Shown here piece by piece: positions 1-64,000 of a stretch of DNA of 64,000 bases. Made by a program: the position numbers and the translations under genes. How positions within the stretch are numbered: the first letter of the stretch is position 1; every line of letters begins with the position of its first letter. The notes below the pieces were generated by a model, which saw only the letters and a list, made by a program, of their open reading frames with translations, searched no databases and was not told where the DNA came from. Location of the stretch: assembly GCA_902472555.1 (NCBI GenBank), contig CABROF010000001.1:32025-96024 (forward strand), given 5' to 3'. This stretch comes from an uncultured Oscillospiraceae bacterium. GTDB lineage: Bacteria > Bacillota > Clostridia > UBA1212 > UBA1255.

Positions 1-565
1 TCGGATCCGGCGACGTAAGGTACAGCACATACTCTCCCGCAGGCAGCTCTGAAAATGTCATAACATTCTCGTTGTTATCAGGATAATTCGCAAACTCCTG
101 TGTCGCCGCCGTATTGGTAAACATATGGCGGTAGCTGCCTTCCCATTTGTATAAGTCGAATATCAGAGTTCCGACTGCATCGGACCAGCTCGGACAGGTC
201 AGCTGCAAAGAATCAAACGGCGCGGTAGCATAGAACTGAATTGCAATCGATTCTGTAAGCATTTGCGGTTTTTTTATTGCAACCGCCGTTTCATTGAAAA
301 ATTGGACGGTAACAGACTCTTCCGAAATAATTTCAATTTTCGGAGTCGGCGCCGGGGTAGGCACTTCTGTCGGCATCTGCGTGGGAACCTCCGTGGGAAC
401 CTCTGTTGGCTGCACAGGAGAAGTAGGAACGGGCGTCTGTGTAGGGACCACAGCAGCAGGCGTTGTCTGGACATTTCCTGTATCTCCTGCACAGGCGCTT
501 GCCGCAAGGAGCAGTGCCGCAACAATACAGGTACAAAATAAAGTACTAAAAATTTTCTTTTTCAT
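1..565 (-). CDS. Partial lipoprotein (N-terminal 188 aa; C-terminus runs off the window). It has a signal peptide with a lipobox (LAASAC), then a Pro/Thr-rich linker (EVPTEVPTQMPTEVPTPAPTP), then a globular domain.
   Basis: Translating the minus strand by hand from the ATG at 565 gives MKKKIFSTLFCTCIVAALLLAASACAGDTGNVQTTPAAVVPTQTPVPTSPVQPTEVPTEVPTQ... with no stop codon before the window edge. An RBS (GGAGGC) lies upstream. The ORF track does not list it because it is truncated by the window edge. Confidence 0.5.
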   Translation of the reverse strand, partial: MKKKIFSTLFCTCIVAALLLAASACAGDTGNVQTTPAAVVPTQTPVPTSPVQPTEVPTEVPTQMPTEVPTPAPTPKIEIISEESVTVQFFNETAVAIKKPQMLTESIAIQFYATAPFDSLQLTCPSWSDAVGTLIFDLYKWEGSYRHMFTNTAATQEFANYPDNNENVMTFSELPAGEYVLYLTSPDP

Positions 566-585
566 GATTTGAGCCTCCGTTTATT

Positions 586-1944
586 TTAAGTTTCCTGTAC
601 AATACATGCACCGGTCAGCGCAATTTTGTTGTTTCTGCCGAGTGCATTTTCCGCAATGACCGTATATCCGCTGCCGGACACATCGAGAGACAGCGCGCGC
701 TCTGAAACAACAAATGTATTAGATAGAATCAGCATATTCTTTGTCTCTTCCAGATAAACGCCTGCCTCAGACTGTCCTTCAAACAGGTTATCACGCATAA
801 AGCCCTTATTGACGCCAATCGTATCATAAAAGCCGTACCGGCCGCCGGTAAGCTGATTATCGCTTACCGATACCATGGAGATATATGCCTCCGGAGCGCC
901 CTCTGTCCGGATACAGGAAAAAGCAGCCGTAATCTCATTCCGGTTGATAAAAATTCCGTCAGGGCCATGCCCTGCGCTGCGCAGTACGATGGCGCTTGCA
1001 CTGCTGCCGGACATTTTATTTCCTGCAATATCCACATGCAGAATCTCCTGGATCACAATCTGGCTGTCACCCGTATTTTCAAAAATATTTCCGTTAATCT
1101 TCAGGCCCTCGCTCCGGCCGGAAGACGTATATCTGCCGTCGCCTACCAGAATGCCCCGGCCCGTTCCTGTGAAATGGTTATCTACGATATAATCGTTAAT
1201 GGAAATTTCCTGTTCCAGCATAGAATAATAAACTGCATATGCCTCTGGATTGGAAACCGCAAATGTACAGCCGTCAATTTTACTGTCAGAGCCGTGGAAC
1301 GTGACTGCGTTTGACGGATTCTCTCTTCCTGATATGAACGTGCAGTTGAACGCCCTCAGATATACGGCAGATACAAGGCTCCCGCAGGTTCCGCGGTGCT
1401 CTATCCGCAGATCTATCATCTGAAAATTATATTTCATGAAAACGCGGAACATATCATCTGCCAATGTTTCCGCACCGATAATGGTCGAATCTCCATCTCC
1501 TTTTAGTACCAGCACCCGTGCATCGTTTTTCGGCACCTGAATCGTTTCGGAGATCAAATAGCTGCCGGATGGAAAATAGACGGTTGCGTTTTTCGCATAG
1601 GCAGCTTCCATCGCCTTACGCACGGCGGCGGTATCATCTGTGCTGCCGTCTCCTGCCGCACCGTAATCTTTTACATTCATATAAGCACTCTCTATTTCTG
1701 ATAATAGAACTTTGTCAATTCGTGCGGTCTCACTATTTTGCATTTCATCACCTTCATTCATTTGATTGTTCAAAGCCGCCGCAGGCTGCGTATGCGCCGC
1801 TTCAGCTGCCTCCGCATATCCTGCGGCGGAAAGTCCCGTACAACCGCACAGCAGCACAGGCAATAAAACGAGGATACTCAGAAGCCCGATTTTAACGCAG
1901 CGCCCTGCAGCGCCGCTGAAGAATATTTTCATTTTCATATGCAA
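586..1944 (-). CDS. Secreted or lipoprotein right-handed beta-helix protein of the pectate-lyase superfamily (GH28-like; polysaccharide lyase or hydrolase).
   Basis: N-terminal signal peptide (LLPVLLCGCTG). The motif KDYGAAGDGSTDDTAAVRKAMEAA is typical of Pectate_lyase_3/GH28-type beta-helix proteins. The ORF track uses a TTG start. Confidence 0.6.
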   Translation of the reverse strand: MHMKMKIFFSGAAGRCVKIGLLSILVLLPVLLCGCTGLSAAGYAEAAEAAHTQPAAALNNQMNEGDEMQNSETARIDKVLLSEIESAYMNVKDYGAAGDGSTDDTAAVRKAMEAAYAKNATVYFPSGSYLISETIQVPKNDARVLVLKGDGDSTIIGAETLADDMFRVFMKYNFQMIDLRIEHRGTCGSLVSAVYLRAFNCTFISGRENPSNAVTFHGSDSKIDGCTFAVSNPEAYAVYYSMLEQEISINDYIVDNHFTGTGRGILVGDGRYTSSGRSEGLKINGNIFENTGDSQIVIQEILHVDIAGNKMSGSSASAIVLRSAGHGPDGIFINRNEITAAFSCIRTEGAPEAYISMVSVSDNQLTGGRYGFYDTIGVNKGFMRDNLFEGQSEAGVYLEETKNMLILSNTFVVSERALSLDVSGSGYTVIAENALGRNNKIALTGACIVQET

Positions 1945-1980
1945 TAAACCTCCTCTTTTCAGCCGATCGAAGCCGTCCTA

Positions 1981-3321
1981 TCAGAAAAAGTTATCCTGCT
2001 GATATTTCTCTGCATTTGGGATCCAGCATGCGCCGCTGATCACATTGTACCGCAGTACCGTCTCCTCATCTAAAGCGCCGATAAACACGGAATATAGAGC
2101 TTCACTGCCGCAGTACACGATATTTCCTTCAATGGTGTTCCGCACGGAATCGGTAATATAAATAGATGCGCCATTGCTTTCCACAAAATAATTATTTATG
2201 ATAGAAAAATCCGTAAATTTCGAGGATGTAATGCGGACTCCGTAATAACCCCAAAAATAGTTATCCGTAATCGTAACCCCGGTGATTGTGCCTCCCCCGG
2301 AAACATCAGTCACAACGCCCCCCGGCATATCCGTCCGTTCTTCATAGCCGGTAATATCCTTATTTTTCGATCCCATATAATTATAACGAATGTCCACATT
2401 TTGAATGCCGTTCTCATCCGGATTCAAAAGAATTGCTGTTGTAGCGGCATCCAGCATATTGTTTTGGATCACGCACCCGTCCACAGCCTTAATATAGACC
2501 TGACCCGGAGCAGGAAATAAGAATACGTTCCGCAAAATATGGATTTCCCGCGGACAGCTTCCGGAATCTTCACTGTCAATCAGCACAGAATGCGGAAGAT
2601 TTCCGCCGAAATAGGAATCTGCAAGCGTATTGCATTTCATTTCTCTGCCTGTTTTTTTTGTAAAGCGCACAATATAGCCGTTTGTCGTTCCCGGACCGAA
2701 ATAGCAGCTCCCGATATAATTATCAGAGCCGCTGACCACAACGGCAGTATCCCGATTCTTTTGATTTCCCTGAAGAAATGTACACTCCGTTATGACACTT
2801 CTTTCAGAAGCAAGCTCCAGGACAGAACCTTCCGATGCATTATTTTTTAAAGATAAATATGAGATATGCACATCCGGTCTTTCAATAACGAACAAATCTC
2901 CTCCCACCACAGGGCCGGACTGAATGACCGTCTCCCGCATACGGTTGGGATCCCCGGCCAGCGTAATCGTCCCGGCGCCCTCTGCGGCGATTCGAATTGG
3001 TTCATTGACCTTATATTTTCCTTCTGGAAAATAAATCGTGCCGCCGCCTGCCGCAGCTGCATAGGCAATTGCCTCCCGTATCGCCTGCGTATCGTCAATT
3101 CTGCCGTTTCCGGCCGCACCGAAATCCATAATGTTATAAACGGCACTGTCGCCTGTCAGTACAGGTGCCTTTTGATATACAACTTCATTTTTCACATGCT
3201 CACCATCCTTTGTTGCAGTTGGTTCCGGTTTATAATCGGAATCCGAACGCCCGCCGCAGCCGGCAATCCCGAAAATCAGAAAAACCGTCAGCATACAAAT
3301 CAAATAGACTTTTAATTTCAT
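1981..3321 (-). CDS. Lipoprotein right-handed beta-helix protein of the pectate-lyase superfamily, a paralogue of the preceding gene.
   Basis: Lipobox IAGCGG. Motif YNIMDFGAAGNGRIDDTQAIREAIAYAAAAGGGTIYFPEGKYKV (the Y-DFGA-GDG-DDT-AIQ signature). It sits in tandem with the 586..1944 gene. Confidence 0.6.
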   Translation of the reverse strand: MKLKVYLICMLTVFLIFGIAGCGGRSDSDYKPEPTATKDGEHVKNEVVYQKAPVLTGDSAVYNIMDFGAAGNGRIDDTQAIREAIAYAAAAGGGTIYFPEGKYKVNEPIRIAAEGAGTITLAGDPNRMRETVIQSGPVVGGDLFVIERPDVHISYLSLKNNASEGSVLELASERSVITECTFLQGNQKNRDTAVVVSGSDNYIGSCYFGPGTTNGYIVRFTKKTGREMKCNTLADSYFGGNLPHSVLIDSEDSGSCPREIHILRNVFLFPAPGQVYIKAVDGCVIQNNMLDAATTAILLNPDENGIQNVDIRYNYMGSKNKDITGYEERTDMPGGVVTDVSGGGTITGVTITDNYFWGYYGVRITSSKFTDFSIINNYFVESNGASIYITDSVRNTIEGNIVYCGSEALYSVFIGALDEETVLRYNVISGACWIPNAEKYQQDNFF

Positions 3322-3654
3322 TCACACAGCCTCCTTATCACTTATAACTGATAAGCCTAAAACAGATTGGATTGCTTATAGGCATTACATACCGATCGCC
3401 CCTTTCCGTATAAAATCCGATACAATTCCTATTTTTCTTATAAATTGCATACAATATTTATCAGTCATGACCCAAAGCCACCTATGTTTATAAGTATAGT
3501 GATTCCGTTCCGATCCTGTATATAGGAAATGGCGATATATATTTTTAGGGTTTTCCGATATGTGTTGTTTTTTATGGAATGCTGTGATATATTATCGGTA
3601 AGCACAAAATACATTAAAATAGCTATTCTGCAGAGAAAGGGCGGTCTGTCTGAT

Positions 3655-4557
3655 ATGATTGAAGAAAAGCTGTACCGATATGCCAGAGACGGCGAACAGC
3701 TCTGTCTCAATGAATCAATTGCAGCAGATCCGATCATCGCCATGCATACCCATGATTTTATTGAATTAAGTTATATTCGAAAAGGGCATGCAGTACATCT
3801 TCTGAACGGATCGCAAATTTCTGTATCTGAGGGAGATCTCTTTTTATTAGCATACGGCTGCAGTCACACCTTTGAAGCATGTTCTCATGACTTTACATAC
3901 ATGAATGTGCTGTTCCGCCCTCAGATTTTCGGAGAATCATATCAAGACTCTCCTTATTTAGATGATATTTTTCAAATGCCGTGTTTTAGAACAGGTTTTG
4001 AGTTTAAAGCAAAAAAAATTCCGCAGATTCATTTATTCCAAATCGGAAGCACCTTTGCAGCTGATTTCAAGGCTCTGATGGATGAATATTATAAGGGGCT
4101 TCCGGGATATCAGATCATTTGTAAAAATCAGCTTGCAAATATTCTGGTCAAGATCGGGAGAACCTATATGCAGGTCAGCCATATTACCGCAAAATGCCCG
4201 GAACAAGAACTGATCCATATTATTTATGACTATTTTAAGCTTACCTCCTCATTCAGAAAGGTACGGCTGGAGGATATTGCCCAGCGGGTCTATATGCATC
4301 CCGACTATCTTGCAAAAATTTTCAAGGAAAAGGTCGGGATTAATATTTCCGTCTTTATTCGGAATATCCGGCTGGAAACAGCCGCCATGCATCTGCGGAC
4401 GACAAATATGAACGTCTGCGATATCATGCGGTTTGTCGGCTATCAGGATACAAAAAATTTCTATAAGGCATTTAAAGCAGTTTATCATCTTACGCCTGCA
4501 AAATATCGTGCACAGTATAAGCACGCGGCAGAGACAGCACGGAAATGTGCAAAATAA
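3655..4557 (+). CDS. AraC/XylS-family transcriptional regulator (cupin sensor plus C-terminal HTH).
   Basis: The C-terminus IAQRVYMHPDYLAKIFKEKVGINISVFIRNIRLETAAMHLRTTNMNVCDIMRFVGYQDTKNFYKAFKAVYHLTPAKYR is an AraC HTH. The likely start is ATG 3655 (MIEEKLYRY), preceded by AAAGGG. The track ORF begins at 3529 through an AT-rich promoter region. Confidence 0.75.
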   Translation: MIEEKLYRYARDGEQLCLNESIAADPIIAMHTHDFIELSYIRKGHAVHLLNGSQISVSEGDLFLLAYGCSHTFEACSHDFTYMNVLFRPQIFGESYQDSPYLDDIFQMPCFRTGFEFKAKKIPQIHLFQIGSTFAADFKALMDEYYKGLPGYQIICKNQLANILVKIGRTYMQVSHITAKCPEQELIHIIYDYFKLTSSFRKVRLEDIAQRVYMHPDYLAKIFKEKVGINISVFIRNIRLETAAMHLRTTNMNVCDIMRFVGYQDTKNFYKAFKAVYHLTPAKYRAQYKHAAETARKCAK

Positions 4558-4601
4558 ACTGTCCATTATCCATTTACGCACAGCTCGCGTTCTGGCGGAG
4601 A

Positions 4602-5621
4602 TTAGTTACCATAATTTTCTGTATTTCTGCAAACGGATTCATAGTAATGCTTCAGCAGATCAGCCTGTTTTTGGAGATCGCGGCTTTTTGCGACCTGATA
4701 TCCGGCTTCTGTTAATCTGCATAATTTTCCTTCCAGGATTCCTGATATATATGCGGAAAACTGCTCATTATCCTTTGCCTTGTAAACCTGCAGTCCGTTT
4801 TCGAGCCATTTGTCGTATACCGGAATCGACCGCAGCAGCACTGGAATCTTTGTCGCCAGCGCTTCGAGCACTACAATTCCTTCCGTTTCCTCATAGGAGG
4901 GGAAGAAAAACAAATCGGCGCCACTGTATGCACCGCGCAATTCATCCTTTGTAACGTATCCGGCGAACTTTAAATTTGGAAGCTCCGTGCGCAGCGCTTT
5001 TCGGATCTTCCTCGGAATCAGAGCCGGGTTGGTATGACCAAACCAGATAAACTGATATTGCGGCATATGCTTTGCAATTTCCACAAAATCCAGGATTCCC
5101 TTTCGTTCAAAAAACAATCCTACGGACATAACGATCTTCTCGTCCGCTCCGTATCCGTATTTTTTTCGAAAAGCCTTTCCTGCTTCTGCATCCGGATAAA
5201 ACAGATTTGTGTCGACGCCATTGGAGATGGAACGGATCGGCTTCGTAATCCCGTATTCCTCCAAAAGTCCTTTCGAATATTCCGTAGGCGTTAAAATCAG
5301 ATCTCCGGTACTGTAGCATTTTTTGATCCATGATTTAAAAAGAGGTGCGATCAGATTAGACCCGACAAAGGAATTTTGAAAATCCTCCTTTGTTGAATGG
5401 GCATGATATACCACGGCCTTTCCCTGCCGTTTTGCCCGTTTGCTCATCAGGTAATCTCCGGGAAAGATCGTATTGATATGTATGATATCGTATGCATCTT
5501 TTGTATTTGTAGTTACCTCTATATTATTTTTCGTAAGCGATTCGACCTGCATTTGCATTGCTCTGCCGACGCCGCTCTGCCTCACTGTCTCCAAGTGTTT
5601 GGAATATATCAAAACTTTCAT
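4602..5621 (-). CDS. Family GT4 glycosyltransferase, probably a glycolipid (diacylglycerol) glycosyltransferase.
   Basis: MKVLIYSKH N-terminus and the EETEGIVVLEALATKIPVL (E-x7-E) motif. It overlaps the upstream GT by about 98 nt. Confidence 0.75.
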   Translation of the reverse strand: MKVLIYSKHLETVRQSGVGRAMQMQVESLTKNNIEVTTNTKDAYDIIHINTIFPGDYLMSKRAKRQGKAVVYHAHSTKEDFQNSFVGSNLIAPLFKSWIKKCYSTGDLILTPTEYSKGLLEEYGITKPIRSISNGVDTNLFYPDAEAGKAFRKKYGYGADEKIVMSVGLFFERKGILDFVEIAKHMPQYQFIWFGHTNPALIPRKIRKALRTELPNLKFAGYVTKDELRGAYSGADLFFFPSYEETEGIVVLEALATKIPVLLRSIPVYDKWLENGLQVYKAKDNEQFSAYISGILEGKLCRLTEAGYQVAKSRDLQKQADLLKHYYESVCRNTENYGN

Positions 5622-6786
5622 GATTTTTCACGGCCTTTTCCTTTAATATTTTTATATACAGCGATTCCATATTAAGACCGAATTGTTCGCGGCCGTACAG
5701 TAAAGAAATCTGTCTGCTGCGCCCCGAAGCAATTTTACGCCATTTCTCCGTATATAACGCAGCCGATACATAACGACAGAAATTTTTCCGGTCCGTATAA
5801 ATAAATCCGTTCTTCCCATGCTCCAGGACACCCTCCAAACAGGAATCCGCACGGCACACTAACGGCAGACCGCTGGCCGCTGCCTCAATATACGTCAGTC
5901 CCTGGGTCTCGCTGGTAGAGGCGCATACAAAGACATCGCCTAATTGATAATAGTCCGGCACCTGTTCAGGCAAAACCATTCCGGTAAAAACCACATGATC
6001 AGAAATCTGAAGTTCTGCTGCCAGCTGCTGCAGGCTCTCTTTCGCGGGTCCGCCTCCGACAATCAAAAAGGTTACATCCGGCTGTATCCGAAGAAAATCT
6101 TTAAAATAATACAGCAGCTCGGAAAGATTTTTCTCAAAGCCTAAGCGGCCTAAATTCAATATAATTTTATGATGCGCCGGAATTTTCAGACGGTCCCGCA
6201 GCTCTTGCTGTACCTTTTTATCCGCGGAACGGTAAAATACCGATAAATCAATTCCCGTCGGAATGACCGTGACCGGATTGGTCACGCCGTAGCTGCGGAG
6301 CGTCCGCATAACCTTTTTCGTCGGCGCAATGATTGCGGAAACATGACGCAGCCGTTTCCTGGTAAATGCCGGGAGGGCCCCCTTCGGCATAATCCGGCCG
6401 CCTAAAAGGTAACGCATATATTGCTCGTAAAGCGTATGATACGTATGAACCATCGGGGTATGCGTATGAGAGACCACCTTCTGCGCAAGGCCAAAACTGA
6501 AAAACTCACATTGGCTGTGCACAATATCCGGATTCCATCGGATAATCTCCTCAATCAGCGTACCACCGTATTTTACCGGGAATCGAATGTTCGGATATAC
6601 AAATCCCAGCGGAAGCGAGGACATATAATACACGTGGTTTTCACAATGCGACGTTTTATCATTGGAAACCGTCAGGACCCGGACTTCATGTCCTAAATTC
6701 TCAAGTTCCCCTCTCAAGTTCACGATAGAAGATACCACACCGTTGATCAGCGGTTCGTATAGGTCGGTTGTGATTAAAATTTTCAT
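5524..6786 (-). CDS. Family GT4 glycosyltransferase (processive glycolipid synthase-like).
   Basis: MKILITTDLYEPLINGVVSSIVNLRGELENLGHEV ... SETQGLTYIEAAASGLPLVC. The start is ATG 6786 with a GGAGGT RBS. The track ORF extends to 6810. Confidence 0.75.
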   Translation of the reverse strand: MKILITTDLYEPLINGVVSSIVNLRGELENLGHEVRVLTVSNDKTSHCENHVYYMSSLPLGFVYPNIRFPVKYGGTLIEEIIRWNPDIVHSQCEFFSFGLAQKVVSHTHTPMVHTYHTLYEQYMRYLLGGRIMPKGALPAFTRKRLRHVSAIIAPTKKVMRTLRSYGVTNPVTVIPTGIDLSVFYRSADKKVQQELRDRLKIPAHHKIILNLGRLGFEKNLSELLYYFKDFLRIQPDVTFLIVGGGPAKESLQQLAAELQISDHVVFTGMVLPEQVPDYYQLGDVFVCASTSETQGLTYIEAAASGLPLVCRADSCLEGVLEHGKNGFIYTDRKNFCRYVSAALYTEKWRKIASGRSRQISLLYGREQFGLNMESLYIKILKEKAVKNHESFDIFQTLGDSEAERRRQSNANAGRIAYEK

Positions 6787-6857
6787 AGCAACCTCCGTAT
6801 CCGCGCCCATTCTTCGGACGCCTGTTTATAAAACGCCTCTATTCTATACATACGGCC

Positions 6858-7454
6858 TTATCCTAACAATCCGACAAGCCATTCCTGGGCCGCAAGTAAA
6901 GCCAGACTATATAAAAATATAGATGCCGGCTTTCCAAAAACAATGACTGCAGAAAATCTTTTCAGCGATAAATTCGAGATTCCCGCAACCATACATAAAA
7001 AATCATCCGGCGCCACCGGAAAAATAATGGCCAGTGTAAAAAGCCGTGCGAATCTTTTTTCATTATCCAGCCATCCCATATATTTGTGATATGTTTTTTC
7101 CGATACAAAAGACTGGATAAAAGGCTTCCCGTAATACCGTGCTAAAAAGAAATTAATAAAGGATCCGATGACAATACCGATATAATTATAAAGGAATCCC
7201 CACCATACACCATACAGCAGAACCCCTGCCATGCAGCTGATGCCGCCGGGAATGATCGGAATCACCACCTGCACAATCTGGATAATAATAAACAGAAGAA
7301 TTCCCAGCCAGCCGGCATGATCAACAAAATCCGTCAATACCACTTGATCCTGAAACAGGCCGATGTGAAAGCCATAAATACAGAACGCCACGGTGCACAG
7401 CAGGCCTGTGATTGTCAAAATATGAATCGTTCTGCGCGAAATTGACCTTGTCAT
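6858..7454 (-). CDS. DedA/SNARE-associated (TVP38/YqaA) family membrane protein.
   Basis: Polytopic hydrophobic sequence with the DedA-like core GWLGILLFIIIQIVQVVIPIIPGGISCMAGVLLYG ... NFFLARYYGKPF. Confidence 0.7.
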   Translation of the reverse strand: MTRSISRRTIHILTITGLLCTVAFCIYGFHIGLFQDQVVLTDFVDHAGWLGILLFIIIQIVQVVIPIIPGGISCMAGVLLYGVWWGFLYNYIGIVIGSFINFFLARYYGKPFIQSFVSEKTYHKYMGWLDNEKRFARLFTLAIIFPVAPDDFLCMVAGISNLSLKRFSAVIVFGKPASIFLYSLALLAAQEWLVGLLG

Positions 7455-7588
7455 CGTTTTCCGGTATTCCTTTCCTCTCAGAGCATAAATACATCAAGCG
7501 CCCAATTTCACGCTTTATGCACGGGTTGTATTATAGCAGTTCATTCTTAATCTATTCTGGTGGAATTTTTAAGGTTTTCCTAAATAAA

Positions 7589-8986
7589 TTAAGAGAGATG
7601 TTTAAACTCCATGATAATCTCAAGCTTTTTATCCGAAAATCTGCCGTAAACCCGGCCGTTCATCAATCTCAGGATCTCCGCAACAATCGATAAGCCGAGC
7701 CCCGAGGATTCCGCGTGCCGATCTTCATTTCCCACATACATCCGTTCAAAAAGCAGATCCGTCTTTCCCTCCAGCTGCAGCTCTGTTTCATTTGCCAGTA
7801 TGACTGACGCCCGTTCATCAAGCACCTCCAAATTTAGCAGCACAGGTCTGCCGGGGGTACCGTATTTTCTGATATTATCGAATAAATTATCAAAAACTCT
7901 GTACAATAAGTTCGGATCGCAGTAAATCGGGACGTTCCCGCTGACACCGTGCAGTGCAACCGGCAGATCCTGTTCTCCTACATATTGCTCTACAAACGTT
8001 ACAAGATCGATTTTTGTGAGGTCAGTCTGAAAATCTCCGTTAATAAGCTTTGTATAAGTGAAAAGGTCATCTATTAAATGCTGCAGACGTCTGCATTTGC
8101 GAAGCGCGCCGTTTACATATTCCGCAGCCTCGGACGTATCTTTGAATTTACGGTTTACCAAAATATCCAGATACCCAATGATAATTGTCAGCGGGGTCCG
8201 CAGATCATGGGAAATATTGGTAATCAGCCGCCGCTGCTGCTGGTCCAAAACCTTCTCATGCTCCATGATCTCTTTCAGCGATTCGCTCATATGATTAAGG
8301 GATGAAGACAGATGCGCCAATTCACTGTTTCCGATTACCGGTAATTTGTAATCCAGCATTCCCCCTGCAATCATTTCAATTCCATCGTCAATGCATTTGA
8401 TATATTTCAGTTTTTTCCGCATTAAGAAAAATAAAATGACCAAAAATAAAAAAATAGACATTGCCAGCACCGAGCCCTCATACGCATAAGAAATTAATTT
8501 TTCTACGCGCGGGCGTGCAAGCACAAAACTGCTGAAGTCCGCATAGGTAATGGAAAAAACATACAGGCCGGTAGAAGCAAAACTCAGACTGCTCAAGTGG
8601 AAATCATCATCATCGCTTGCCGCAAATACGCCGTCTTCACCGAACAAATAGATATCATAATTTTCTACGCGGCTGAACACCTTTGTTTTTACGGCCTGGT
8701 CAAAAGACAGATTGCGTTCTGTAATTACTTTTTGAATATCCTCGATAATTCCGTTCAGAACATTCGTCTCATTTTCCCGCGCCTGCCGGTACTGATTCAG
8801 CGCGACGCGTTCCGCCAGCGTTGTCAGAAGGCCCCAGGTTCCGATGCTGATCACCGCCGCAATAATAACGGCAATCAAAACTTGTACGTATAGCTTACTT
8901 GCCGTCTGTTTTATCCACTTTATAGCCAACACCCCATATCGTCTTAATGTATTTCGGGTTTTTTGCATCCTCTTCCAGTTTTTCAC
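7589..8986 (-). CDS. Sensor histidine kinase with two transmembrane segments, a periplasmic sensor, HisKA and HATPase_c domains.
   Basis: H-box ISHDLRTPLTIIIGYLDIL and G-box GLGLSIVAEILRLMNGRV. The start is uncertain. The ORF overlaps the response-regulator gene by 92 nt, and a downstream TTG near 8876 is possible. Confidence 0.8.
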   Translation of the reverse strand: MKNWKRMQKTRNTLRRYGVLAIKWIKQTASKLYVQVLIAVIIAAVISIGTWGLLTTLAERVALNQYRQARENETNVLNGIIEDIQKVITERNLSFDQAVKTKVFSRVENYDIYLFGEDGVFAASDDDDFHLSSLSFASTGLYVFSITYADFSSFVLARPRVEKLISYAYEGSVLAMSIFLFLVILFFLMRKKLKYIKCIDDGIEMIAGGMLDYKLPVIGNSELAHLSSSLNHMSESLKEIMEHEKVLDQQQRRLITNISHDLRTPLTIIIGYLDILVNRKFKDTSEAAEYVNGALRKCRRLQHLIDDLFTYTKLINGDFQTDLTKIDLVTFVEQYVGEQDLPVALHGVSGNVPIYCDPNLLYRVFDNLFDNIRKYGTPGRPVLLNLEVLDERASVILANETELQLEGKTDLLFERMYVGNEDRHAESSGLGLSIVAEILRLMNGRVYGRFSDKKLEIIMEFKHLS

Positions 8987-9611
8987 GTAGCTTCCGAATA
9001 TGTACGGATACAGTATTCTCTGCGTTCAGAATACTTTCTTCCCCCCAAACCAGCCTGTATATTTTATCAATACTGAATACATTTCCGCAGTTTTGCGCCA
9101 GCAGGGTCAGGATGTTGAATTCCGTTTTTGTAAGAACGACCTGCCGGCCGTCTTTCAGCACTGTGTGTGCATCAAGATCAATCTCCAGGTCGCTGATCTG
9201 TAGTTTCGAAGAATCACTCCTATTTAGCGGCACAGCCTTCTCATACTCCAGATATCTGCGCAGATTTGATTTAATCCGCGCTATCAGCTCCACAGTGTTA
9301 AACGGCTTGGTGATATAGTCGTCGGCGCCGATGGTCAATCCGATTACTTTATCCGCATCATCTGCTTTTGCCGTCAAAAACAAAATCGGCATTGTATAAT
9401 GCTCTCGTATTTTCGCACACACTTCCATACCATCCATTCCCGGCATCATAATATCCAGCAGTACCAGGGCAATCGTTTCGTCTGCAAGCTGCAGCGCCTC
9501 TTCTCCGTCTGCCGCCTCAATAATATCATACTCTTCGCCGGATAAATATATTTTTACGATCTTTCTGATATCCGGATCGTCGTCCACAATCAGAATCCGT
9601 TCCCTTCCCAT
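8895..9611 (-). CDS. OmpR-family response regulator (receiver plus winged-helix DNA-binding domain).
   Basis: ILIVDDDPDIRK ... LLDIMMPGMDGMEV ... TIWGVGYKV. Start ATG 9611 (MGRERIL). Confidence 0.85.
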   Translation of the reverse strand: MGRERILIVDDDPDIRKIVKIYLSGEEYDIIEAADGEEALQLADETIALVLLDIMMPGMDGMEVCAKIREHYTMPILFLTAKADDADKVIGLTIGADDYITKPFNTVELIARIKSNLRRYLEYEKAVPLNRSDSSKLQISDLEIDLDAHTVLKDGRQVVLTKTEFNILTLLAQNCGNVFSIDKIYRLVWGEESILNAENTVSVHIRKLREKLEEDAKNPKYIKTIWGVGYKVDKTDGK

Positions 9612-9855
9612 ATAACCGCCTCTTTTCGTTTTTATTTCAGCCCCGCGAACACATAGCTGCATCCGCCGGTTTGCATTCCGTATGTATTATACCAAAAGAA
9701 ACCAAAAAAAGCACCGGCCGCAAAACAGCGTGCCGTATATTTCTGCTTCCCGCCCCTTGGGCATACTTGACATTGTAAAAAAATCAATGCATGATATGAT
9801 CCTGCCGGTAAACGGACACGCAGCGATAGAATGGATACGTCGGAGGAGTAGGAAA

Positions 9856-11598
9856 ATGCAATCAAGAAAAGAGATGAAATGCTGCGCAAGGAAGGTTTTG
9901 AGAAAACATTACGGTATTTTCGTCGTAATCTGTCTCATCGCGGCTTTTATCGGCGCGGAGTTTACACAGACGCTCAGCTATACAAAATATCAGCGTGCAG
10001 AAAACGAGGTTTCCGAAAATACGGCAGGCGGTACAAATGATCAGCCTGCCGCCGATGCGGTATGGAGCAGCAGTATTTTTCAGACGGAACGCGGGGTATT
10101 TGCAGATATTGTAAATGCGGTTACCTCCGGTTCGCTGCTGGCCACTATCGTCTCGGCAATGGATTCCATTTTCGGTTCTCAGAATATTACAATTATGATA
10201 CTGATTCTCCTCAGTCTTTTTCTGAATCTCGCGATCTGGATGTTTATAAAAAATATCTATGTGGTCGTTTCAAGGCGGATGTTTCTCGAGGGGCGTTGCT
10301 ATGATAGGCTGCCGGTACAGAGATTTCTTTTTATTGTAAAGGTAAAAAAATGGATGAAGGTTTCATGGTGCATGCTGGTACGTACGGTCTTCCTATTTTT
10401 GTGGTGGCTGACCATTGCGGGCGGAGTCATTAAAACCTTCTCTTATTATCTGGTCCCGTATATTGCGGCGGAAAATCCTGATATTTCTGCAAAAGAGGCG
10501 CTGACGCTTTCCAGGAAAATGATGAACGGCCATAAATGGGAGTGTTTTATATTTGAATGCTCCTATCTCGGCTGGGAGCTTCTGAGTCTTTTGACATTCG
10601 GACTTGTTGGTATATTTTACGCACATCCTTACAAAGCGGCTGCATTCAGCGAATATTATGCACAGCTGCGCACGCAGGCAAAGGAAGCCGCACTCCCCGG
10701 TTCCGAACTGCTGAACAACCGTTATCTATATGAGAAAGCAGATGAAGCGGCTTTGCGGCAGGTGTATGCCGATGTCATTGCAGTGATAGAAGAGCCGGCG
10801 CCTTCACGCCAGAAAGGAATTCCGGGTTTTCTGGCAGAAATCTTTGGAGTCACCCTCCGTTATACTGAAAAAGATCAGGCCTATGAAGAACGCCAAATCC
10901 GTCTGATTCGCATCCGGAAGCGAAAGGATGCCGCCGCCGGGCGCGTATATCCGTCAAGCCTGTCTCCGCTGCCGGAAAAGCAGAAGCACAGTCGTGCAGA
11001 AGTGCTGAACTATATGCGCCGTTATTCTGTCTGCTCATTGATTCTGATCTTCTTTGTCTTTTGTCTGATCGGATGGCTCTGGGAGGTCAGTCTCAGACTG
11101 ATTGAGGGCGGATATTTTGCAAATCGCGGCGTACTGCACGGGCCATGGCTTCCGATCTACGGCTCCGGCGGCGTGCTAATCCTTGTACTCCTGAATAAAT
11201 TCCGCAGCAGACCCGCACTGGAATTTGCCAGTACCGTGGTATTATGCGGCATAGTGGAATATTTTACAGCCTTTTATCTGGAAACGGTATATGACGGAAT
11301 GAAATGGTGGGATTACAGCGGATACTTTATAAATCTTCACGGCAGAATTTGTGCAGAAGGCCTGCTTGTTTTCGGAATCGGCGGCATGGCCGCGGTTTAT
11401 ATCATTGCGCCGATGCTTGATAATCTGTTGAAAAGACTGCCGCGAAAAGCACGGATTGCGGCATGCGCTGCTTTGCTCATACTTTTTGCCGCAGATGTTG
11501 TATACTCCGGAAAGCACCCGAATGCAGGCGCCGGTATTTCAAGCGGTACGTCTTTTATATGCATAGTAAGCAAACGTATATATACAGCTCTTTTCTGA
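9856..11598 (+). CDS. Polytopic membrane protein. The N-terminal domain is DUF975-like. The C-terminal domain resembles the 'putative ABC-transporter type IV' (CmpB-like) fold.
   Basis: Strong RBS GGAGGAGTAGGAAAATG at 9856. The C-terminus IGWLWEVSLRLIEGGYFANRGVLHGPWLPIYGSGGVLILVLL ... YDGMKWWDYSG matches the CmpB-family pattern. Multiple hydrophobic helices are present. The track ORF starts at 9682 through non-coding-looking sequence. Confidence 0.5.
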   Translation: MQSRKEMKCCARKVLRKHYGIFVVICLIAAFIGAEFTQTLSYTKYQRAENEVSENTAGGTNDQPAADAVWSSSIFQTERGVFADIVNAVTSGSLLATIVSAMDSIFGSQNITIMILILLSLFLNLAIWMFIKNIYVVVSRRMFLEGRCYDRLPVQRFLFIVKVKKWMKVSWCMLVRTVFLFLWWLTIAGGVIKTFSYYLVPYIAAENPDISAKEALTLSRKMMNGHKWECFIFECSYLGWELLSLLTFGLVGIFYAHPYKAAAFSEYYAQLRTQAKEAALPGSELLNNRYLYEKADEAALRQVYADVIAVIEEPAPSRQKGIPGFLAEIFGVTLRYTEKDQAYEERQIRLIRIRKRKDAAAGRVYPSSLSPLPEKQKHSRAEVLNYMRRYSVCSLILIFFVFCLIGWLWEVSLRLIEGGYFANRGVLHGPWLPIYGSGGVLILVLLNKFRSRPALEFASTVVLCGIVEYFTAFYLETVYDGMKWWDYSGYFINLHGRICAEGLLVFGIGGMAAVYIIAPMLDNLLKRLPRKARIAACAALLILFAADVVYSGKHPNAGAGISSGTSFICIVSKRIYTALF

Positions 11599-11837
11599 CC
11601 GCTTGACGTCTTATTGATCAGATGCTTCTGCGAAAAGCTGAAACAATAGGCACCTGCGCACAGCTGTTCTGCGATGGCGATTACAAGACTGTACATCCGA
11701 AAAGTCATCTGCACAACCGTTTGGAATCCGGATGCTTCGCCCCTCCGCAGATGCCTTAAAAACGCGGCATCCTGTTTACATCGGCATTATATCAGGTTTG
11801 AAGCGCAGAGTAAAAAAAGTACTGTACAGAGATTGTT

Positions 11838-12956
11838 TTATTTCTGTCTTAGGCAATCGGCTGCAAATTCCGCTCTACTTTTCCATGTATTTTTTCGGGC
11901 AATTTCGGCAATCCGCATACTTTTTTTCTGTAAATCCTCCGGATGATCATGTATATATGAAAGCGCCGCAATAACCGCAGCAGAATGATCTTCTATACAA
12001 TAGCCGATGTCATGCTCCGAAATAAACGCGGCTGCCGCAGATCCTTCTGTAACTAAAATAGGAATCTGATGACCGATATATTCAAATAATTTATATGGCA
12101 TAGCAAAATTTCGATACTCCGAATAGGTATAAATTAAACAGCACAGATCCGCCTGCTGATATAAATCATCCAACTGTCTTCCGGTTTGGTGCACGATTTT
12201 TATAGAACGATCCAGATAAGGGGCGTATCGGCCTCTATTTTCCTCCCACTCCGTCTCTCTGCAGCAAATTGTCAGTTCCGCCTGCGGATAATCATGAACA
12301 CCTACAATCAAGTTCATAATATCATATAATTCTTTTCCAATCCCGCCTATATACAGCAAACGAAGCGGCCGTTCCGTTTCACCTGCCGCTTTCTTTTTTA
12401 CAATCGCACAATCCTCTGTACCTGACGGTAGCGCCTTTTGCCGAACTTTGCAAAAAGCTTTCGGCAGATATCCCCCCATTTTTAGAGACGGCAGAAAAAG
12501 AACATCCAGCAGTCTGCAGTATTGGCGTAAATCATACCGATACAGGCCGACTGAAATAAGACGTTTCCACCAAGCAACATTTTTTTTATATTGATCAAAC
12601 ATCCAATGAATGTCCCTATAAAACAAGCCGATTCTAATTCCCTGCTTTTTACAGTATCTAAAAAAAGAAAAATCAAGGAAGAAGTATTTTGGTATATGAT
12701 TTTTTTCAGTAAAAGCAGTCGGCATGGTGCTGCTTTCGCTGTAAAGGAAATCATACTCTACACCATTTTCGATATTCTTTTTGATCTGCAGAATCTGTTT
12801 TTTCCGATCCGCACCATATCCCATAACAGTATCGGTCTGAAATCCGATATTCTGAAAGGCCTCCAACATCTTTTGCGGTCGAGCCGAGGAAGCAGATTTG
12901 CCGGAAGGATCAATATAACCGGGAAAATGAAAAATACAGCGCCTTATTCCTGACAA
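11838..12956 (-). CDS. Putative GT-B fold glycosyltransferase.
   Basis: C-terminal PYKLFEYIGHQIPILVTEGSAAAAFI is typical of the donor-binding end of GT-B enzymes. The gene is AT-rich relative to the rest of the window. Confidence 0.45.
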   Translation of the reverse strand: MSGIRRCIFHFPGYIDPSGKSASSARPQKMLEAFQNIGFQTDTVMGYGADRKKQILQIKKNIENGVEYDFLYSESSTMPTAFTEKNHIPKYFFLDFSFFRYCKKQGIRIGLFYRDIHWMFDQYKKNVAWWKRLISVGLYRYDLRQYCRLLDVLFLPSLKMGGYLPKAFCKVRQKALPSGTEDCAIVKKKAAGETERPLRLLYIGGIGKELYDIMNLIVGVHDYPQAELTICCRETEWEENRGRYAPYLDRSIKIVHQTGRQLDDLYQQADLCCLIYTYSEYRNFAMPYKLFEYIGHQIPILVTEGSAAAAFISEHDIGYCIEDHSAAVIAALSYIHDHPEDLQKKSMRIAEIARKNTWKSRAEFAADCLRQK

Positions 12957-12997
12957 AGTTGATTACACTCCAATACATTAAAATAAACCGAAAAACT

Positions 12998-14086
12998 CTA
13001 TTCTAATAATCCCTTTAGCAGATCGATTTCCTTTTTTACAGTATTCTGATAACAGTACTTATCATTGGGCGGATACGGTACTCCCGCCGTAAGCTGGTTT
13101 AATATATCAGTTAAATCGATCGGTATATCATTTTTGATGAAAGCAACATTTGGAAATTCATTGAATATCTCATGACAGATCGCGATATCCGAAGTAATCA
13201 AAGGTAAACCATACGTTGCCATTTCACAAGCCATAACGCCCTGGGTATCTTCACGCGTAGGTAGTAATCCGCAACGCGATGCATTAAAAAGCACGAGCAT
13301 TTCAGAATGCTGCAATGTCCGTTCAATCCATGTTAAATTTGGTGCTTTATGGTTATAATTAAAAAATGCACCTTTCCCCACTACTAAAAATCTTAAATTT
13401 GGGTTATATGCAGCAAGTGCATTCACAATATCAATGCCGTATTTTGAATCATCCATACAGGGACGAATTGTAATAAAGTCATATTTTTTTTCACATACAG
13501 GGTCATAAGCATGCTCTTCAAAAATACTTCCTACACTGTTATGAATGATATTTGTTCTATCAGCAATTTTATCTTTTGGAATTTTTGTATAGTCTAAAAA
13601 TTTATTATACAGCCAGTTGCTAACAAATACCAAGTGGCATTTTTCTTTGTAGCGCAAAAAAAATTTTCTCCATTGGAAAAGCTTAAATGTATCATATCTG
13701 TTCTGTATAAAGTTTCGAAGTCCTGACCATCGGCTCATGTATGGAAACGGGGCTGGATATACTTTCGGAATTTTCAGTATCTCGTGTCCATGGAAAAAGA
13801 AAACAAATCGTGGAAAATTGTTGTGATATTTTTTTAAAAACCGGTAATGATTCCGGATATTTGCTGCATGACAAATTAAAATATCATAAAATTCAGGATT
13901 ATTCTTATAGTGCATCAAAGATATTACTGAGATTCCGTCAAATTCATAATCAGAATCACAATTAAAATTTAATACGGTCACATCAATACCGTTTTGAATA
14001 TAGTACTTGTTTCTCACATGTACAAACATTAAAGAGACAGTGCCATCAGGCTTCGGATAATCCACAACCGCAACCAATACTTTCAT
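12998..14086 (-). CDS. Family GT4 glycosyltransferase.
   Basis: GLLPTREDTQGVMACEMATYGLPLITSDIAICHEIF (E-x7-E region). The gene is markedly AT-rich. Confidence 0.7.
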   Translation of the reverse strand: MKVLVAVVDYPKPDGTVSLMFVHVRNKYYIQNGIDVTVLNFNCDSDYEFDGISVISLMHYKNNPEFYDILICHAANIRNHYRFLKKYHNNFPRFVFFFHGHEILKIPKVYPAPFPYMSRWSGLRNFIQNRYDTFKLFQWRKFFLRYKEKCHLVFVSNWLYNKFLDYTKIPKDKIADRTNIIHNSVGSIFEEHAYDPVCEKKYDFITIRPCMDDSKYGIDIVNALAAYNPNLRFLVVGKGAFFNYNHKAPNLTWIERTLQHSEMLVLFNASRCGLLPTREDTQGVMACEMATYGLPLITSDIAICHEIFNEFPNVAFIKNDIPIDLTDILNQLTAGVPYPPNDKYCYQNTVKKEIDLLKGLLE

Positions 14087-14194
14087 TAGAAAATAAACTC
14101 CTTATAATAAATCTTACATTTTCTCATGAAGTATAGCATACAGGGATCGAAAAGTCCACTTTCAAAAGAACTCTGCCCAGTGAGGCGTCCGAGT

Positions 14195-14770
14195 TCAGCC
14201 TGTATTTCCTGTAAGCGCCAAAAATCGTTGGTGTACGGTAAATTGATGATCCAGCTCCGGATGAAAGGCAACCGCAATTTGATTGCGGTATTGTACCCCA
14301 ACGATTTTTCCATCCGTTTCTGCCAAAACAGCTACCTCCGGAGCGGCTTGTTCAATATAGGGCGCACGGATAAAGGTCATGGGAATCGGTCCGCTGCCGC
14401 CGAAATCCGATTCTGTGTAAAAGCTGCCGAGCTGTCTCCCATAAGCGTTGCGCTTGACTGTTACAGGCAGCGTTCCAAAGTGAACCGTCTGCTCTCCGCT
14501 GATGGTGCGGGCCAGCAGTATCAGGCCCGCACACGTTCCTAAAACCGGCAGTCCGTTCAGGATCCTGCTGCGCAGCGGTTCAAAAAGTCCCAGGTCCCGC
14601 AAAAGCTTTCCTTGAACCGTGCTTTCGCCGCCCGGCAGGACAAGCCCGTCAAAAGATCTGTTCAGATCTGCCGGTTTCCGGAGTTCGAAGCAAGCAGCAC
14701 CAAGTCTGTGCAGCATATCCTCATGTTCAATAAACGCGCCCTGCAGCGCAAGCACGGCAATGGTTGCCAT
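14195..14770 (-). CDS. pdxT: Pyridoxal 5'-phosphate synthase glutaminase subunit PdxT.
   Basis: MATIAVLALQGAFIEHEDMLHRLGA ... GTCAGLILLA (catalytic Cys). It lies immediately downstream of pdxS. Confidence 0.85.
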   Translation of the reverse strand: MATIAVLALQGAFIEHEDMLHRLGAACFELRKPADLNRSFDGLVLPGGESTVQGKLLRDLGLFEPLRSRILNGLPVLGTCAGLILLARTISGEQTVHFGTLPVTVKRNAYGRQLGSFYTESDFGGSGPIPMTFIRAPYIEQAAPEVAVLAETDGKIVGVQYRNQIAVAFHPELDHQFTVHQRFLALTGNTG

Positions 14771-14775
14771 AAATA

Positions 14776-15640
14776 CTACTGCCCCCTCTCTGCCATCAGG
14801 AGCTGGATTTCCTGTTCATTGATGCCGATCATAGCCTCTCCTAAATCCTCCGACAGCGCCGCAAGCATGCGCGCATCGGTATAGTTTGTTACAGCCTGCA
14901 CGATCGCCCGGGCTCTTTTTGCCGGATTTCCCGATTTGAAAATGCCGGATCCCACAAATACGCCCTCAGCTCCCAGCTGCATCATCGGCAGGCGTTGCAA
15001 TGCCGCCTGCCGCGAAATTCACAACAGGCAGCCTTCCGTTTTCATGTACAAATAAAATAAGATCATACGGTACCTGCGATTCCTTTGCCGCCTGATACAG
15101 CTCATCTTCACGCATAGCAGAAATCCGTGAAATTTCACTGTTCATCTTGCGCATATGACGGACTGCCTGCACAATATCGCCGGTTCCGGGCTCCCCTTTT
15201 GTCCGGATCATAGCAGCACCTTCGCTGATTCTGCGCAGCGCTTCCCCCAGATCTTTCGCACCGCAGACAAACGGAACCTGAAACTGTGTTTTATCAATAT
15301 GGTATCTGTCGTCCGCAGGCGACAGCACCTCGCTTTCATCAATATAGTCGATTTCGATGGCCTCCAGAATCTGTGCCTCCGCAAAATGTCCGATTCTGCA
15401 TTTGGCCATTACCGGAATGGAAACAGCCTCCTGAATTTCCCGAATCAGCCGGGGGTCGCTCATTCGGGCAACGCCGCCCGCAGCCCGGATATCCGCGGGA
15501 ATCCGTTCTAATGCCATGACTGCGCAGGCTCCCGCCGCCTGTGCAATCTGCGCCTGCTCCGGGCTCGTCACATCCATAATCACGCCGCCTTTTAACATCT
15601 GCGCCAATTCCTTATTCAGCATCTCCCTTTTTGAATCCAT
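14776..15640 (-). pseudogene. pdxS: Pyridoxal 5'-phosphate synthase lyase subunit PdxS, split into two reading frames by a frameshift near 14985..15000. This may be an authentic pseudogene or an assembly error.
   Basis: The 224-aa upstream ORF ends ...[19 protein letters not shown]. The next frame continues (L)[39 protein letters not shown]. Canonical PdxS reads ...[28 protein letters not shown]. Confidence 0.7.
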
Positions 15641-15666
15641 CTCAGCCGCCTCCTGCGTTCATTTAT

Positions 15667-15703
15667 CGTACTCCTTTACAAGAAGTACGGTTTTCATTAT
15701 AAT
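15667..15703 (+). promoter_or_regulatory. Candidate pdxR promoter (-35 TTTACA 15675..15680, 17-nt spacer, -10 TATAAT 15698..15703) overlapped by the inverted repeat CGTACT-N11-AGTACG (15667..15689). This is a likely PdxR operator in the pdxS/pdxR divergent region.
   Basis: Read directly from the intergenic sequence. MocR/PdxR regulators typically bind repeats in the pdxR-pdxS intergenic region. Confidence 0.4.
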
Positions 15704-15772
15704 ATCAACTGACCATATTGAAATAACCATTTTATGATTATTTTATAATACCAGTTTGGAGCGAAGCAAACT

Positions 15773-17209
15773 ATGCTGACTTACATATTTGATCAGGCAA
15801 GCGGCAAAAGCCTGTATGAACAGCTCTATGGATATATCAAACAGGATATTCTGCGCAGCACGCTCCGTGCCGGCGAAAAGCTGCCGTCAAAACGCGCCTT
15901 GGCAAAAAACTTAGGAATCAGCAGCATTACGGTTGAGCACGCTTATGCGCAGCTGATTCAGGAGGGATATCTGTATGCGATAGAAAAAAAAGGATATTTT
16001 GTATCGGAAACAGAAAGTGCCGCTTTGCCATGTAAAAAAAACCGGCTTCCCGCCGAGCCGTTCAGCCTGCCTGTGCATAAAAATGAGTTCCCGGTATTTT
16101 TTGTGGATTTTAAAAACAATTCTGTGAATCATGAATATTTTCCATTCAGCCAATGGTCTAAAATTATGCGGGAGCTCCTTTCCGGCAGAAGCACCGATTT
16201 GCTGCAAAGCGCACCTTCAAACGGCATTCCGGAGCTGCGGCATGCAATTGCCGGCCATCTGTACCATTTCAGAGGCATTGCCGTAGATCCGGAACAGCTT
16301 GTGCTCGGCGCAGGCACCGAATATCTTTATGGGCTCTTGGTACAGCTTCTCGGACGCCGCCGGGTCTGTGCCGTTGAAAACCCCGGCTATCCGAAAGTAG
16401 CCCGCATTTTTACCAGCAACGGTATCGCCTGTGTCCCGGCTGCCATTGATCATGCGGGAATGTCTGTGGCTGCACTGCGCAGAAGCGGCGCCGATCTCGT
16501 ACACATATCACCTGCACATCACTTTCCCACCGGTATTGTTATGCCGGTGAGAAGGCGCCAGGAATTTTTGATTTGGGCTTCGGAAGCACCGTCACGCTAT
16601 ATTATCGAAGATGACTATGACTGTGAATTTCGTCTGATAGGCAAACCTATACAGACGCTGCAAAGTACGGATATGGAGGAAAAAGTCATTTATATGAATA
16701 CCTTTTCCAAAACCTTAGCGCCTTCCTTTCGGATCAGCTATATGATCCTTCCCCCACATTTAGCAGTCCGCTGCCGGCAGCAGCTATCATTTTACGCCTG
16801 TACCGTACCAACCCTCGAGCAATATGCACTTGCGGAATTTATACGCCGCGGATACTATGAGCGCCATATCAATCGGATGCGCAAATATTACCGTATGCTG
16901 CGGGATCAGATTATTCAGAAGGTAAAATCAAGTCCGCTTTCTGATATAACCCGGATCCGTGAGGAAAACGCAGGGCTGCATTTTTTGCTGCAAATTCTGC
17001 ATCCGGTTTCGGACGATCGGCTGCTTGTTGAAAATGCGAAAAAGAAAGGTATCCGAATCTCATGCCTCTCCGAATATTATCAAAATCCTGACGATTGTGC
17101 CTTACAAGCAATTGTCCTGAACTATTCCGGAGTCAGGGCGGAATGTGTTCCGGAAGCCGTCGACCGTCTGTCTGCCGCAATTTTCCCCGGCAGCTGTCCA
17201 ACATCTTAA
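15773..17209 (+). CDS. pdxR: MocR/GabR-family regulator (GntR HTH fused to a class-I aminotransferase-like domain). It is the likely PdxR controlling pdxST.
   Basis: N-terminal HTH YEQLYGYIKQDILRSTLRAGEKLPSKRALAKNLGISSITVEHAY. A long aminotransferase-like C-terminal domain. Divergent from pdxS-pdxT. Confidence 0.7.
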   Translation: MLTYIFDQASGKSLYEQLYGYIKQDILRSTLRAGEKLPSKRALAKNLGISSITVEHAYAQLIQEGYLYAIEKKGYFVSETESAALPCKKNRLPAEPFSLPVHKNEFPVFFVDFKNNSVNHEYFPFSQWSKIMRELLSGRSTDLLQSAPSNGIPELRHAIAGHLYHFRGIAVDPEQLVLGAGTEYLYGLLVQLLGRRRVCAVENPGYPKVARIFTSNGIACVPAAIDHAGMSVAALRRSGADLVHISPAHHFPTGIVMPVRRRQEFLIWASEAPSRYIIEDDYDCEFRLIGKPIQTLQSTDMEEKVIYMNTFSKTLAPSFRISYMILPPHLAVRCRQQLSFYACTVPTLEQYALAEFIRRGYYERHINRMRKYYRMLRDQIIQKVKSSPLSDITRIREENAGLHFLLQILHPVSDDRLLVENAKKKGIRISCLSEYYQNPDDCALQAIVLNYSGVRAECVPEAVDRLSAAIFPGSCPTS

Positions 17210-17215
17210 AAAGAC

Positions 17216-17971
17216 TTATAAACCTGGTAATGCATTTTTTCTGCAGGACGCCGTTCCGATCTTTTTTCTCAGATCCGGGCCGTATTTGCGATTTACCGCA
17301 GAATGAATGAAATACAGATACGGCAGCCCCATGTTGGTTTCCAGCAGGGAATTGACGATCAATGTCGCAATGCTCTGATTCCGGATTCCTGAAATCGTTA
17401 GAATAAACTCCCAACCGAACTGCACTAAAATTCCGATGGAAAGGATCCAAAGAAGCGGCGCGCGTTTTTGTTTGTCCTGACAGCGGATATTCCATAGACA
17501 GAGAATCGCATACCCAACAAACAAAAACACCGCCATGATCCCGTGATAACCAGAGGTCCCGCGAAAAATGGAGATTTTTGTGAAACAGCTGCCGAAATTT
17601 TGGCTGAGCAGCGCTGTACACAGCCATCCGCTCGTAATCAGCAGGGACCATTCCAGCGCGTGGCCATCCCGATCCAGCCAGACCCAAATCCAAACGAAGT
17701 TGGTAAAACCATAACTCATGGATAGCCAGAGAAGAAACCAGACCGGATCCGCACCTTCCACAGTCCGCGTCCCAAGCCACATATAAAAAACTCCGTAATC
17801 TACAATAAAATATAAAATCCCGCCAAGAAAGCCCGCGACTGCCGCCTGATACCGCCGGTTCCAAAGCAGCACCGCCAGCAAAAAGCATAAAAACAAAATA
17901 TCCAGAATGATATATAGCGTATTCATGGTACGCGCTGCCACTACCTCGGAAAATAAGCCGTTCATCAGCAA
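17216..17971 (-). CDS. Hypothetical polytopic membrane protein.
   Basis: Trp- and Phe-rich hydrophobic helices (ILDILFLCFLLAVLLW..., FLLWLSMSYGFTNFVWIWVWL). A competing 309-aa ORF in another frame on the same strand looks non-protein-like. Confidence 0.4.
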   Translation of the reverse strand: MLMNGLFSEVVAARTMNTLYIILDILFLCFLLAVLLWNRRYQAAVAGFLGGILYFIVDYGVFYMWLGTRTVEGADPVWFLLWLSMSYGFTNFVWIWVWLDRDGHALEWSLLITSGWLCTALLSQNFGSCFTKISIFRGTSGYHGIMAVFLFVGYAILCLWNIRCQDKQKRAPLLWILSIGILVQFGWEFILTISGIRNQSIATLIVNSLLETNMGLPYLYFIHSAVNRKYGPDLRKKIGTASCRKNALPGL

Positions 17972-18648
17972 TCACCGGTTTTATCCGTATCTGCGCACTG
18001 CTTCCACGCTTCCATAATCGCAAGACCGGAAGAGGTTCCCAGACGTTCTGCTCCTGCCGCAATCAGCGCCTTGGCAGCCTCATATGTCTTAATACCGCCG
18101 GAAGCTTTTATTTTTACACCGCCGGAAAGATGAGCTTTTATCAGTCGTACATCTTCTATCGTCGCGGCCCCTGCCGATACGCCGGTACAGGTTTTCACAT
18201 AAGCGGCGCCGCCTTCACAAGCCAATTTGGTGGCTGCTGCCTTTTCCGCATCCGTCAGCAGACCCGTCTCAATAATGACTTTTACAATTTTTCCTTTTGC
18301 CACAGCCGCGACCGCACGGATTTCATCGCGCACATAATCCAGCCGGCCATCTTTCAGCGCGCCTACGGAAATCACCATATCGAACTCATCACAGCCCAAG
18401 CGATACGCATCTTCCGTCTCCGCAATTTTTACTGCAGCGTTATTGGCCCCTAAAGGAAAACCGATTACAGTGCACACGTTGACATGGGTGCCTGATAATA
18501 GATGTTTTGCCAGCGAAACATAACAGGGGTTGACACAGACCGAGGCAAACCGTGCCTCTGCAGCCTCCGCGCACAGCCTGCGGATATCCGCCTCTGTTGC
18601 GTACGGTTTCAAATTCGTATGATCAATATACGCGTTGATTGGATTCAT
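17965..18648 (-). CDS. deoC: Deoxyribose-phosphate aldolase.
   Basis: MNPINAYIDHTNLKPYATEADIRRLCAEA ... FASVCVNPCYV ... IKASGGI (Schiff-base Lys region). Start ATG 18648. Confidence 0.85.
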   Translation of the reverse strand: MNPINAYIDHTNLKPYATEADIRRLCAEAAEARFASVCVNPCYVSLAKHLLSGTHVNVCTVIGFPLGANNAAVKIAETEDAYRLGCDEFDMVISVGALKDGRLDYVRDEIRAVAAVAKGKIVKVIIETGLLTDAEKAAATKLACEGGAAYVKTCTGVSAGAATIEDVRLIKAHLSGGVKIKASGGIKTYEAAKALIAAGAERLGTSSGLAIMEAWKQCADTDKTGDC

Positions 18649-18883
18649 ATAGGAACATCCCTTCTTCTCTGTTTTTATACACGTTTTATATCGTGCCTTC
18701 ATTCAATATTATACCAATAATCTATCATCCTTTTCCAGCGTTTCTTTTATTTGTCTCAGAACGTCGCGGGCACGCCGCCTGCTTGTTAAATCATTTCAAT
18801 GATTTTGGCAGTACCGAACCGCAATGAGATATGATATAATATAGATATTAATATACTGCAGTATAAATGTTGAAGGAGCATCT

Positions 18884-21463
18884 ATGAAGCACAGAAAAGA
18901 TTTTTTTCATATTTTAATTCGTTGTATGCTTGCCTTTCTTTTTATTTATACAGCCGCCGGCTGTACCGTACAATCCCTGCCGCAGCATACAGCGCCTGCT
19001 GCTTCCGCTTCAGATCGGACGGATTTTCCTGTGCAAACGACTGCTGAAGCCTCGCCTGCCCAAACACCTTCCTCGGAAACGCCCAATCCGGCACACTTTT
19101 TAAAAATCAGTGAACTAATGGCTTCCAACACCTTAGGAATTACAGACCGTCAGGGCGTCAGGCAGGATTGGATTGAACTTACAAATTACGGCAGCGTTCC
19201 CATCCATCTCAAGGGCTTTTCCCTGAGTCTTTCTCCCGGAAGCGTAAAATGGACATTTCCCGACGTATGGATAGCGCCGCAGGCATCCCTGCTGCTATTT
19301 GCTTCCGGCGCAGGCACCTATACCGGCGAGCTGCACATTGCCTTCAAATTGAGCAAGGAGAGCAAAACCGTCCTGCTTGCAGATCCGGAAGGCCTTTTGA
19401 TTGACAGCGTTACATATCCTGATCTAAAAGACGATTATGCCTATGCACGGACCGGGGCTCAGCCCACGGATCCCTTTGCGGTCACAAACATTGTCTCGCC
19501 GGGATATCCAAATACGGTTGCCGGTGTGGAGGCATATTTTGCAGAAGCAGAGGCCGGGGGTAAAATGCTGGTGATCAACGAAGCGGTAAGCTCTAATTTT
19601 CAGCAGCTGGAACAAAACGGAGCATATTATGACTGGATTGAAATTAAAAATGTCACTTCTGCTTCCGTCAATCTAAAAAATTATTATTTATCCGACAGCA
19701 AAAAGGATCCGTTGAAATGGAATATGCCGGATCAAATACTCGCGCCCGGTGAAATCTGTGTTTTTCTCGCCTCCGGGGATGAAAGTCTGACTGGCGGTTC
19801 CTATGTACATACAAATTTTAAGCTGGACGGAATATCAGAATGCCTATATCTATCAGACGCTGCCAAAAATTTGCTTGACGGTGTGCTGCTAACGGACATT
19901 CCCTATGGCGGAAGCTGCGGCAGAATGCCCGGGAAAGCCGGCTTCTTTTACTTTGAAAAAGCAACGCCCGGCGAAGAAAACACTGCCGGGAAACGAGAAA
20001 TCTCCCATACGCCGGTCTCATTGACGCCGGATGGTATTTACGACGAATCCGCCGCACCGATTCTTGTTACGCTTTCCGGAGAAGGCAGGATTTATTATAC
20101 GCTTGACGGAAAGGAACCGACGGATAAGAGCCTGCTCTATACAGGTCCCTTCACGATCTCCGAAACCACAGTGGTCAGAGCGGTTTCCATCGCGCCGGAT
20201 AAAATCAAAAGTGACGTATACACAGCCGGCTTTTTTATAAACGAAGGCCATACGCTTCCGATTCTGAGCGTTGTATTGGATCCGGACGATCTCTGGAGCG
20301 ATGAAACGGGGATTTATGTAAAAGGGCCGGATGCCTCTCCGGAGGCACCCTATTACGGAGCAAATTATTATAAAGACTGGGAGCGAAAGGCCAGTGCCGC
20401 ATTTTATGAAAAAGGCGGAAGCGGATTTACCATTGACTGCGGTCTCAAAATCGCGGGCGGAGGAAGCCGGTATCTCGAAAAGAAATCATTCAGCCTGAAA
20501 TTCAAATCCCGTTACGGCAGCGAATTTCTTGAATATCCCATATTTGAAAATCCAGATGCACCAGCCCGCTTCAAAACGCTCATGATTCGCTGCGGCGAAG
20601 ATTATACCCGTTCTATTTTCCGCGATGAATTTCTCACCGCACTGGCCGCAGACGGCATGCAGAATCTCGAGGTGCAGAATTACAGGTTCTGTGTTCTGTA
20701 TCTGAACGGCGCGTATTGGGGAATCTATGCCATCCGGGAAAAAGTCGACGAAGACTTCGTGGTTTCCCGTCACCCAGAGACGGACCCGGAAACGGTCTCT
20801 CTCATCCGCAGCAGCGCAGATGTGGAGTTCGGCAGCGGAAAAGCTTATGATGCGCTGTGCCAATACGTAAAAAAACATGATATGTCCCTGCCTGAAAGCT
20901 ACCGTTATCTCGCGGATCGTGTCAATGTCGACAGCATGATCGAATGGCTGGTGGCGGAAGTCTACTCCGGTAATAAGGATTTGGCCAACATCCGCTGCTT
21001 TACGGCAGCAGACCCTGCAGGCAAGCAAACGCTGAAATGGTACTGGGTATTTTATGACCTTGACTGGGGATATATTCATCACGTCGCGCCCTTTTATTTT
21101 CTGCAGGGCAGCGCCGAGGACTCCCGCTCCGTTTTATTCCGCGCGCTTCTGAAAAGTGAAGAAGGCCGCGACCGATTCCTTACGCAGCTGGCATATCACC
21201 TGAGAAATACATTTTCAGAGCAGAAGGCGCTGCAGAAAATCGCGCTGCTGGAATCACTGCTGGAGCCTGAGGTTCTGCGCAACTGCCGCCGATGGGATGT
21301 GCCCGTAGAAAATTACAGGCAAAGCGTTGCGGCGCTAAAAGCCTACGCCTCCTCCGGGCGAGAGCAAGAGGTGATTGATGCAGCAGTCCTTTATTTCAAT
21401 CTTTCCGCCGCAGAGCAGCAGCATTATTTCGGAATGATCTCTGATGAACGCCTGCGCAAATAG
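18884..21463 (+). CDS. Secreted CotH-family (atypical kinase-like) protein with two N-terminal lamin-tail domains (LTD).
   Basis: Signal peptide. Two LTD motifs (ISELMASNTLGITDRQGVRQDWIELTNYGSVPIHLKGFSLS and VINEAVSSNFQQLEQNGAYYDWIEIKNVTSASVNLKNYYLSD). The C-terminal region has the CotH-like RFCVLYLNGAYWGIYAIREKVDEDFV ... NKDLANIRCF. Confidence 0.65.
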   Translation: MKHRKDFFHILIRCMLAFLFIYTAAGCTVQSLPQHTAPAASASDRTDFPVQTTAEASPAQTPSSETPNPAHFLKISELMASNTLGITDRQGVRQDWIELTNYGSVPIHLKGFSLSLSPGSVKWTFPDVWIAPQASLLLFASGAGTYTGELHIAFKLSKESKTVLLADPEGLLIDSVTYPDLKDDYAYARTGAQPTDPFAVTNIVSPGYPNTVAGVEAYFAEAEAGGKMLVINEAVSSNFQQLEQNGAYYDWIEIKNVTSASVNLKNYYLSDSKKDPLKWNMPDQILAPGEICVFLASGDESLTGGSYVHTNFKLDGISECLYLSDAAKNLLDGVLLTDIPYGGSCGRMPGKAGFFYFEKATPGEENTAGKREISHTPVSLTPDGIYDESAAPILVTLSGEGRIYYTLDGKEPTDKSLLYTGPFTISETTVVRAVSIAPDKIKSDVYTAGFFINEGHTLPILSVVLDPDDLWSDETGIYVKGPDASPEAPYYGANYYKDWERKASAAFYEKGGSGFTIDCGLKIAGGGSRYLEKKSFSLKFKSRYGSEFLEYPIFENPDAPARFKTLMIRCGEDYTRSIFRDEFLTALAADGMQNLEVQNYRFCVLYLNGAYWGIYAIREKVDEDFVVSRHPETDPETVSLIRSSADVEFGSGKAYDALCQYVKKHDMSLPESYRYLADRVNVDSMIEWLVAEVYSGNKDLANIRCFTAADPAGKQTLKWYWVFYDLDWGYIHHVAPFYFLQGSAEDSRSVLFRALLKSEEGRDRFLTQLAYHLRNTFSEQKALQKIALLESLLEPEVLRNCRRWDVPVENYRQSVAALKAYASSGREQEVIDAAVLYFNLSAAEQQHYFGMISDERLRK

Positions 21464-21605
21464 CTTAGCTTCGGCAGCTGAGCCGCGAAAAAGGCGCCTG
21501 CCTGTTTCGCAGGCCAATACTTCCTTGCGATAAACCGGCGGCTGTCATCCGGTAAATGGGGCTGTAAAAAAACGCGATAAAAGTAAAAATCGCACATGAT
21601 AAATT

Positions 21606-21640
21606 CCGGCCAAACCACGGTTTACCGTGAATTGGCCGGG
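21606..21640. terminator. Perfect hairpin CCGGCCAAACCACGG-TTT-ACCGTGAATTGGCCGG between convergent genes. It is nested inside a longer roughly 20-bp inverted repeat (21557..21577 / 21658..21677).
   Basis: Read directly from the sequence. It lies between the CotH gene (+) and the 21699 gene (-). Confidence 0.4.
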
Positions 21641-21698
21641 AAGCTTTTGGGAAAAGGCGTTTTTTACAGCCCCATCGTCGTATGTCTGGCCAGCCCCT

Positions 21699-22619
21699 TT
21701 ATTCGCGTCTCATTCTGCGTTTCGTTGCAGACACCGCACCTGCCAATACTGCGGCTGCACAGATACAAGCACAAAGGAAATCCGCATCACCGGTCTCTAC
21801 AGGTTCCAATCCGCCCTTTACGATAAACGGCTGTTCTTCCACTACCGTGCCGGCTTTGTTTCTCATCACAACCTTATATGCACCTGCCGGAATATCAATA
21901 TAAGGCTTCACCTCGGCATTGTCCGGAGTAGGACAATAAAAATCAAACAAATCCAGAGCAACGCCTGGCTGAATAACCGTATAATCCTGCGTGGTCTCCG
22001 TAAGCGTAAAGTATGCATAATAAATACCTGCATTCTGACCAGGCACACTGTCTTTTAAGTAAAGCACTACGGAATCTGTGTCTCCGCCGGTTGCCGTCAC
22101 CATAATCGGTTCCCCTTCTTCATAAACTTCTTTGTTCAGCGATAAAGAACGTTCAATGCCGGCAGTAATCGTAAATTCTTTTGTGGCTAAAACAGAACCA
22201 CTTGTGGCTCTGACTACAATTTTATAATTTCCCTCTTTCAGAGCCTTTGTTTCGGCATCAATAAATGGTTTCACATCATTCGGATTCTCCGGAGTCGGAC
22301 AAGCCCACTTTAAAAGATCGCTGGCAACGCCATTGTCCAGCTTTGTATACGATTCCCTTCCTGTTATGGTATTATCAAAACAAGCATAATAAATACCACC
22401 GTTCACGCCGGGCGTCTTATCCTTTTGGTAGACCACCACATAATCTGTATCTTCACCTGTAGCGGTAACCAGAATTGTTTCTCCTACTTCATAAACGGTT
22501 TTATCCGTCGACAAGGAACGTTCCGCTTCTGCCCGCACCTGTATCACAGGCAGAAAAGACAGCAGCAAACAAACCGCCAATAAACCTAAAATACCCTTAC
22601 TCACATATTTCATATACAC
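21699..22619 (-). CDS. Cell-surface protein with two copies of a roughly 130-aa repeat domain, a signal peptide and a C-terminal hydrophobic anchor with a basic tail.
   Basis: The internal repeat is [SLS-DKTVYEVGETILVTATGEDTDYVVVYQKD..PG.NGGIYYA.F] x2. The C-terminus is FLCACICAAAVLAGAVSATKRRMRRE. Confidence 0.5.
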   Translation of the reverse strand: MYMKYVSKGILGLLAVCLLLSFLPVIQVRAEAERSLSTDKTVYEVGETILVTATGEDTDYVVVYQKDKTPGVNGGIYYACFDNTITGRESYTKLDNGVASDLLKWACPTPENPNDVKPFIDAETKALKEGNYKIVVRATSGSVLATKEFTITAGIERSLSLNKEVYEEGEPIMVTATGGDTDSVVLYLKDSVPGQNAGIYYAYFTLTETTQDYTVIQPGVALDLFDFYCPTPDNAEVKPYIDIPAGAYKVVMRNKAGTVVEEQPFIVKGGLEPVETGDADFLCACICAAAVLAGAVSATKRRMRRE

Positions 22620-22633
22620 CCAACCTTTCTTAA

Positions 22634-23560
22634 TTATTTTCTCTTTTTAAGAACAACTATCACAATTACTGCAATTACAGCAGCCGCAACTACGCCTACA
22701 ATCATCCAGACAGCAGTATTGGTACCGTCTTGAGAAGAATTGGCTGGTTTTGTTGTGGGATCAGTCGTATCATCCGGTTCTGCAGTCACAATCTTTGCCG
22801 TTGTCGGAGTCGGGCTCGGCGCTTCCGTTGCATTCGGGTCTTCTGTTGCATTGGGATCCTTTGTCGGAGTCGCCAGCCGCCAGACAACCTCAAATGCCTG
22901 CTCTGCCACCACCGTACCGCTGTTATCCCGTATGACAATCTTGTACGCGCCTTCCGGTATATCTATATACGGAGCTACCTGCGGATTTGAGGGGGTGGCG
23001 CAGAACCAGTCAAATACATCGATCGGTACATGATTTTCAATTAAAGTGTAGTCTGCTCTTGCTCCTATTGACGTATCAAACGCAGCATAATAAATACCGG
23101 CATCCTGACCCGGAATATAATCCTGTGGATAGAGACATATATAGTCCGTCGCTTCCCCGGATGCCGTAACCAGAATCGCCTCTCCCTCTTCATAAACCGT
23201 CTTATCCAAGGATAAAGAACGTCCCGTGCCTGCTTCCGGATCTGTTCCCGCTGCCGTTCCCGGCGTCATATCCTGTACTGCGAAAGCCCCCCCCTTTTCC
23301 ACCGTCTTTATTGATGTGTCATTCGTAAAAACTGCGTAATAAATTCCTGAATTTTGTCCCGGGACATCGTCTTCTCTGTAAAAGCCAACAAAATCCGTAT
23401 CTTCACCTGTGGCGGTAACCAGAATTGTTTCTCCTACTTCATAAACGGTTTTATCTGCTGACAGGGAACGTTCCGCTTCTGCCTGCACTTTTACAGGCAG
23501 AAAAGACAGCATTACACAGACCGCCAGCAAACCAAAAATACATCTGAATCCATTTCTCAT
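22634..23560 (-). CDS. Paralogous cell-surface repeat protein. It has two copies of the same domain, then a Thr/Pro-rich stalk, then a C-terminal transmembrane anchor.
   Basis: The same repeat signature (SLSADKTVYEVGETILVTATGEDTDFV ... SLSLDKTVYEEGEAILVTASGEATDYICLY ... AGIYYAAF). Stalk PTKDPNATEDPNATEAPSPTPTT. Anchor MIVGVVAAAVIAVIVIVVLKKRK. Confidence 0.5.
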   Translation of the reverse strand: MRNGFRCIFGLLAVCVMLSFLPVKVQAEAERSLSADKTVYEVGETILVTATGEDTDFVGFYREDDVPGQNSGIYYAVFTNDTSIKTVEKGGAFAVQDMTPGTAAGTDPEAGTGRSLSLDKTVYEEGEAILVTASGEATDYICLYPQDYIPGQDAGIYYAAFDTSIGARADYTLIENHVPIDVFDWFCATPSNPQVAPYIDIPEGAYKIVIRDNSGTVVAEQAFEVVWRLATPTKDPNATEDPNATEAPSPTPTTAKIVTAEPDDTTDPTTKPANSSQDGTNTAVWMIVGVVAAAVIAVIVIVVLKKRK

Positions 23561-23585
23561 AACTCTCCGCTCCTTTTTATATAAA

Positions 23586-25835
23586 TTATTTTACAATCCA
23601 TACCGGATTGGAAAACGCAAAACCGCCCATATAATCCGAATCACCGAATAACGAATGCTGCGTGTACACTTCTACTCTGTAAAACTCATTTTCCGCCACA
23701 TCAATTTTTTGACTGTATTCAAACAGATGTGCCCCCTTGGATCCTTTTGCATCCTCATAAAGCACCTTTACTTCCCGATTCTTATAAGCGGTATCCACAT
23801 CGCCGCCTATTGTATATCGATATAAGACCACCTTTTTAATTGTCGAATATTGGTCCGCAGCTCTGATTTTCACAGTTGCCGTGCCGTTTTCCGGAAGCAG
23901 CAAAGACTGTCCGTTGCCGGCGCCGCTAATAGAAAAACGCAATTCCGGTCCGTTTGTTCCATAGAAGGTTCCATTCTTCAGCGCTTGAATGATGTTCTCT
24001 TCATTCAATTCATTGATCAGCACCGCGTTCCCTGCCGTACCCACAATCTGATCGGTATGACCGTCGGTATTGCAAATGCCATAGTAATGCTGCTCACCTT
24101 TCAGATTATAACGATCCCACCACTCAAACGCATCATCCGTCCATTCTGAATGCCTACGATAATTATGTCCATCCTCATTGTAGACCTCAATTCCGGTAAA
24201 ACCCGTGTAATAATCCACTTTCGTCGGATCCGTTCCCACTCCGGGCCAAATCCAGCGGCCGTCTCCAGTGTAAAACGGATGCGCAATATAGCACAGCCCG
24301 CCTTCCTCAATAATCGTATCCATAATTTCCTGCCATTCCCCTACTGTGGGCCGGATCGCCGCCATGATTTCCCACATACCGCCAGTATATCCCGCTGGAT
24401 GCATGTAAGTCGTATTATATTCCAGCATGTGGCCATAGTTGGTCGTAATTTCATTTCCCACAATCGGAATAAAGTCCGTAAGGCCTTTTGCCGCAGCCCG
24501 GGCAAACGCTTTATTGCCGGGATTGCAGTTGTGTTCCGTAGTCAGAATCCACGCATGGCCTTTGTGATACACGGAAAGAAAGTTATCTTTTAAAGGGCTG
24601 TGGCCGTCGCTTAGCGTACTGTGCGTATGCGCATCTCCCACATAATAGCCTTTGCCATCGGCAATCAGGCGGAAGGATTCTTGAGATAAAATTTTATTGC
24701 TTTTTGTCAGTAATTGTACCGAACAAAGTCCGCTGCCGCCTTCCTGTATAGTGAAATCATATTTGAAATCAGCCGATCCCTGGGCTTCAACCACAATCGC
24801 CAGCTGATCCGCATGGGCATTATGCGTCATCAAAAGCGGCCGCTCTAACTTTACTTTAAACGTTCTATCAGTATCTGTGTGGTTTTCCAGTGTACCGGTA
24901 ATAGACATGGTGTTTCCTGCCGCTGCCTCTCCTGTCAGAACTACATCTCGCATAATATAGCTTTCCACCTCGGCAGACCCACGGTTTTCAAGCGTTTGTG
25001 GATCCGTTATTACATTTTTAAAGCTCTGATAAGCTTGCTGAACCTCCTGTTCAGTCAAAGCACCGCTGTAAAGCGCTGCCTTCGTATAGATAGATGCGCC
25101 TGCCGCATAATCCGTGATTGTTTTGCCGGTCCCGATATCAGCACCGATTACATAGATAAAAGGAGACTCGCCGAATGTCAGACCCGATACATGCAATGTA
25201 TTCTGCAACTGGCCATTCACATAAAACAGGATCTGATTTTTCTCGGCATCATAAACACCCATCAGATGATACAATTCTCCAATCCGTATTTTTTCCTTTC
25301 CGAAAACCGTTCTGTAATCTGTATCAAAATGTTGGAATTTAAAGAAACCGTTATCAAACCAAAGCCCAAACATCCCGTTCTGCGTGGAAGAAAAAATTCC
25401 GATTTGCCGATTGCCCGGCTCCTCTGTATACTGTACTGCCGCTTCAATACTGTAGCCGCCGGACAGTGTCTTCTGAAATGCTTCCTCTTCGGCATAAGCA
25501 GATAAATCGACGCCCATGGCCTGTTTATCCTCTCCCGTATTCCGGTATCCCGGAATTGTCGCAGTTATGCCCTGATGTGTTACTGAGACAGGCTCCACCA
25601 TACCGCTGCCTTCTGTTCGGAACGAAGCATTGTGCGCCAGATCCGCATAGGTCCCGTCACGATAGAAGCACACATCCGCAATGACATGATTCTGATATAA
25701 TGAAAACCCCTCTTTTACGGCAGAATCCGGAATCGCCGGAGGCCCGCTTTCAGCAGGATCCGCAGTTTCTGGACTGCATGCATATAAACTCAGGAAAACC
25801 ATCAAAAGCAACCCGATGATACCTTTTTGTTTCAT
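23586..25835 (-). CDS. Secreted lipoprotein with a PHP-family metal-dependent phosphoesterase domain and a LamG/concanavalin-like domain.
   Basis: Lipobox LSLYACS. PHP signature GDAHTHSTLSDGHSPLKDNF ... ILTTEHN. The preceding region (GIFSSTQNGMFGLWFDNGFFKFQHF ... LYHLMGVYD) resembles LamG. Confidence 0.55.
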   Translation of the reverse strand: MKQKGIIGLLLMVFLSLYACSPETADPAESGPPAIPDSAVKEGFSLYQNHVIADVCFYRDGTYADLAHNASFRTEGSGMVEPVSVTHQGITATIPGYRNTGEDKQAMGVDLSAYAEEEAFQKTLSGGYSIEAAVQYTEEPGNRQIGIFSSTQNGMFGLWFDNGFFKFQHFDTDYRTVFGKEKIRIGELYHLMGVYDAEKNQILFYVNGQLQNTLHVSGLTFGESPFIYVIGADIGTGKTITDYAAGASIYTKAALYSGALTEQEVQQAYQSFKNVITDPQTLENRGSAEVESYIMRDVVLTGEAAAGNTMSITGTLENHTDTDRTFKVKLERPLLMTHNAHADQLAIVVEAQGSADFKYDFTIQEGGSGLCSVQLLTKSNKILSQESFRLIADGKGYYVGDAHTHSTLSDGHSPLKDNFLSVYHKGHAWILTTEHNCNPGNKAFARAAAKGLTDFIPIVGNEITTNYGHMLEYNTTYMHPAGYTGGMWEIMAAIRPTVGEWQEIMDTIIEEGGLCYIAHPFYTGDGRWIWPGVGTDPTKVDYYTGFTGIEVYNEDGHNYRRHSEWTDDAFEWWDRYNLKGEQHYYGICNTDGHTDQIVGTAGNAVLINELNEENIIQALKNGTFYGTNGPELRFSISGAGNGQSLLLPENGTATVKIRAADQYSTIKKVVLYRYTIGGDVDTAYKNREVKVLYEDAKGSKGAHLFEYSQKIDVAENEFYRVEVYTQHSLFGDSDYMGGFAFSNPVWIVK

Positions 25836-25854
25836 GTCTTTCTCCTCCTCTTAA

Positions 25855-28179
25855 TTAATCTATCAATTCTCCGTAAACTTCCATTTCCGCAATTTCAACA
25901 CAATACCCGGCGGATGCCGTCCCCGAACGAGTCAGCTTTGTTGCGGCGAATTGAACATAACGTGCTTGTATGGGCTCAATTTCTAATGTACGTACATCCT
26001 GACGCTGCGGAGTATTATCATGCTTCATCTGTTTGACGGCTGTCCACTGAACGCCGTCTTGGGAAACCCGGATTTCATAATCATCCGGAAAAACATTTAC
26101 ACCATTCCATACCTTTTGCGGCGTCAGTACAACACGTTCTACTTTATAACTTCCCAACAGATCGATTATGATCCATTCTTCTGCGTTTTCGGTGGAATTT
26201 CGATTCATTCCGCTGGACCAGACTTTAGATGTACCATCGTTAATATAGGTATAATGGCAGTTCCAATCCGGCTGATCCGTACTGGAGGAATAACTTAAAA
26301 CCGGTTTATGCAATGCAATATTTTCGCCATCTGTATAGGCTGGCGGTTCATAAGAAGTAGCAATATGGTCTTCAATAGAACCGTCATCATGATAAACCGC
26401 GATCTCACCGATTTCACAGAAGCAATTCCCCTCCGATAGCAAAAAATCCGTTACCACCAGACGCATATAGCGTGCCTGTATCGCATGAAAACGAAATACC
26501 GGTACTTTGGTACGGTCCAGGATATCATTTTCTTCTCTCACAACCTCCGTCCATTCCCGGCCATCTGCCGAAGTCAGAATCAGAAAGGATTTCGGAAAAT
26601 AAGCCCCGCAGCGAACACCATTGCCCATCGGATACAAGTCCACGCGATTCAGCGTCTCTATATCACCGAAATCCAATGTGATATATTGTGCCCTTCCGTC
26701 CGTGGTTATCAGTTTTGCACCGTTTCCATCTGTTCCTTCTCCGTCATGCACATCACATAAGAAAGCAGTACCGTCCCCTGCCGCGCTGCTGGCAAAGAGA
26801 CGGGCAGAGACAGCTAAATTTCGTGATCTTTCATGACTATCTTCAACTAAATTCCCGTCAATCACCTGAAATACCGCACCGTCGCCGGCTGCCAGCTGCA
26901 GCGTCAGCACCCCGTTTTCCACCGGCGCATCCACCAGCGCTCCGGTACGCTCGTCAACCATCTTCAGCCGAAGCGCTCCTACATCCAGACGGATCTGCTG
27001 TGTTTTTCTAAAATCTTTGTTTACAATCATGAAATACGAATTCTCGTCGCTGCGCGGCTGAATAACAGATAAGATAACATCTGTTTTATCGATTGCTTGT
27101 ATCGGGAAGTCATTCGGAATTTTTTTATAAGCACCGGGAGTTCTTATCATACTGTGGTAAACTGCCACTGCATCGCCGGAAGCCAGATACGTCCCCAGAC
27201 GATGGATTTTTTTGTTGATTTCACACACTGCGAAAAAAAGATCCGTCGGTTCATAATCCCTATCAAAAATAGCATTGCTGTATGTACCTTCCCCGCTGGG
27301 GGGCGTTCCCCATGTAAAAAACTTAAGTTCTTTTACACCGTACGCCAATGCCGCCATCATATTGTAACGCAGATCAGCGGCAGTCGGTCTCCGATAATGA
27401 TCCTGATATCCGACAGACTGTACGTATACCGCTGTGTTTTTTCCGGTAGCCAGCGCGGCGCGGCGCAGATCATCATAATTTCTGAATAATTCAAGCTCAT
27501 TAACGCCGCCGTTTAAATCAAAGCAATAGGTATCCAAAGACAACGTCCCGCCGTAAGGAATCAAGCTTCCAAAATCGGTTAGACGTTTATAATAGGTTCC
27601 CTCCGGATAACATCCTCTCGGCAGGAAGTTGATATTGATATACGAATCCGGACAGACAGAACGCAGTAAATTTTCCACATCGGCATAAACATTCGGATTG
27701 ACCGGCTCATCCACCACATAAAAGCCGGCAAATCCCGGTAAATCCTTATATTCTTCAGCAATCTCCAGCAGCGCTTCATCGGTTTGTTCAAGGCACGTCT
27801 GAATGCGGTAATCTCTGGAATAAATACGCAGACCGTGTTCCGCAGCTTCTGCCATAATCTGCTTGTACTTATCTGCCGTATGGCCTTCCGCGACCCATAC
27901 AGGATCCACATATATATGAGAAACCACATCAATTTCCGCTTCATTCATATAAGCAAATTGTCTTTTCCGTACCTCTTCGTCGTGCAGTGGTACCAGATAT
28001 GCATTAATAATAATATTGTCCCGCGTAATCGGCTGTACATTGTTCATTGGCAGCATATAGTCCTCCTTTTTGTCCTGTTCAGGCTGATTGCTCCGGCGGC
28101 ACCCCGGCAGTATGAAAAGCAGCAGTAATGAGAAAAGTATGATTACAGTCAGCTGCCATCTCCTGAATATTGGATTCAT
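25855..28179 (-). CDS. Secreted glycoside-hydrolase-like TIM-barrel protein with two C-terminal F5/8 type C (discoidin) domains.
   Basis: Signal peptide. The N-terminal half has FAGFYVVDEP-type GH-like motifs. Two discoidin-like blocks (...AQYITLDFGDIETLNRVDLYP... and ...EEWIIIDLLGSYKVERVVLTPQ...). Confidence 0.5.
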   Translation of the reverse strand: MNPIFRRWQLTVIILFSLLLLFILPGCRRSNQPEQDKKEDYMLPMNNVQPITRDNIIINAYLVPLHDEEVRKRQFAYMNEAEIDVVSHIYVDPVWVAEGHTADKYKQIMAEAAEHGLRIYSRDYRIQTCLEQTDEALLEIAEEYKDLPGFAGFYVVDEPVNPNVYADVENLLRSVCPDSYININFLPRGCYPEGTYYKRLTDFGSLIPYGGTLSLDTYCFDLNGGVNELELFRNYDDLRRAALATGKNTAVYVQSVGYQDHYRRPTAADLRYNMMAALAYGVKELKFFTWGTPPSGEGTYSNAIFDRDYEPTDLFFAVCEINKKIHRLGTYLASGDAVAVYHSMIRTPGAYKKIPNDFPIQAIDKTDVILSVIQPRSDENSYFMIVNKDFRKTQQIRLDVGALRLKMVDERTGALVDAPVENGVLTLQLAAGDGAVFQVIDGNLVEDSHERSRNLAVSARLFASSAAGDGTAFLCDVHDGEGTDGNGAKLITTDGRAQYITLDFGDIETLNRVDLYPMGNGVRCGAYFPKSFLILTSADGREWTEVVREENDILDRTKVPVFRFHAIQARYMRLVVTDFLLSEGNCFCEIGEIAVYHDDGSIEDHIATSYEPPAYTDGENIALHKPVLSYSSSTDQPDWNCHYTYINDGTSKVWSSGMNRNSTENAEEWIIIDLLGSYKVERVVLTPQKVWNGVNVFPDDYEIRVSQDGVQWTAVKQMKHDNTPQRQDVRTLEIEPIQARYVQFAATKLTRSGTASAGYCVEIAEMEVYGELID

Positions 28180-28455
28180 TGCAAATAAAACCTCCCTGCT
28201 TTATAAGTTTCACTGATCATACGTTAACACAGCCGAACACTTTTCTGCTATTTCTAAAAAGACCACTTTTGTCATTTTTTCGACTTTTTGGCTGATTACA
28301 GAATCCTTCAGCCTTCCTCTGCATAAAACTATACATTTGAGTATGATACAGGTTACACCGCTGAAAACACGGATTGATTCGGCTGCGGAATACATCTTGA
28401 ATATTTTGTAAATCTGCGTTAAACTCTCTGCATACAGTAGAGTTCAGGAGGGTAG

Positions 28456-28478
28456 CGTGAAAAATAAAATTTTTCACG
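28456..28478. promoter_or_regulatory. Perfect 10-3-10 palindrome CGTGAAAAAT-AAA-ATTTTTCACG, 30 bp upstream of the merR-like gene. Candidate operator.
   Basis: Read directly from the sequence. No T-tract follows, so it is not a typical terminator. Confidence 0.35.
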
Positions 28479-28506
28479 CGGAAATTGCGAAAGGATGGAG
28501 ATGATT

Positions 28507-29352
28507 ATGAAATCTGAATTGCTATCTATCGGCAAGATGGCAAAGCTGAACCGGCTTTCTATCCCAACGCTGAGATTGTATGACGAAAAGGGACTTCTGA
28601 AGCCGCGCTACATTGACCCCTGCAGCGGATACAGATATTATGATATTCATCAAAATGCACGTCTGGATATGATTGCATACATGAAGGAATTAGGTATGAG
28701 CCTGTCTGAAATTGCAGATGTATTTCAAAAAGAAGATCTCACCCGAATCGAGGATATCCTTGCCCAAAAGAATGAGCAGATTCACGAACAGATCCGCCGC
28801 TTGAAAGCCAGACATGATGCAGTAGAACGTGCAATTGTGTCTATTGAACGCTATCGGAAATCGCCGGCAACAGGCACGCTGTCACTGGAATATATTGACC
28901 GGCGCTGCATCTGGGGAATTCCATGTTCCTCTAATTTTTACAGCAGCGATATTTCCGGCTATGAAAAAATGCTGCTGGAACTTCGCCATTCCCTGGAGAA
29001 ACATGCATTTGAGCAGATTCATTCCTATAATATCGGCACATCGATTACCAAGGAAAATTTTATCAATGACCGCTTTATTGCAAACGAAATTTTCATTTTC
29101 ACCAATCGGCATGAGCAGAATGCCCAGGCAACACTGCAAACCATAGACAGCGGCATGTACGCGTGTATCTATCTGGATAATTATGATGATGAGATGGCTT
29201 ATGCACGGATGCTGAAAGATTATTGCGCACAAAATCATTATGATATTTCCGGCGATTATATCTGCGAAGTTATGACGGAATTCAACGTATTTGACAGCGA
29301 TCATCGCAGTATGTTCCTGAGACTGCAGGTTCCGGTAAGCTTTTTTAAATAA
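28507..29352 (+). CDS. MerR-family transcriptional regulator with a C-terminal GyrI-like effector-binding domain.
   Basis: N-terminal HTH LSIGKMAKLNRLSIPTLRLYDEKGLLKPRYIDPCSGYRYY and coiled-coil linker. Start ATG 28501 or 28507. Confidence 0.8.
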   Translation: MKSELLSIGKMAKLNRLSIPTLRLYDEKGLLKPRYIDPCSGYRYYDIHQNARLDMIAYMKELGMSLSEIADVFQKEDLTRIEDILAQKNEQIHEQIRRLKARHDAVERAIVSIERYRKSPATGTLSLEYIDRRCIWGIPCSSNFYSSDISGYEKMLLELRHSLEKHAFEQIHSYNIGTSITKENFINDRFIANEIFIFTNRHEQNAQATLQTIDSGMYACIYLDNYDDEMAYARMLKDYCAQNHYDISGDYICEVMTEFNVFDSDHRSMFLRLQVPVSFFK

Positions 29353-29429
29353 ATGTGCCATATACTTATGACGGCGCTGCCTTTCATCTGTGACCGAGGC
29401 ACCAAAGCCAATGTAAAATAATTTCCGAA

Positions 29430-29466
29430 AAACCCTTGACTCTCCTGCGGGCTGAGGGTTTAAACT
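29430..29466 (+). promoter_or_regulatory. MerR-type promoter: -35 TTGACT (29436..29441), 19-nt spacer, -10 TAAACT (29461..29466), with dyad AAACCCT / AGGGTTT (29430..29436 / 29455..29461).
   Basis: Read directly from the sequence. Over-long 19-bp spacers with dyad symmetry are the hallmark of promoters activated by MerR-family regulators. It sits between the merR-like gene and the downstream oxidoreductase gene. Confidence 0.45.
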
Positions 29467-29540
29467 ATTTCTATAAAATACCTGTTATCAAAATTGCGTC
29501 AGTACGCATAATGTATGCAGGAAAAAGAGGAGGTATTTCT

Positions 29541-30566
29541 ATGGAAAAAATTAAAGTCATTCAGTACGGCTGCGGTAAGATGTCCAAATATACCCTGCGG
29601 TACCTGTACGAACACGGCGCCCAAATTGTAGGCGCAATCGACGTAAACCCCGCGGTTGTGGGTATGGATGTCGGCGATTATGCGAATCTCGGTGTAAAAA
29701 CAGGGATCCTGATTTCCAGCGATGCGGACAGTGTCCTTGATGCGTGTGATGCGGATGTCGCCATTGTGACATTATTCAGCTTTATCGGCGATATCTATGA
29801 GCATGTGGAAAAATGCGTGTCCCGCGGAATCAACGTAATCACCACCTGCGAGGAAGCGATTTACCCCTGGACTACTTCCGCCGCACAGATCAATCGTCTG
29901 GATGCGCTGGCCAAAGAAAACAACTGCACGATCACAGGATCCGGTATGCAGGATATTTTCTGGATCAATATCGTCGCAATGGTCGCCAGCGGCTGCAACA
30001 AATTGACGAAGATTAAAGGGGCATACAGCTATAATGTAGAAGATTACGGTTTGGCACTGGCTGAGGCCCATGGATGCAATTTGACCAAAGAGGAGTTTGA
30101 AGCGAAAATCGCACATCCGGCGGAGTTTGAACCTTCCTATGCCTGGAACGCCAGCGAAGCGCTGTGCAACAAGCTCGGACTGACGATCAAATCCATTTCT
30201 CAAAAACATGTTCCCTACACCATTGATCACGACATTTACAGTGCTACGCTGGGGCAAACCATTAAAGCGGGCAAATGCATCGGGATGTCTGCCGTGGTGA
30301 CCATCGAAACCATGCAGGGCATCACGATTGAGGAAGAAACCATTGGCAAGGTATACGGCCCAGAGGACGGCGACATGTGTGACTGGTGGCTAACCGGTGA
30401 ACCGGATACGGAGTTTCATGTGGTCAAGCCGGCTACTGTTGAGCATACCTGTGCTACAATCGTAAACCGGATTCCCTCTCTGCTTACCGCACCGGCCGGT
30501 TATGTAACCTGCGATCAGCTGGAGCCGCACACATATCTGACTTATCCGATGGAGTACCATCTGTAA
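29541..30566 (+). CDS. NAD(P)-binding oxidoreductase of the DapB-like, amine dehydrogenase / 2,4-diaminopentanoate dehydrogenase family.
   Basis: Strong RBS AAGAGGAGG before ATG 29541. N-terminal Rossmann motif [33 protein letters not shown]. The architecture resembles DapB-fold amine dehydrogenases. Confidence 0.45.
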
Positions 30567-30718
30567 GCGATTCCTGCAGCGACAGTTCAGCCACGCGGTA
30601 TTTCCTTCTCCGGACTGCCGCGTGGTTTTTTTATATTGATCGGACGGAACGCGCTTCTATCGTTGTCAATGACCTTAGACAACGATTCCTGCCCCAGCCC
30701 TGTTTTCAAGGTGCCCAA

Positions 30719-32023
30719 TCAATCATTTTGTGATATGCCCTTCGATAAACATTGGTATCGATATCTCAATATACTACTTCCACATAGGATAAACGCAACA
30801 CCAATGATCAAAAGTGAAAATGTATTGTCCGCGGTGATTGGGTTCTTCCCATCCACTTCGATCGACCTAACGTCTGCCTTCCAATCTTCATATAAAGTTT
30901 TCGACATTAATGTAATAACAAATGGCTTGTTATCAAAAAGACCTTCTGTGGACGCTAAAACCTTTGCGGCATAAGTTCCCTGTTCTGAAAAAGACAAAGT
31001 TCCGTCACTATTTTCAATTCTTTCATAGTCGGCACTGCATTCTATTATTTGAAGTGAAGAGAATATAATATCTTTTTGGAAATACGTCTGCAACGCATCT
31101 TGCACGCTATACTCAGCAATCTGGGTATATAATAACGGATAATACATAAAATATTTATTTGGTCTTTCACTACGTTCGCCGGTATGTGATGGACAAAACA
31201 GATCGGCCAAGGAACCGCCGTTAATCCTCCAACCGTTTTCTGTATAGATAAAGGATACAGACAAAATTAACGGAACCAGAGCGCCTTGATACTTTTCAGA
31301 AGCGTTATCTAACCTAAGATAACCAAAAGCTTCGCGGGGGTCCCTTTTCTCCATCCAGCAGCCGGTTTGGTCATTGCTGCCGCCAACCTGCATGCTGTCG
31401 AAATTGGTTGGATAAATAATCGGTTGCCAATTCACAGGGGTGTTCTCTAAAAAATATGCTTTGCCTTCATGATTGGTCAGCATTCCCAGCATGTGACCGG
31501 TTCCGCGCCCGTGTTCAATTGCATATTGATAATAATTATCGGTATAAATAGTTTGGGCAAGTTCCTCCCAATACGCGTAATCCGTCATACCCTCTTTCGC
31601 TGGCAAATATTTTACGATATGCCCATTGCGTTCCAAAAAGACAGGTTCGCCACCTTGATCAATATAGGGGGACGCATCATGATAAACCAATTCAAACAGT
31701 TCGCAGGCTTTGGCGCATAACGCAATAATCTCCCCATCCGTAATGCTGTCTTCTGCGGCTTGAACCTTATTCAGTACGCTCACAAATATGGCGTTATCAA
31801 GGCTGCCATCAAATACAAAACCAATCGCCAGCATGTCTATCGCCGGCTGCGCCGTTATGATGGTTCTGTTGACTCTTTGCGCGACCGCTCCAGAAGACCG
31901 CACGCCCATCCGAATCAGCATACCCCAGAAGAGATAAAACTCATTTCCGATATGCGCAGACGGAATCCGGCTGCCGGTCTTATCGTCTTCTGGGTTAAGC
32001 TTACGCAGCGAGGCTGCTCCCAT
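30719..32023 (-). CDS. Hypothetical protein with a C-terminal transmembrane anchor. The true start is probably far downstream of 32023.
   Basis: Protein-like composition over most of its length, with a C-terminal hydrophobic segment LLIIGVAFILCGSSIL. Its first 90 or so codons overlap an IS481-type transposase fragment encoded on the opposite strand. The gene is therefore either shorter or truncated. Confidence 0.35.
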   Translation of the reverse strand: MGAASLRKLNPEDDKTGSRIPSAHIGNEFYLFWGMLIRMGVRSSGAVAQRVNRTIITAQPAIDMLAIGFVFDGSLDNAIFVSVLNKVQAAEDSITDGEIIALCAKACELFELVYHDASPYIDQGGEPVFLERNGHIVKYLPAKEGMTDYAYWEELAQTIYTDNYYQYAIEHGRGTGHMLGMLTNHEGKAYFLENTPVNWQPIIYPTNFDSMQVGGSNDQTGCWMEKRDPREAFGYLRLDNASEKYQGALVPLILSVSFIYTENGWRINGGSLADLFCPSHTGERSERPNKYFMYYPLLYTQIAEYSVQDALQTYFQKDIIFSSLQIIECSADYERIENSDGTLSFSEQGTYAAKVLASTEGLFDNKPFVITLMSKTLYEDWKADVRSIEVDGKNPITADNTFSLLIIGVAFILCGSSILRYRYQCLSKGISQND

Positions 32024-32065
32024 TCGATTTCAGGTCTTTACCGCCTCTTACGGAGACAGGCGTTG
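31760..32065 (+). mobile_element. IS481-family transposase N-terminal fragment (about 100 aa), truncated remnant.
   Basis: YGVIKAAIKYKTNRQHVYRRLRRYDGSVDSLRDRSRRPHAHPNQHTPEEIKLISDMRRRNPAAGLIVFWVKLTQRGCSHSISGLYRLLRRQ carries the family hallmark DRSRRPH.PN.TPEEI ... RNP.(W)G ... YR.L(K/R)RQ. Similarity then breaks off into junk. Confidence 0.5.
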
Positions 32066-32655
32066 ATGGCTCTTTCTATTCTTTTCAGGACTTTGCTGCC
32101 TCAGCTGAAGAGCTACAGCCGCAGAGACTACAATGCCTTTCCTATGCGTCGTTCAAGCAGTTCGAAGAGTTCGCGGATTGTTTTGGCGGGCAGATCCAAA
32201 AGGCGGCAGTTATTGACCTTTCCCTGCGCAATAATTAATTTGGCCTTATTCAGTTCTAAGACGATTTTACGGAAGGTATATTTGTGTTCATCCAGGTAAG
32301 CTTACAGCTTGTTCTGTATGTAGGACAGGACAATGAAACATGACATTTCCCTCGCTGAGCATATACTGTGCAGCCGTCAATATTTCTTTATGATTCTCGG
32401 GAAAGTATTTTTTAATAACTTGGAAACACCCAGCTTTGCTGCTACCTCTTCAAAAACGCGATTCACTCTGCAGTCATATATTCCCGTGGTATTGTATAGC
32501 CTAATTATACCATTTCGCATACAAAAAAATGCAAGCGCTTTTTTCTTGAATTTGCTCTTGTTTTCTTATTTTTCTCAATGTATAGGGTAATTTTCGGAGA
32601 ATTCAGGATTCAGGTTCTATGAAATCGCTTACCTGAAATCAAGTCTTAAAACGCA

Positions 32656-32690
32656 CAAAAACCCGTTGTTTAACGGGTTTTTGTGCCTGC
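32656..32690. terminator. Hairpin AAAAACCCGTTGTTTAACGGGTTTTT downstream of tRNA-Pro. Bidirectional rho-independent terminator.
   Basis: GC-rich stem flanked by A and T runs on both sides. Confidence 0.5.
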
Positions 32691-32711
32691 ATCTATTTTG
32701 TCCTGCAGAGA

Positions 32712-32788
32712 TGGTCGGGATGACAAGATTTGAACTTGCGGCCTCTGCGTCCCGAACGCAGCGCTCTACCAAACTGAGCCACATCCCG
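32712..32788 (-). tRNA. tRNA-Pro (anticodon CGG).
   Basis: The minus-strand sequence CGGGATGTGGCTCAGTTTGGTAGAGCGCTGCGTTCGGGACGCAGAGGCCGCAAGTTCAAATCTTGTCATCCCGACCA folds as a cloverleaf. The acceptor stem is CGGGATG/CATCCCG. The anticodon stem CTGCG/CGCAG carries the loop TTCGGGA. A T-loop TTCAAAT and a 3' CCA are present. Confidence 0.85.
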
Positions 32789-32881
32789 AAAACGTTGTTT
32801 ATACTACCATGTTCCGGGAGCGGCGTCAATAGGTAAAATAAAATTTTTTTCATTTAATCGACTACAATCGGCAAAACGGCA

Positions 32882-33712
32882 TTACAGGAGGGTGCCGGCG
32901 TTTTCAGTCACAGAGACCTCTACAGTCTGGCGCTGTACAGTCTGTCCGGAAAAAAAGCCGCGGTCTACCATACAATCTCCATAGTCCCGGCCATGGCAAA
33001 GCTTGATATAACGGTCGTCCGTACGGCAATTGTTCGTCGGATCCAACCCGATCCAATATTCATCATAAATCTCCACCCAAGCATGTGTCGTGGTCCCGCC
33101 CAGCACAATGCCTGCCGCATATCTGGCATAAATCCCCCGCATCCTGCACAATGCGATCATCAAATGTGCATAGTCCTGACATACGCCTTTTCCCTGCCGG
33201 AACGCCTCCGCCGCAGTGGTTCCCGTATTGGTACTCAAACTCTCGTATCGCATGTTTTGGTATACCATCTTCATGAAATATACAGCCTCCTCCAAAACAG
33301 AAAACACTTCGCTCCGTCCCTCTGTCAGCGATAAATAAAAGCTTCGGATATTTTCCTCATATCGGGTAAAATGGGAGGCATAGCGGTACATCGGATATAC
33401 CAGGTCTGCCTGAAGCTGCTGTTTCTGCAGCGCACTTTCGGCATCCTGGCACGCTACAAACGCCACCCCGGCAACGCAAAAGGTAAAATACGTATGCGGC
33501 TCCAGTATTTTACCAACAAACAGACAATTTCCGAAGCCGTCCGTTACGCGGGAAAGATTGCCGCCGGGATCAATATTGCAATTTACATTATAAATTTTCT
33601 GCGCGGCCGTATTGCCGGGCACGCAGCGGATCGAATAAAAATGGCGGGTAACAGGCGTATCGAACTCCAGCCGCATACCGTACCGGAAATATAATTTACG
33701 CACCCAATACAC
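32882..33712 (-). CDS. Transglutaminase-like protein (Bact_transglu_N plus transglutaminase core cysteine protease-like domain).
   Basis: Catalytic core GKGVCQDYAHLMIALCRMRGIYARYAAGIVLGGTTTHAWVEIY (Cys...His). It is the third gene of the ATP-grasp / Alpha-E / transglutaminase triad. Confidence 0.75.
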   Translation of the reverse strand: MYWVRKLYFRYGMRLEFDTPVTRHFYSIRCVPGNTAAQKIYNVNCNIDPGGNLSRVTDGFGNCLFVGKILEPHTYFTFCVAGVAFVACQDAESALQKQQLQADLVYPMYRYASHFTRYEENIRSFYLSLTEGRSEVFSVLEEAVYFMKMVYQNMRYESLSTNTGTTAAEAFRQGKGVCQDYAHLMIALCRMRGIYARYAAGIVLGGTTTHAWVEIYDEYWIGLDPTNNCRTDDRYIKLCHGRDYGDCMVDRGFFSGQTVQRQTVEVSVTENAGTLL

Positions 33713-33716
33713 CTCT

Positions 33717-34397
33717 CTAAAGAATACAGCGGTTGATAGCCTCCAGAACCGGAAACGGGTCTGCCAGCCAGCTTACGGTATCCATCACATATTCGGAAAT
33801 CAGCGTCAGGGCTTCGGGATCATAAATCCGTTCCCCTTCCATATGCTCCAGAAGACTTCTTAATTTCCGGAATTCATCCTTCACTGTCTCCGTGCGATAT
33901 CCTAAACGGATATATAAATCCAGCCGTTCAATATTTTTTCCGCATTTCATCATGGCTAAGCTCATCCAATCCGCCACATTTTCATCTGCGCTGCCCCAAA
34001 ACGCATATAAGTCATCAATGACAGGCTGGAGCTTCAGAAGCGGCGCCGCATTTTCCCGGTCGTGCCTGAGAGAGTCAATGGCAAGCTGCAGATACGCCAG
34101 CGTCTCGCCTGTCAGCTCGTCCCGCAAAACCACACCGTTGTCAAAAGCATTTACTAAACTGCTGAATACAGAGTTCGGATCCTTTTCATCAAATAAAAAA
34201 CCTGAAATAAATTCCTCCCGCGACGCATACTCCCTGTCGAGCCGCAGTTTTCCGCAGAATACCCGGTAAGCCTCTGCATCCTCATCAATCATAGTATCCA
34301 GATACCAAATCAGGCAGCGGCACGTGGTATGCACGCGTTCACAATACCTGCCCAGCCAGAATAAATGCTCTTTGCGCTCTATTGACATAATACCCAT
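33717..34397 (-). CDS. Alpha-E domain protein.
   Basis: All-alpha protein with the conserved E-R-containing N-terminal segment (HLFWLGRYCERV). Its position between the circularly permuted ATP-grasp and transglutaminase genes matches the Alpha-E family context. Confidence 0.6.
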   Translation of the reverse strand: MGIMSIERKEHLFWLGRYCERVHTTCRCLIWYLDTMIDEDAEAYRVFCGKLRLDREYASREEFISGFLFDEKDPNSVFSSLVNAFDNGVVLRDELTGETLAYLQLAIDSLRHDRENAAPLLKLQPVIDDLYAFWGSADENVADWMSLAMMKCGKNIERLDLYIRLGYRTETVKDEFRKLRSLLEHMEGERIYDPEALTLISEYVMDTVSWLADPFPVLEAINRCIL

Positions 34398-35692
34398 GTA
34401 TCTTTAAACCCTCCCCCCTGCGATGAATTCACAACATAAGAATCTGCTTTTCTTGAAAAACGGGTCAAGCCTCCGGGCCATACCTTGCAGTCCGCGCCAG
34501 TCAGCACAAAAGCACGGAGATCCGCCTTCCGCCATACCTCCTGTCCTTCTTCCATGACAGGCAGTTCCACGAAGTCAATCACTTCCTGCGCAATAAAAGC
34601 TCTCGGATGATCGGAAATTTTACCGCGCAGCTCCGCACGCTGCTCCTCTGTGAGCTTGCTGCCGAATACCACCCCATATCCGCCGGACTCCGCCACATCT
34701 TTTATAACCAGCTGCTCTAAATGCTCTAAGATATATGCGCGGTCCTCCTCATAAAAGGCCAGATAGGTCGGCGCATTGCACAAAATCGGCGTTTCATTTA
34801 AATAATAGGAGATCATTTTCGGTACGAAGTAGTAAATCCCTTTGTCGTCCGCCACACCGTTGCCCGGCGTGTTGATCAATGCCACATTTCCGGCGCGGTA
34901 GGCATCCAGAATATGCGGCACTCCGATCAGAGATTCCGGATAAAATGCCATGGGATCCAGAAATTCATCTGATATCCGCCGGTATAGGGCTCCCACCTGC
35001 TCCTTGCTGCCGTCATACTTTTTATAATAGAGCCGGCAGTCTTCCACAATCAAATCCTCCGGCAGAACCAAAACAGCGCCCGCCTGTTCCGCCAAATATA
35101 AATGTTCAAAAAATGCTGCATTATAGCGGCCGGGCGTCAGGATACAGTTGATTCCGCCGGTGTTGACCGCTTCCATCACCTCACGCAGCATTTCCCCGTA
35201 ACATCGATTTTCCGTAACATTTACATCCTGAAATGCCTCCGGACAAGCCTTTCTGCAAAGCTCTCTGGCAATCAGCGGATAGGAAGCGCCGGATGGAATC
35301 CGCAGGTTATCCTCCAGTACGTACCAGATCCCGTCCTTCCCCTGTACCAGATCAATCCCTGAAATGTGCGCATAAATGCCGCCGGGCGGAAGCACTCCTT
35401 CACAGCATGGCAGATATCCCGGAGAGGCATATACAAACTCTTCCGGCACCACACCGTCCCGCAGAATCATTTTCCCTCCGTAAATATCCGCTAAAAATAG
35501 ATTGAGCGCACGGACCCGCTGAATTAAGCCGCGCTGCAGCAGTTCAAACTCATCTGCACGGATTATGCGCGGGAGCACGTCAAATGGAAACAGCTCCTCG
35601 TGAAATTCATTATTTTTATAGATTCCAAATCGAACGCCGTACCGGGCCAAAAGCTGATTGATTTCGTCCGCATGACGGACCAGTTGGTTCAT
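34379..35692 (-). CDS. Circularly permuted ATP-grasp type 2 family protein (predicted amidoligase).
   Basis: About 437 aa. The sequence features match the CP_ATPgrasp family that always precedes Alpha-E. It overlaps the next gene by 19 nt, which suggests translational coupling. Confidence 0.7.
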   Translation of the reverse strand: MNQLVRHADEINQLLARYGVRFGIYKNNEFHEELFPFDVLPRIIRADEFELLQRGLIQRVRALNLFLADIYGGKMILRDGVVPEEFVYASPGYLPCCEGVLPPGGIYAHISGIDLVQGKDGIWYVLEDNLRIPSGASYPLIARELCRKACPEAFQDVNVTENRCYGEMLREVMEAVNTGGINCILTPGRYNAAFFEHLYLAEQAGAVLVLPEDLIVEDCRLYYKKYDGSKEQVGALYRRISDEFLDPMAFYPESLIGVPHILDAYRAGNVALINTPGNGVADDKGIYYFVPKMISYYLNETPILCNAPTYLAFYEEDRAYILEHLEQLVIKDVAESGGYGVVFGSKLTEEQRAELRGKISDHPRAFIAQEVIDFVELPVMEEGQEVWRKADLRAFVLTGADCKVWPGGLTRFSRKADSYVVNSSQGGGFKDTWVLCQ

Positions 35693-35791
35693 TGTTCCTG
35701 CCTCCAGTTTTATAAATTAATACTTTCCATCCACCCTATTATGTTGTATACTGTACAAAAATATTTATCATTTAAAGGATGTGCATAATTT

Positions 35792-37420
35792 ATGTTGCAA
35801 ATGAAAACACTGCATTCACTCTCACGGGTTTTCCCCGACCGGCCAATACGGGAGGAGGATCTGCAAACACGCGGAAGCATGCTAAAAAATGAAGTTTTTT
35901 CATTTCAGATCGCCTATTGGCTAACAGACGGCGGACAAGTCCCCTGTGTAATTACAGATATCTCGCACACCCTCGGCGATGCGCTGACAATCAGCAGTGT
36001 AAATTTCGTTCCCTGCGACCATCCCGCTGTGCCGGACGCATATCCTTATTGTGAACGCACACAACCCGGATTATTCCCGGATATTCTGCAGCCTATACCA
36101 AAACAGCTCTGGGCTTACGAGGGCTCCTGCCGCAGTCTTTGGCTGCGTGTCGACGGGACAGAAGCGCCGCTGACTCCCGGCGAATATGATATCACCATCT
36201 CCATATTCGCGCTTGGCCAAGGAACAGAGCAGATTACATATCATTTGACCGTTTTAGATGCAGTTCTGCCGCCGCAGACGCTGATCTGCACAAATTGGTT
36301 TCACACAGATTGTCTCTGCAATTATTATCATGTAGAATTTGACAGCGAAGCATATTGGAAAATCACGCAGCAGTTTGCGGAGACAGCAGTAAAATATGGT
36401 ATTAACATGCTTTTGACGCCGATTTTCACGCCGCCCCTGGATACGGAGGTCGGCGGCCAGAGACGTACGATTCAGCTGATCGACGTTCGGAAGGAAGGCA
36501 ATACTTATACCTTCGGATTTGATAAGCTGCATCGCTGGATCGGAATGTGCCGAAAGGCCGGCGTACAGTATTTTGAAATTTCACATTTATATACACAGTG
36601 GGGCTGCAAGCATGCGCCGAAAATCATGGGATATGCAGATGGTACCTATCAGCAGCTGTTCGGCTGGGATACCGAGGCGCAGGGAGCGGAATACCGCGGT
36701 TTTCTATCTCAGCTGCTGCCTGCCCTCACTGCCTTTTTAGACGCAGAAGGGGTACGTGATTGCTGCTATTTCCATGTATCGGATGAACCGTCTATCGAAA
36801 TGCTTGAGGACTACCGCCAAAGCGCTGAATTTTTAAAACAGTATTTAGAGGGATTCCACATTTTCGATGCACTGAGTTCCATTGAATTTTACCGGACCGG
36901 CGCAGTGCCTTGTCCTGTTCCAGCTACAGATCATATCGAGCCGTTTCTGAAAGAAAAGCCCGAAGGCCTCTGGACTTATTACTGCTGCGGCCAGGTAACA
37001 ACGTCAAACCGTTTTTTAGCTTTTTCTTCCGCAAGAAATCGAATTCTCGGCACGCAGCTTTTCCGGTATGATATTGTCGGTTTTCTGCAATGGGGCTTTA
37101 ATTTTTATAATACCTTCCTGTCAAGAGAAACAATTGATCCTTATGCCAGCAGCACGGCCGGCGGCTGGGTTCCGGGAGGCGATACATTCGTGGTATATCC
37201 CGGTCCGGACGGCGAGGCGGTGCCTTCCCTGCGCTTGGAGGTATTCCGAGAGGCACTGCAGGATATGCGGGCACTTCAGGCACTTTCTGCCAAAAAAGGC
37301 AAACAGGCCGTGTTGGCCCTGTTGGATCCGGCGCTCACCTTTAAAAATTTCCGTGATGATCCGCAGGAAATTCTCTCTCTGCGGGAAACCGTAAATCGGA
37401 TGCTGTGCGCATGTGATTAA
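35792..37420 (+). CDS. Hypothetical protein, possibly a DUF4091/GH123-like glycoside hydrolase.
   Basis: 542 aa, no signal peptide. Motifs such as YFHVSDEPS and WTYYCCGQ resemble DUF4091-containing hydrolases. This is from memory only. Confidence 0.3.
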   Translation: MLQMKTLHSLSRVFPDRPIREEDLQTRGSMLKNEVFSFQIAYWLTDGGQVPCVITDISHTLGDALTISSVNFVPCDHPAVPDAYPYCERTQPGLFPDILQPIPKQLWAYEGSCRSLWLRVDGTEAPLTPGEYDITISIFALGQGTEQITYHLTVLDAVLPPQTLICTNWFHTDCLCNYYHVEFDSEAYWKITQQFAETAVKYGINMLLTPIFTPPLDTEVGGQRRTIQLIDVRKEGNTYTFGFDKLHRWIGMCRKAGVQYFEISHLYTQWGCKHAPKIMGYADGTYQQLFGWDTEAQGAEYRGFLSQLLPALTAFLDAEGVRDCCYFHVSDEPSIEMLEDYRQSAEFLKQYLEGFHIFDALSSIEFYRTGAVPCPVPATDHIEPFLKEKPEGLWTYYCCGQVTTSNRFLAFSSARNRILGTQLFRYDIVGFLQWGFNFYNTFLSRETIDPYASSTAGGWVPGGDTFVVYPGPDGEAVPSLRLEVFREALQDMRALQALSAKKGKQAVLALLDPALTFKNFRDDPQEILSLRETVNRMLCACD

Positions 37421-37596
37421 AAGTACATAATACAGATTCTGTTTGAAAAGTAAAGAAAAAGAAAGAATAAACTTAGAACCGCCCGCTCGGACGGTTCTTT
37501 CCGTTATTGCGAAAAAATTTCCAAAGGCGGCAGCAGAAACGCCCCCCAAAAAAAGATACGGCCTTTGATCAAGCTTGTGGTATAGCCGAATACAGC

Positions 37597-39234
37597 CTAA
37601 AACAAGCCTACGATTGTGCCGTCCTCATAAATATCAAGCTGCTGCGCCGAGGGCACTTTCGGCAGCCCCGGCATAGCCAGAACGCTGCCGGTCATAACGA
37701 CAATAAACCCGGCGCCTGCCGAAAGGGTCACTTCTGATACCGAAACCGTAAAATGCTCCGGACGGCCAAGCAGCTTCGCTTTATCCGAAAAGGAATACTG
37801 CGTCTTTGACATACATATGGGCAGATCGCCATAGCCCAAGGCCTCAATATTGGCAATGGCCTCATCTGCCTTTTGGCTGTATTCCACGGCATCCGCACCA
37901 TATATCTCCTGGCAGATACATAAGATCTTATCCTTCACCGGCTGCCGCGTGTCATACAAAGGCCGGAAATCTGCCTGACCCTCTTCAACCAGTGCGACAA
38001 GCGCCTCTGCCAAAGAAATTCCTCCGGCACCGCCCTGTGCATGCACATTGCACAAAGCGGCCAATGTCCCCCGTTCCGCGCAGTATTCCTGTACCAAACG
38101 CAATTCCGCATCCGTGTCGTCTGCGAATTGATTGACTGCCACGATCGGAGGTACGCGGAACTTATGCACATTCTCGATGTGCTTTCCGAGATTTGCAAGT
38201 CCTTCTGTTAAATCACCGTGTCCATGATGCTTCAGCGCCCGGATAGAGACAACAATCACCGCGGCATCCGGTTTCAAGCCCGCCTGTCTGCATTTGATAT
38301 CAAAAAACTTCTCAGCGCCCAGATCCGCACCGAAGCCGGCTTCCGTAATACAATATTCGCCGAGCTTCAGCCCCAGCTTTGTGGCAGTAACGCTGTTGCA
38401 GCCATGCGCAATATTGGCAAAGGGACCGCCGTGCATCAGGGCCGGCGTATTTTCAATCGTCTGAATGAGATTTGGCTTCACTGCATCCTTAAGCAGCAGC
38501 GCCATGGCGCCTTGCACCTTAAGATCGCCTACTGTGACCGGCATGCCGCTTTTATTGTATGCAACGATCATCCTGCTGAGCCGTTCCTTGAGGTCCTGAA
38601 AACCCTCTGCAAGACATAAAATCGCCATGACCTCAGTCGCTACGGTAATCACAAAGCCGTCCTCTCGGGGAATGCCCTGTTTGGCTCCGCCTAAACCGAT
38701 TACAATATGGCGCAGAGAACGGTCGTTCATATCAATACACCGCCGGCAAAAGACTTTATGGACATCAATCTCCAGTGTATTGTCCTGATATATATGATTA
38801 TCCACAACCGCAGCCAGCAGATTATTTGCCGCAGTTACCGCGTGAAGATCCCCTGTAAAATGCAGATTGATATCCTCCATGGGCAGTACCTGCGAATAGC
38901 CGCCGCCGGTAGCGCCGCCTTTGATTCCCATGACCGGCCCCAGCGACGGCTCCCGCAGTGCGATAAACGTCTTTTTTCCGATCCGGTTCAGGGCCTGTCC
39001 CAATCCAATGGTAACCGTCGTTTTTCCCTCTCCCATAGGGGTCGGGTTCATCGCAGTAACCAGCACCAGCTTTCCGTTCCTGCGCTCCTGTATTCCCCGT
39101 ACAAATGTATTCGTTATTTTTGCTTTATAATTTCCGTACAGCTCCAAGGCATCTTCCGGAATTCCCGCCGCAGCCGCTACCTCTCGAATCGGCCGTATGT
39201 CTGCCTGCTGTGCAATCTGAATATCTGTCAGCAT
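37597..39234 (-). CDS. fhs: Formate--tetrahydrofolate ligase.
   Basis: [40 protein letters not shown] ... [16 protein letters not shown] is diagnostic of FTHFS. Confidence 0.95.
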
Positions 39235-39246
39235 AAAATCGATCCT

Positions 39247-40116
39247 TTACCTCTGAATTTTTTCTCCGATTCCCTCGCCCATTTTCACGATGGTCTCATA
39301 ATGCTCCATAGAATTCTTCATGATATCCGCATCAAAACGGACTCTGTCTTTTTTGATCAGCAATACGACGGTAGAACCGCCGAATTCAAAATATCCCTTT
39401 TCCTGACCGCGGATTACATTTTCCGAAGCCTGATGGTTTCGAATCTTTCCGACCACCATGGCGCCAACCTCCATCTGTACTACCGCACCGAAATTTCTGG
39501 TGTTAATAATACAATATTCTCTGGCGTTTTCCTTGTATACGTCGACATAATCCAGCGCTAAGGGATTTACGGTATGCAGCTTGCCCGGAATTTTAACATT
39601 CTCAGTCTTCCAGCCTGAATCCACATAACAATATCTGTGATAATTATCTACGGTCAGACGGATCACCGCACAATAGCCGCCGTTATACCGGAGGGCCAGC
39701 TTTTCATTCTGCAGCAGGGAGGCAACAGAATAATGAGAATTTTTTATATAAAATAAGGTGTCTTCATGAATCGTGTGAACGGATATTTTTCCGTCGCAGG
39801 GACTGATGAGAATGTTGTCATCCATCGCGATCTCCCGCCGTTCCGGTTTGATCCGGCGGGTAAAAAAATCGTTATATGAGCGATACTTCTGTTCAATATA
39901 ATCATCCAGACAAATCCCGTTTTTATTTACAAAGGGTTTGATTGCCACGCGGGATGCCCTTGAATTCAGCACGGCTCCGGAAACACGGGAAAAAGAACGC
40001 GTAACAAGCAGTTTTACCAGCATACGCCCCCATGTTTTCGAATACAAACCGTTTAATACCCGATCCTGCTTTTCATTTCCTGTAATTACATTTCCGCAGC
40101 GATCCTTATAATTCAT
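39247..40116 (-). CDS. psd: Phosphatidylserine decarboxylase proenzyme.
   Basis: FFTRRIKPERREI ... ISPCDGKIS ... FEFGGSTVVLL (the G-S-T self-cleavage site). Confidence 0.85.
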   Translation of the reverse strand: MNYKDRCGNVITGNEKQDRVLNGLYSKTWGRMLVKLLVTRSFSRVSGAVLNSRASRVAIKPFVNKNGICLDDYIEQKYRSYNDFFTRRIKPERREIAMDDNILISPCDGKISVHTIHEDTLFYIKNSHYSVASLLQNEKLALRYNGGYCAVIRLTVDNYHRYCYVDSGWKTENVKIPGKLHTVNPLALDYVDVYKENAREYCIINTRNFGAVVQMEVGAMVVGKIRNHQASENVIRGQEKGYFEFGGSTVVLLIKKDRVRFDADIMKNSMEHYETIVKMGEGIGEKIQR

Positions 40117-40158
40117 GCAATGCCTCCGGATAGATAGATATGATATACGGCTGTAGCC

Positions 40159-40785
40159 TCAAGAACCTAAGATTACGCCGACTAAGACCAGCAGGCCGAC
40201 TCCGCACATAATGACTGTTTCTGCAGTACCCGGCTTTTTCACTTTGACATTCAGCACAAACAGCACCGCAATAACAAGCATGAGGATTCCGTAAAAAAGC
40301 TGATAGTCAAAACCCTTTCCGAGAGGTCTGTCCAAAGCGTATACCATCGGCAGAAACAGTGCTACAGAGGTAACGGGAAGCCCCTGGTAATGCGTTCGCT
40401 TTCCGCTGCTGCCGCGCTGCCGTTCTTCTTCAAAAACATTAAAGTAACCGAGACGGATAATCGCGCCTAAAATATAGACCACAGCTACGGCGATCCAATA
40501 CCAGCGGAAGGTGTCTCGAAAAAAATTATACAGTAAAATAACAGGAAACACGCCGAAACAAACGAGGTCGCACAGAGAATCAATCTGGATTCCGAACATC
40601 TTTTCATGTTCGGAACGCTTCACTTTCGATGCCACACGGCCATCAAACAAATCACAGATGCCGGAAAGCATCAGACATAGGAATGCAATTTTATATGCGC
40701 CGCGCATTGCCATCGCCATACCGACCACAGAAGATGCCAAACCGAAATATGTAAGTATTACTGAACAATTGTAAAATCCTATCAT
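40159..40785 (-). CDS. pssA: CDP-diacylglycerol--serine O-phosphatidyltransferase (CDP-alcohol phosphatidyltransferase family).
   Basis: CDP-OH-transferase motif DLFDGRVASKVKRSEHEKMFGIQIDSLCDLVCFGV. Polytopic membrane protein. It lies upstream of psd. Confidence 0.8.
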   Translation of the reverse strand: MIGFYNCSVILTYFGLASSVVGMAMAMRGAYKIAFLCLMLSGICDLFDGRVASKVKRSEHEKMFGIQIDSLCDLVCFGVFPVILLYNFFRDTFRWYWIAVAVVYILGAIIRLGYFNVFEEERQRGSSGKRTHYQGLPVTSVALFLPMVYALDRPLGKGFDYQLFYGILMLVIAVLFVLNVKVKKPGTAETVIMCGVGLLVLVGVILGS

Positions 40786-40888
40786 AGCTTCAACCCTCAT
40801 TTAATTGACTCTCTTTTGTGCCGTACAAACTATATTGTAAACGGTACAATATATAAATTCAAGTATATTTTATATCCAAAACACACGC

Positions 40889-41281
40889 TCAGCGGTCATT
40901 CAGCTTGCTTTGGGCCTTTTGAAAAAACGGCTCCCGTTCTACAATAAACCGCTCGTGCCGCCCCTTTCCGATCAATCCCTTTCCATCATATGCCGCAACC
41001 TCGAAAACAAGTCGCTTTCTGTCGATTTCAATTAAATTGCTGTCGCACCAGACCTTCATTCCCACCGGCGTGGCAGACACATGCTGTATGTGCAAAGAAA
41101 TGCCTACCGTACAGAAGCCCTCCTCCAGATAAGGCGCCACGCTTTCCGCAGCCGTCAGCTCCATCAATGCCGTTAGAAAAGGAGTTCCGTACACTTCAAG
41201 CAGTCCGCTGCCGATGTGCAGCGCTGTTCTGTCATACGTCACCACGTCCTCAGCATGTCCCTTAATTCCGGTTTCCAGCAT
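40889..41281 (-). CDS. Hotdog-fold thioesterase superfamily protein.
   Basis: About 130 aa with a thioesterase-like core (TALHIGSG ... TVGISLHIQHVSATPVGMKV). Confidence 0.5.
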   Translation of the reverse strand: MLETGIKGHAEDVVTYDRTALHIGSGLLEVYGTPFLTALMELTAAESVAPYLEEGFCTVGISLHIQHVSATPVGMKVWCDSNLIEIDRKRLVFEVAAYDGKGLIGKGRHERFIVEREPFFQKAQSKLNDR

Positions 41282-41359
41282 TGTAAAAACCTCCTATTTT
41301 CTGATTGAATTTTTATTGTATCAAAAATAAAGGTAAAATACAATCAGATGATCTGTACA

Positions 41360-41396
41360 TAAAAAACGCCGCCCTTCAAAAAACAGGACGGCGTTC
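41360..41396 (-). terminator. Rho-independent terminator downstream of the 41444..42550 gene.
   Basis: On the minus strand, the stem AACGCCGTCC...GGGCGGCGTT is followed by TTTTTAT. Confidence 0.45.
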
Positions 41397-41443
41397 CCTC
41401 AATAGCCGCATATTCTTGGTATAAGCATGCCATACAGAAAGGG

Positions 41444-42550
41444 TTACAGGTTTTTCAGCAGGGACAGCACTTCATCAATTTCATCTTTTGTATTGAAATA
41501 GTTAAAGCTAAACCGGACCGTTCCCCGTTCCTGTGTGCCGATCGCTCTGTGCGCAAGCGGCGCACAGTGAAATCCGGGTCTGCTGCAGACGGATTGATCG
41601 CCTAGAAAAGAGCCTACCCGAACCGGATCCCTGCCCTTAATATTGATCGATACCACCCCTGCAAAACGGTCGGGACATTCGGTGCCGCCGTATACGATGA
41701 TATTCGGCAGCCGCAGCGCCCGTTCAACAAAATATTGGCGCAGCGTGCGGTCCTTTGCACGGATCTGCTCCAGACCCACGGATTTTATAAAATCCAGTCC
41801 TGCGCCCAGTGCTGCAACTCCGTGGGTATTTACGGTTCCGGCTTCAAAGCAGTCGGGCATATCCTTAGGCTGCGTCAGTTCAAAGCTTTTGCTGCCGGTT
41901 CCGCCGCACATATACGGCCGAATCCGGACATGCGGCGCAACATAAATGCCGCCGGTCCCCTGTATGCCAAACAATCCTTTGTGACCGGTAAAGCACAATA
42001 CATCAATATTCATTTTTTCTACATCAAGTTCTTCGACGCCTGCACTTTGCGCTGCATCAACAATAAATGTGACGCCCTTCTCTCTGCATGCCGCACCGAT
42101 TTTCCGTATATCGTAAATCTGTCCGGTAACATTTGAAATATGCGTCATCATGACGGCTCCGGTGACATCGGAGATGGATTTAATCACTTTGTCGGCTTCA
42201 ATTCCGCCGTTTCGGTCCGCCTTCACAATATGATAATACCCTCTTGATACGCAGGGCCGCAGTACGGAGTTGTGATCCATTTCTGTAATTACAATCTGTC
42301 CGTAACATAAATTTGCCGCAATATTCAGCGCATGTGTCGCATTCATAGTAAATGCAATGCGCAGCGGGTCTTTTACATGAAATAATTCCGCTGCCTTTTC
42401 CCGCACCTCGAATAATTTATACGCAGACCATTTTGCTGCACTGTGCGTCCCGCGGCCGGGATTTCCCGCGTTCTCCAAGGATTCCAGCAGGGCCTCTTTC
42501 ACACCCGGCGGTTTTGGCCAGCTCGTTGCGGCATTATCAAAATATATCAT
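41444..42550 (-). CDS. Class-V aminotransferase / cysteine desulfurase family protein (NifS/selenocysteine-lyase-like).
   Basis: MIYFDNAATSWPKPPGV ... PLP-lysine region FTGHKGLFGIQGTGGIY. Confidence 0.7.
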   Translation of the reverse strand: MIYFDNAATSWPKPPGVKEALLESLENAGNPGRGTHSAAKWSAYKLFEVREKAAELFHVKDPLRIAFTMNATHALNIAANLCYGQIVITEMDHNSVLRPCVSRGYYHIVKADRNGGIEADKVIKSISDVTGAVMMTHISNVTGQIYDIRKIGAACREKGVTFIVDAAQSAGVEELDVEKMNIDVLCFTGHKGLFGIQGTGGIYVAPHVRIRPYMCGGTGSKSFELTQPKDMPDCFEAGTVNTHGVAALGAGLDFIKSVGLEQIRAKDRTLRQYFVERALRLPNIIVYGGTECPDRFAGVVSINIKGRDPVRVGSFLGDQSVCSRPGFHCAPLAHRAIGTQERGTVRFSFNYFNTKDEIDEVLSLLKNL

Positions 42551-42744
42551 AGAAAAATCAATCCTTTCAAATTCAATCTACAGCCCTTACGGCCTGCTGC
42601 CAAACTGCCGATATTTTATAATATGAATTGAAGCGGATAAAATTGCGCATACTATACAAGATGGAAAGCAGAAGGTCCGGAGTCCGCAGCAAAAGGACTT
42701 TCGCACGAATAAAAAATACAAACTGCGGAGAAACGGAGTCAAAT

Positions 42745-43341
42745 ATGGCAGTAAACTTTTTGGAAAGCGCAACAAAAGAAAATCTCATGCGGGCATTTGC
42801 CGGCGAAAGCCAAGCCAGAAACCGTTATACGTTTGCGGCTTCTCAGGCGAAAAAAGCAAATCTGCACATCATCGAACAATTATTCACTTATACCGCGCAG
42901 CAGGAAAAGGAACACGCGGAAATATTCTATCACTTCTTATCAGCGGCAGCAAAGGAAAATATCAATATCAGCGGCGGATATCCGGTGGATATTTCCGACA
43001 GCATTGCAGATCTTCTGCAGATGGCGCATCATAATGAATATGAAGAATATCAGATTGTCTATAAGCAATTCGGAGATCAGGCAAAAGAAGAGGGATTCGA
43101 CAGCATTGCCGGAACCTTTTATATGATCGCAGGAATTGAAAAAATACATGGAGACCGCTTTGCCCGCTTTGCGGATATGCTGCGGCAGAATCAATTATTT
43201 TCCGCAGATCAGGAAACAGGCTGGCTCTGTCTGAACTGCGGCTATGTGCATACAGGCAAGGAGGCCCCCAAAATATGTCCGGTCTGCAGGCATAATCAGG
43301 GATATTATATCCGGTGGGCAGACTCTCTGTTTGAAAACTGA
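42745..43341 (+). CDS. rbr: Rubrerythrin (ferritin-like diiron domain plus C-terminal rubredoxin-like CxxC...CxxC).
   Basis: ESATKENLMRAFAGESQARNRYTFAASQA ... QQEKEHAE ... WLCLNCGYVHTGKEAPKICPVCRHNQGYY. Start ATG 42745 with an RBS. The track ORF extends to 42628. Confidence 0.9.
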   Translation: MAVNFLESATKENLMRAFAGESQARNRYTFAASQAKKANLHIIEQLFTYTAQQEKEHAEIFYHFLSAAAKENINISGGYPVDISDSIADLLQMAHHNEYEEYQIVYKQFGDQAKEEGFDSIAGTFYMIAGIEKIHGDRFARFADMLRQNQLFSADQETGWLCLNCGYVHTGKEAPKICPVCRHNQGYYIRWADSLFEN

Positions 43342-43378
43342 TCAGCACCATGCCGAACATTGAAAAAGCGAAAAACAC

Positions 43379-43424
43379 TTCTGCCGGAGATTCTGCGCTG
43401 TTTTGACGCAGTTCTCCGGCAGGA
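43379..43424. terminator. Compound hairpin (CTTCTGCCGGAGA ... TCTCCGGCAGGA with an inner CTGCG/CGCAG hairpin) between convergent rbr and the GH43-like gene.
   Basis: Read directly from the sequence. On the minus strand it is followed by GTTTTTCGCTTTTT. Confidence 0.4.
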
Positions 43425-43450
43425 ATCGAAATCAGCGTTATACGCGCTTC

Positions 43451-45003
43451 TTATAAATTCATTGCATACAGCTTTAAATCAGAGCATTCTACTTTTGCAT
43501 TCTGCAGCACAAAGCCGATTCTGCCTGTGCCGGTTCCAAGATTTACAAAAGTCTGAACAAGGAAGCCTCCGACATATAGCTCAAACATATTCCGCCTGTA
43601 AAGAAAACGGAACGCATATTCCTTCCCGGCATCAATGCCTCTGACAGTTGCGCAGTCCTCTCCTGTAACGTCAATCATCTCCCGGTTCATCCGATCCTGT
43701 TCCAAGCGAATTGTTTCCACGATCGAATACCGCTTATAAGGATGTCCGATCTCCAGAGAAATCGCCATTCCCCGGGGCGTCTCGCCTTCCTCTTCTACAA
43801 AAAATCCCATCGAGGCAGGACGCCAATTTTCAGTTGCATGACGCACCTCGTCGTAAACCGGATAAGAATAAGCCTTCAATATTCCCTGAAAGACCATGCC
43901 CTGCGTCAGATCCATAGGGATATCCAACGTAACCAGCATATGACGGTCACTGACGGTCGGCCCGTAAAATGCGTTGACATTGGCGCAAAGCTTTCCGTCC
44001 GAAGGTTCGAATACCGTGGGTCTGCAGCGTTCCGGAAGCGGCGCTTCCGGGCGCAGCGTCGCATATGTTAGTTGAAAAGCTTCTTTAGGAACAGGGATCT
44101 CCCGGCCCTTTACCAGTTCATTTCCTTCCCAATAGCCCAGACGCAGATGCCCGGCTGCATCCACCACGGCCTTACGCATCGGCAGCAGCCAAATCTGACG
44201 GGAACCGCCGCCGTCCACTGCGTTGCTGATCAAAAGCGTGTCATCCTTGCCTCTGGCAAACGCCGCCAGATTCTGAATAAAAACCCGGCCCTCCAGCCGA
44301 TCAAATCCGCATAGCCGGAAAGCCTCTTTATCCGGACGGAAGGGCCCTTTCGGTGAATCTGCCGTAAAGGTGTACAGTCCGTATCCGTAATTTCCCGCAT
44401 ATCCGACAAATCCGCCGATATAGTAGTAAGTATCCCCGATTTTTTCCATGCCTCCGCCTTCCAGGCAGTCAATGGGCGGGACCTCCCCCCATTCAATTAC
44501 CGGCGGCGCCTGCACCTCCCACTGATATCCGTCTTTGCTGATACTAAGCCCCCAGGCGGAAAGCAGCTCCGGATGCGGCGTGGCCACAGGATAACCGTAA
44601 TAGGTATCCTTTTCCCGATAAACATACATATGATCCCAGCGTCCCGTTGTCCGATACCACGTGCCGTCCGGATGATCGGCACCAATAAACTCCCAATGCT
44701 CCATATCCGTTGATTTATAATATCGAATCGTATCATTGTTTACTTTCGAAGGCTCACTGAAGCTGCCGAAATCCGCCACCACGCATGTATCTGTTTCATA
44801 GAGAAACATTTTACAGATACCGGCCGGATCCTCCAGCACTGCCCCCACATCCTTCCAGTGGACACCGTCCTCGGATTGTGCAAGCCACATAAAATCATGC
44901 CGCACATCCTCATCCTTAAAATACATGGATACCATGTAATATTTACCGTTTCGGTACAGTACGGTGGGATCCCAGATTCCTCCGTGCTCAGGTTTATAAA
45001 ACA
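43451..45003 (-). CDS. Five-bladed beta-propeller glycoside hydrolase, GH43-like (GH32/GH43 clan).
   Basis: MFYKPEHGGIWDPTVLYRNGKYYMV resembles the GH43 N-terminal DP..(R).G..YYL signature. The ATG is at about 45003. The track ORF (to 45295) carries a roughly 97-codon junk extension that overlaps the Fur-family gene. Confidence 0.5.
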
Positions 45004-45167
45004 TGACCTTCCTCTTTCTCCGGCAGTCTGATTGTTTGAAAAATGCGCCGCATCCTCTGCCGGCAAAACGAACGCTGAGGATTTTCATTATAAAAGAAGC
45101 CCCGCTGCCTGAACAGTGACATTTTACGGCCGGAGCGGAGAAAATACGACATTTTCCAAAAACGCTG

Positions 45168-45566
45168 TTATTTTGCTGCTGCGCAGTTTCGGCAGATTCC
45201 GCCGAACATGATATAGCAGCTGCTGATTTCTGCCGCTTGTGCAAACAAGGCCGCCTGCAACTGTGACTGAAGCAATGCCAGAAGCTCCTCCTCATCCTTT
45301 AGATCATATACACAGCCGCAGCTTTCACAGGTAAAATGCAGGTGCGGTGCGGTACAGCCATCATAACGCTCCGGGCCGTCTGACATCGGCAGTTTTAAAA
45401 TCATTCCGTTTTTCGACAAATCATTTAAATTGCGGTAAACCGTCCCGAGACTGTAGTTGGGCATTTTATCCCGCACCGCACGGTACAGCTCCTCTGCGGT
45501 GGGATGGTCCTTCCTCCCTCGCAATTCATTTAATAATATTTCACGCTGCTTACTGTATTTTTTCAT
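45168..45566 (-). CDS. Fur-family metalloregulator (Fur/PerR/Zur type).
   Basis: MKKYSKQREILLNELRGRKDHPTAEELYRAVRDKMPNYSLGTVYRNLNDL (winged helix) ... HLHFTCESCGCVYDL ... CYIMFGGICRNC (two CxxC pairs). Confidence 0.8.
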   Translation of the reverse strand: MKKYSKQREILLNELRGRKDHPTAEELYRAVRDKMPNYSLGTVYRNLNDLSKNGMILKLPMSDGPERYDGCTAPHLHFTCESCGCVYDLKDEEELLALLQSQLQAALFAQAAEISSCYIMFGGICRNCAAAK

Positions 45567-45586
45567 AATCAACCGCCTCTTAAATC

Positions 45587-45599
45587 AGGAATAATTCCT
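45587..45599. promoter_or_regulatory. 13-bp perfect palindrome AGGAATAATTCCT immediately upstream of the RBS of the Fur-family gene. Candidate autoregulatory operator.
   Basis: Read directly from the sequence. AT-rich palindromes in this position are typical of Fur/PerR boxes, although this one does not match the 7-1-7 consensus. Confidence 0.3.
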
Positions 45600-45756
45600 A
45601 TCTTTATTTAGCTTATCAAAAAAGAATTATTTTGTCAAGGCAGGGTACACGTGCCGCGTCGGATTATGCATTTACAGAAAAATGAAATTCGTATTATAAT
45701 AGAAAGGTACGCGTACTATACCGCAGAAGAAAAAACACAAGCAACGGAGTGATGCT

Positions 45757-47364
45757 ATGCCGGCCATTGCCGTCCGCAATAAAAAATGGATCTTATTTCT
45801 TTTGGTCGCCGCGTTTCTTTTTATGTCACTGTGCACGATGACATCCTATCTATTTCCGCTTCACAGCCGCGTAGACCAAAATATCTTTTTTACCATCGGA
45901 CGTGAACTGCTGAACGGAAAGGTTCTGTACAGGGATCTGTTCGATCACAAAGGACCTTTGATTTACTTTATGCATGCGTTCGCCGCCATGATTTCCGAAA
46001 CAACTTTTATCGGCGTATTTCTGCTTGAAGTACTCTTTTTTGCCGTTTTAATGTACTACATTTATAAGATCGCGCTTCTTTTTGCCTCCAAACAAAACGC
46101 GGCCTGTACAGCCGTGCTGTCCGGTGCATTGATTGCCACCGCCAGCTGCTTTAAGCGCGGCGACAACGCAGAAGAGTTCTGTCTGACCTTTTTCGCGGTC
46201 AGCCTGTTTTATCTGCTCCGGTATTTTAAGGAGCGTGAAAATCATACCGGAACGTCTGATGGGCCTGTCTGTATGCGCTACCGGCTGATCCTGTTTAACG
46301 GACTTCTGGCAGGATGTGTCCTTTGGATCAAGTTTACGCTTTTGGGCTTCTGGATTGTTTGGATGGCAGCCGTCTTTTTTATCTGCTGTATGCAGAAGCA
46401 ATATGCACGCGGAGTCATCAGCTGCTTGGTATTTCTCGGCGGCATGCTGATCACAGCGATTCCTTGGTTCCTCTATTTCTGGCGCTGCGATGCAGTCGCG
46501 GTCTGGCTGCAGACATATTTTTACGCCAATATCTTCCAGTATACCGCAGAGGCAGATCTTACACAGCGCCTTTTGGTATTGATTGAACGCGTCGGTTATG
46601 ATCTCGCGGTAAATCCGCTTCTTTGGTTTACGATCCTGTGGGGAATCGCCAAATTTTCATTTACAAAGCAGTATTTCCGGCTTAAAATTCACCGCATCGT
46701 TTTTGCGGTCTCTTTCTTTTTTTCTTATTTTATCCTTTATATCGGCGGCGTCGGTTATGATTACTATATGCTGATTGTCGCTGTGTTTACCATGTTCGGC
46801 ATATCGGATATTTGGGAGCGCATACAAAAGCGCAGAAAAAACGCCGGCATTCCGGCGGAAGGCGCCGCTGCCGGCAGAAAAGCAGAAAAACGATTTCTGC
46901 TCTTTTTTGCAGCAGTAATCTGCGGGATAGCACTGCTCAGCAACTGTCTGCCCTATTATGGAAAAAGCAGGCAGGATTATCCGCAGTATCTTTTTGCGGA
47001 AGAAATGCAAAAGTCAGAAAATCCGACGCTGCTGAATTATGGTTTTATCGATCAGGGCTTTTATTTTGCCGCCGGCATCAGACCGATCAATCAATTCTTC
47101 TGCAAGGTCAATATTCCACGTTCCGGACTTCCGGAGATGTATGAAGAGCAGGAAACGCTTGTGCAGCGCCGAGAAGTTGAATTTGTCGTTGTCCGGATGA
47201 ACAAAGGCGAGGATTTCAGCACGCTTTTGCACGCTGAAAAATATACCGCCAGTCCGTATCAGGTAGATTATACCCTGCTGCCGGCAGGCTATGAAGTGGT
47301 CCGATACGGAGAGGACCCCTTTGAGAATTATAAATTTGCGCTGCTGAGACGTACGGATAGATAA
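45757..47364 (+). CDS. Polytopic membrane protein, a putative GT-C fold glycosyltransferase (GT39/PMT- or ArnT-like).
   Basis: 535 aa with roughly 12 or more hydrophobic helices. The N-terminal loop is ...DQNIFFTIGRELLNGKVLYRDLFDHKGPLIYFMHAF. It has a large C-terminal soluble domain. Confidence 0.4.
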   Translation: MPAIAVRNKKWILFLLVAAFLFMSLCTMTSYLFPLHSRVDQNIFFTIGRELLNGKVLYRDLFDHKGPLIYFMHAFAAMISETTFIGVFLLEVLFFAVLMYYIYKIALLFASKQNAACTAVLSGALIATASCFKRGDNAEEFCLTFFAVSLFYLLRYFKERENHTGTSDGPVCMRYRLILFNGLLAGCVLWIKFTLLGFWIVWMAAVFFICCMQKQYARGVISCLVFLGGMLITAIPWFLYFWRCDAVAVWLQTYFYANIFQYTAEADLTQRLLVLIERVGYDLAVNPLLWFTILWGIAKFSFTKQYFRLKIHRIVFAVSFFFSYFILYIGGVGYDYYMLIVAVFTMFGISDIWERIQKRRKNAGIPAEGAAAGRKAEKRFLLFFAAVICGIALLSNCLPYYGKSRQDYPQYLFAEEMQKSENPTLLNYGFIDQGFYFAAGIRPINQFFCKVNIPRSGLPEMYEEQETLVQRREVEFVVVRMNKGEDFSTLLHAEKYTASPYQVDYTLLPAGYEVVRYGEDPFENYKFALLRRTDR

Positions 47365-47404
47365 TCAGGAACGCTGCTGAAACAGAAACTTTACAAATGT
47401 TCCG

Positions 47405-48310
47405 TTATCCCTGCGTGATTTCCCCGCTCCGGTTCAATCGGCTTTTCTGTTTTTTTCGGTACTCTCGAGGCGTTATTCCGGTTATTTCTTTAAAGCGCTT
47501 TGTGAAATATCCCAGTGAAACAAATCCGCTCAGTCCCGCGACTTCTGTGATACTGCGTGATGCGTCCTTCAGAAGATACAGGCTCTGCCCGATACGATAC
47601 CTGTTCAGATAAGTAAAAAATGTTTCTCCCATATATTTTTTAAAGGCCCTGCAGCTCTCGCTTTTGCACAAATTCATTTCTGCAGCCAGTTGGTCAAGGG
47701 TTATCTGTTCCGAATAATGCGCCGCAATATATTCGATAGCACTTTTGATACGCGCCGTGTCACACCGCTCATTGTAATCATTGGCCGAGCTTGTATGTGC
47801 AGTAATTTCCTCCCATATACAGAGCAGAATAATATTCTGGCGAAGCGGTGTATTACCTCTATCCATTTCATGGATCAGTGCAAGCACGCGGCTCTGCCAA
47901 TCTCCGTCCGGCCTAAAATGTATGGCAGCCAGCGTTTTATTTTCCAGAACCGGAGTCACATATTCCGTTTGTATCAGACTTGACGGAAATGAAGAAATCA
48001 GTCTTGGATGAAACGTCACAGAAAGGTATCGGCAGTTCTCAGAGGAATGCCTCTGACCTGCATGAAGTACATTCGCATTGCAGAAAAGGCCCTCTCCCGC
48101 TTGCAGATAATGAACGGTTTCATTGGTCTGATACGCAATGTCTCCCTCCTGTACCAGCGTAAGCTCAATCTCCGGATGCCAATGACACAAAAAACTTTTT
48201 GTATCAAAGTCCGACAAGCTTTCGTGGCTGATCAGCAAGGGAAAATGATAACTGCCGTGTTCTTTTATTTCTTTTTTCTGGTCATCAATCTGCAGCTGCA
48301 TAATATTCAT
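47405..48310 (-). CDS. AraC-family transcriptional regulator (cupin plus HTH). It is divergent from galT and likely regulates galT and the GH2 gene.
   Basis: C-terminal ITEVAGLSGFVSLGYFTKRFKEITGITPREYRKK. Confidence 0.75.
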   Translation of the reverse strand: MNIMQLQIDDQKKEIKEHGSYHFPLLISHESLSDFDTKSFLCHWHPEIELTLVQEGDIAYQTNETVHYLQAGEGLFCNANVLHAGQRHSSENCRYLSVTFHPRLISSFPSSLIQTEYVTPVLENKTLAAIHFRPDGDWQSRVLALIHEMDRGNTPLRQNIILLCIWEEITAHTSSANDYNERCDTARIKSAIEYIAAHYSEQITLDQLAAEMNLCKSESCRAFKKYMGETFFTYLNRYRIGQSLYLLKDASRSITEVAGLSGFVSLGYFTKRFKEITGITPREYRKKQKSRLNRSGEITQG

Positions 48311-48560
48311 CTCGGGATAAATTGCCGTCTACAAGTCATATTCTCAATATTGTTGTAAAAAAAGCAAATATCTTAATAGTTTTCTATTTATAAACCTATT
48401 ATAATTTTAATTCGAAAAAAATCAAGTATCGGATGGAGCTTACGATTATTCTCAAAGAGATCGAAAAAACTTTAGGCAGCTGCAGACACCCCTCAATTCT
48501 GCACCCGGACGAGCCAGGCAGATCCCGAACACACCGACTATAACGCTGGAGGAATCATAA

Positions 48561-50093
48561 ATGAATCTATCTGATAAAATAAACACATTGGTCTGTTACG
48601 GCATACACTGCGGCCTTACGCCTGTATGCGAAAGGATATATACCATAAACAGCCTTCTATCGCTGCTTCATGAAAATGCATATACTCCTTCCGCAGGCAC
48701 TGCAGATATGCCGGAGGACGACGTTCTTTTCTCCGGAACTGCGCCCGCCGGCGGTCTGGAAAAAATTCTGTCAGGCCTGCTTGACGAAGCAATCGAACGC
48801 GGAATTATAGAAGACAATACGGTTGCAAGAGATTTATTTGATACAAAACTGATGAACTGCCTGCTTCCCCGTCCATCCCAAGTGCAGAAGGAATTTCGCA
48901 GGAGATATGCGCAATCGCCCGAGGCTGCAACAGAATACTATTATAAATTCAGTCAAGACAGCAACTACATCCGTCGTTACCGCATTGTCCGGGATAGAAG
49001 ATGGACTGTGGATTCTAAATACGGAAAGATTGATATTACAATAAACCTTTCTAAGCCTGAGAAAGATCCTAAGGCGATTGCGTCAGCCGGAAAAGAGGCG
49101 CCATCCGGATATCCGAAATGTCTGCTTTGTTCTGAAAATGAAGGCTATGCAGGGAATTACAGACAGCCTGCACGCGATAATCACCGTATGATTCCATTAT
49201 CAATCTGCGGACAGGACTGGGGCCTTCAGTATTCGCCGTACATCTATTATAATGAACACTGCATTGTTTTTAACAGCAGACATGTCCCAATGAAAATAGA
49301 CAGCGCCACGTTTGAAAAGCTGTTTTCTTTTATTACCGCCTTTCCTCATTATTTCATAGGCTCCAACGCAGATCTGCCGATTGTCGGCGGTTCTATTCTC
49401 AGTCATGAACATTTCCAGGGAGGACGTTATCCCTTTGCTATGGAAAAAGCAGTAATCGAGCAGCAGGTGATGATTCCGGGATACGAGGATGTAGAGACAG
49501 GGATTCTCAAATGGCCGCTCTCCGTTCTCCGGCTTCGCCATGCCAATGAAAAGCGTCTGGTCAGACTGGCCGCCCATATTCTGGACACATGGCACAATTA
49601 CAGCGATGCGGAAGCTTTTATATTTGCAGAAACGAAGGGTGAGCGTCACAATACCATTACTCCGATTGCAAGGAAAAACGGTGATATCTATGAGCTTGAC
49701 CTCGCACTGCGCAATAATATCACAACACAGGCCCATCCGTTTGGGGTTTATCATCCGCATGCGGAGCATCATCACATCAAAAAAGAGAACATCGGACTGA
49801 TAGAGGTGATGGGACTTGCAGTACTTCCCGCACGGTTGATGACAGAGCTGGCGCTGCTGAAAGAATATATATTAGCGGGAAAAGAGATTGCCTCCAATCA
49901 TATGATTGAAAAACATGCAGAATGGGTATCTGAATTTCTGCCGGAATACCACCGGATAGATGAAAATAACATTGATGAAATTTTAAAAAAAGAGGTCGGA
50001 AATGTCTTTATCCGTGTGCTGGAGGATGCAGGCGTGTATCCATGCACGCCTGCAGGGCGCCAGGCCTTTATGCGCTTTGTCAAAAAACTGTAA
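48561..50093 (+). CDS. galT: Galactose-1-phosphate uridylyltransferase, Firmicutes type-2 form (about 500 aa).
   Basis: GIIEDNTVARDLFDTKLMNCLLPRPSQVQKEFRRRY closely resembles B. subtilis GalT (...SRDIFDTELM...TPRPS...). Confidence 0.85.
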   Translation: MNLSDKINTLVCYGIHCGLTPVCERIYTINSLLSLLHENAYTPSAGTADMPEDDVLFSGTAPAGGLEKILSGLLDEAIERGIIEDNTVARDLFDTKLMNCLLPRPSQVQKEFRRRYAQSPEAATEYYYKFSQDSNYIRRYRIVRDRRWTVDSKYGKIDITINLSKPEKDPKAIASAGKEAPSGYPKCLLCSENEGYAGNYRQPARDNHRMIPLSICGQDWGLQYSPYIYYNEHCIVFNSRHVPMKIDSATFEKLFSFITAFPHYFIGSNADLPIVGGSILSHEHFQGGRYPFAMEKAVIEQQVMIPGYEDVETGILKWPLSVLRLRHANEKRLVRLAAHILDTWHNYSDAEAFIFAETKGERHNTITPIARKNGDIYELDLALRNNITTQAHPFGVYHPHAEHHHIKKENIGLIEVMGLAVLPARLMTELALLKEYILAGKEIASNHMIEKHAEWVSEFLPEYHRIDENNIDEILKKEVGNVFIRVLEDAGVYPCTPAGRQAFMRFVKKL

Positions 50094-50139
50094 ATAAAAA
50101 TAAGAATGATTTTACATGAAGCAAAGGAGATGTTAAGAA

Positions 50140-51870
50140 ATGTATCATGTGAATATTCCACGCCCGGAATACCCAAGGCCGCAGCTGGTACGTGAGCATT
50201 GGATGAATTTGAACGGAAGCTGGGATTTTGAAATTGACAATACCGAGACCGGAAGAGAGAGAGGGCTTCCCGAGGCAGCGACCCTACGCGGAAAAATAAT
50301 GGTCCCGTTTTGCCCTGAAAGCAAACTTTCAGGCGTGGAGAACTTGAATTTTATGCGTGCCGTATGGTATAAGCGCTGCTTTACCATTCCTCTGGCATGG
50401 CGGTCGGGACCGAATCATGTAATTTTACATATCGGTGCATGTGATTATCAGACGGAAGTATGGATCAACGGCACATCCGCAGGAACACACAGCGGCGGAT
50501 ATGCGTCATTTTCTTTTGATATCACCGATCATCTGAAAGATGGCGACAATATGATAACAATCTGTGCAGCCGACGATGTACGTTCCGGATTGCAGCCTGC
50601 GGGAAAGCAAAGCAGCCGCTACCATTCATACGGCTGTTTTTACACCAGGACCACCGGTATTTGGCAGACCGTATGGCTTGAATGCGTACCGCAGGCATAT
50701 ATATCCGAGCTGAAATATACGCCGGATATTCAAAATAAACTCCTTATGATAGAAGCGGTATGCGAAAACGCCGACGGCAGGACGCTTACCGCCAGCGCAG
50801 CGTTCCAGGGCCGGCCGGCGGCATACGGAAAAAGTACTGTATCAGGCAAACGATGTGTTATTTATCTGCAAATCAGCGAGCTTCACTTATGGGCGCCCGG
50901 AAAGCCGGAGTTGTACGATCTGACGCTTCGTCTGCATCACGATCACATCGACAGCTATTTCGGCATGCGGGATGTCTCTGTTGTTGACGGAAAAATGTAC
51001 ATAAACGGTGAAGCGGTATTCCAGCGGCTGATACTCGACCAGGGTTTTTACCCGGAGGGGGTTATTACTGCGCCTGACGACAATGCATTAAAGGCCGATA
51101 TCGAGCGTTCAATGGCCATGGGCTTCAATGGCGCAAGACTGCATCAGAAGGTATTCGAACCGCGATTTCTTTATTACTGTGATCTGCTGGGATATATGGT
51201 ATGGGGTGAACAGGGCAATTGGGGTCTTGATATCAGAGGCAATCATTGCATGCAGTATTTTCTGCCCGAATGGCTTGAGGTTTTGAAAAGAGATTATAAC
51301 CATCCTGCTATTATCGGCTGGTGCCCGTTAAATGAGACCCAATACAATCAGAATCCGCAATTTGTCAGATTTCTTCTGCAAATGACAAAGGCTTTTGACA
51401 GTACACGTCCCGTAATCGATGCCTCAGGTTGGCGGCATGAAGGCGATATTTCGGATATCACAGACTGTCACGATTATGAACAGAACGGAGAGATTTTCAA
51501 AAAGCATTATGATCCCCTTGCAAAAGGAGAAAGCGTTGATATCACACCGCCGATTCCGAATATCGATAAAGTTTTCACCAATAAATTGACCTTTATGAGC
51601 GAATACGGCGGCATCTGGTGGAGCGATGCCGCGGAGAACGGCTGGGGCTACGGCAACAGGCCGGCAAGCCGTGAAGAATTTATGGAACGCTTCAAAAGCC
51701 TTACCGATGCGCTTCTTGATAATCCTGCCTTCTGCGGATTATGCTATACACAGCTTACGGATGTTGAACAGGAGCAAAACGGGCTGTATACATACGACAG
51801 AAAGGCGAAATTTGACCCAGAGGCGATCCAAAAGATTGTGATGAGAAAAGCCGCATTTGAAGAAGCATAG
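50140..51870 (+). CDS. Glycoside hydrolase family 2 protein (beta-galactosidase/beta-glucuronidase-like).
   Basis: GH2 sugar-binding-domain region NLNGSWDFEIDN ... VILHIGACDYQTEVWINGTSAGTHSGGYASFSFDITDHL. No signal peptide. Confidence 0.75.
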   Translation: MYHVNIPRPEYPRPQLVREHWMNLNGSWDFEIDNTETGRERGLPEAATLRGKIMVPFCPESKLSGVENLNFMRAVWYKRCFTIPLAWRSGPNHVILHIGACDYQTEVWINGTSAGTHSGGYASFSFDITDHLKDGDNMITICAADDVRSGLQPAGKQSSRYHSYGCFYTRTTGIWQTVWLECVPQAYISELKYTPDIQNKLLMIEAVCENADGRTLTASAAFQGRPAAYGKSTVSGKRCVIYLQISELHLWAPGKPELYDLTLRLHHDHIDSYFGMRDVSVVDGKMYINGEAVFQRLILDQGFYPEGVITAPDDNALKADIERSMAMGFNGARLHQKVFEPRFLYYCDLLGYMVWGEQGNWGLDIRGNHCMQYFLPEWLEVLKRDYNHPAIIGWCPLNETQYNQNPQFVRFLLQMTKAFDSTRPVIDASGWRHEGDISDITDCHDYEQNGEIFKKHYDPLAKGESVDITPPIPNIDKVFTNKLTFMSEYGGIWWSDAAENGWGYGNRPASREEFMERFKSLTDALLDNPAFCGLCYTQLTDVEQEQNGLYTYDRKAKFDPEAIQKIVMRKAAFEEA

Positions 51871-52048
51871 CCTTTCTTTCGGATATCATTTCATATTCTT
51901 CAACGCTTTAAAACTTCAAAACGGCCGTGTTACTCTGTATAAAACAGTAAAACGGCCGTTTGCATTTGATTTTATAAAGCCTTCAAGCTGCGAGAAAGAA
52001 AATTTCTTTTATTTCTGGAGCAAAACAATCTGCTGCATTGTTTTGTAA

Positions 52049-53197
52049 CTATTCGCCGGCTTCTAATCTGGTCACGGCATCCGCGGACACGCGTACCACC
52101 GGCCGGATTCCCACTGCTGTATCATTGACGGCATAGCCGTTGCCAATGTCGCCGAAGCGGTAAACAGCCTGCATATAGGTGCTAATTCCCGGCGAACGCA
52201 GCCACCAGATGCACTCATTTTTGCTGCCTGCAGATACGCCCCTGCTCACTGCATAAGGAGTCGCATAAACAACACGAGTACTGTTTGCATTTTCCGGATG
52301 ATCCGCAGTAATGTTCTCAACAGAAAAAATCTTGTATGTACCATCCGCTTCCTGACTGCTGAGTAAATAAATATAATCCGTTGTTTCGCCTCCGCCTAAA
52401 GTCCCATAGACTTCATGATCCTCCGTTTGAATTACGGACGGACGGATGGCGCCGCGTTCTTCCTCAGAAAACGCACGATGATAAAAATTCCAGTAATTTT
52501 TGTACTTTGCGCCGCCGACTGCGTATTCATCCGTACCATTCAGCCAATCTCTCATAGAGGAATCCGCCCAGCTGACCGCGCCGTATTGATCATGGAACGG
52601 CAGTCCGCTTTCGATTACCGATTCTGTAATCAGCAGCAGCGTATTGTCCTTCGATTCCAGAACCAGCCAAGTGATGGGTTCTACCAAAAAATAATTGCTT
52701 CCCTGCAAAACGTAATATTGTGTCTCCCCATATTCTACATTTACAGGCGGCGCCGTCGCCTCTTCAGAAGAAGAGCCAGCCGTTGCCGCAGGTGTTTCCG
52801 CAGGATCGGCTGTGGCGGCGGGAGTCGGAGCGGCTAACGCCGGCTGATAGCAATAAAAGCCATATTCTCTGTCATACCAGGCCTTTCCGTCAGCGCCTGC
52901 ATACTCTGTCCAGTTTCCTGTATCCGCGTCGATTTTTACATTTCCATTCAGCAAAGATGCAACATTGGCGGCTGCCTGCGATTTCGGATAGCTTCCAAAG
53001 TTAACGCGCTCCGGCGCTGCAGTAGGCTGAACCGACAATGTATCCTCATGCCCTTTTGCCGACCACTTTTCATCCTTCTGCGGAGTCTCCGAACAACCGG
53101 CAAAAATCAACAGAGCCGCGGCAATGACTGCCATAAATACAGCGAAGCACCATTTTCTTGACATTCTAATTCCTCCTGAATCCGTTACAAGTACCAC
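52049..53197 (-). CDS. Hypothetical secreted lipoprotein with an Ala/Thr/Pro-rich linker.
   Basis: Lipobox IFAGCSE. Low-complexity PTPAATADPAETPAATAGSSSEEATAPP. The C-terminal region has a WWLRSP motif. Confidence 0.4.
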   Translation of the reverse strand: MVLVTDSGGIRMSRKWCFAVFMAVIAAALLIFAGCSETPQKDEKWSAKGHEDTLSVQPTAAPERVNFGSYPKSQAAANVASLLNGNVKIDADTGNWTEYAGADGKAWYDREYGFYCYQPALAAPTPAATADPAETPAATAGSSSEEATAPPVNVEYGETQYYVLQGSNYFLVEPITWLVLESKDNTLLLITESVIESGLPFHDQYGAVSWADSSMRDWLNGTDEYAVGGAKYKNYWNFYHRAFSEEERGAIRPSVIQTEDHEVYGTLGGGETTDYIYLLSSQEADGTYKIFSVENITADHPENANSTRVVYATPYAVSRGVSAGSKNECIWWLRSPGISTYMQAVYRFGDIGNGYAVNDTAVGIRPVVRVSADAVTRLEAGE

Positions 53198-53301
53198 ATA
53201 TTATTCTTTCACAATCGCCGCGCAGCCCTCTTGTCAGAAAACGCGGATTGCTGTCAAAACACAATGAAAAGTATACATGGATGTCTGTTTATTGTCAATG
53301 T

Positions 53302-54492
53302 CTAACTATCATACACCTGCACATCCGCCGCCGCGGTATCCTCAAGCCGGGCAAAATCCACTTTTGCCTCCTGTTCCAGAATTTCATGCAGCTGCGGTCT
53401 GGTCCGCGGATGCTTCGGCGTAAATACCGTACAGCAATCTTCATACGGTAAAATGCTGGTATCAAAGGTGCCGATCCGCCTTGCTACGGCGACTACCTCC
53501 ATTTTATCCATTCCGATCAAAGGACGGAATACAGGCATAGCGGCAGCGGCATCCGTACAATAAATCGCCTGCATGGTCTGACTTGCCACCTGACCTAAGC
53601 TCTCTCCCGTTACCAGAGCTGAGCAGCCGTATTTCCGCGCCAGGCGCTCTGCAATACGCATCATGGAGCGCCGCATAAGCACCGTGCTCAGGTCTTCCCG
53701 GCAGTTCTCATTAATTGCAAGCTGAATGTCCGTAAACGGTACCACCAGGATACGCATATTTCCCGTATATTCGGCCAGCAGCCGTCCGAGCTCCAGCACT
53801 TTTTCTTTCGCGCGTTCGCTCGTATAAGGATAGCTGTGAAAATGTACGGCGCAGAGACTGACCCCTCTTTTACCGATCATATATCCCGCAACCGGACTGT
53901 CAATGCCGCCGGAAAGCAGCAGACAGGCCTTCCCGTTGCAGCCGGACGGCATACCGCCTTGGGCAGGAATCACATCCGTATATAAATAAGACTCCTCCCG
54001 AACCTCAATAAACAACGTAAAATCCGGCTGTTTGACATCCACCCGCAGAAGTGGAAAGCGCTCCAGCAGCACTGCCCCTATCGCTGCGGAAATTTCCGGC
54101 GATGTCATGGGGAAGCTTTTCATACCGCGTTTTGTTTCCACTTTAAAAGTAATATATTCTTTACGGGCTCCCGTCCCGATCCGATCCACCACGGTCTGCA
54201 CCAGCGCAATTGATTTTTTTACAATCACCTCATAATCAGAGGCCGTCACATGCGCAGGACTCAGCGATACGATGCCGAAAACCCGTGACAAACAGTCGAG
54301 GGCCTTTTCAAATTGAAAATCCAGGCCTGTCGGTTCTACGAAAAAACGGGATTGAGACCAGCGGATATCAGCCGTCCCGCAGCCGGCTATGGCAGTTTTC
54401 ATATTACGGGCAAGACGCTGTTCAAACGTACTGCGATTCAACCCCTTCAGCGCAATTTCTCCGATTCTTGCCAAAATCACACGTTCTGTCAT
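53302..54492 (-). CDS. thiI: tRNA 4-thiouridine(8) synthase.
   Basis: MTERVILARIGEIALKGLNR (THUMP) ... LLSGGIDSPVAGYM (PP-loop SGGxDS). Confidence 0.9.
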   Translation of the reverse strand: MTERVILARIGEIALKGLNRSTFEQRLARNMKTAIAGCGTADIRWSQSRFFVEPTGLDFQFEKALDCLSRVFGIVSLSPAHVTASDYEVIVKKSIALVQTVVDRIGTGARKEYITFKVETKRGMKSFPMTSPEISAAIGAVLLERFPLLRVDVKQPDFTLFIEVREESYLYTDVIPAQGGMPSGCNGKACLLLSGGIDSPVAGYMIGKRGVSLCAVHFHSYPYTSERAKEKVLELGRLLAEYTGNMRILVVPFTDIQLAINENCREDLSTVLMRRSMMRIAERLARKYGCSALVTGESLGQVASQTMQAIYCTDAAAAMPVFRPLIGMDKMEVVAVARRIGTFDTSILPYEDCCTVFTPKHPRTRPQLHEILEQEAKVDFARLEDTAAADVQVYDS

Positions 54493-54493
54493 T

Positions 54494-56401
54494 TTATTCT
54501 CCTTTTCCCCCGTTTTTTCCGTATTTTCTGTGATTTCTCGCCCGAAGCTTTTTTACCTCCGCGCAAAGGGCATCACCGGCGGCTTCTGCCTCTTCCATTG
54601 TATTATAAGGCGAAAAGCTAAGCCTAACCGCTCCGTCGATGGCTTTGACATCATATCCCATAGCCGTCAGGACATGGCTCCGGTTTTTCTTGTGGGACGA
54701 ACAGGCAGATCCGACGGAGAGGAAGACCCCTCTTGCTTCCAAGCTGTGCAGCAGCACTTCGCCCCGCAGCCCCGGAAAAGCCACGCAGAAAATATACGGC
54801 GAACATGTCTCGTCGCTGATCATTTCATAAGTATGCAGCTGACTGCGGATGATTTCCGCAAGACGGTCCCGAATCCGGCGTACATGTGCAGCATGCTGTT
54901 CTATTTCCGCGCACATCTGCTCCGCCGCAACGCGAAATCCGGCAATTGCTGGAAGATTTTCCGTACCAGAGCGCAGACCTGCTTCCTGTCCGCCCCCGAT
55001 CAGAAGCGGATCCATTTTTATCCCTTTTCTGACATACAGAAACCCAACACCTCTGGGACCGTGAATTTTATGACCGCTGCCGCTCAGAAGATCAACTCCC
55101 ATAGATTCTGCGGAAATAGGCAGTTTGCCGAAGCTTTGTACTGCATCCGTATGAAGGACCGTCTGCGGGTTCATCCGGCGGCGAATTTCGGAAATTTCGC
55201 GGATCGGCTGCACCGCACCGGTTTCACTGTTCACATGCATAACGGAAATCAACGCGGTATCCGGCCGTATCATACTCTGCAGTGCAGAAAGGTTGGTCTT
55301 TCCATCCGCATGTACGGGAATCAACTGCACCTCATAGCCGCACTTTTCGAGATATACGGCGGTCTCAAGTACAGACGGATGTTCCGTGGAAGAAACCAAA
55401 ATATGCTTTCCTTTTCTGGGGTTTGCACTTAGATAGCCGCGCAGTGCCCAATTATTGGATTCCGTTCCGCCTGAGGTGAAATAAATATTCCCTGCTGCGC
55501 CGTTTCTCTCAGAAACGCCGATTCCGGCAGCAATGGTCTCCCGGCAGGCCTTCAGTTCTTTTTCTGCCGTCAAGCCGAGATGGTGCAAAGAGGAAGGATT
55601 TCCGTATATCCGGCTGCTGACGCGAACCATTTCCGCCGTCACGGCAGGAAGCTGCCGCGTCGTTGCGCTGTTATCCAAATAAATTGTTTTCTCAAGTTCC
55701 TTTTGTTCTGTATACCGCTGATATAAATCAGGCCGTTTTTTTGCCGTCCTGCTGAGGGCCTGTTCATACCGCCATGCATCTATTTGTGCATGATTTCCGG
55801 AAAGCAGCACTTCTGGGACCGCCATCTGATCAATGATAACCGGCCGTGTATACTGGGGATATTCCAGCAGGCCGTCGGCATGTGATTCCGTCCGATAAGC
55901 CTCCTCGCAGGCAAGTACACCGGGGATCAGGCGGCAGACACAATCAGCAAGCGCCATTGCCGGAATTTCACCTCCGGTCAGCACATAATCACCGATAGAA
56001 ATTTCCTCGTCGACAATCGTATCAAGGACACGTTCGTCGATGCCCTCATAATGGCCGCAGATAATTGCAAGATTATGCTTGCCGGCCAGCCGTTCCGCCG
56101 CCGGCGTCAGCGGTGTTCCCTGAGGCGACATATAAATACAGTACGGCTTTTCATAGCCGGCCTTTTGATTCTCCTCCGTCACATGTGCAAACGCATCCCG
56201 AAGGGGCTGATACGACAGAATCAGTCCGGGACCGCCTCCGTACGGATAATCGTCTACTTTTCCCTGTTTATTGTCCGTATAGTCTCTGATTTGATGAAAA
56301 AAGACAGAAAAACAGCCGTTTTCAATTCCTCTGGCAAGAATGCTTTCCGCAAAGGCAGCCCGTACCATATCAGGAAATAAAGTTAAAATATCAATCCGCA
56401 T
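54494..56401 (-). CDS. trmD: Single 635-aa ORF: tRNA (guanine37-N1)-methyltransferase TrmD (residues about 1..245) fused in frame to a NifS/IscS-type cysteine desulfurase.
   Basis: N-terminus: MRIDILTLFPDMV ... ICGHYEGIDERV ... LTGGEIPAMALADCVCRLIPGVL ... LLSGNHAQIDAWR. It then runs directly into TIYLDNSATT ... SGSGHKIHGPRGVGFLYV (PLP-Lys). There is no stop at the junction near 55690. Confidence 0.75.
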   Translation of the reverse strand: MRIDILTLFPDMVRAAFAESILARGIENGCFSVFFHQIRDYTDNKQGKVDDYPYGGGPGLILSYQPLRDAFAHVTEENQKAGYEKPYCIYMSPQGTPLTPAAERLAGKHNLAIICGHYEGIDERVLDTIVDEEISIGDYVLTGGEIPAMALADCVCRLIPGVLACEEAYRTESHADGLLEYPQYTRPVIIDQMAVPEVLLSGNHAQIDAWRYEQALSRTAKKRPDLYQRYTEQKELEKTIYLDNSATTRQLPAVTAEMVRVSSRIYGNPSSLHHLGLTAEKELKACRETIAAGIGVSERNGAAGNIYFTSGGTESNNWALRGYLSANPRKGKHILVSSTEHPSVLETAVYLEKCGYEVQLIPVHADGKTNLSALQSMIRPDTALISVMHVNSETGAVQPIREISEIRRRMNPQTVLHTDAVQSFGKLPISAESMGVDLLSGSGHKIHGPRGVGFLYVRKGIKMDPLLIGGGQEAGLRSGTENLPAIAGFRVAAEQMCAEIEQHAAHVRRIRDRLAEIIRSQLHTYEMISDETCSPYIFCVAFPGLRGEVLLHSLEARGVFLSVGSACSSHKKNRSHVLTAMGYDVKAIDGAVRLSFSPYNTMEEAEAAGDALCAEVKKLRARNHRKYGKNGGKGE

Positions 56402-56927
56402 GGTACACTTCCCTCAGTCCGGGCAATAGCTTGACTGTGATCTCTCCGGCCGCGATGTCAATCCGCAGAATAACCTCTCCGATTGCAGGCAATAAAATCT
56501 CAGCGCCCTGTTCAGATACCACCCGATATACGTCATTGCTGCCCGTCTGGAAGACATCCCGTACGAAGCCAAGGACAGTCCCGTCGGATTCCGTAACACG
56601 GCATCCGATCAGATCCCCAATAAAATAATGATCCTCAGGAAGTACAATGGCCTCCTCCCGGGGGATTTCCAGCAAAGCACCGCGCAGCATCATCGCTTTG
56701 TCGCGGTCGTCAATTCCTTCTAACTGCAATAAAACAAAATTGCCCGCCAAAACGGCAGACACAACGGCATAAATTTTTTTCTCGGTCTTTTTATGGTTCT
56801 GATGGGAAACCGTAACCTGTTTCAACGTGCGGAATCGTTTGGGATCATCCGTCAGGGGCGTCACCTTCAGCGCCCCCCTGACGCCATGAACATTCACGAT
56901 CTCACCGATAATCAATGATTTGAGCAA
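56391..56927 (-). CDS. rimM: Ribosome maturation factor RimM.
   Basis: MLKSLIIGEIVNVHGVRGALKVTPLTDDPKRF. The gene order is ffh-rpsP-KH-rimM-trmD. Confidence 0.85.
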   Translation of the reverse strand: MLKSLIIGEIVNVHGVRGALKVTPLTDDPKRFRTLKQVTVSHQNHKKTEKKIYAVVSAVLAGNFVLLQLEGIDDRDKAMMLRGALLEIPREEAIVLPEDHYFIGDLIGCRVTESDGTVLGFVRDVFQTGSNDVYRVVSEQGAEILLPAIGEVILRIDIAAGEITVKLLPGLREVYHAD

Positions 56928-56942
56928 CGTATATATGCCTCC

Positions 56943-57170
56943 CTACGCGATGTCGACAAATACAGGTTTTTCCTCATTAACCGCAGCAGCCTTTACCACT
57001 GTACGGATCGCTTTTGCAATTCGGCCTTCTCTGCCGATCACCTTTCCCATATCGTCATCGGAAACGCGCAGCTTCAGCGTAATGCTTTTCTCCGTTTCTT
57101 CAACGTCGACCTGCACGTCCTCCGGCTTGCTGACAAGTTGTTTGGCAATGAATTCTAATAATTCTTTCAT
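56943..57170 (-). CDS. KH-domain RNA-binding protein (YlqC/UPF0109 family).
   Basis: MKELLEFIAKQLVSKPEDVQVDVEETEKSITLKLRVSDDDMGKVIGREGRIAKAIRTVV. Confidence 0.8.
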   Translation of the reverse strand: MKELLEFIAKQLVSKPEDVQVDVEETEKSITLKLRVSDDDMGKVIGREGRIAKAIRTVVKAAAVNEEKPVFVDIA

Positions 57171-57276
57171 GGTGACCTCCCAAACTACGACATTTCACAA
57201 AAGCATAAAGACACAATCCGCAAAGCCAACGATGCAGCAAGCACCGTCAGCTTTGCAGGAAAACCGCCGCCGGCGC

Positions 57277-57516
57277 TTATGCCTCTTGTGCTTTTTTCAG
57301 AAGCGCTTTTACCGTGTCGGTAGGCTGCGCTCCTTTTTGGATCCACGCATTTGCTTTTTCAAGATCAATTTTGATTTCGGCCGGATCTACCAGCGGGTTG
57401 TAGGTACCGATCTCTTCTACGAATCTTCCATCTCTCGCATATTTCGAGTCCGCTACAATCACTCTGTAAAACGGAGCTTTCTTGGCACCGATTCTTTTCA
57501 GTCTGATTTTTACCAT
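57277..57516 (-). CDS. rpsP: 30S ribosomal protein S16.
   Basis: [41 protein letters not shown]. Start at MVKIRL. The track ORF extends 15 codons upstream. Confidence 0.9.
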
Positions 57517-57557
57517 AATGTCACCTCCATTTTCTTTTGTAGGATATTTATATAGGA

Positions 57558-58907
57558 TCAAAAAGGAAGTCCGGGAAAGCCTCTTTTTCCAAGCCCCTTT
57601 TTGCCGATACCTTTTTTGCCCGCGCCGCTGAACTGCTTCATCATGGCGCGCATGTCGTCGAACTGCTTCATCACGCGGTTCACGTCCTGTACGGTCGTTC
57701 CGCTTCCGGCGGCAATCCGTTTTCTTCTGCTGGCATTCAGAATATCCGGATGGTTTTTTTCTTTCTTTGTCATGGATTGGATAATGGCCTCCACCTTCAC
57801 CAAACCCCGCTCGTCAACATCTGCCTCCCCAAGGCTTCCTGCGTTCGGCAATAATTTGATCAAACCGGAAATCCCGCCCATCTTTTTAATCTGCTGCAGC
57901 TGATCCAAAAAATCATCCAGCGTAAATGTTTGCGTACGGATCTTTTTCTCAAGTTCCTCTGCTTTTTTAGCATCATACATTTCAACGGCTTTATCAATCA
58001 GCGTCAGCACATCTCCCATACCGAGGATGCGTTCGGCCATCCGTTTTGGATAAAAAACCTCCAGATCATTCATCTTTTCTCCGCTGGAGGCGAATTTAAC
58101 AGGTTTTCCGGTAATGGCTCTAACAGACAGCGCAGCGCCGCCCCTTGTATCACTGTCCAGCTTTGACAGAATGATTCCGCTCACCGCCAAACGCTCGTTA
58201 AAAGTACGCGCCACGTTTGCCGCTTCCTGACCGGTCATGGCATCCACCACCAGCAGAATCTCAGACGGCGTGACAGCGGCCTTGATATCGTCCAGCTCCT
58301 GCATCAATTCCTCATTGATCTGCAGACGGCCCGCTGTATCCAAAATCACAACGTCGTTCAGTCCGCGCACCGCGCGCTTGACCGCCTCCTGTGCAATTGC
58401 CACAGGCTTTGTTCCCTCCGGCGCCGTATGCACCGGCACATCGATCTGACGTCCCAGCACCTCTAACTGTTTCACTGCGGCCGGCCGGTAAATGTCACAG
58501 GCAGTCAGAAGCGGATTTTTTCCCTTTTTTCTCAAATGCAAAGCAAGCTTTGCAGCAGCAGTGGTCTTGCCCGCACCTTGAAGGCCGACCATCATAATCA
58601 CATTAGGCGGCGTCCTGGAAAAATCCAGCTTACTGTCCTCTGCGCCCAAAAGCGCAGTCAATTCGTCATATACAATCTTAACGATCTGTTGTCCCGGAGA
58701 CAAGCTCTCCAAAACAGACTGGCCCACCGCTTTCTCTGAAACGGAGGAAATAAAGTCCTTTACCACCTTATAGTTTACATCTGCCTCCAGCAATGCCAGA
58801 CGGATTTCCCGCATGAACTCCTTGACATCTTTTTCTGTCACACGTGTCTGGCCTTTCAGACGTTTTATGGTTGCCTGCAGCTTTGCAGACAGACTTTCAA
58901 AAGCCAA
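57558..58907 (-). CDS. ffh: Signal recognition particle protein Ffh.
   Basis: [19 protein letters not shown] ... [18 protein letters not shown] ... M-domain. Confidence 0.95.
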
Positions 58908-58973
58908 ATGGACCCACCCTTCCCCATTTTATTTCATGCATCCTTCTCATTTCATCCGCCGTATACGCTTCGT

Positions 58974-59336
58974 TCAGAGCTTTGAAATAATCTCAAACAG
59001 CTTCTTCTCCATTTGTTCGACCAAATAGAGATCGCCCTCTGCCAGCATGCTTCTGTCCATGAAGTTAAAATCGTCCTGCAGCGATTCCAGCTGTCTCTTT
59101 ACCTCCTGAAACCGTGCAAGCAGCCCAAGCTTTTCTTCATATTCACAAAGCATAGCGCGGCCGCGTTTAATAAAATCGTGGACACCCTGGCGGCTGATCT
59201 CGAGTTCTTCGGCAATTTCAGCCAGGCTCAAATCCTGATTATAATGCATATCAAGGCATTTCAGCTGGCTTTCGGTCAGCAGCTGCCCGTAGAAATCAAT
59301 CAGCATACTCATTTCATAAATATCAAAATCCGACAT
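58974..59336 (-). CDS. ylxM: YlxM/UPF0122 putative DNA-binding protein (sigma-70 region-4-like), conserved upstream of ffh.
   Basis: MSDFDIYEMSMLIDFYGQLLTESQLKCLDMHYNQDLSLAEIAEELEISRQGVHDFIKRG. The start is probably the MSDF Met. Confidence 0.7.
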   Translation of the reverse strand: MSDFDIYEMSMLIDFYGQLLTESQLKCLDMHYNQDLSLAEIAEELEISRQGVHDFIKRGRAMLCEYEEKLGLLARFQEVKRQLESLQDDFNFMDRSMLAEGDLYLVEQMEKKLFEIISKL

Positions 59337-59472
59337 ATGAGCTCCCATTCCGTCCGCCGATCTTTGACTGCCTCTGCAATCATCGCGAGAACAATGAAGC
59401 ATCACCTGTAAAGGCAATGCTCTTTACAAAAATACAGCAAAATCTTTCGCTTGTCAATACGTAAATAAAAAT

Positions 59473-60387
59473 TTATGTTTCCTCAAACAGCGCCTGCACA
59501 TAATCTGCCGCAACAAACGGCTGCATATCATCGATGCCTTCTCCAACACCCACTAACCGGACGGGTATTTTCAGATCATTGCATATGGATACGATAATAC
59601 CGCCCTTTGCCGTTCCGTCAAGCTTTGTCAGAATAATTCCCGTCAGATTTGCTACCTCGGAAAAAGCCTTTGCCTGGCTGACCGCATTTTGTCCGGTGGT
59701 TGCATCCAGCACCAAAAAGGTTTCCCGCTTCACCTGCGGAAGCTCACGTTCCGCCACTCTGGCCATCTTGGCCAATTCTTCCATTAGATTTTTCTTATTA
59801 TGCAGCCGGCCTGCGGTATCACAGATCAGAACATCATATTTTCGGGCAGAAAAAGACTTGCAAGCATCAAATAAAACAGCCGCCGGGTCTGAACCCTCTC
59901 CCTGCCGCACCATCTCCGTACCGCTGCGCTGTGCCCAAATTCCCAGCTGATCAATTGCCGCTGCACGGAATGTATCTCCGGCGGCCAGCAGCACCTTTTT
60001 GCCCGCGGATCGATACAGGTGGGCCATTTTACCGATGGAAGTTGTTTTTCCCACTCCGTTTACGCCAATGACCGTAATCACCGCCGGGGTATCCTCCACA
60101 TCCAGCCCCTGCCGGCCCACTGTCAGCAGTCCGGCAATTTCTTCCTGCAGAAACAGCCGGACCATACCGGGATCCGTTGTCTTCTGCTCTTTGACACGTC
60201 TGCGCAGATTCTCAAGAATCACTTCTGTTGTCTGCACGCCGAAGTCGGATGAGATCAGAATATCCTCAAGCTCATCAAAAAGATCCTCATCCACTTTACC
60301 GAACCCGGCCAGGATAGAATCTACCTTTCCCATAAAACTTTCCTTTGTTTTCTTCAGCCCTGATTTCAGTTTATCAAAAAAACCCAT
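59473..60387 (-). CDS. ftsY: Signal recognition particle receptor FtsY.
   Basis: MGFFDKLKSGLKKTKESF ... VIGVNGVGKTTSIGKMA ... DTAGRLHN. Confidence 0.9.
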   Translation of the reverse strand: MGFFDKLKSGLKKTKESFMGKVDSILAGFGKVDEDLFDELEDILISSDFGVQTTEVILENLRRRVKEQKTTDPGMVRLFLQEEIAGLLTVGRQGLDVEDTPAVITVIGVNGVGKTTSIGKMAHLYRSAGKKVLLAAGDTFRAAAIDQLGIWAQRSGTEMVRQGEGSDPAAVLFDACKSFSARKYDVLICDTAGRLHNKKNLMEELAKMARVAERELPQVKRETFLVLDATTGQNAVSQAKAFSEVANLTGIILTKLDGTAKGGIIVSICNDLKIPVRLVGVGEGIDDMQPFVAADYVQALFEET

Positions 60388-60388
60388 T

Positions 60389-63300
60389 TTATGATTGCTC
60401 CTTCTCTATTTTCAGCGACAGCACCCTTGAGATTCCCTTTTCCTCCATGGTTACGCCGTAAAGCGCATCCGCTGTTTCCATGGTACCCTTTCTGTGCGTC
60501 ACCATAATAAATTGCATATTGCCCACATTTTTTCTAAGATAATCTGCCAGTCGATAAACGTTCGCATCATCCAGCGCCGCTTCGATTTCATCCAGCAGAC
60601 AAAAAGGAGACGGACGCATGCGTAAAATGCCGAACAACAGCGCGATGGCTGTCAGCGCACGCTCTCCGCCCGACAGCAGCAGCATGTTCTGCAGCTTTTT
60701 TCCCGGAGGCTGCACCTGAATTTCAATTCCGCATTCTAGAACATCCTCGCCTTCCGCCAATACGATATCCGCTCTGCCGCCTCCGAATAATTCACGGAAC
60801 ACATTCTGAAAATTGGAACGGATCACTGCAAATTGCTCCGTAAACTGCCTGCGCATAACGCCGGTTACTTCAACGATCACTTTGTGCAGCTTATCTCTGG
60901 CCTCTTCCATATCATCACGCTGCGCCGCCATAAAATCCCGGCGTTTTACAGTCTCCTCCAGCTCCTCGATGGCATTGACATTAATCGGTCCGAGCTGCTT
61001 AATTGCAGTGCGCAGCTCATTGATCCGCTTTGTACACGCTGCATAATTCTCCACGGGCTTTCCGTCCGTTAATGCATATGCACTGCCGTATGTCAGCTCA
61101 TATTCTTCCCATAGTCTGTTTTTATACGTCTCCATCTCGCTTTCGATTTTCGTCCTTCGGATGTTCAGCTTGCCGGTCTGCTCCCGAATACCGGCAAGCT
61201 GCTCATTGATAACAGTCAGCTTTTCCATCATGCCTGACAGTGCGTCTTCCATTTCCTGCTTTTCCGCGGCTAAACTTTCGTATGCAGCCAACTCGCCGAG
61301 CTTTCTCTCCTCCTGTGCTTTGATCTGCGCTTCATACCCTGCGTTTTCTGCAGCAAGCGCTGCGGAAGTCTGCTCATTTTCCGCAATCTGCGCCAAAACA
61401 TACGTTTTGCGTTCCGCATTTGTTTCAATTGCCGCGCGGTGCCGCTGCTGCTGCTCAGTCAGCTGTTGCACCGCATTGCGCAGCTCCGCTTCCTGAAGCT
61501 GCTGTTCCATCAGCCTTTGGTTCAGATAATCTCTGGTTCGTTCATTCGCTCGGATCTGTTCCTCCGCAGATCCAAGGGCTTTCTGGGTACGGTTCATTTC
61601 CGTTTCCAGCTCAGTCGCCGCCTGCTCGAACTCCGCAATTGCCTCCCGGTACTGGGCTATATATGCATCCTGCCCCGCAAGCTCCTCTTCCAGCTGCGCA
61701 TATCTGCGCTCTCCGCCGGCTTTTTGTTCCCGCAGGCCTGCGCAGCGGGAGGACAGTGTGCCGGCCTGCACCTCAAGCCGCCGTACCGTTTCTAAAGCAG
61801 AAGCCTGCGTTTGTTCCAGCTCCGTAAGACGCCGCCGGCCTTGTTCCTGCCGCTGCTTTGCCTGTTCCATGCGTTTATGCACTGTCTGAAGATCCTGTTC
61901 TAAAGAGGGAATCTCTCTGGTCCTGGATAATGCGCCGCCCATCCGTTTTCCCGTATCGCTGCTGCCGCCTGTAATCGCACCGGAGGTTCGTAAAATATCC
62001 CCCTCTATCGTAACGCATACAAAACTGTAGCGGAAGCGGCGCGCGGCAGCCACAGCGCTGTCCAGCGTTTCAAAAACAGCCACTCTTCCTAATAAATTTG
62101 TAACAATATTATCGTACCTGTTATCATATGCAACAAGTTCACAGGCAATGCCCGCAAAACCCTTCATTGCAGATAGTTCTCTTACCACGGAAATTTCCAT
62201 TTTGCGGCCTGAAACAGCGGAAATCGGCAAAAACGTCGCTCTGCCCAAATGCCGCTGCTTTAAATAATCAATTGCAGCCTTTGCTTCATTTTCCGATTCC
62301 GTCACGATATTCTGATAGGCGGCTCCCAACGCTGTTTCTACCGCTATCTCATATTCTGCCGGTACGATAATAATCTGCGCAACAGCGCCGTGTATTCCAC
62401 TGCCGAAGGCCGGATTTTCTTTGCAAAGCGTAAGCACTTCCTTCACGCTTTTCGCATAGCCTTCAAAATCCGCTTCCATTTCACGCAGCAGTCTGAGCCT
62501 TGCCGACTTACTCTGATATTCTCCAACACAGGAATTATAAACTACAGTATATTCTTCGATTTTCTTTTTTTGCAGAAGCATTTCTTCATCTGCGCCGCCG
62601 AGCGCTCCTTGTGCCTGTTTTAGAGAAAGAACCGTCTCAGCATAGGACGCCTCAGCCTGTTTCAGCGCCTCTTCCGATATTCCTGCGTTCTCCCGGAGTC
62701 TGCCAAGCTCCGCTGCGAGCTCCGCTTTTCGCCGTAAAATCAGCTCGATATTGCCCGATAAAGCATCTGCGGAACTTTTTTTTTGACTGTATGCAACTTT
62801 CTGTTCCATTAGAGTTTCACGGATCTGTTCGGCAGAATCACCGGATTGCCGCATAAGGCGCACAGCTTCCTCCAACTCATACGCTGTCTGCTGCCGATTC
62901 TGCGCGCTTTCCGAAAGAAGCAGGCGGCGGGATTGGATCTGTTCCTCTGCCTCCTGAATCTGCCGTGCAAACTGCGCGTTCTGTGTCTCTCTGATTTTCT
63001 GCTCCTCCGCAATCCGAATACTCTGCTCTGTGGTATGTGCAATCCGTTCCTGATTTAATGTAATTGCCGCGCGGAGGCGCTCAATCGTCTTATCAAGCTC
63101 ATGTTCGCGTTCTGCCGCAGCTGTCAGCCGCTCCTGAAGTAATCGGCTCCGCTCTGTTTTATCGACGTTCTCCTGCTTAATATCTTCTATTATATGTTCT
63201 TTTTCCGCAGCCTCTTGATCCAGAATTGCCATCTGTTCCTGCAGTTCTGCGGCTTTCTCATCCGCCCGGCGGATTCCGTCTGCCAGAACGCCTACTTCGA

Positions 63301-63973
63301 TATCCCGCAGTTCATATTTATATTCCAGATACTGCTTTGCCGTGCCGGCCTGTTTTTCCAGCGGTGCAACCTGATACTCCAGCTCGGATACGATATCCTG
63401 AATCCGCAGCAGATTTTGCTCCGCCGCAGCTAGCTTCCGCTCACTTTCCTGCTTGCGCATACGATATTTCATAATACCGGAAGCATCTTCAAAGATACTG
63501 CGCCGGTCTTCAGACCGGCTGTTCAGTACTTCGTCTACTTTTCCCTGTCCGATAATGGAATACCCGTCTTTCCCGATTCCCGTATCGGCAAATAATAAAT
63601 GGATATCCTTCAGACGGCATGCGGTTCCGTTAATCAGATATTCGCTTTCTCCCGAACGGTACAGTCTTCGTGTTACCCGCACCTCTTCATAATCTATATG
63701 GAGAACGCCGTCACTGTTATCCATAATAATAGAAACCTCTGCGACGCCTACGGCACGCCGGTTTTCTGTACCGGCAAAAATCACATCCTCCATTTTGCCG
63801 CCTCGCAGACTTTTTGGGCTCTGTTCTCCTAAAACCCATTTTACCGCATCGGAAATATTGCTTTTACCGCTGCCGTTCGGGCCTACGATTGCAGTGATTC
63901 CTCTGTCAAACTCTAAAATTGTTTTATCCACAAAGGATTTAAATCCCTGCATTTCAAGCCGCTTTAAATACAA
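60389..63973 (-). CDS. smc: Chromosome partition protein SMC.
   Basis: MYLKRLEMQGFKSFVDKTILEFDRGITAIVGPNGSGKSNISDAV (Walker A). Long coiled coils. C-terminal LSGGERALTAIALLF ... LLDEIEAALD (signature and Walker B). Confidence 0.9.
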   Translation of the reverse strand: MYLKRLEMQGFKSFVDKTILEFDRGITAIVGPNGSGKSNISDAVKWVLGEQSPKSLRGGKMEDVIFAGTENRRAVGVAEVSIIMDNSDGVLHIDYEEVRVTRRLYRSGESEYLINGTACRLKDIHLLFADTGIGKDGYSIIGQGKVDEVLNSRSEDRRSIFEDASGIMKYRMRKQESERKLAAAEQNLLRIQDIVSELEYQVAPLEKQAGTAKQYLEYKYELRDIEVGVLADGIRRADEKAAELQEQMAILDQEAAEKEHIIEDIKQENVDKTERSRLLQERLTAAAEREHELDKTIERLRAAITLNQERIAHTTEQSIRIAEEQKIRETQNAQFARQIQEAEEQIQSRRLLLSESAQNRQQTAYELEEAVRLMRQSGDSAEQIRETLMEQKVAYSQKKSSADALSGNIELILRRKAELAAELGRLRENAGISEEALKQAEASYAETVLSLKQAQGALGGADEEMLLQKKKIEEYTVVYNSCVGEYQSKSARLRLLREMEADFEGYAKSVKEVLTLCKENPAFGSGIHGAVAQIIIVPAEYEIAVETALGAAYQNIVTESENEAKAAIDYLKQRHLGRATFLPISAVSGRKMEISVVRELSAMKGFAGIACELVAYDNRYDNIVTNLLGRVAVFETLDSAVAAARRFRYSFVCVTIEGDILRTSGAITGGSSDTGKRMGGALSRTREIPSLEQDLQTVHKRMEQAKQRQEQGRRRLTELEQTQASALETVRRLEVQAGTLSSRCAGLREQKAGGERRYAQLEEELAGQDAYIAQYREAIAEFEQAATELETEMNRTQKALGSAEEQIRANERTRDYLNQRLMEQQLQEAELRNAVQQLTEQQQRHRAAIETNAERKTYVLAQIAENEQTSAALAAENAGYEAQIKAQEERKLGELAAYESLAAEKQEMEDALSGMMEKLTVINEQLAGIREQTGKLNIRRTKIESEMETYKNRLWEEYELTYGSAYALTDGKPVENYAACTKRINELRTAIKQLGPINVNAIEELEETVKRRDFMAAQRDDMEEARDKLHKVIVEVTGVMRRQFTEQFAVIRSNFQNVFRELFGGGRADIVLAEGEDVLECGIEIQVQPPGKKLQNMLLLSGGERALTAIALLFGILRMRPSPFCLLDEIEAALDDANVYRLADYLRKNVGNMQFIMVTHRKGTMETADALYGVTMEEKGISRVLSLKIEKEQS

Positions 63974-64000
63974 ATAAACACCCCTTGCCCGTCTCCCGCG

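Follow-up and report, generated by a model that had tools for sequence, protein, structure and literature searches.

A probable clade-inherited fusion of TrmD and a NifS/IscS-like cysteine desulfurase directly upstream of thiI in gut and rumen Clostridia

A single reading frame on the minus strand of the window (the whole 64,000-nucleotide stretch of DNA analyzed here) is very probably a genuine fusion gene inherited within a clade of Clostridia. Its one polypeptide comprises a complete TrmD (residues 1-235) and a complete group-I NifS/IscS-type cysteine desulfurase (residues 240-621), both apparently intact, with enzyme activities predicted from their sequences. Most likely, the protein would act as a bifunctional tRNA-modification enzyme, combining m1G37 methylation with a NifZ-like supply of sulfur for s4U8. 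The features of the locus are summarized in Table 1.

In the ORF listing, the frame starts with ATG and runs for 635 amino acids without an internal stop. In a Pfam search, the 635-aa protein matched tRNA_m1G_MT over residues 26-224 (173.5 bits) and Aminotran_5 (PF00266) over residues 240-606 (254.1 bits, profile positions 1-369 of 371). Two full-length domains head to tail, with the same join in about 105 diverged homologues, put the TrmD-NifS join far beyond chance. A covalent fusion in one 635-aa frame had been claimed in an earlier note on this DNA, and the uninterrupted ORF with both domains at full length bears this out. The junction sequence given there (...KRPDLYQRYTEQKELEKTIYLDNSATT...) was confirmed on re-reading of the ORF, and the TTG that the note placed at about 55676 is present as codon L242. 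An example of a peptide that spans the junction is YTEQKELEKTIYLDNSATTR.

Table 1. Coordinates of the fusion gene, its domains and predicted catalytic residues, and the neighboring genes in the window.
Feature	Position	Strand	Remarks
rimM	56391..56927	-	overlaps the ATG of the fusion by 11 nt
TrmD::NifS fusion ORF	54494..56401	-	635 aa; stop TAA at 54494..54496
TrmD domain, residues 1-235, SPOUT tRNA m1G37 methyltransferase	55697..56401	-	TIGR00088 and NF000648 above cut-off
E180, at the general-base position of TrmD	55862..55864	-	in LLEYPQYTRP; aligns with Glu of S. aureus TrmD 3KY7
Junction, residues about 226-240 (LYQRYTEQKELEKTI)	55682..55726	-	natural C-terminal tail of TrmD running into the first NifS strand
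TTG codon L242	55676..55678	-	just 3' of the junction; without upstream Shine-Dalgarno motif
Group-I (NifS/IscS/NifZ-type) cysteine desulfurase domain, residues 240-621	54539..55684	-	PF00266 and NCBIfam NifS/IscS models end to end
PLP-binding H444-K445	55067..55072	-	aligned with SAHKFHGPKG of T. maritima NifS-like 1ECX
Catalytic C567 in SVGSACSS	54701..54703	-	aligned with SSACTS of 1ECX
Basic C-terminal tail of desulfurase (…RARNHRKYGKNGGKGE)	54497..54538	-	final codons include the GGAG ribosome-binding site of thiI
thiI, rhodanese-less tRNA U8 4-thiouridine synthetase, 396 aa	53302..54492	-	ThiI_fer, THUMP and ThiI PP-loop (Pfam)

The TrmD half exceeded the cut-offs of both NCBIfam TrmD equivalogs, with 276.7 bits for TIGR00088 (cut-off 195; residues 1-235, profile positions 1-229 of 233) and 283.1 bits for NF000648 (cut-off 220). 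The closest solved structure is S. aureus TrmD 3KY7 (E=4e-68), which shares the LLE[YF]PQYTRP motif, and the residues of this half were mapped by alignment to it. E180 falls at the position of the acidic general base (D169 in E. coli). The GGGPG, CGHYEGxDxR, SxGD, and TGGE motifs are present and invariant across the fusions. Residues G56-G59, G116-G120, D122, R124, S135, G137, D138, E145, R157, and E180 are retained in all 106 sequences used for counting residue conservation. The N-terminal half, in the canonical rimM-trmD slot, would be the TrmD of the cell and would methylate tRNA G37 with SAM; the fused gene is presumably the sole trmD of the genome.

Among solved structures, the desulfurase half comes closest to T. 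maritima NifS-like 1ECX (E=1e-85), and its residues were mapped by alignment to this protein. The half has the class-V aminotransferase fold with the PLP lysine in an HK motif. The cysteine loop of group-I desulfurases reads SSGSACTS and that of group-II RxGHHCA; the fusion has the group-I motif (SVGSACSS), with C567 invariant. H341, D419, Q422, K445, R477, C567, and R593 are kept in 106/106 fusions. The best NCBIfam match was TIGR03402 (FeS_nifS) with 376.9 bits against a cut-off of 530.75; TIGR02006 (IscS) reached 279.1 bits against 643.2, and NF002806, with 295 bits, fell just short of its cut-off of 304. The NifS/IscS models span residues 240-621 end to end, with scores under the equivalog cut-offs; we therefore name this half NifS/IscS-like rather than NifS or IscS, and base its subfamily and its sulfur acceptor on gene context only. 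The basic C-terminal tail was considered as a fusion-specific RNA-binding addition and rejected, as standalone relatives have similar Arg/Lys-rich tails.

The ThiI of the window scored 355.6 bits with NCBIfam TIGR00342 (cut-off 264.5), and no rhodanese domain was found in it with Pfam. Its gene starts 1 nt past the TAA of the fusion, as read in GGAGAATAAaATG, and the two genes are translationally coupled. Upstream lie ffh-rpsP-KH-rimM, which puts the fusion in the canonical position of trmD; the reading of this region as the canonical ffh-rpsP-KH-rimM-trmD operon with thiI 1 nt downstream proved correct. thiI lies downstream of the fusion in the window and in L005, L085, L087, L088, L092, and L093, and the fusion-thiI order is kept wherever a related locus reaches far enough. 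In L087, the fusion and thiI are no longer part of the rimM operon and lie together after pgi. In L091, which represents outgroup relatives, nifS and thiI form a standalone two-gene unit. The window contains a second cysteine desulfurase-family gene 12 kb off (41444..42550), so that the fused desulfurase need not be the general one of the cell.

In B. subtilis, NifZ and a rhodanese-less ThiI suffice for s4U, and Bacillus provides the precedent of one dedicated desulfurase per acceptor (PMC5372745). The constant thiI partner directly downstream supports the proposal in the earlier note of a nifS-thiI pairing like that of Bacillus nifZ-thiI, and the desulfurase presumably serves ThiI exclusively. 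As a desulfurase of the Bacillus NifZ kind, the C-terminal half would use PLP and Cys567 to take the sulfur of cysteine as a persulfide. The rhodanese-less ThiI, whose gene starts 1 nt downstream, would receive this persulfide directly and then form s4U8 in tRNA; such direct transfer, and s4U8 formation by the two proteins alone, are known only from B. subtilis (PMC5372745). The possibility that nifS-thiI displaced rplS was also considered and dropped. An approximate B. subtilis rplS sequence used as probe gave no match in the window, and among the 80 Clostridia loci listed, rplS came after trmD in only about 16, so that a missing rplS does not distinguish the fusion clade.

At least 105 protein clusters (at the 90% identity level) share the TrmD-NifS architecture at full length (609-652 aa). 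They are 48-62% identical to the window protein and at least 46% identical to one another. The 635-aa protein of the window is identical to P0122, which is present in NCBI and ENA, and a 636-aa variant with one extra residue (P0001) was found on 19 contigs from independent assemblies (one NCBI MAG and three Logan runs). All fusion carriers are MAGs, named only as Clostridia, Clostridiales, Ruminococcaceae, or Oscillospiraceae bacterium, and no cultured member was identified among the sources of the fusion proteins. A scan of GTDB genomes with TrmD peptide patterns returned at least one genome with the fusion (L005) and at least 79 loci without it. As a negative control, no nifS or thiI was found within 5 kb of standalone trmD in 77-78 Clostridia among the matches listed; in L010 and L049, a nifS-like gene lies 1.5-4 kb away from trmD but is not linked to it.

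In two related lineages, the genes are unfused and ordered rimM-trmD-nifS-thiI, and the stop of trmD and the start of nifS overlap by 4 or 8 nt. In L090 (GCA_016294925.1), trmD encodes 233 aa, the overlap is TTGA, and the TTG start of nifS is preceded by a GGAG at a distance of 8 nt. In L094 and L095, which come from two independent assemblies, the overlap is 8 nt, and nifS has an AAGGAG and an ATG start. The NifS proteins of L090 and L094/L095 are 54-57% identical to the NifS half of the window. The linker of the fusions varies in sequence, and its length is 5, 15, 16, and 31 aa in 14, 65, 26, and 1 clusters, respectively. In L090, the TrmD tail (11 aa) and the NifS N-terminus (3-4 aa) add up to about 15 aa, in agreement with the main linker length of 15-16 aa, which suggests that the fusion probably originated in a small frameshift where trmD and nifS overlapped. 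The nifS-thiI pair would have landed behind trmD, the trmD stop would have come to overlap the nifS start, and an indel of 1-2 nt would have set both frames in register, with the natural tail of TrmD becoming the linker. L090 and L094/L095 look like the pre-fusion state, or else like a secondary split. In a weak neighbor-joining tree, the unfused pair P0111/P0114 falls within or beside the fused radiation, a placement compatible both with one fusion and a later fission and with several independent fusions.

The overlap in these two lineages, where trmD and nifS are separate genes, also means that a single indel at the junction could yield an apparent fusion. The trmD stop in the window might then have been erased by faulty sequencing or assembly, or by a mutation that arose recently in one strain, while the genes are really separate. 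We consider the probability of this negligible: the identical protein recurs in independent assemblies, about 105 fused clusters extend down to 46% identity with linkers that differ in sequence and length, the fusion is retained even when moved out of the rimM operon (L087), and a systematic homopolymer error cannot account for junctions of differing sequence. The same recurrence disposes of the lost stop or frameshift error that the earlier note listed among its alternatives, and, judged by this conservation, the fusion is not an error and is kept by selection. Another explanation accepts the fused ORF but supposes that part or most of the desulfurase is produced as a free protein, either through internal initiation, for example at the TTG of codon 242, or through proteolysis of the linker. 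This TTG is in frame in the window and in L092, and the linker is variable and was modeled by AF2 at only moderate confidence. However, none of eight distinct fusion loci has a Shine-Dalgarno motif with an in-frame start at the junction (ATG, GTG, or TTG with the motif 3-18 nt upstream), and L005, L087, and L093 have no candidate ATG, GTG, or TTG at all between -90 and +12 nt of the junction, whereas the unfused relatives show a clear GGAG or AAGGAG followed by a start. Initiation at L242 would delete the conserved I-Y of the first strand, the linker is just 5 aa long in 14 clusters, and a promoter/terminator scan gave no convincing internal promoter before the junction, with promoter matches near the shuffle expectation. 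Separate production of the desulfurase is thus highly unlikely, and the internal start that the earlier note had raised found no support.

If the TrmD half of the fusion were a catalytically retired tRNA-binding module that recruits tRNA to NifS-ThiI, an active trmD would be located elsewhere. This is extremely unlikely, given that the gene holds the canonical rimM-trmD position, that both TrmD equivalog cut-offs are exceeded, and that the SAM-binding and catalytic residues that were checked are invariant in 106/106 sequences. The other half might be a general NifS/IscS donor of sulfur for Fe-S clusters, with the adjacency of thiI incidental. Its top NCBIfam match is indeed the FeS_nifS model, and the nearest solved structures are general NifS/IscS proteins; however, the score for this model is well under the cut-off, and neither nifU nor iscU is adjacent. 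Moreover, thiI is the constant, translationally coupled neighbor at every locus, including the outgroup L091 and the relocated L087, another cysteine desulfurase-family gene lies 12 kb away, and Bacillus dedicates one desulfurase to each acceptor (PMC5372745). We therefore regard a general donor as unlikely and prefer a bifunctional protein whose desulfurase would serve ThiI.

In the AF2 monomer model of the fusion, both folds were confirmed, and the linker was helical, with a helix at residues 224-237 followed by a strand at 240-241. The pTM was 0.62, which makes the relative orientation of the two domains uncertain. TrmD and NifS/IscS are both obligate homodimers, and how two such dimers assemble when joined by a very short tether is a structural question that the fusion raises. 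Given the separate dimer interfaces and a tether of 5-16 residues, the protein could close into a dimer, or TrmD and NifS dimers could alternate in an open chain or ring that also docks ThiI. The net effect of the fusion would be a fixed 1:1 expression and, possibly, the placement of a tRNA-binding enzyme near the sulfur relay. That the fusion is a physical assembly for tRNA modification, more than a device for co-expression, seems to us unlikely. If it were such an assembly, TrmD could hold a tRNA by the anticodon arm while U8 of this tRNA is thiolated on that particle, and the installation of m1G37 and s4U8 would be coupled or ordered. If the two halves merely work side by side, the fusion would be a modest evolutionary curiosity.

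TrmD is essential in bacteria and a target for antibiotics, and to our knowledge all studies of it have dealt with the free homodimer. A clade of gut and rumen Clostridia is predicted to make it only as the N-terminal half of a protein of about 70 kDa that includes a sulfur-mobilizing PLP enzyme. The fusion would be a natural Rosetta-stone link between m1G37 and s4U8, two modifications thought to be independent, and the unfused, overlapping form that survives in relatives would illustrate cleanly how a frameshift can fuse two overlapping cistrons. Annotation pipelines label the fusion proteins simply 'TrmD', so that neither the desulfurase nor the s4U pathway of these genomes is apparent from the name. 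According to the earlier note, the observation would be ordinary rather than wrong if a search showed such fusions to be frequent in this clade. The fusion is indeed the rule in the clade, but the combination of TrmD and desulfurase domains is confined to one 50%-identity cluster in a set of 1.84 billion representative proteins, and we found no description of a TrmD-NifS fusion in the searchable literature, which leaves out most subscription-journal papers. The fusion thus appears not to have been described previously.

Compared to known systems, the locus resembles B. subtilis NifZ-ThiI in that the gene for a group-I desulfurase is directly upstream of, and coupled to, a rhodanese-less thiI; the outgroup L091 has exactly the two-gene nifS-thiI unit of the B. 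subtilis type. In contrast to B. subtilis NifZ, which is a free protein, the desulfurase here is the C-terminal half of TrmD. With the standalone TrmD proteins of S. aureus (3KY7), E. coli (1P9P), and H. influenzae (1UAK), the fusion has in common the full-length equivalog match and the position after rimM, and with that of S. aureus also the LLE[YF]PQYTRP motif; however, its C-terminal tail continues into a PLP enzyme of 390 aa. The unfused operons of L090 and L094/L095 have the same gene order and closely related proteins, but their nifS is in a different frame from trmD and has its own Shine-Dalgarno motif. Fused proteins of tRNA modification and sulfur relay include E. coli ThiI, with its fused rhodanese domain, and the bifunctional MnmC, and we also observed a NifS-TusA fusion protein (P0296). 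The TrmD-NifS fusion is like these in joining related steps of tRNA modification and sulfur relay covalently. Whereas those proteins combine consecutive steps of one pathway, TrmD-NifS joins the chemically unrelated m1G37 and s4U8 modifications, whose enzymes share only the tRNA substrate.

The earlier note's main interpretation, a covalent TrmD-NifS fusion beside thiI, was right and the finding is real: a single reading frame encodes a TrmD followed by a group-I (NifS/IscS-type) cysteine desulfurase. In the fusion protein, residues 26-224 match Pfam tRNA_m1G_MT and residues 240-606 match Aminotran_5. Both NCBIfam TrmD equivalogs matched end to end: TIGR00088 scored 276.7 against a cut-off of 195 (residues 1-235) and NF000648 scored 283.1 against 220. 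The NifS/IscS models span residues 240-621 end to end, yet stay under their equivalog cut-offs (TIGR03402, 376.9 vs 530.75; NF002806, 295 vs 304). In the closest-structure alignments, the TrmD half matched S. aureus TrmD (3KY7, E=4e-68), which like the fusion has Glu at the general-base position; because the motif LLE[YF]PQYTRP is shared, this Glu is an ordinary Firmicute variant. The desulfurase half matched the T. maritima NifS-like protein 1ECX (E=1e-85), with the lysine of SAHKFHGPKG aligned to K445 and the cysteine of SSACTS to C567. A 347-aa ORF runs antisense to this half and is almost certainly not a gene but a shadow ORF created by the coding strand.

Features of the fusion locus (window positions, except for the pair in locus L087)
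Feature	Position	Strand	Remarks
Second cysteine desulfurase family gene, 368 aa	41444..42550	-	TIGR01977 am_tr_V_EF2568
Gene after thiI, 382 aa	52049..53197	-	Hydrophobic N-terminal segment
thiI, 396 aa	53302..54492	-	ThiI_fer, THUMP and PP-loop, without rhodanese
Antisense ORF, 347 aa	54389..55432	+	
TrmD::NifS fusion ORF, 635 codons	54494..56401	-	ATG start, no internal stop
Arg/Lys-rich C-terminal tail	54497..54560		
TTG codon, L242	55676..55678		
3-nt indel, TrmD codon ~100	~56100..56106		
Relocated fusion-thiI pair, L087	1962..5230		After pgi, 165-nt gap ahead of thiI

A protein search recovered at least 105 full-length fusion clusters (90% identity level; 609-652 aa), all with both Pfam domains. 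These are 48-62% identical to the window protein and down to 46% among themselves. Their source MAGs, from gut and rumen, carry the labels Clostridia, Clostridiales, Ruminococcaceae or Oscillospiraceae. Active-site residues were mapped via the solved structures 3KY7 and 1ECX. In all 106 sequences, G56-G59, G116-G120, D122, R124, S135, G137, D138, E145, R157 and E180 of TrmD were unchanged, as were H341, D419, Q422, K445, R477, C567 and R593 of the desulfurase. This invariance points to purifying selection on both halves, which would have preserved the function of each throughout the clade's existence.

In a complete HMMER scan of 1.84 billion 50%-identity representatives, the two domains occurred together in a single protein (P0097, 695 bits); the matches ranked below it were standalone desulfurases, at 400 bits or less. 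Other TrmD-NifS fusions would outscore these, so the single match indicates one compact clade. TrmD-NifS combines two familiar enzymes in a new domain architecture, found widely across a single uncultured clade. It seems not to have been described before: public annotation names it just 'TrmD', and no published description was found in the searchable literature, whose coverage is incomplete. Closely related group-I desulfurases also occur in other fusions, with MGDG synthase/GT28 (P0257, 763 aa), NTPase_1 (P0305, 556 aa) and TusA (P0296, 476 aa).

The earlier note had weighed a lost stop codon or frameshift error against a true fusion. The same fusion in independent assemblies and across diverged clusters speaks against such an error. 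A 636-aa form (P0001), one residue longer than the window protein, is encoded on 19 contigs with the same neighbours, including the NCBI MAG GCA_965317325.1 and three unrelated Logan assemblies, and the exact 635-aa protein (P0122) is present in both NCBI and ENA. The window is 99.86% identical to locus L001 over 13.9 kb; within the fusion gene, the two differ only by one in-frame 3-nt indel and one substitution. At the indel the window has 3 nt fewer (coding-strand AGG in the repeat GCGGCGGCGG), which converts ...PLTQAAAERL... to ...PLTPAAERL.... At this position, most sequences in the family alignment have the Gln that is lost here, and public data hold both lengths. Some fusion gene calls (P0068 and P0047, at L085/L086 5001) begin about 12 codons late (MVGAAFQESI...); a truncated TrmD was rejected here in favour of a start-codon calling difference, as members of the same cluster (P0126-P0128) have 623 aa.

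Internal initiation, for which the TTG at L242 had been put forward, fares no better. This codon has no Shine-Dalgarno motif, and initiation there would delete the conserved I-Y of the first NifS strand. We scanned in-frame starts from -90 to +12 nt, with a Shine-Dalgarno motif sought 3-18 nt upstream; none of the eight distinct fusion loci combined the motif with an in-frame ATG, GTG or TTG at the junction, and three (L005, L087 and L093) had no such start in that interval at all. Nor does the fusion alignment show a conserved Met where the desulfurase half begins. These results show that internal initiation is not conserved; in three or more lineages, translation of the desulfurase is possible only within the fusion. 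The junction segment, from the conserved TrmD RPD to the Y of Y[FL]DNSATT, is variable in sequence, with 5, 15, 16 and 31 residues in 14, 65, 26 and 1 clusters, respectively. In an AF2 monomer model (pLDDT 81, pTM 0.62), the final TrmD helix (224-237) continues directly into the first NifS strand (240-241).

The neighbourhood is as first described: ffh-rpsP-KH-rimM lies upstream, with rimM overlapping the fusion start by 11 nt, and thiI starts 1 nt past the fusion's TAA, its ribosome-binding site GGAG lying within the fusion's last codons (GGAGAATAAaATG). thiI is downstream of the fusion in all loci long enough (the window, L005, L085, L088, L092 and L093). In L087, the most divergent fusion group (P0106, 48% identity), the genes lie outside the rimM operon; they are still fused and still paired with thiI despite this relocation, so the fusion and thiI travel as a unit. 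The product of the gene after thiI is DUF6273 in precomputed Pfam matches for L001 and had no NCBIfam match; the gene is not conserved beside thiI in other fusion loci. Fused or free, this NifS subfamily has an Arg/Lys-rich C-terminal tail (e.g., RARNHRKYGKNGGKGE, NRRYKFRRNS; the window and P0113, P0115-P0120) outside the alignment to 1ECX, which could contact ThiI or tRNA.

Two related lineages have the same gene order unfused, probably the state that preceded the fusion. In L090 (GCA_016294925.1), the TGA of a 233-aa trmD overlaps the nifS start codon TTG (TTGA), and GGAG lies 8 nt ahead of that start; in L094 and L095, which stem from two independent assemblies, the genes overlap by 8 nt (ATGAATGA), with AAGGAG upstream. 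The L090 TrmD tail past RPD (11 aa) and the NifS stretch ahead of I-Y (3-4 aa) sum to about 15 aa, matching the dominant fusion linker of 15-16 aa. Judged from these lengths, a 1-2 nt indel at the overlapping stop and start would join the frames with no residues lost. Among the matches listed, trmD is standalone in 78 other Clostridia genomes, and in 77 of these neither nifS nor thiI lies within 5 kb of it; the exception, L049, carries an unlinked nifS-like gene some 1.5 kb downstream. In a neighbour-joining tree of NifS domains, too weak for counting fusion and fission events, the unfused trmD-adjacent sequences (P0111/P0114) fall beside or inside the fused radiation and the free nifS-thiI group outside it. 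In these distant standalone relatives (L091), nifS-thiI is a two-gene unit apart from trmD, as is nifZ-thiI in Bacillus.

The best-supported reading is that the fusion is a bifunctional tRNA-modification enzyme. Its TrmD half, in the canonical slot with an intact active site and presumably the genome's sole trmD, would make m1G37; the other half would be an active cysteine desulfurase, probably dedicated to ThiI. Both parent enzymes are obligate homodimers, here joined by a tether of 5-16 residues, and the halves may be kinetically or physically coupled. The fusion would carry greater weight if it couples both modifications or builds an unusual assembly. The second desulfurase gene in the window (TIGR01977, 377.7 vs a cut-off of 377; 25% identity to the NifS domain of the fusion) agrees with the pattern in Gram-positives, where several desulfurases each have a dedicated role. 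In B. subtilis, NifZ and a rhodanese-less ThiI are enough for s4U8 (PMC5372745), and the fused desulfurase would act in the manner of NifZ, supplying the rhodanese-less ThiI encoded beside it.
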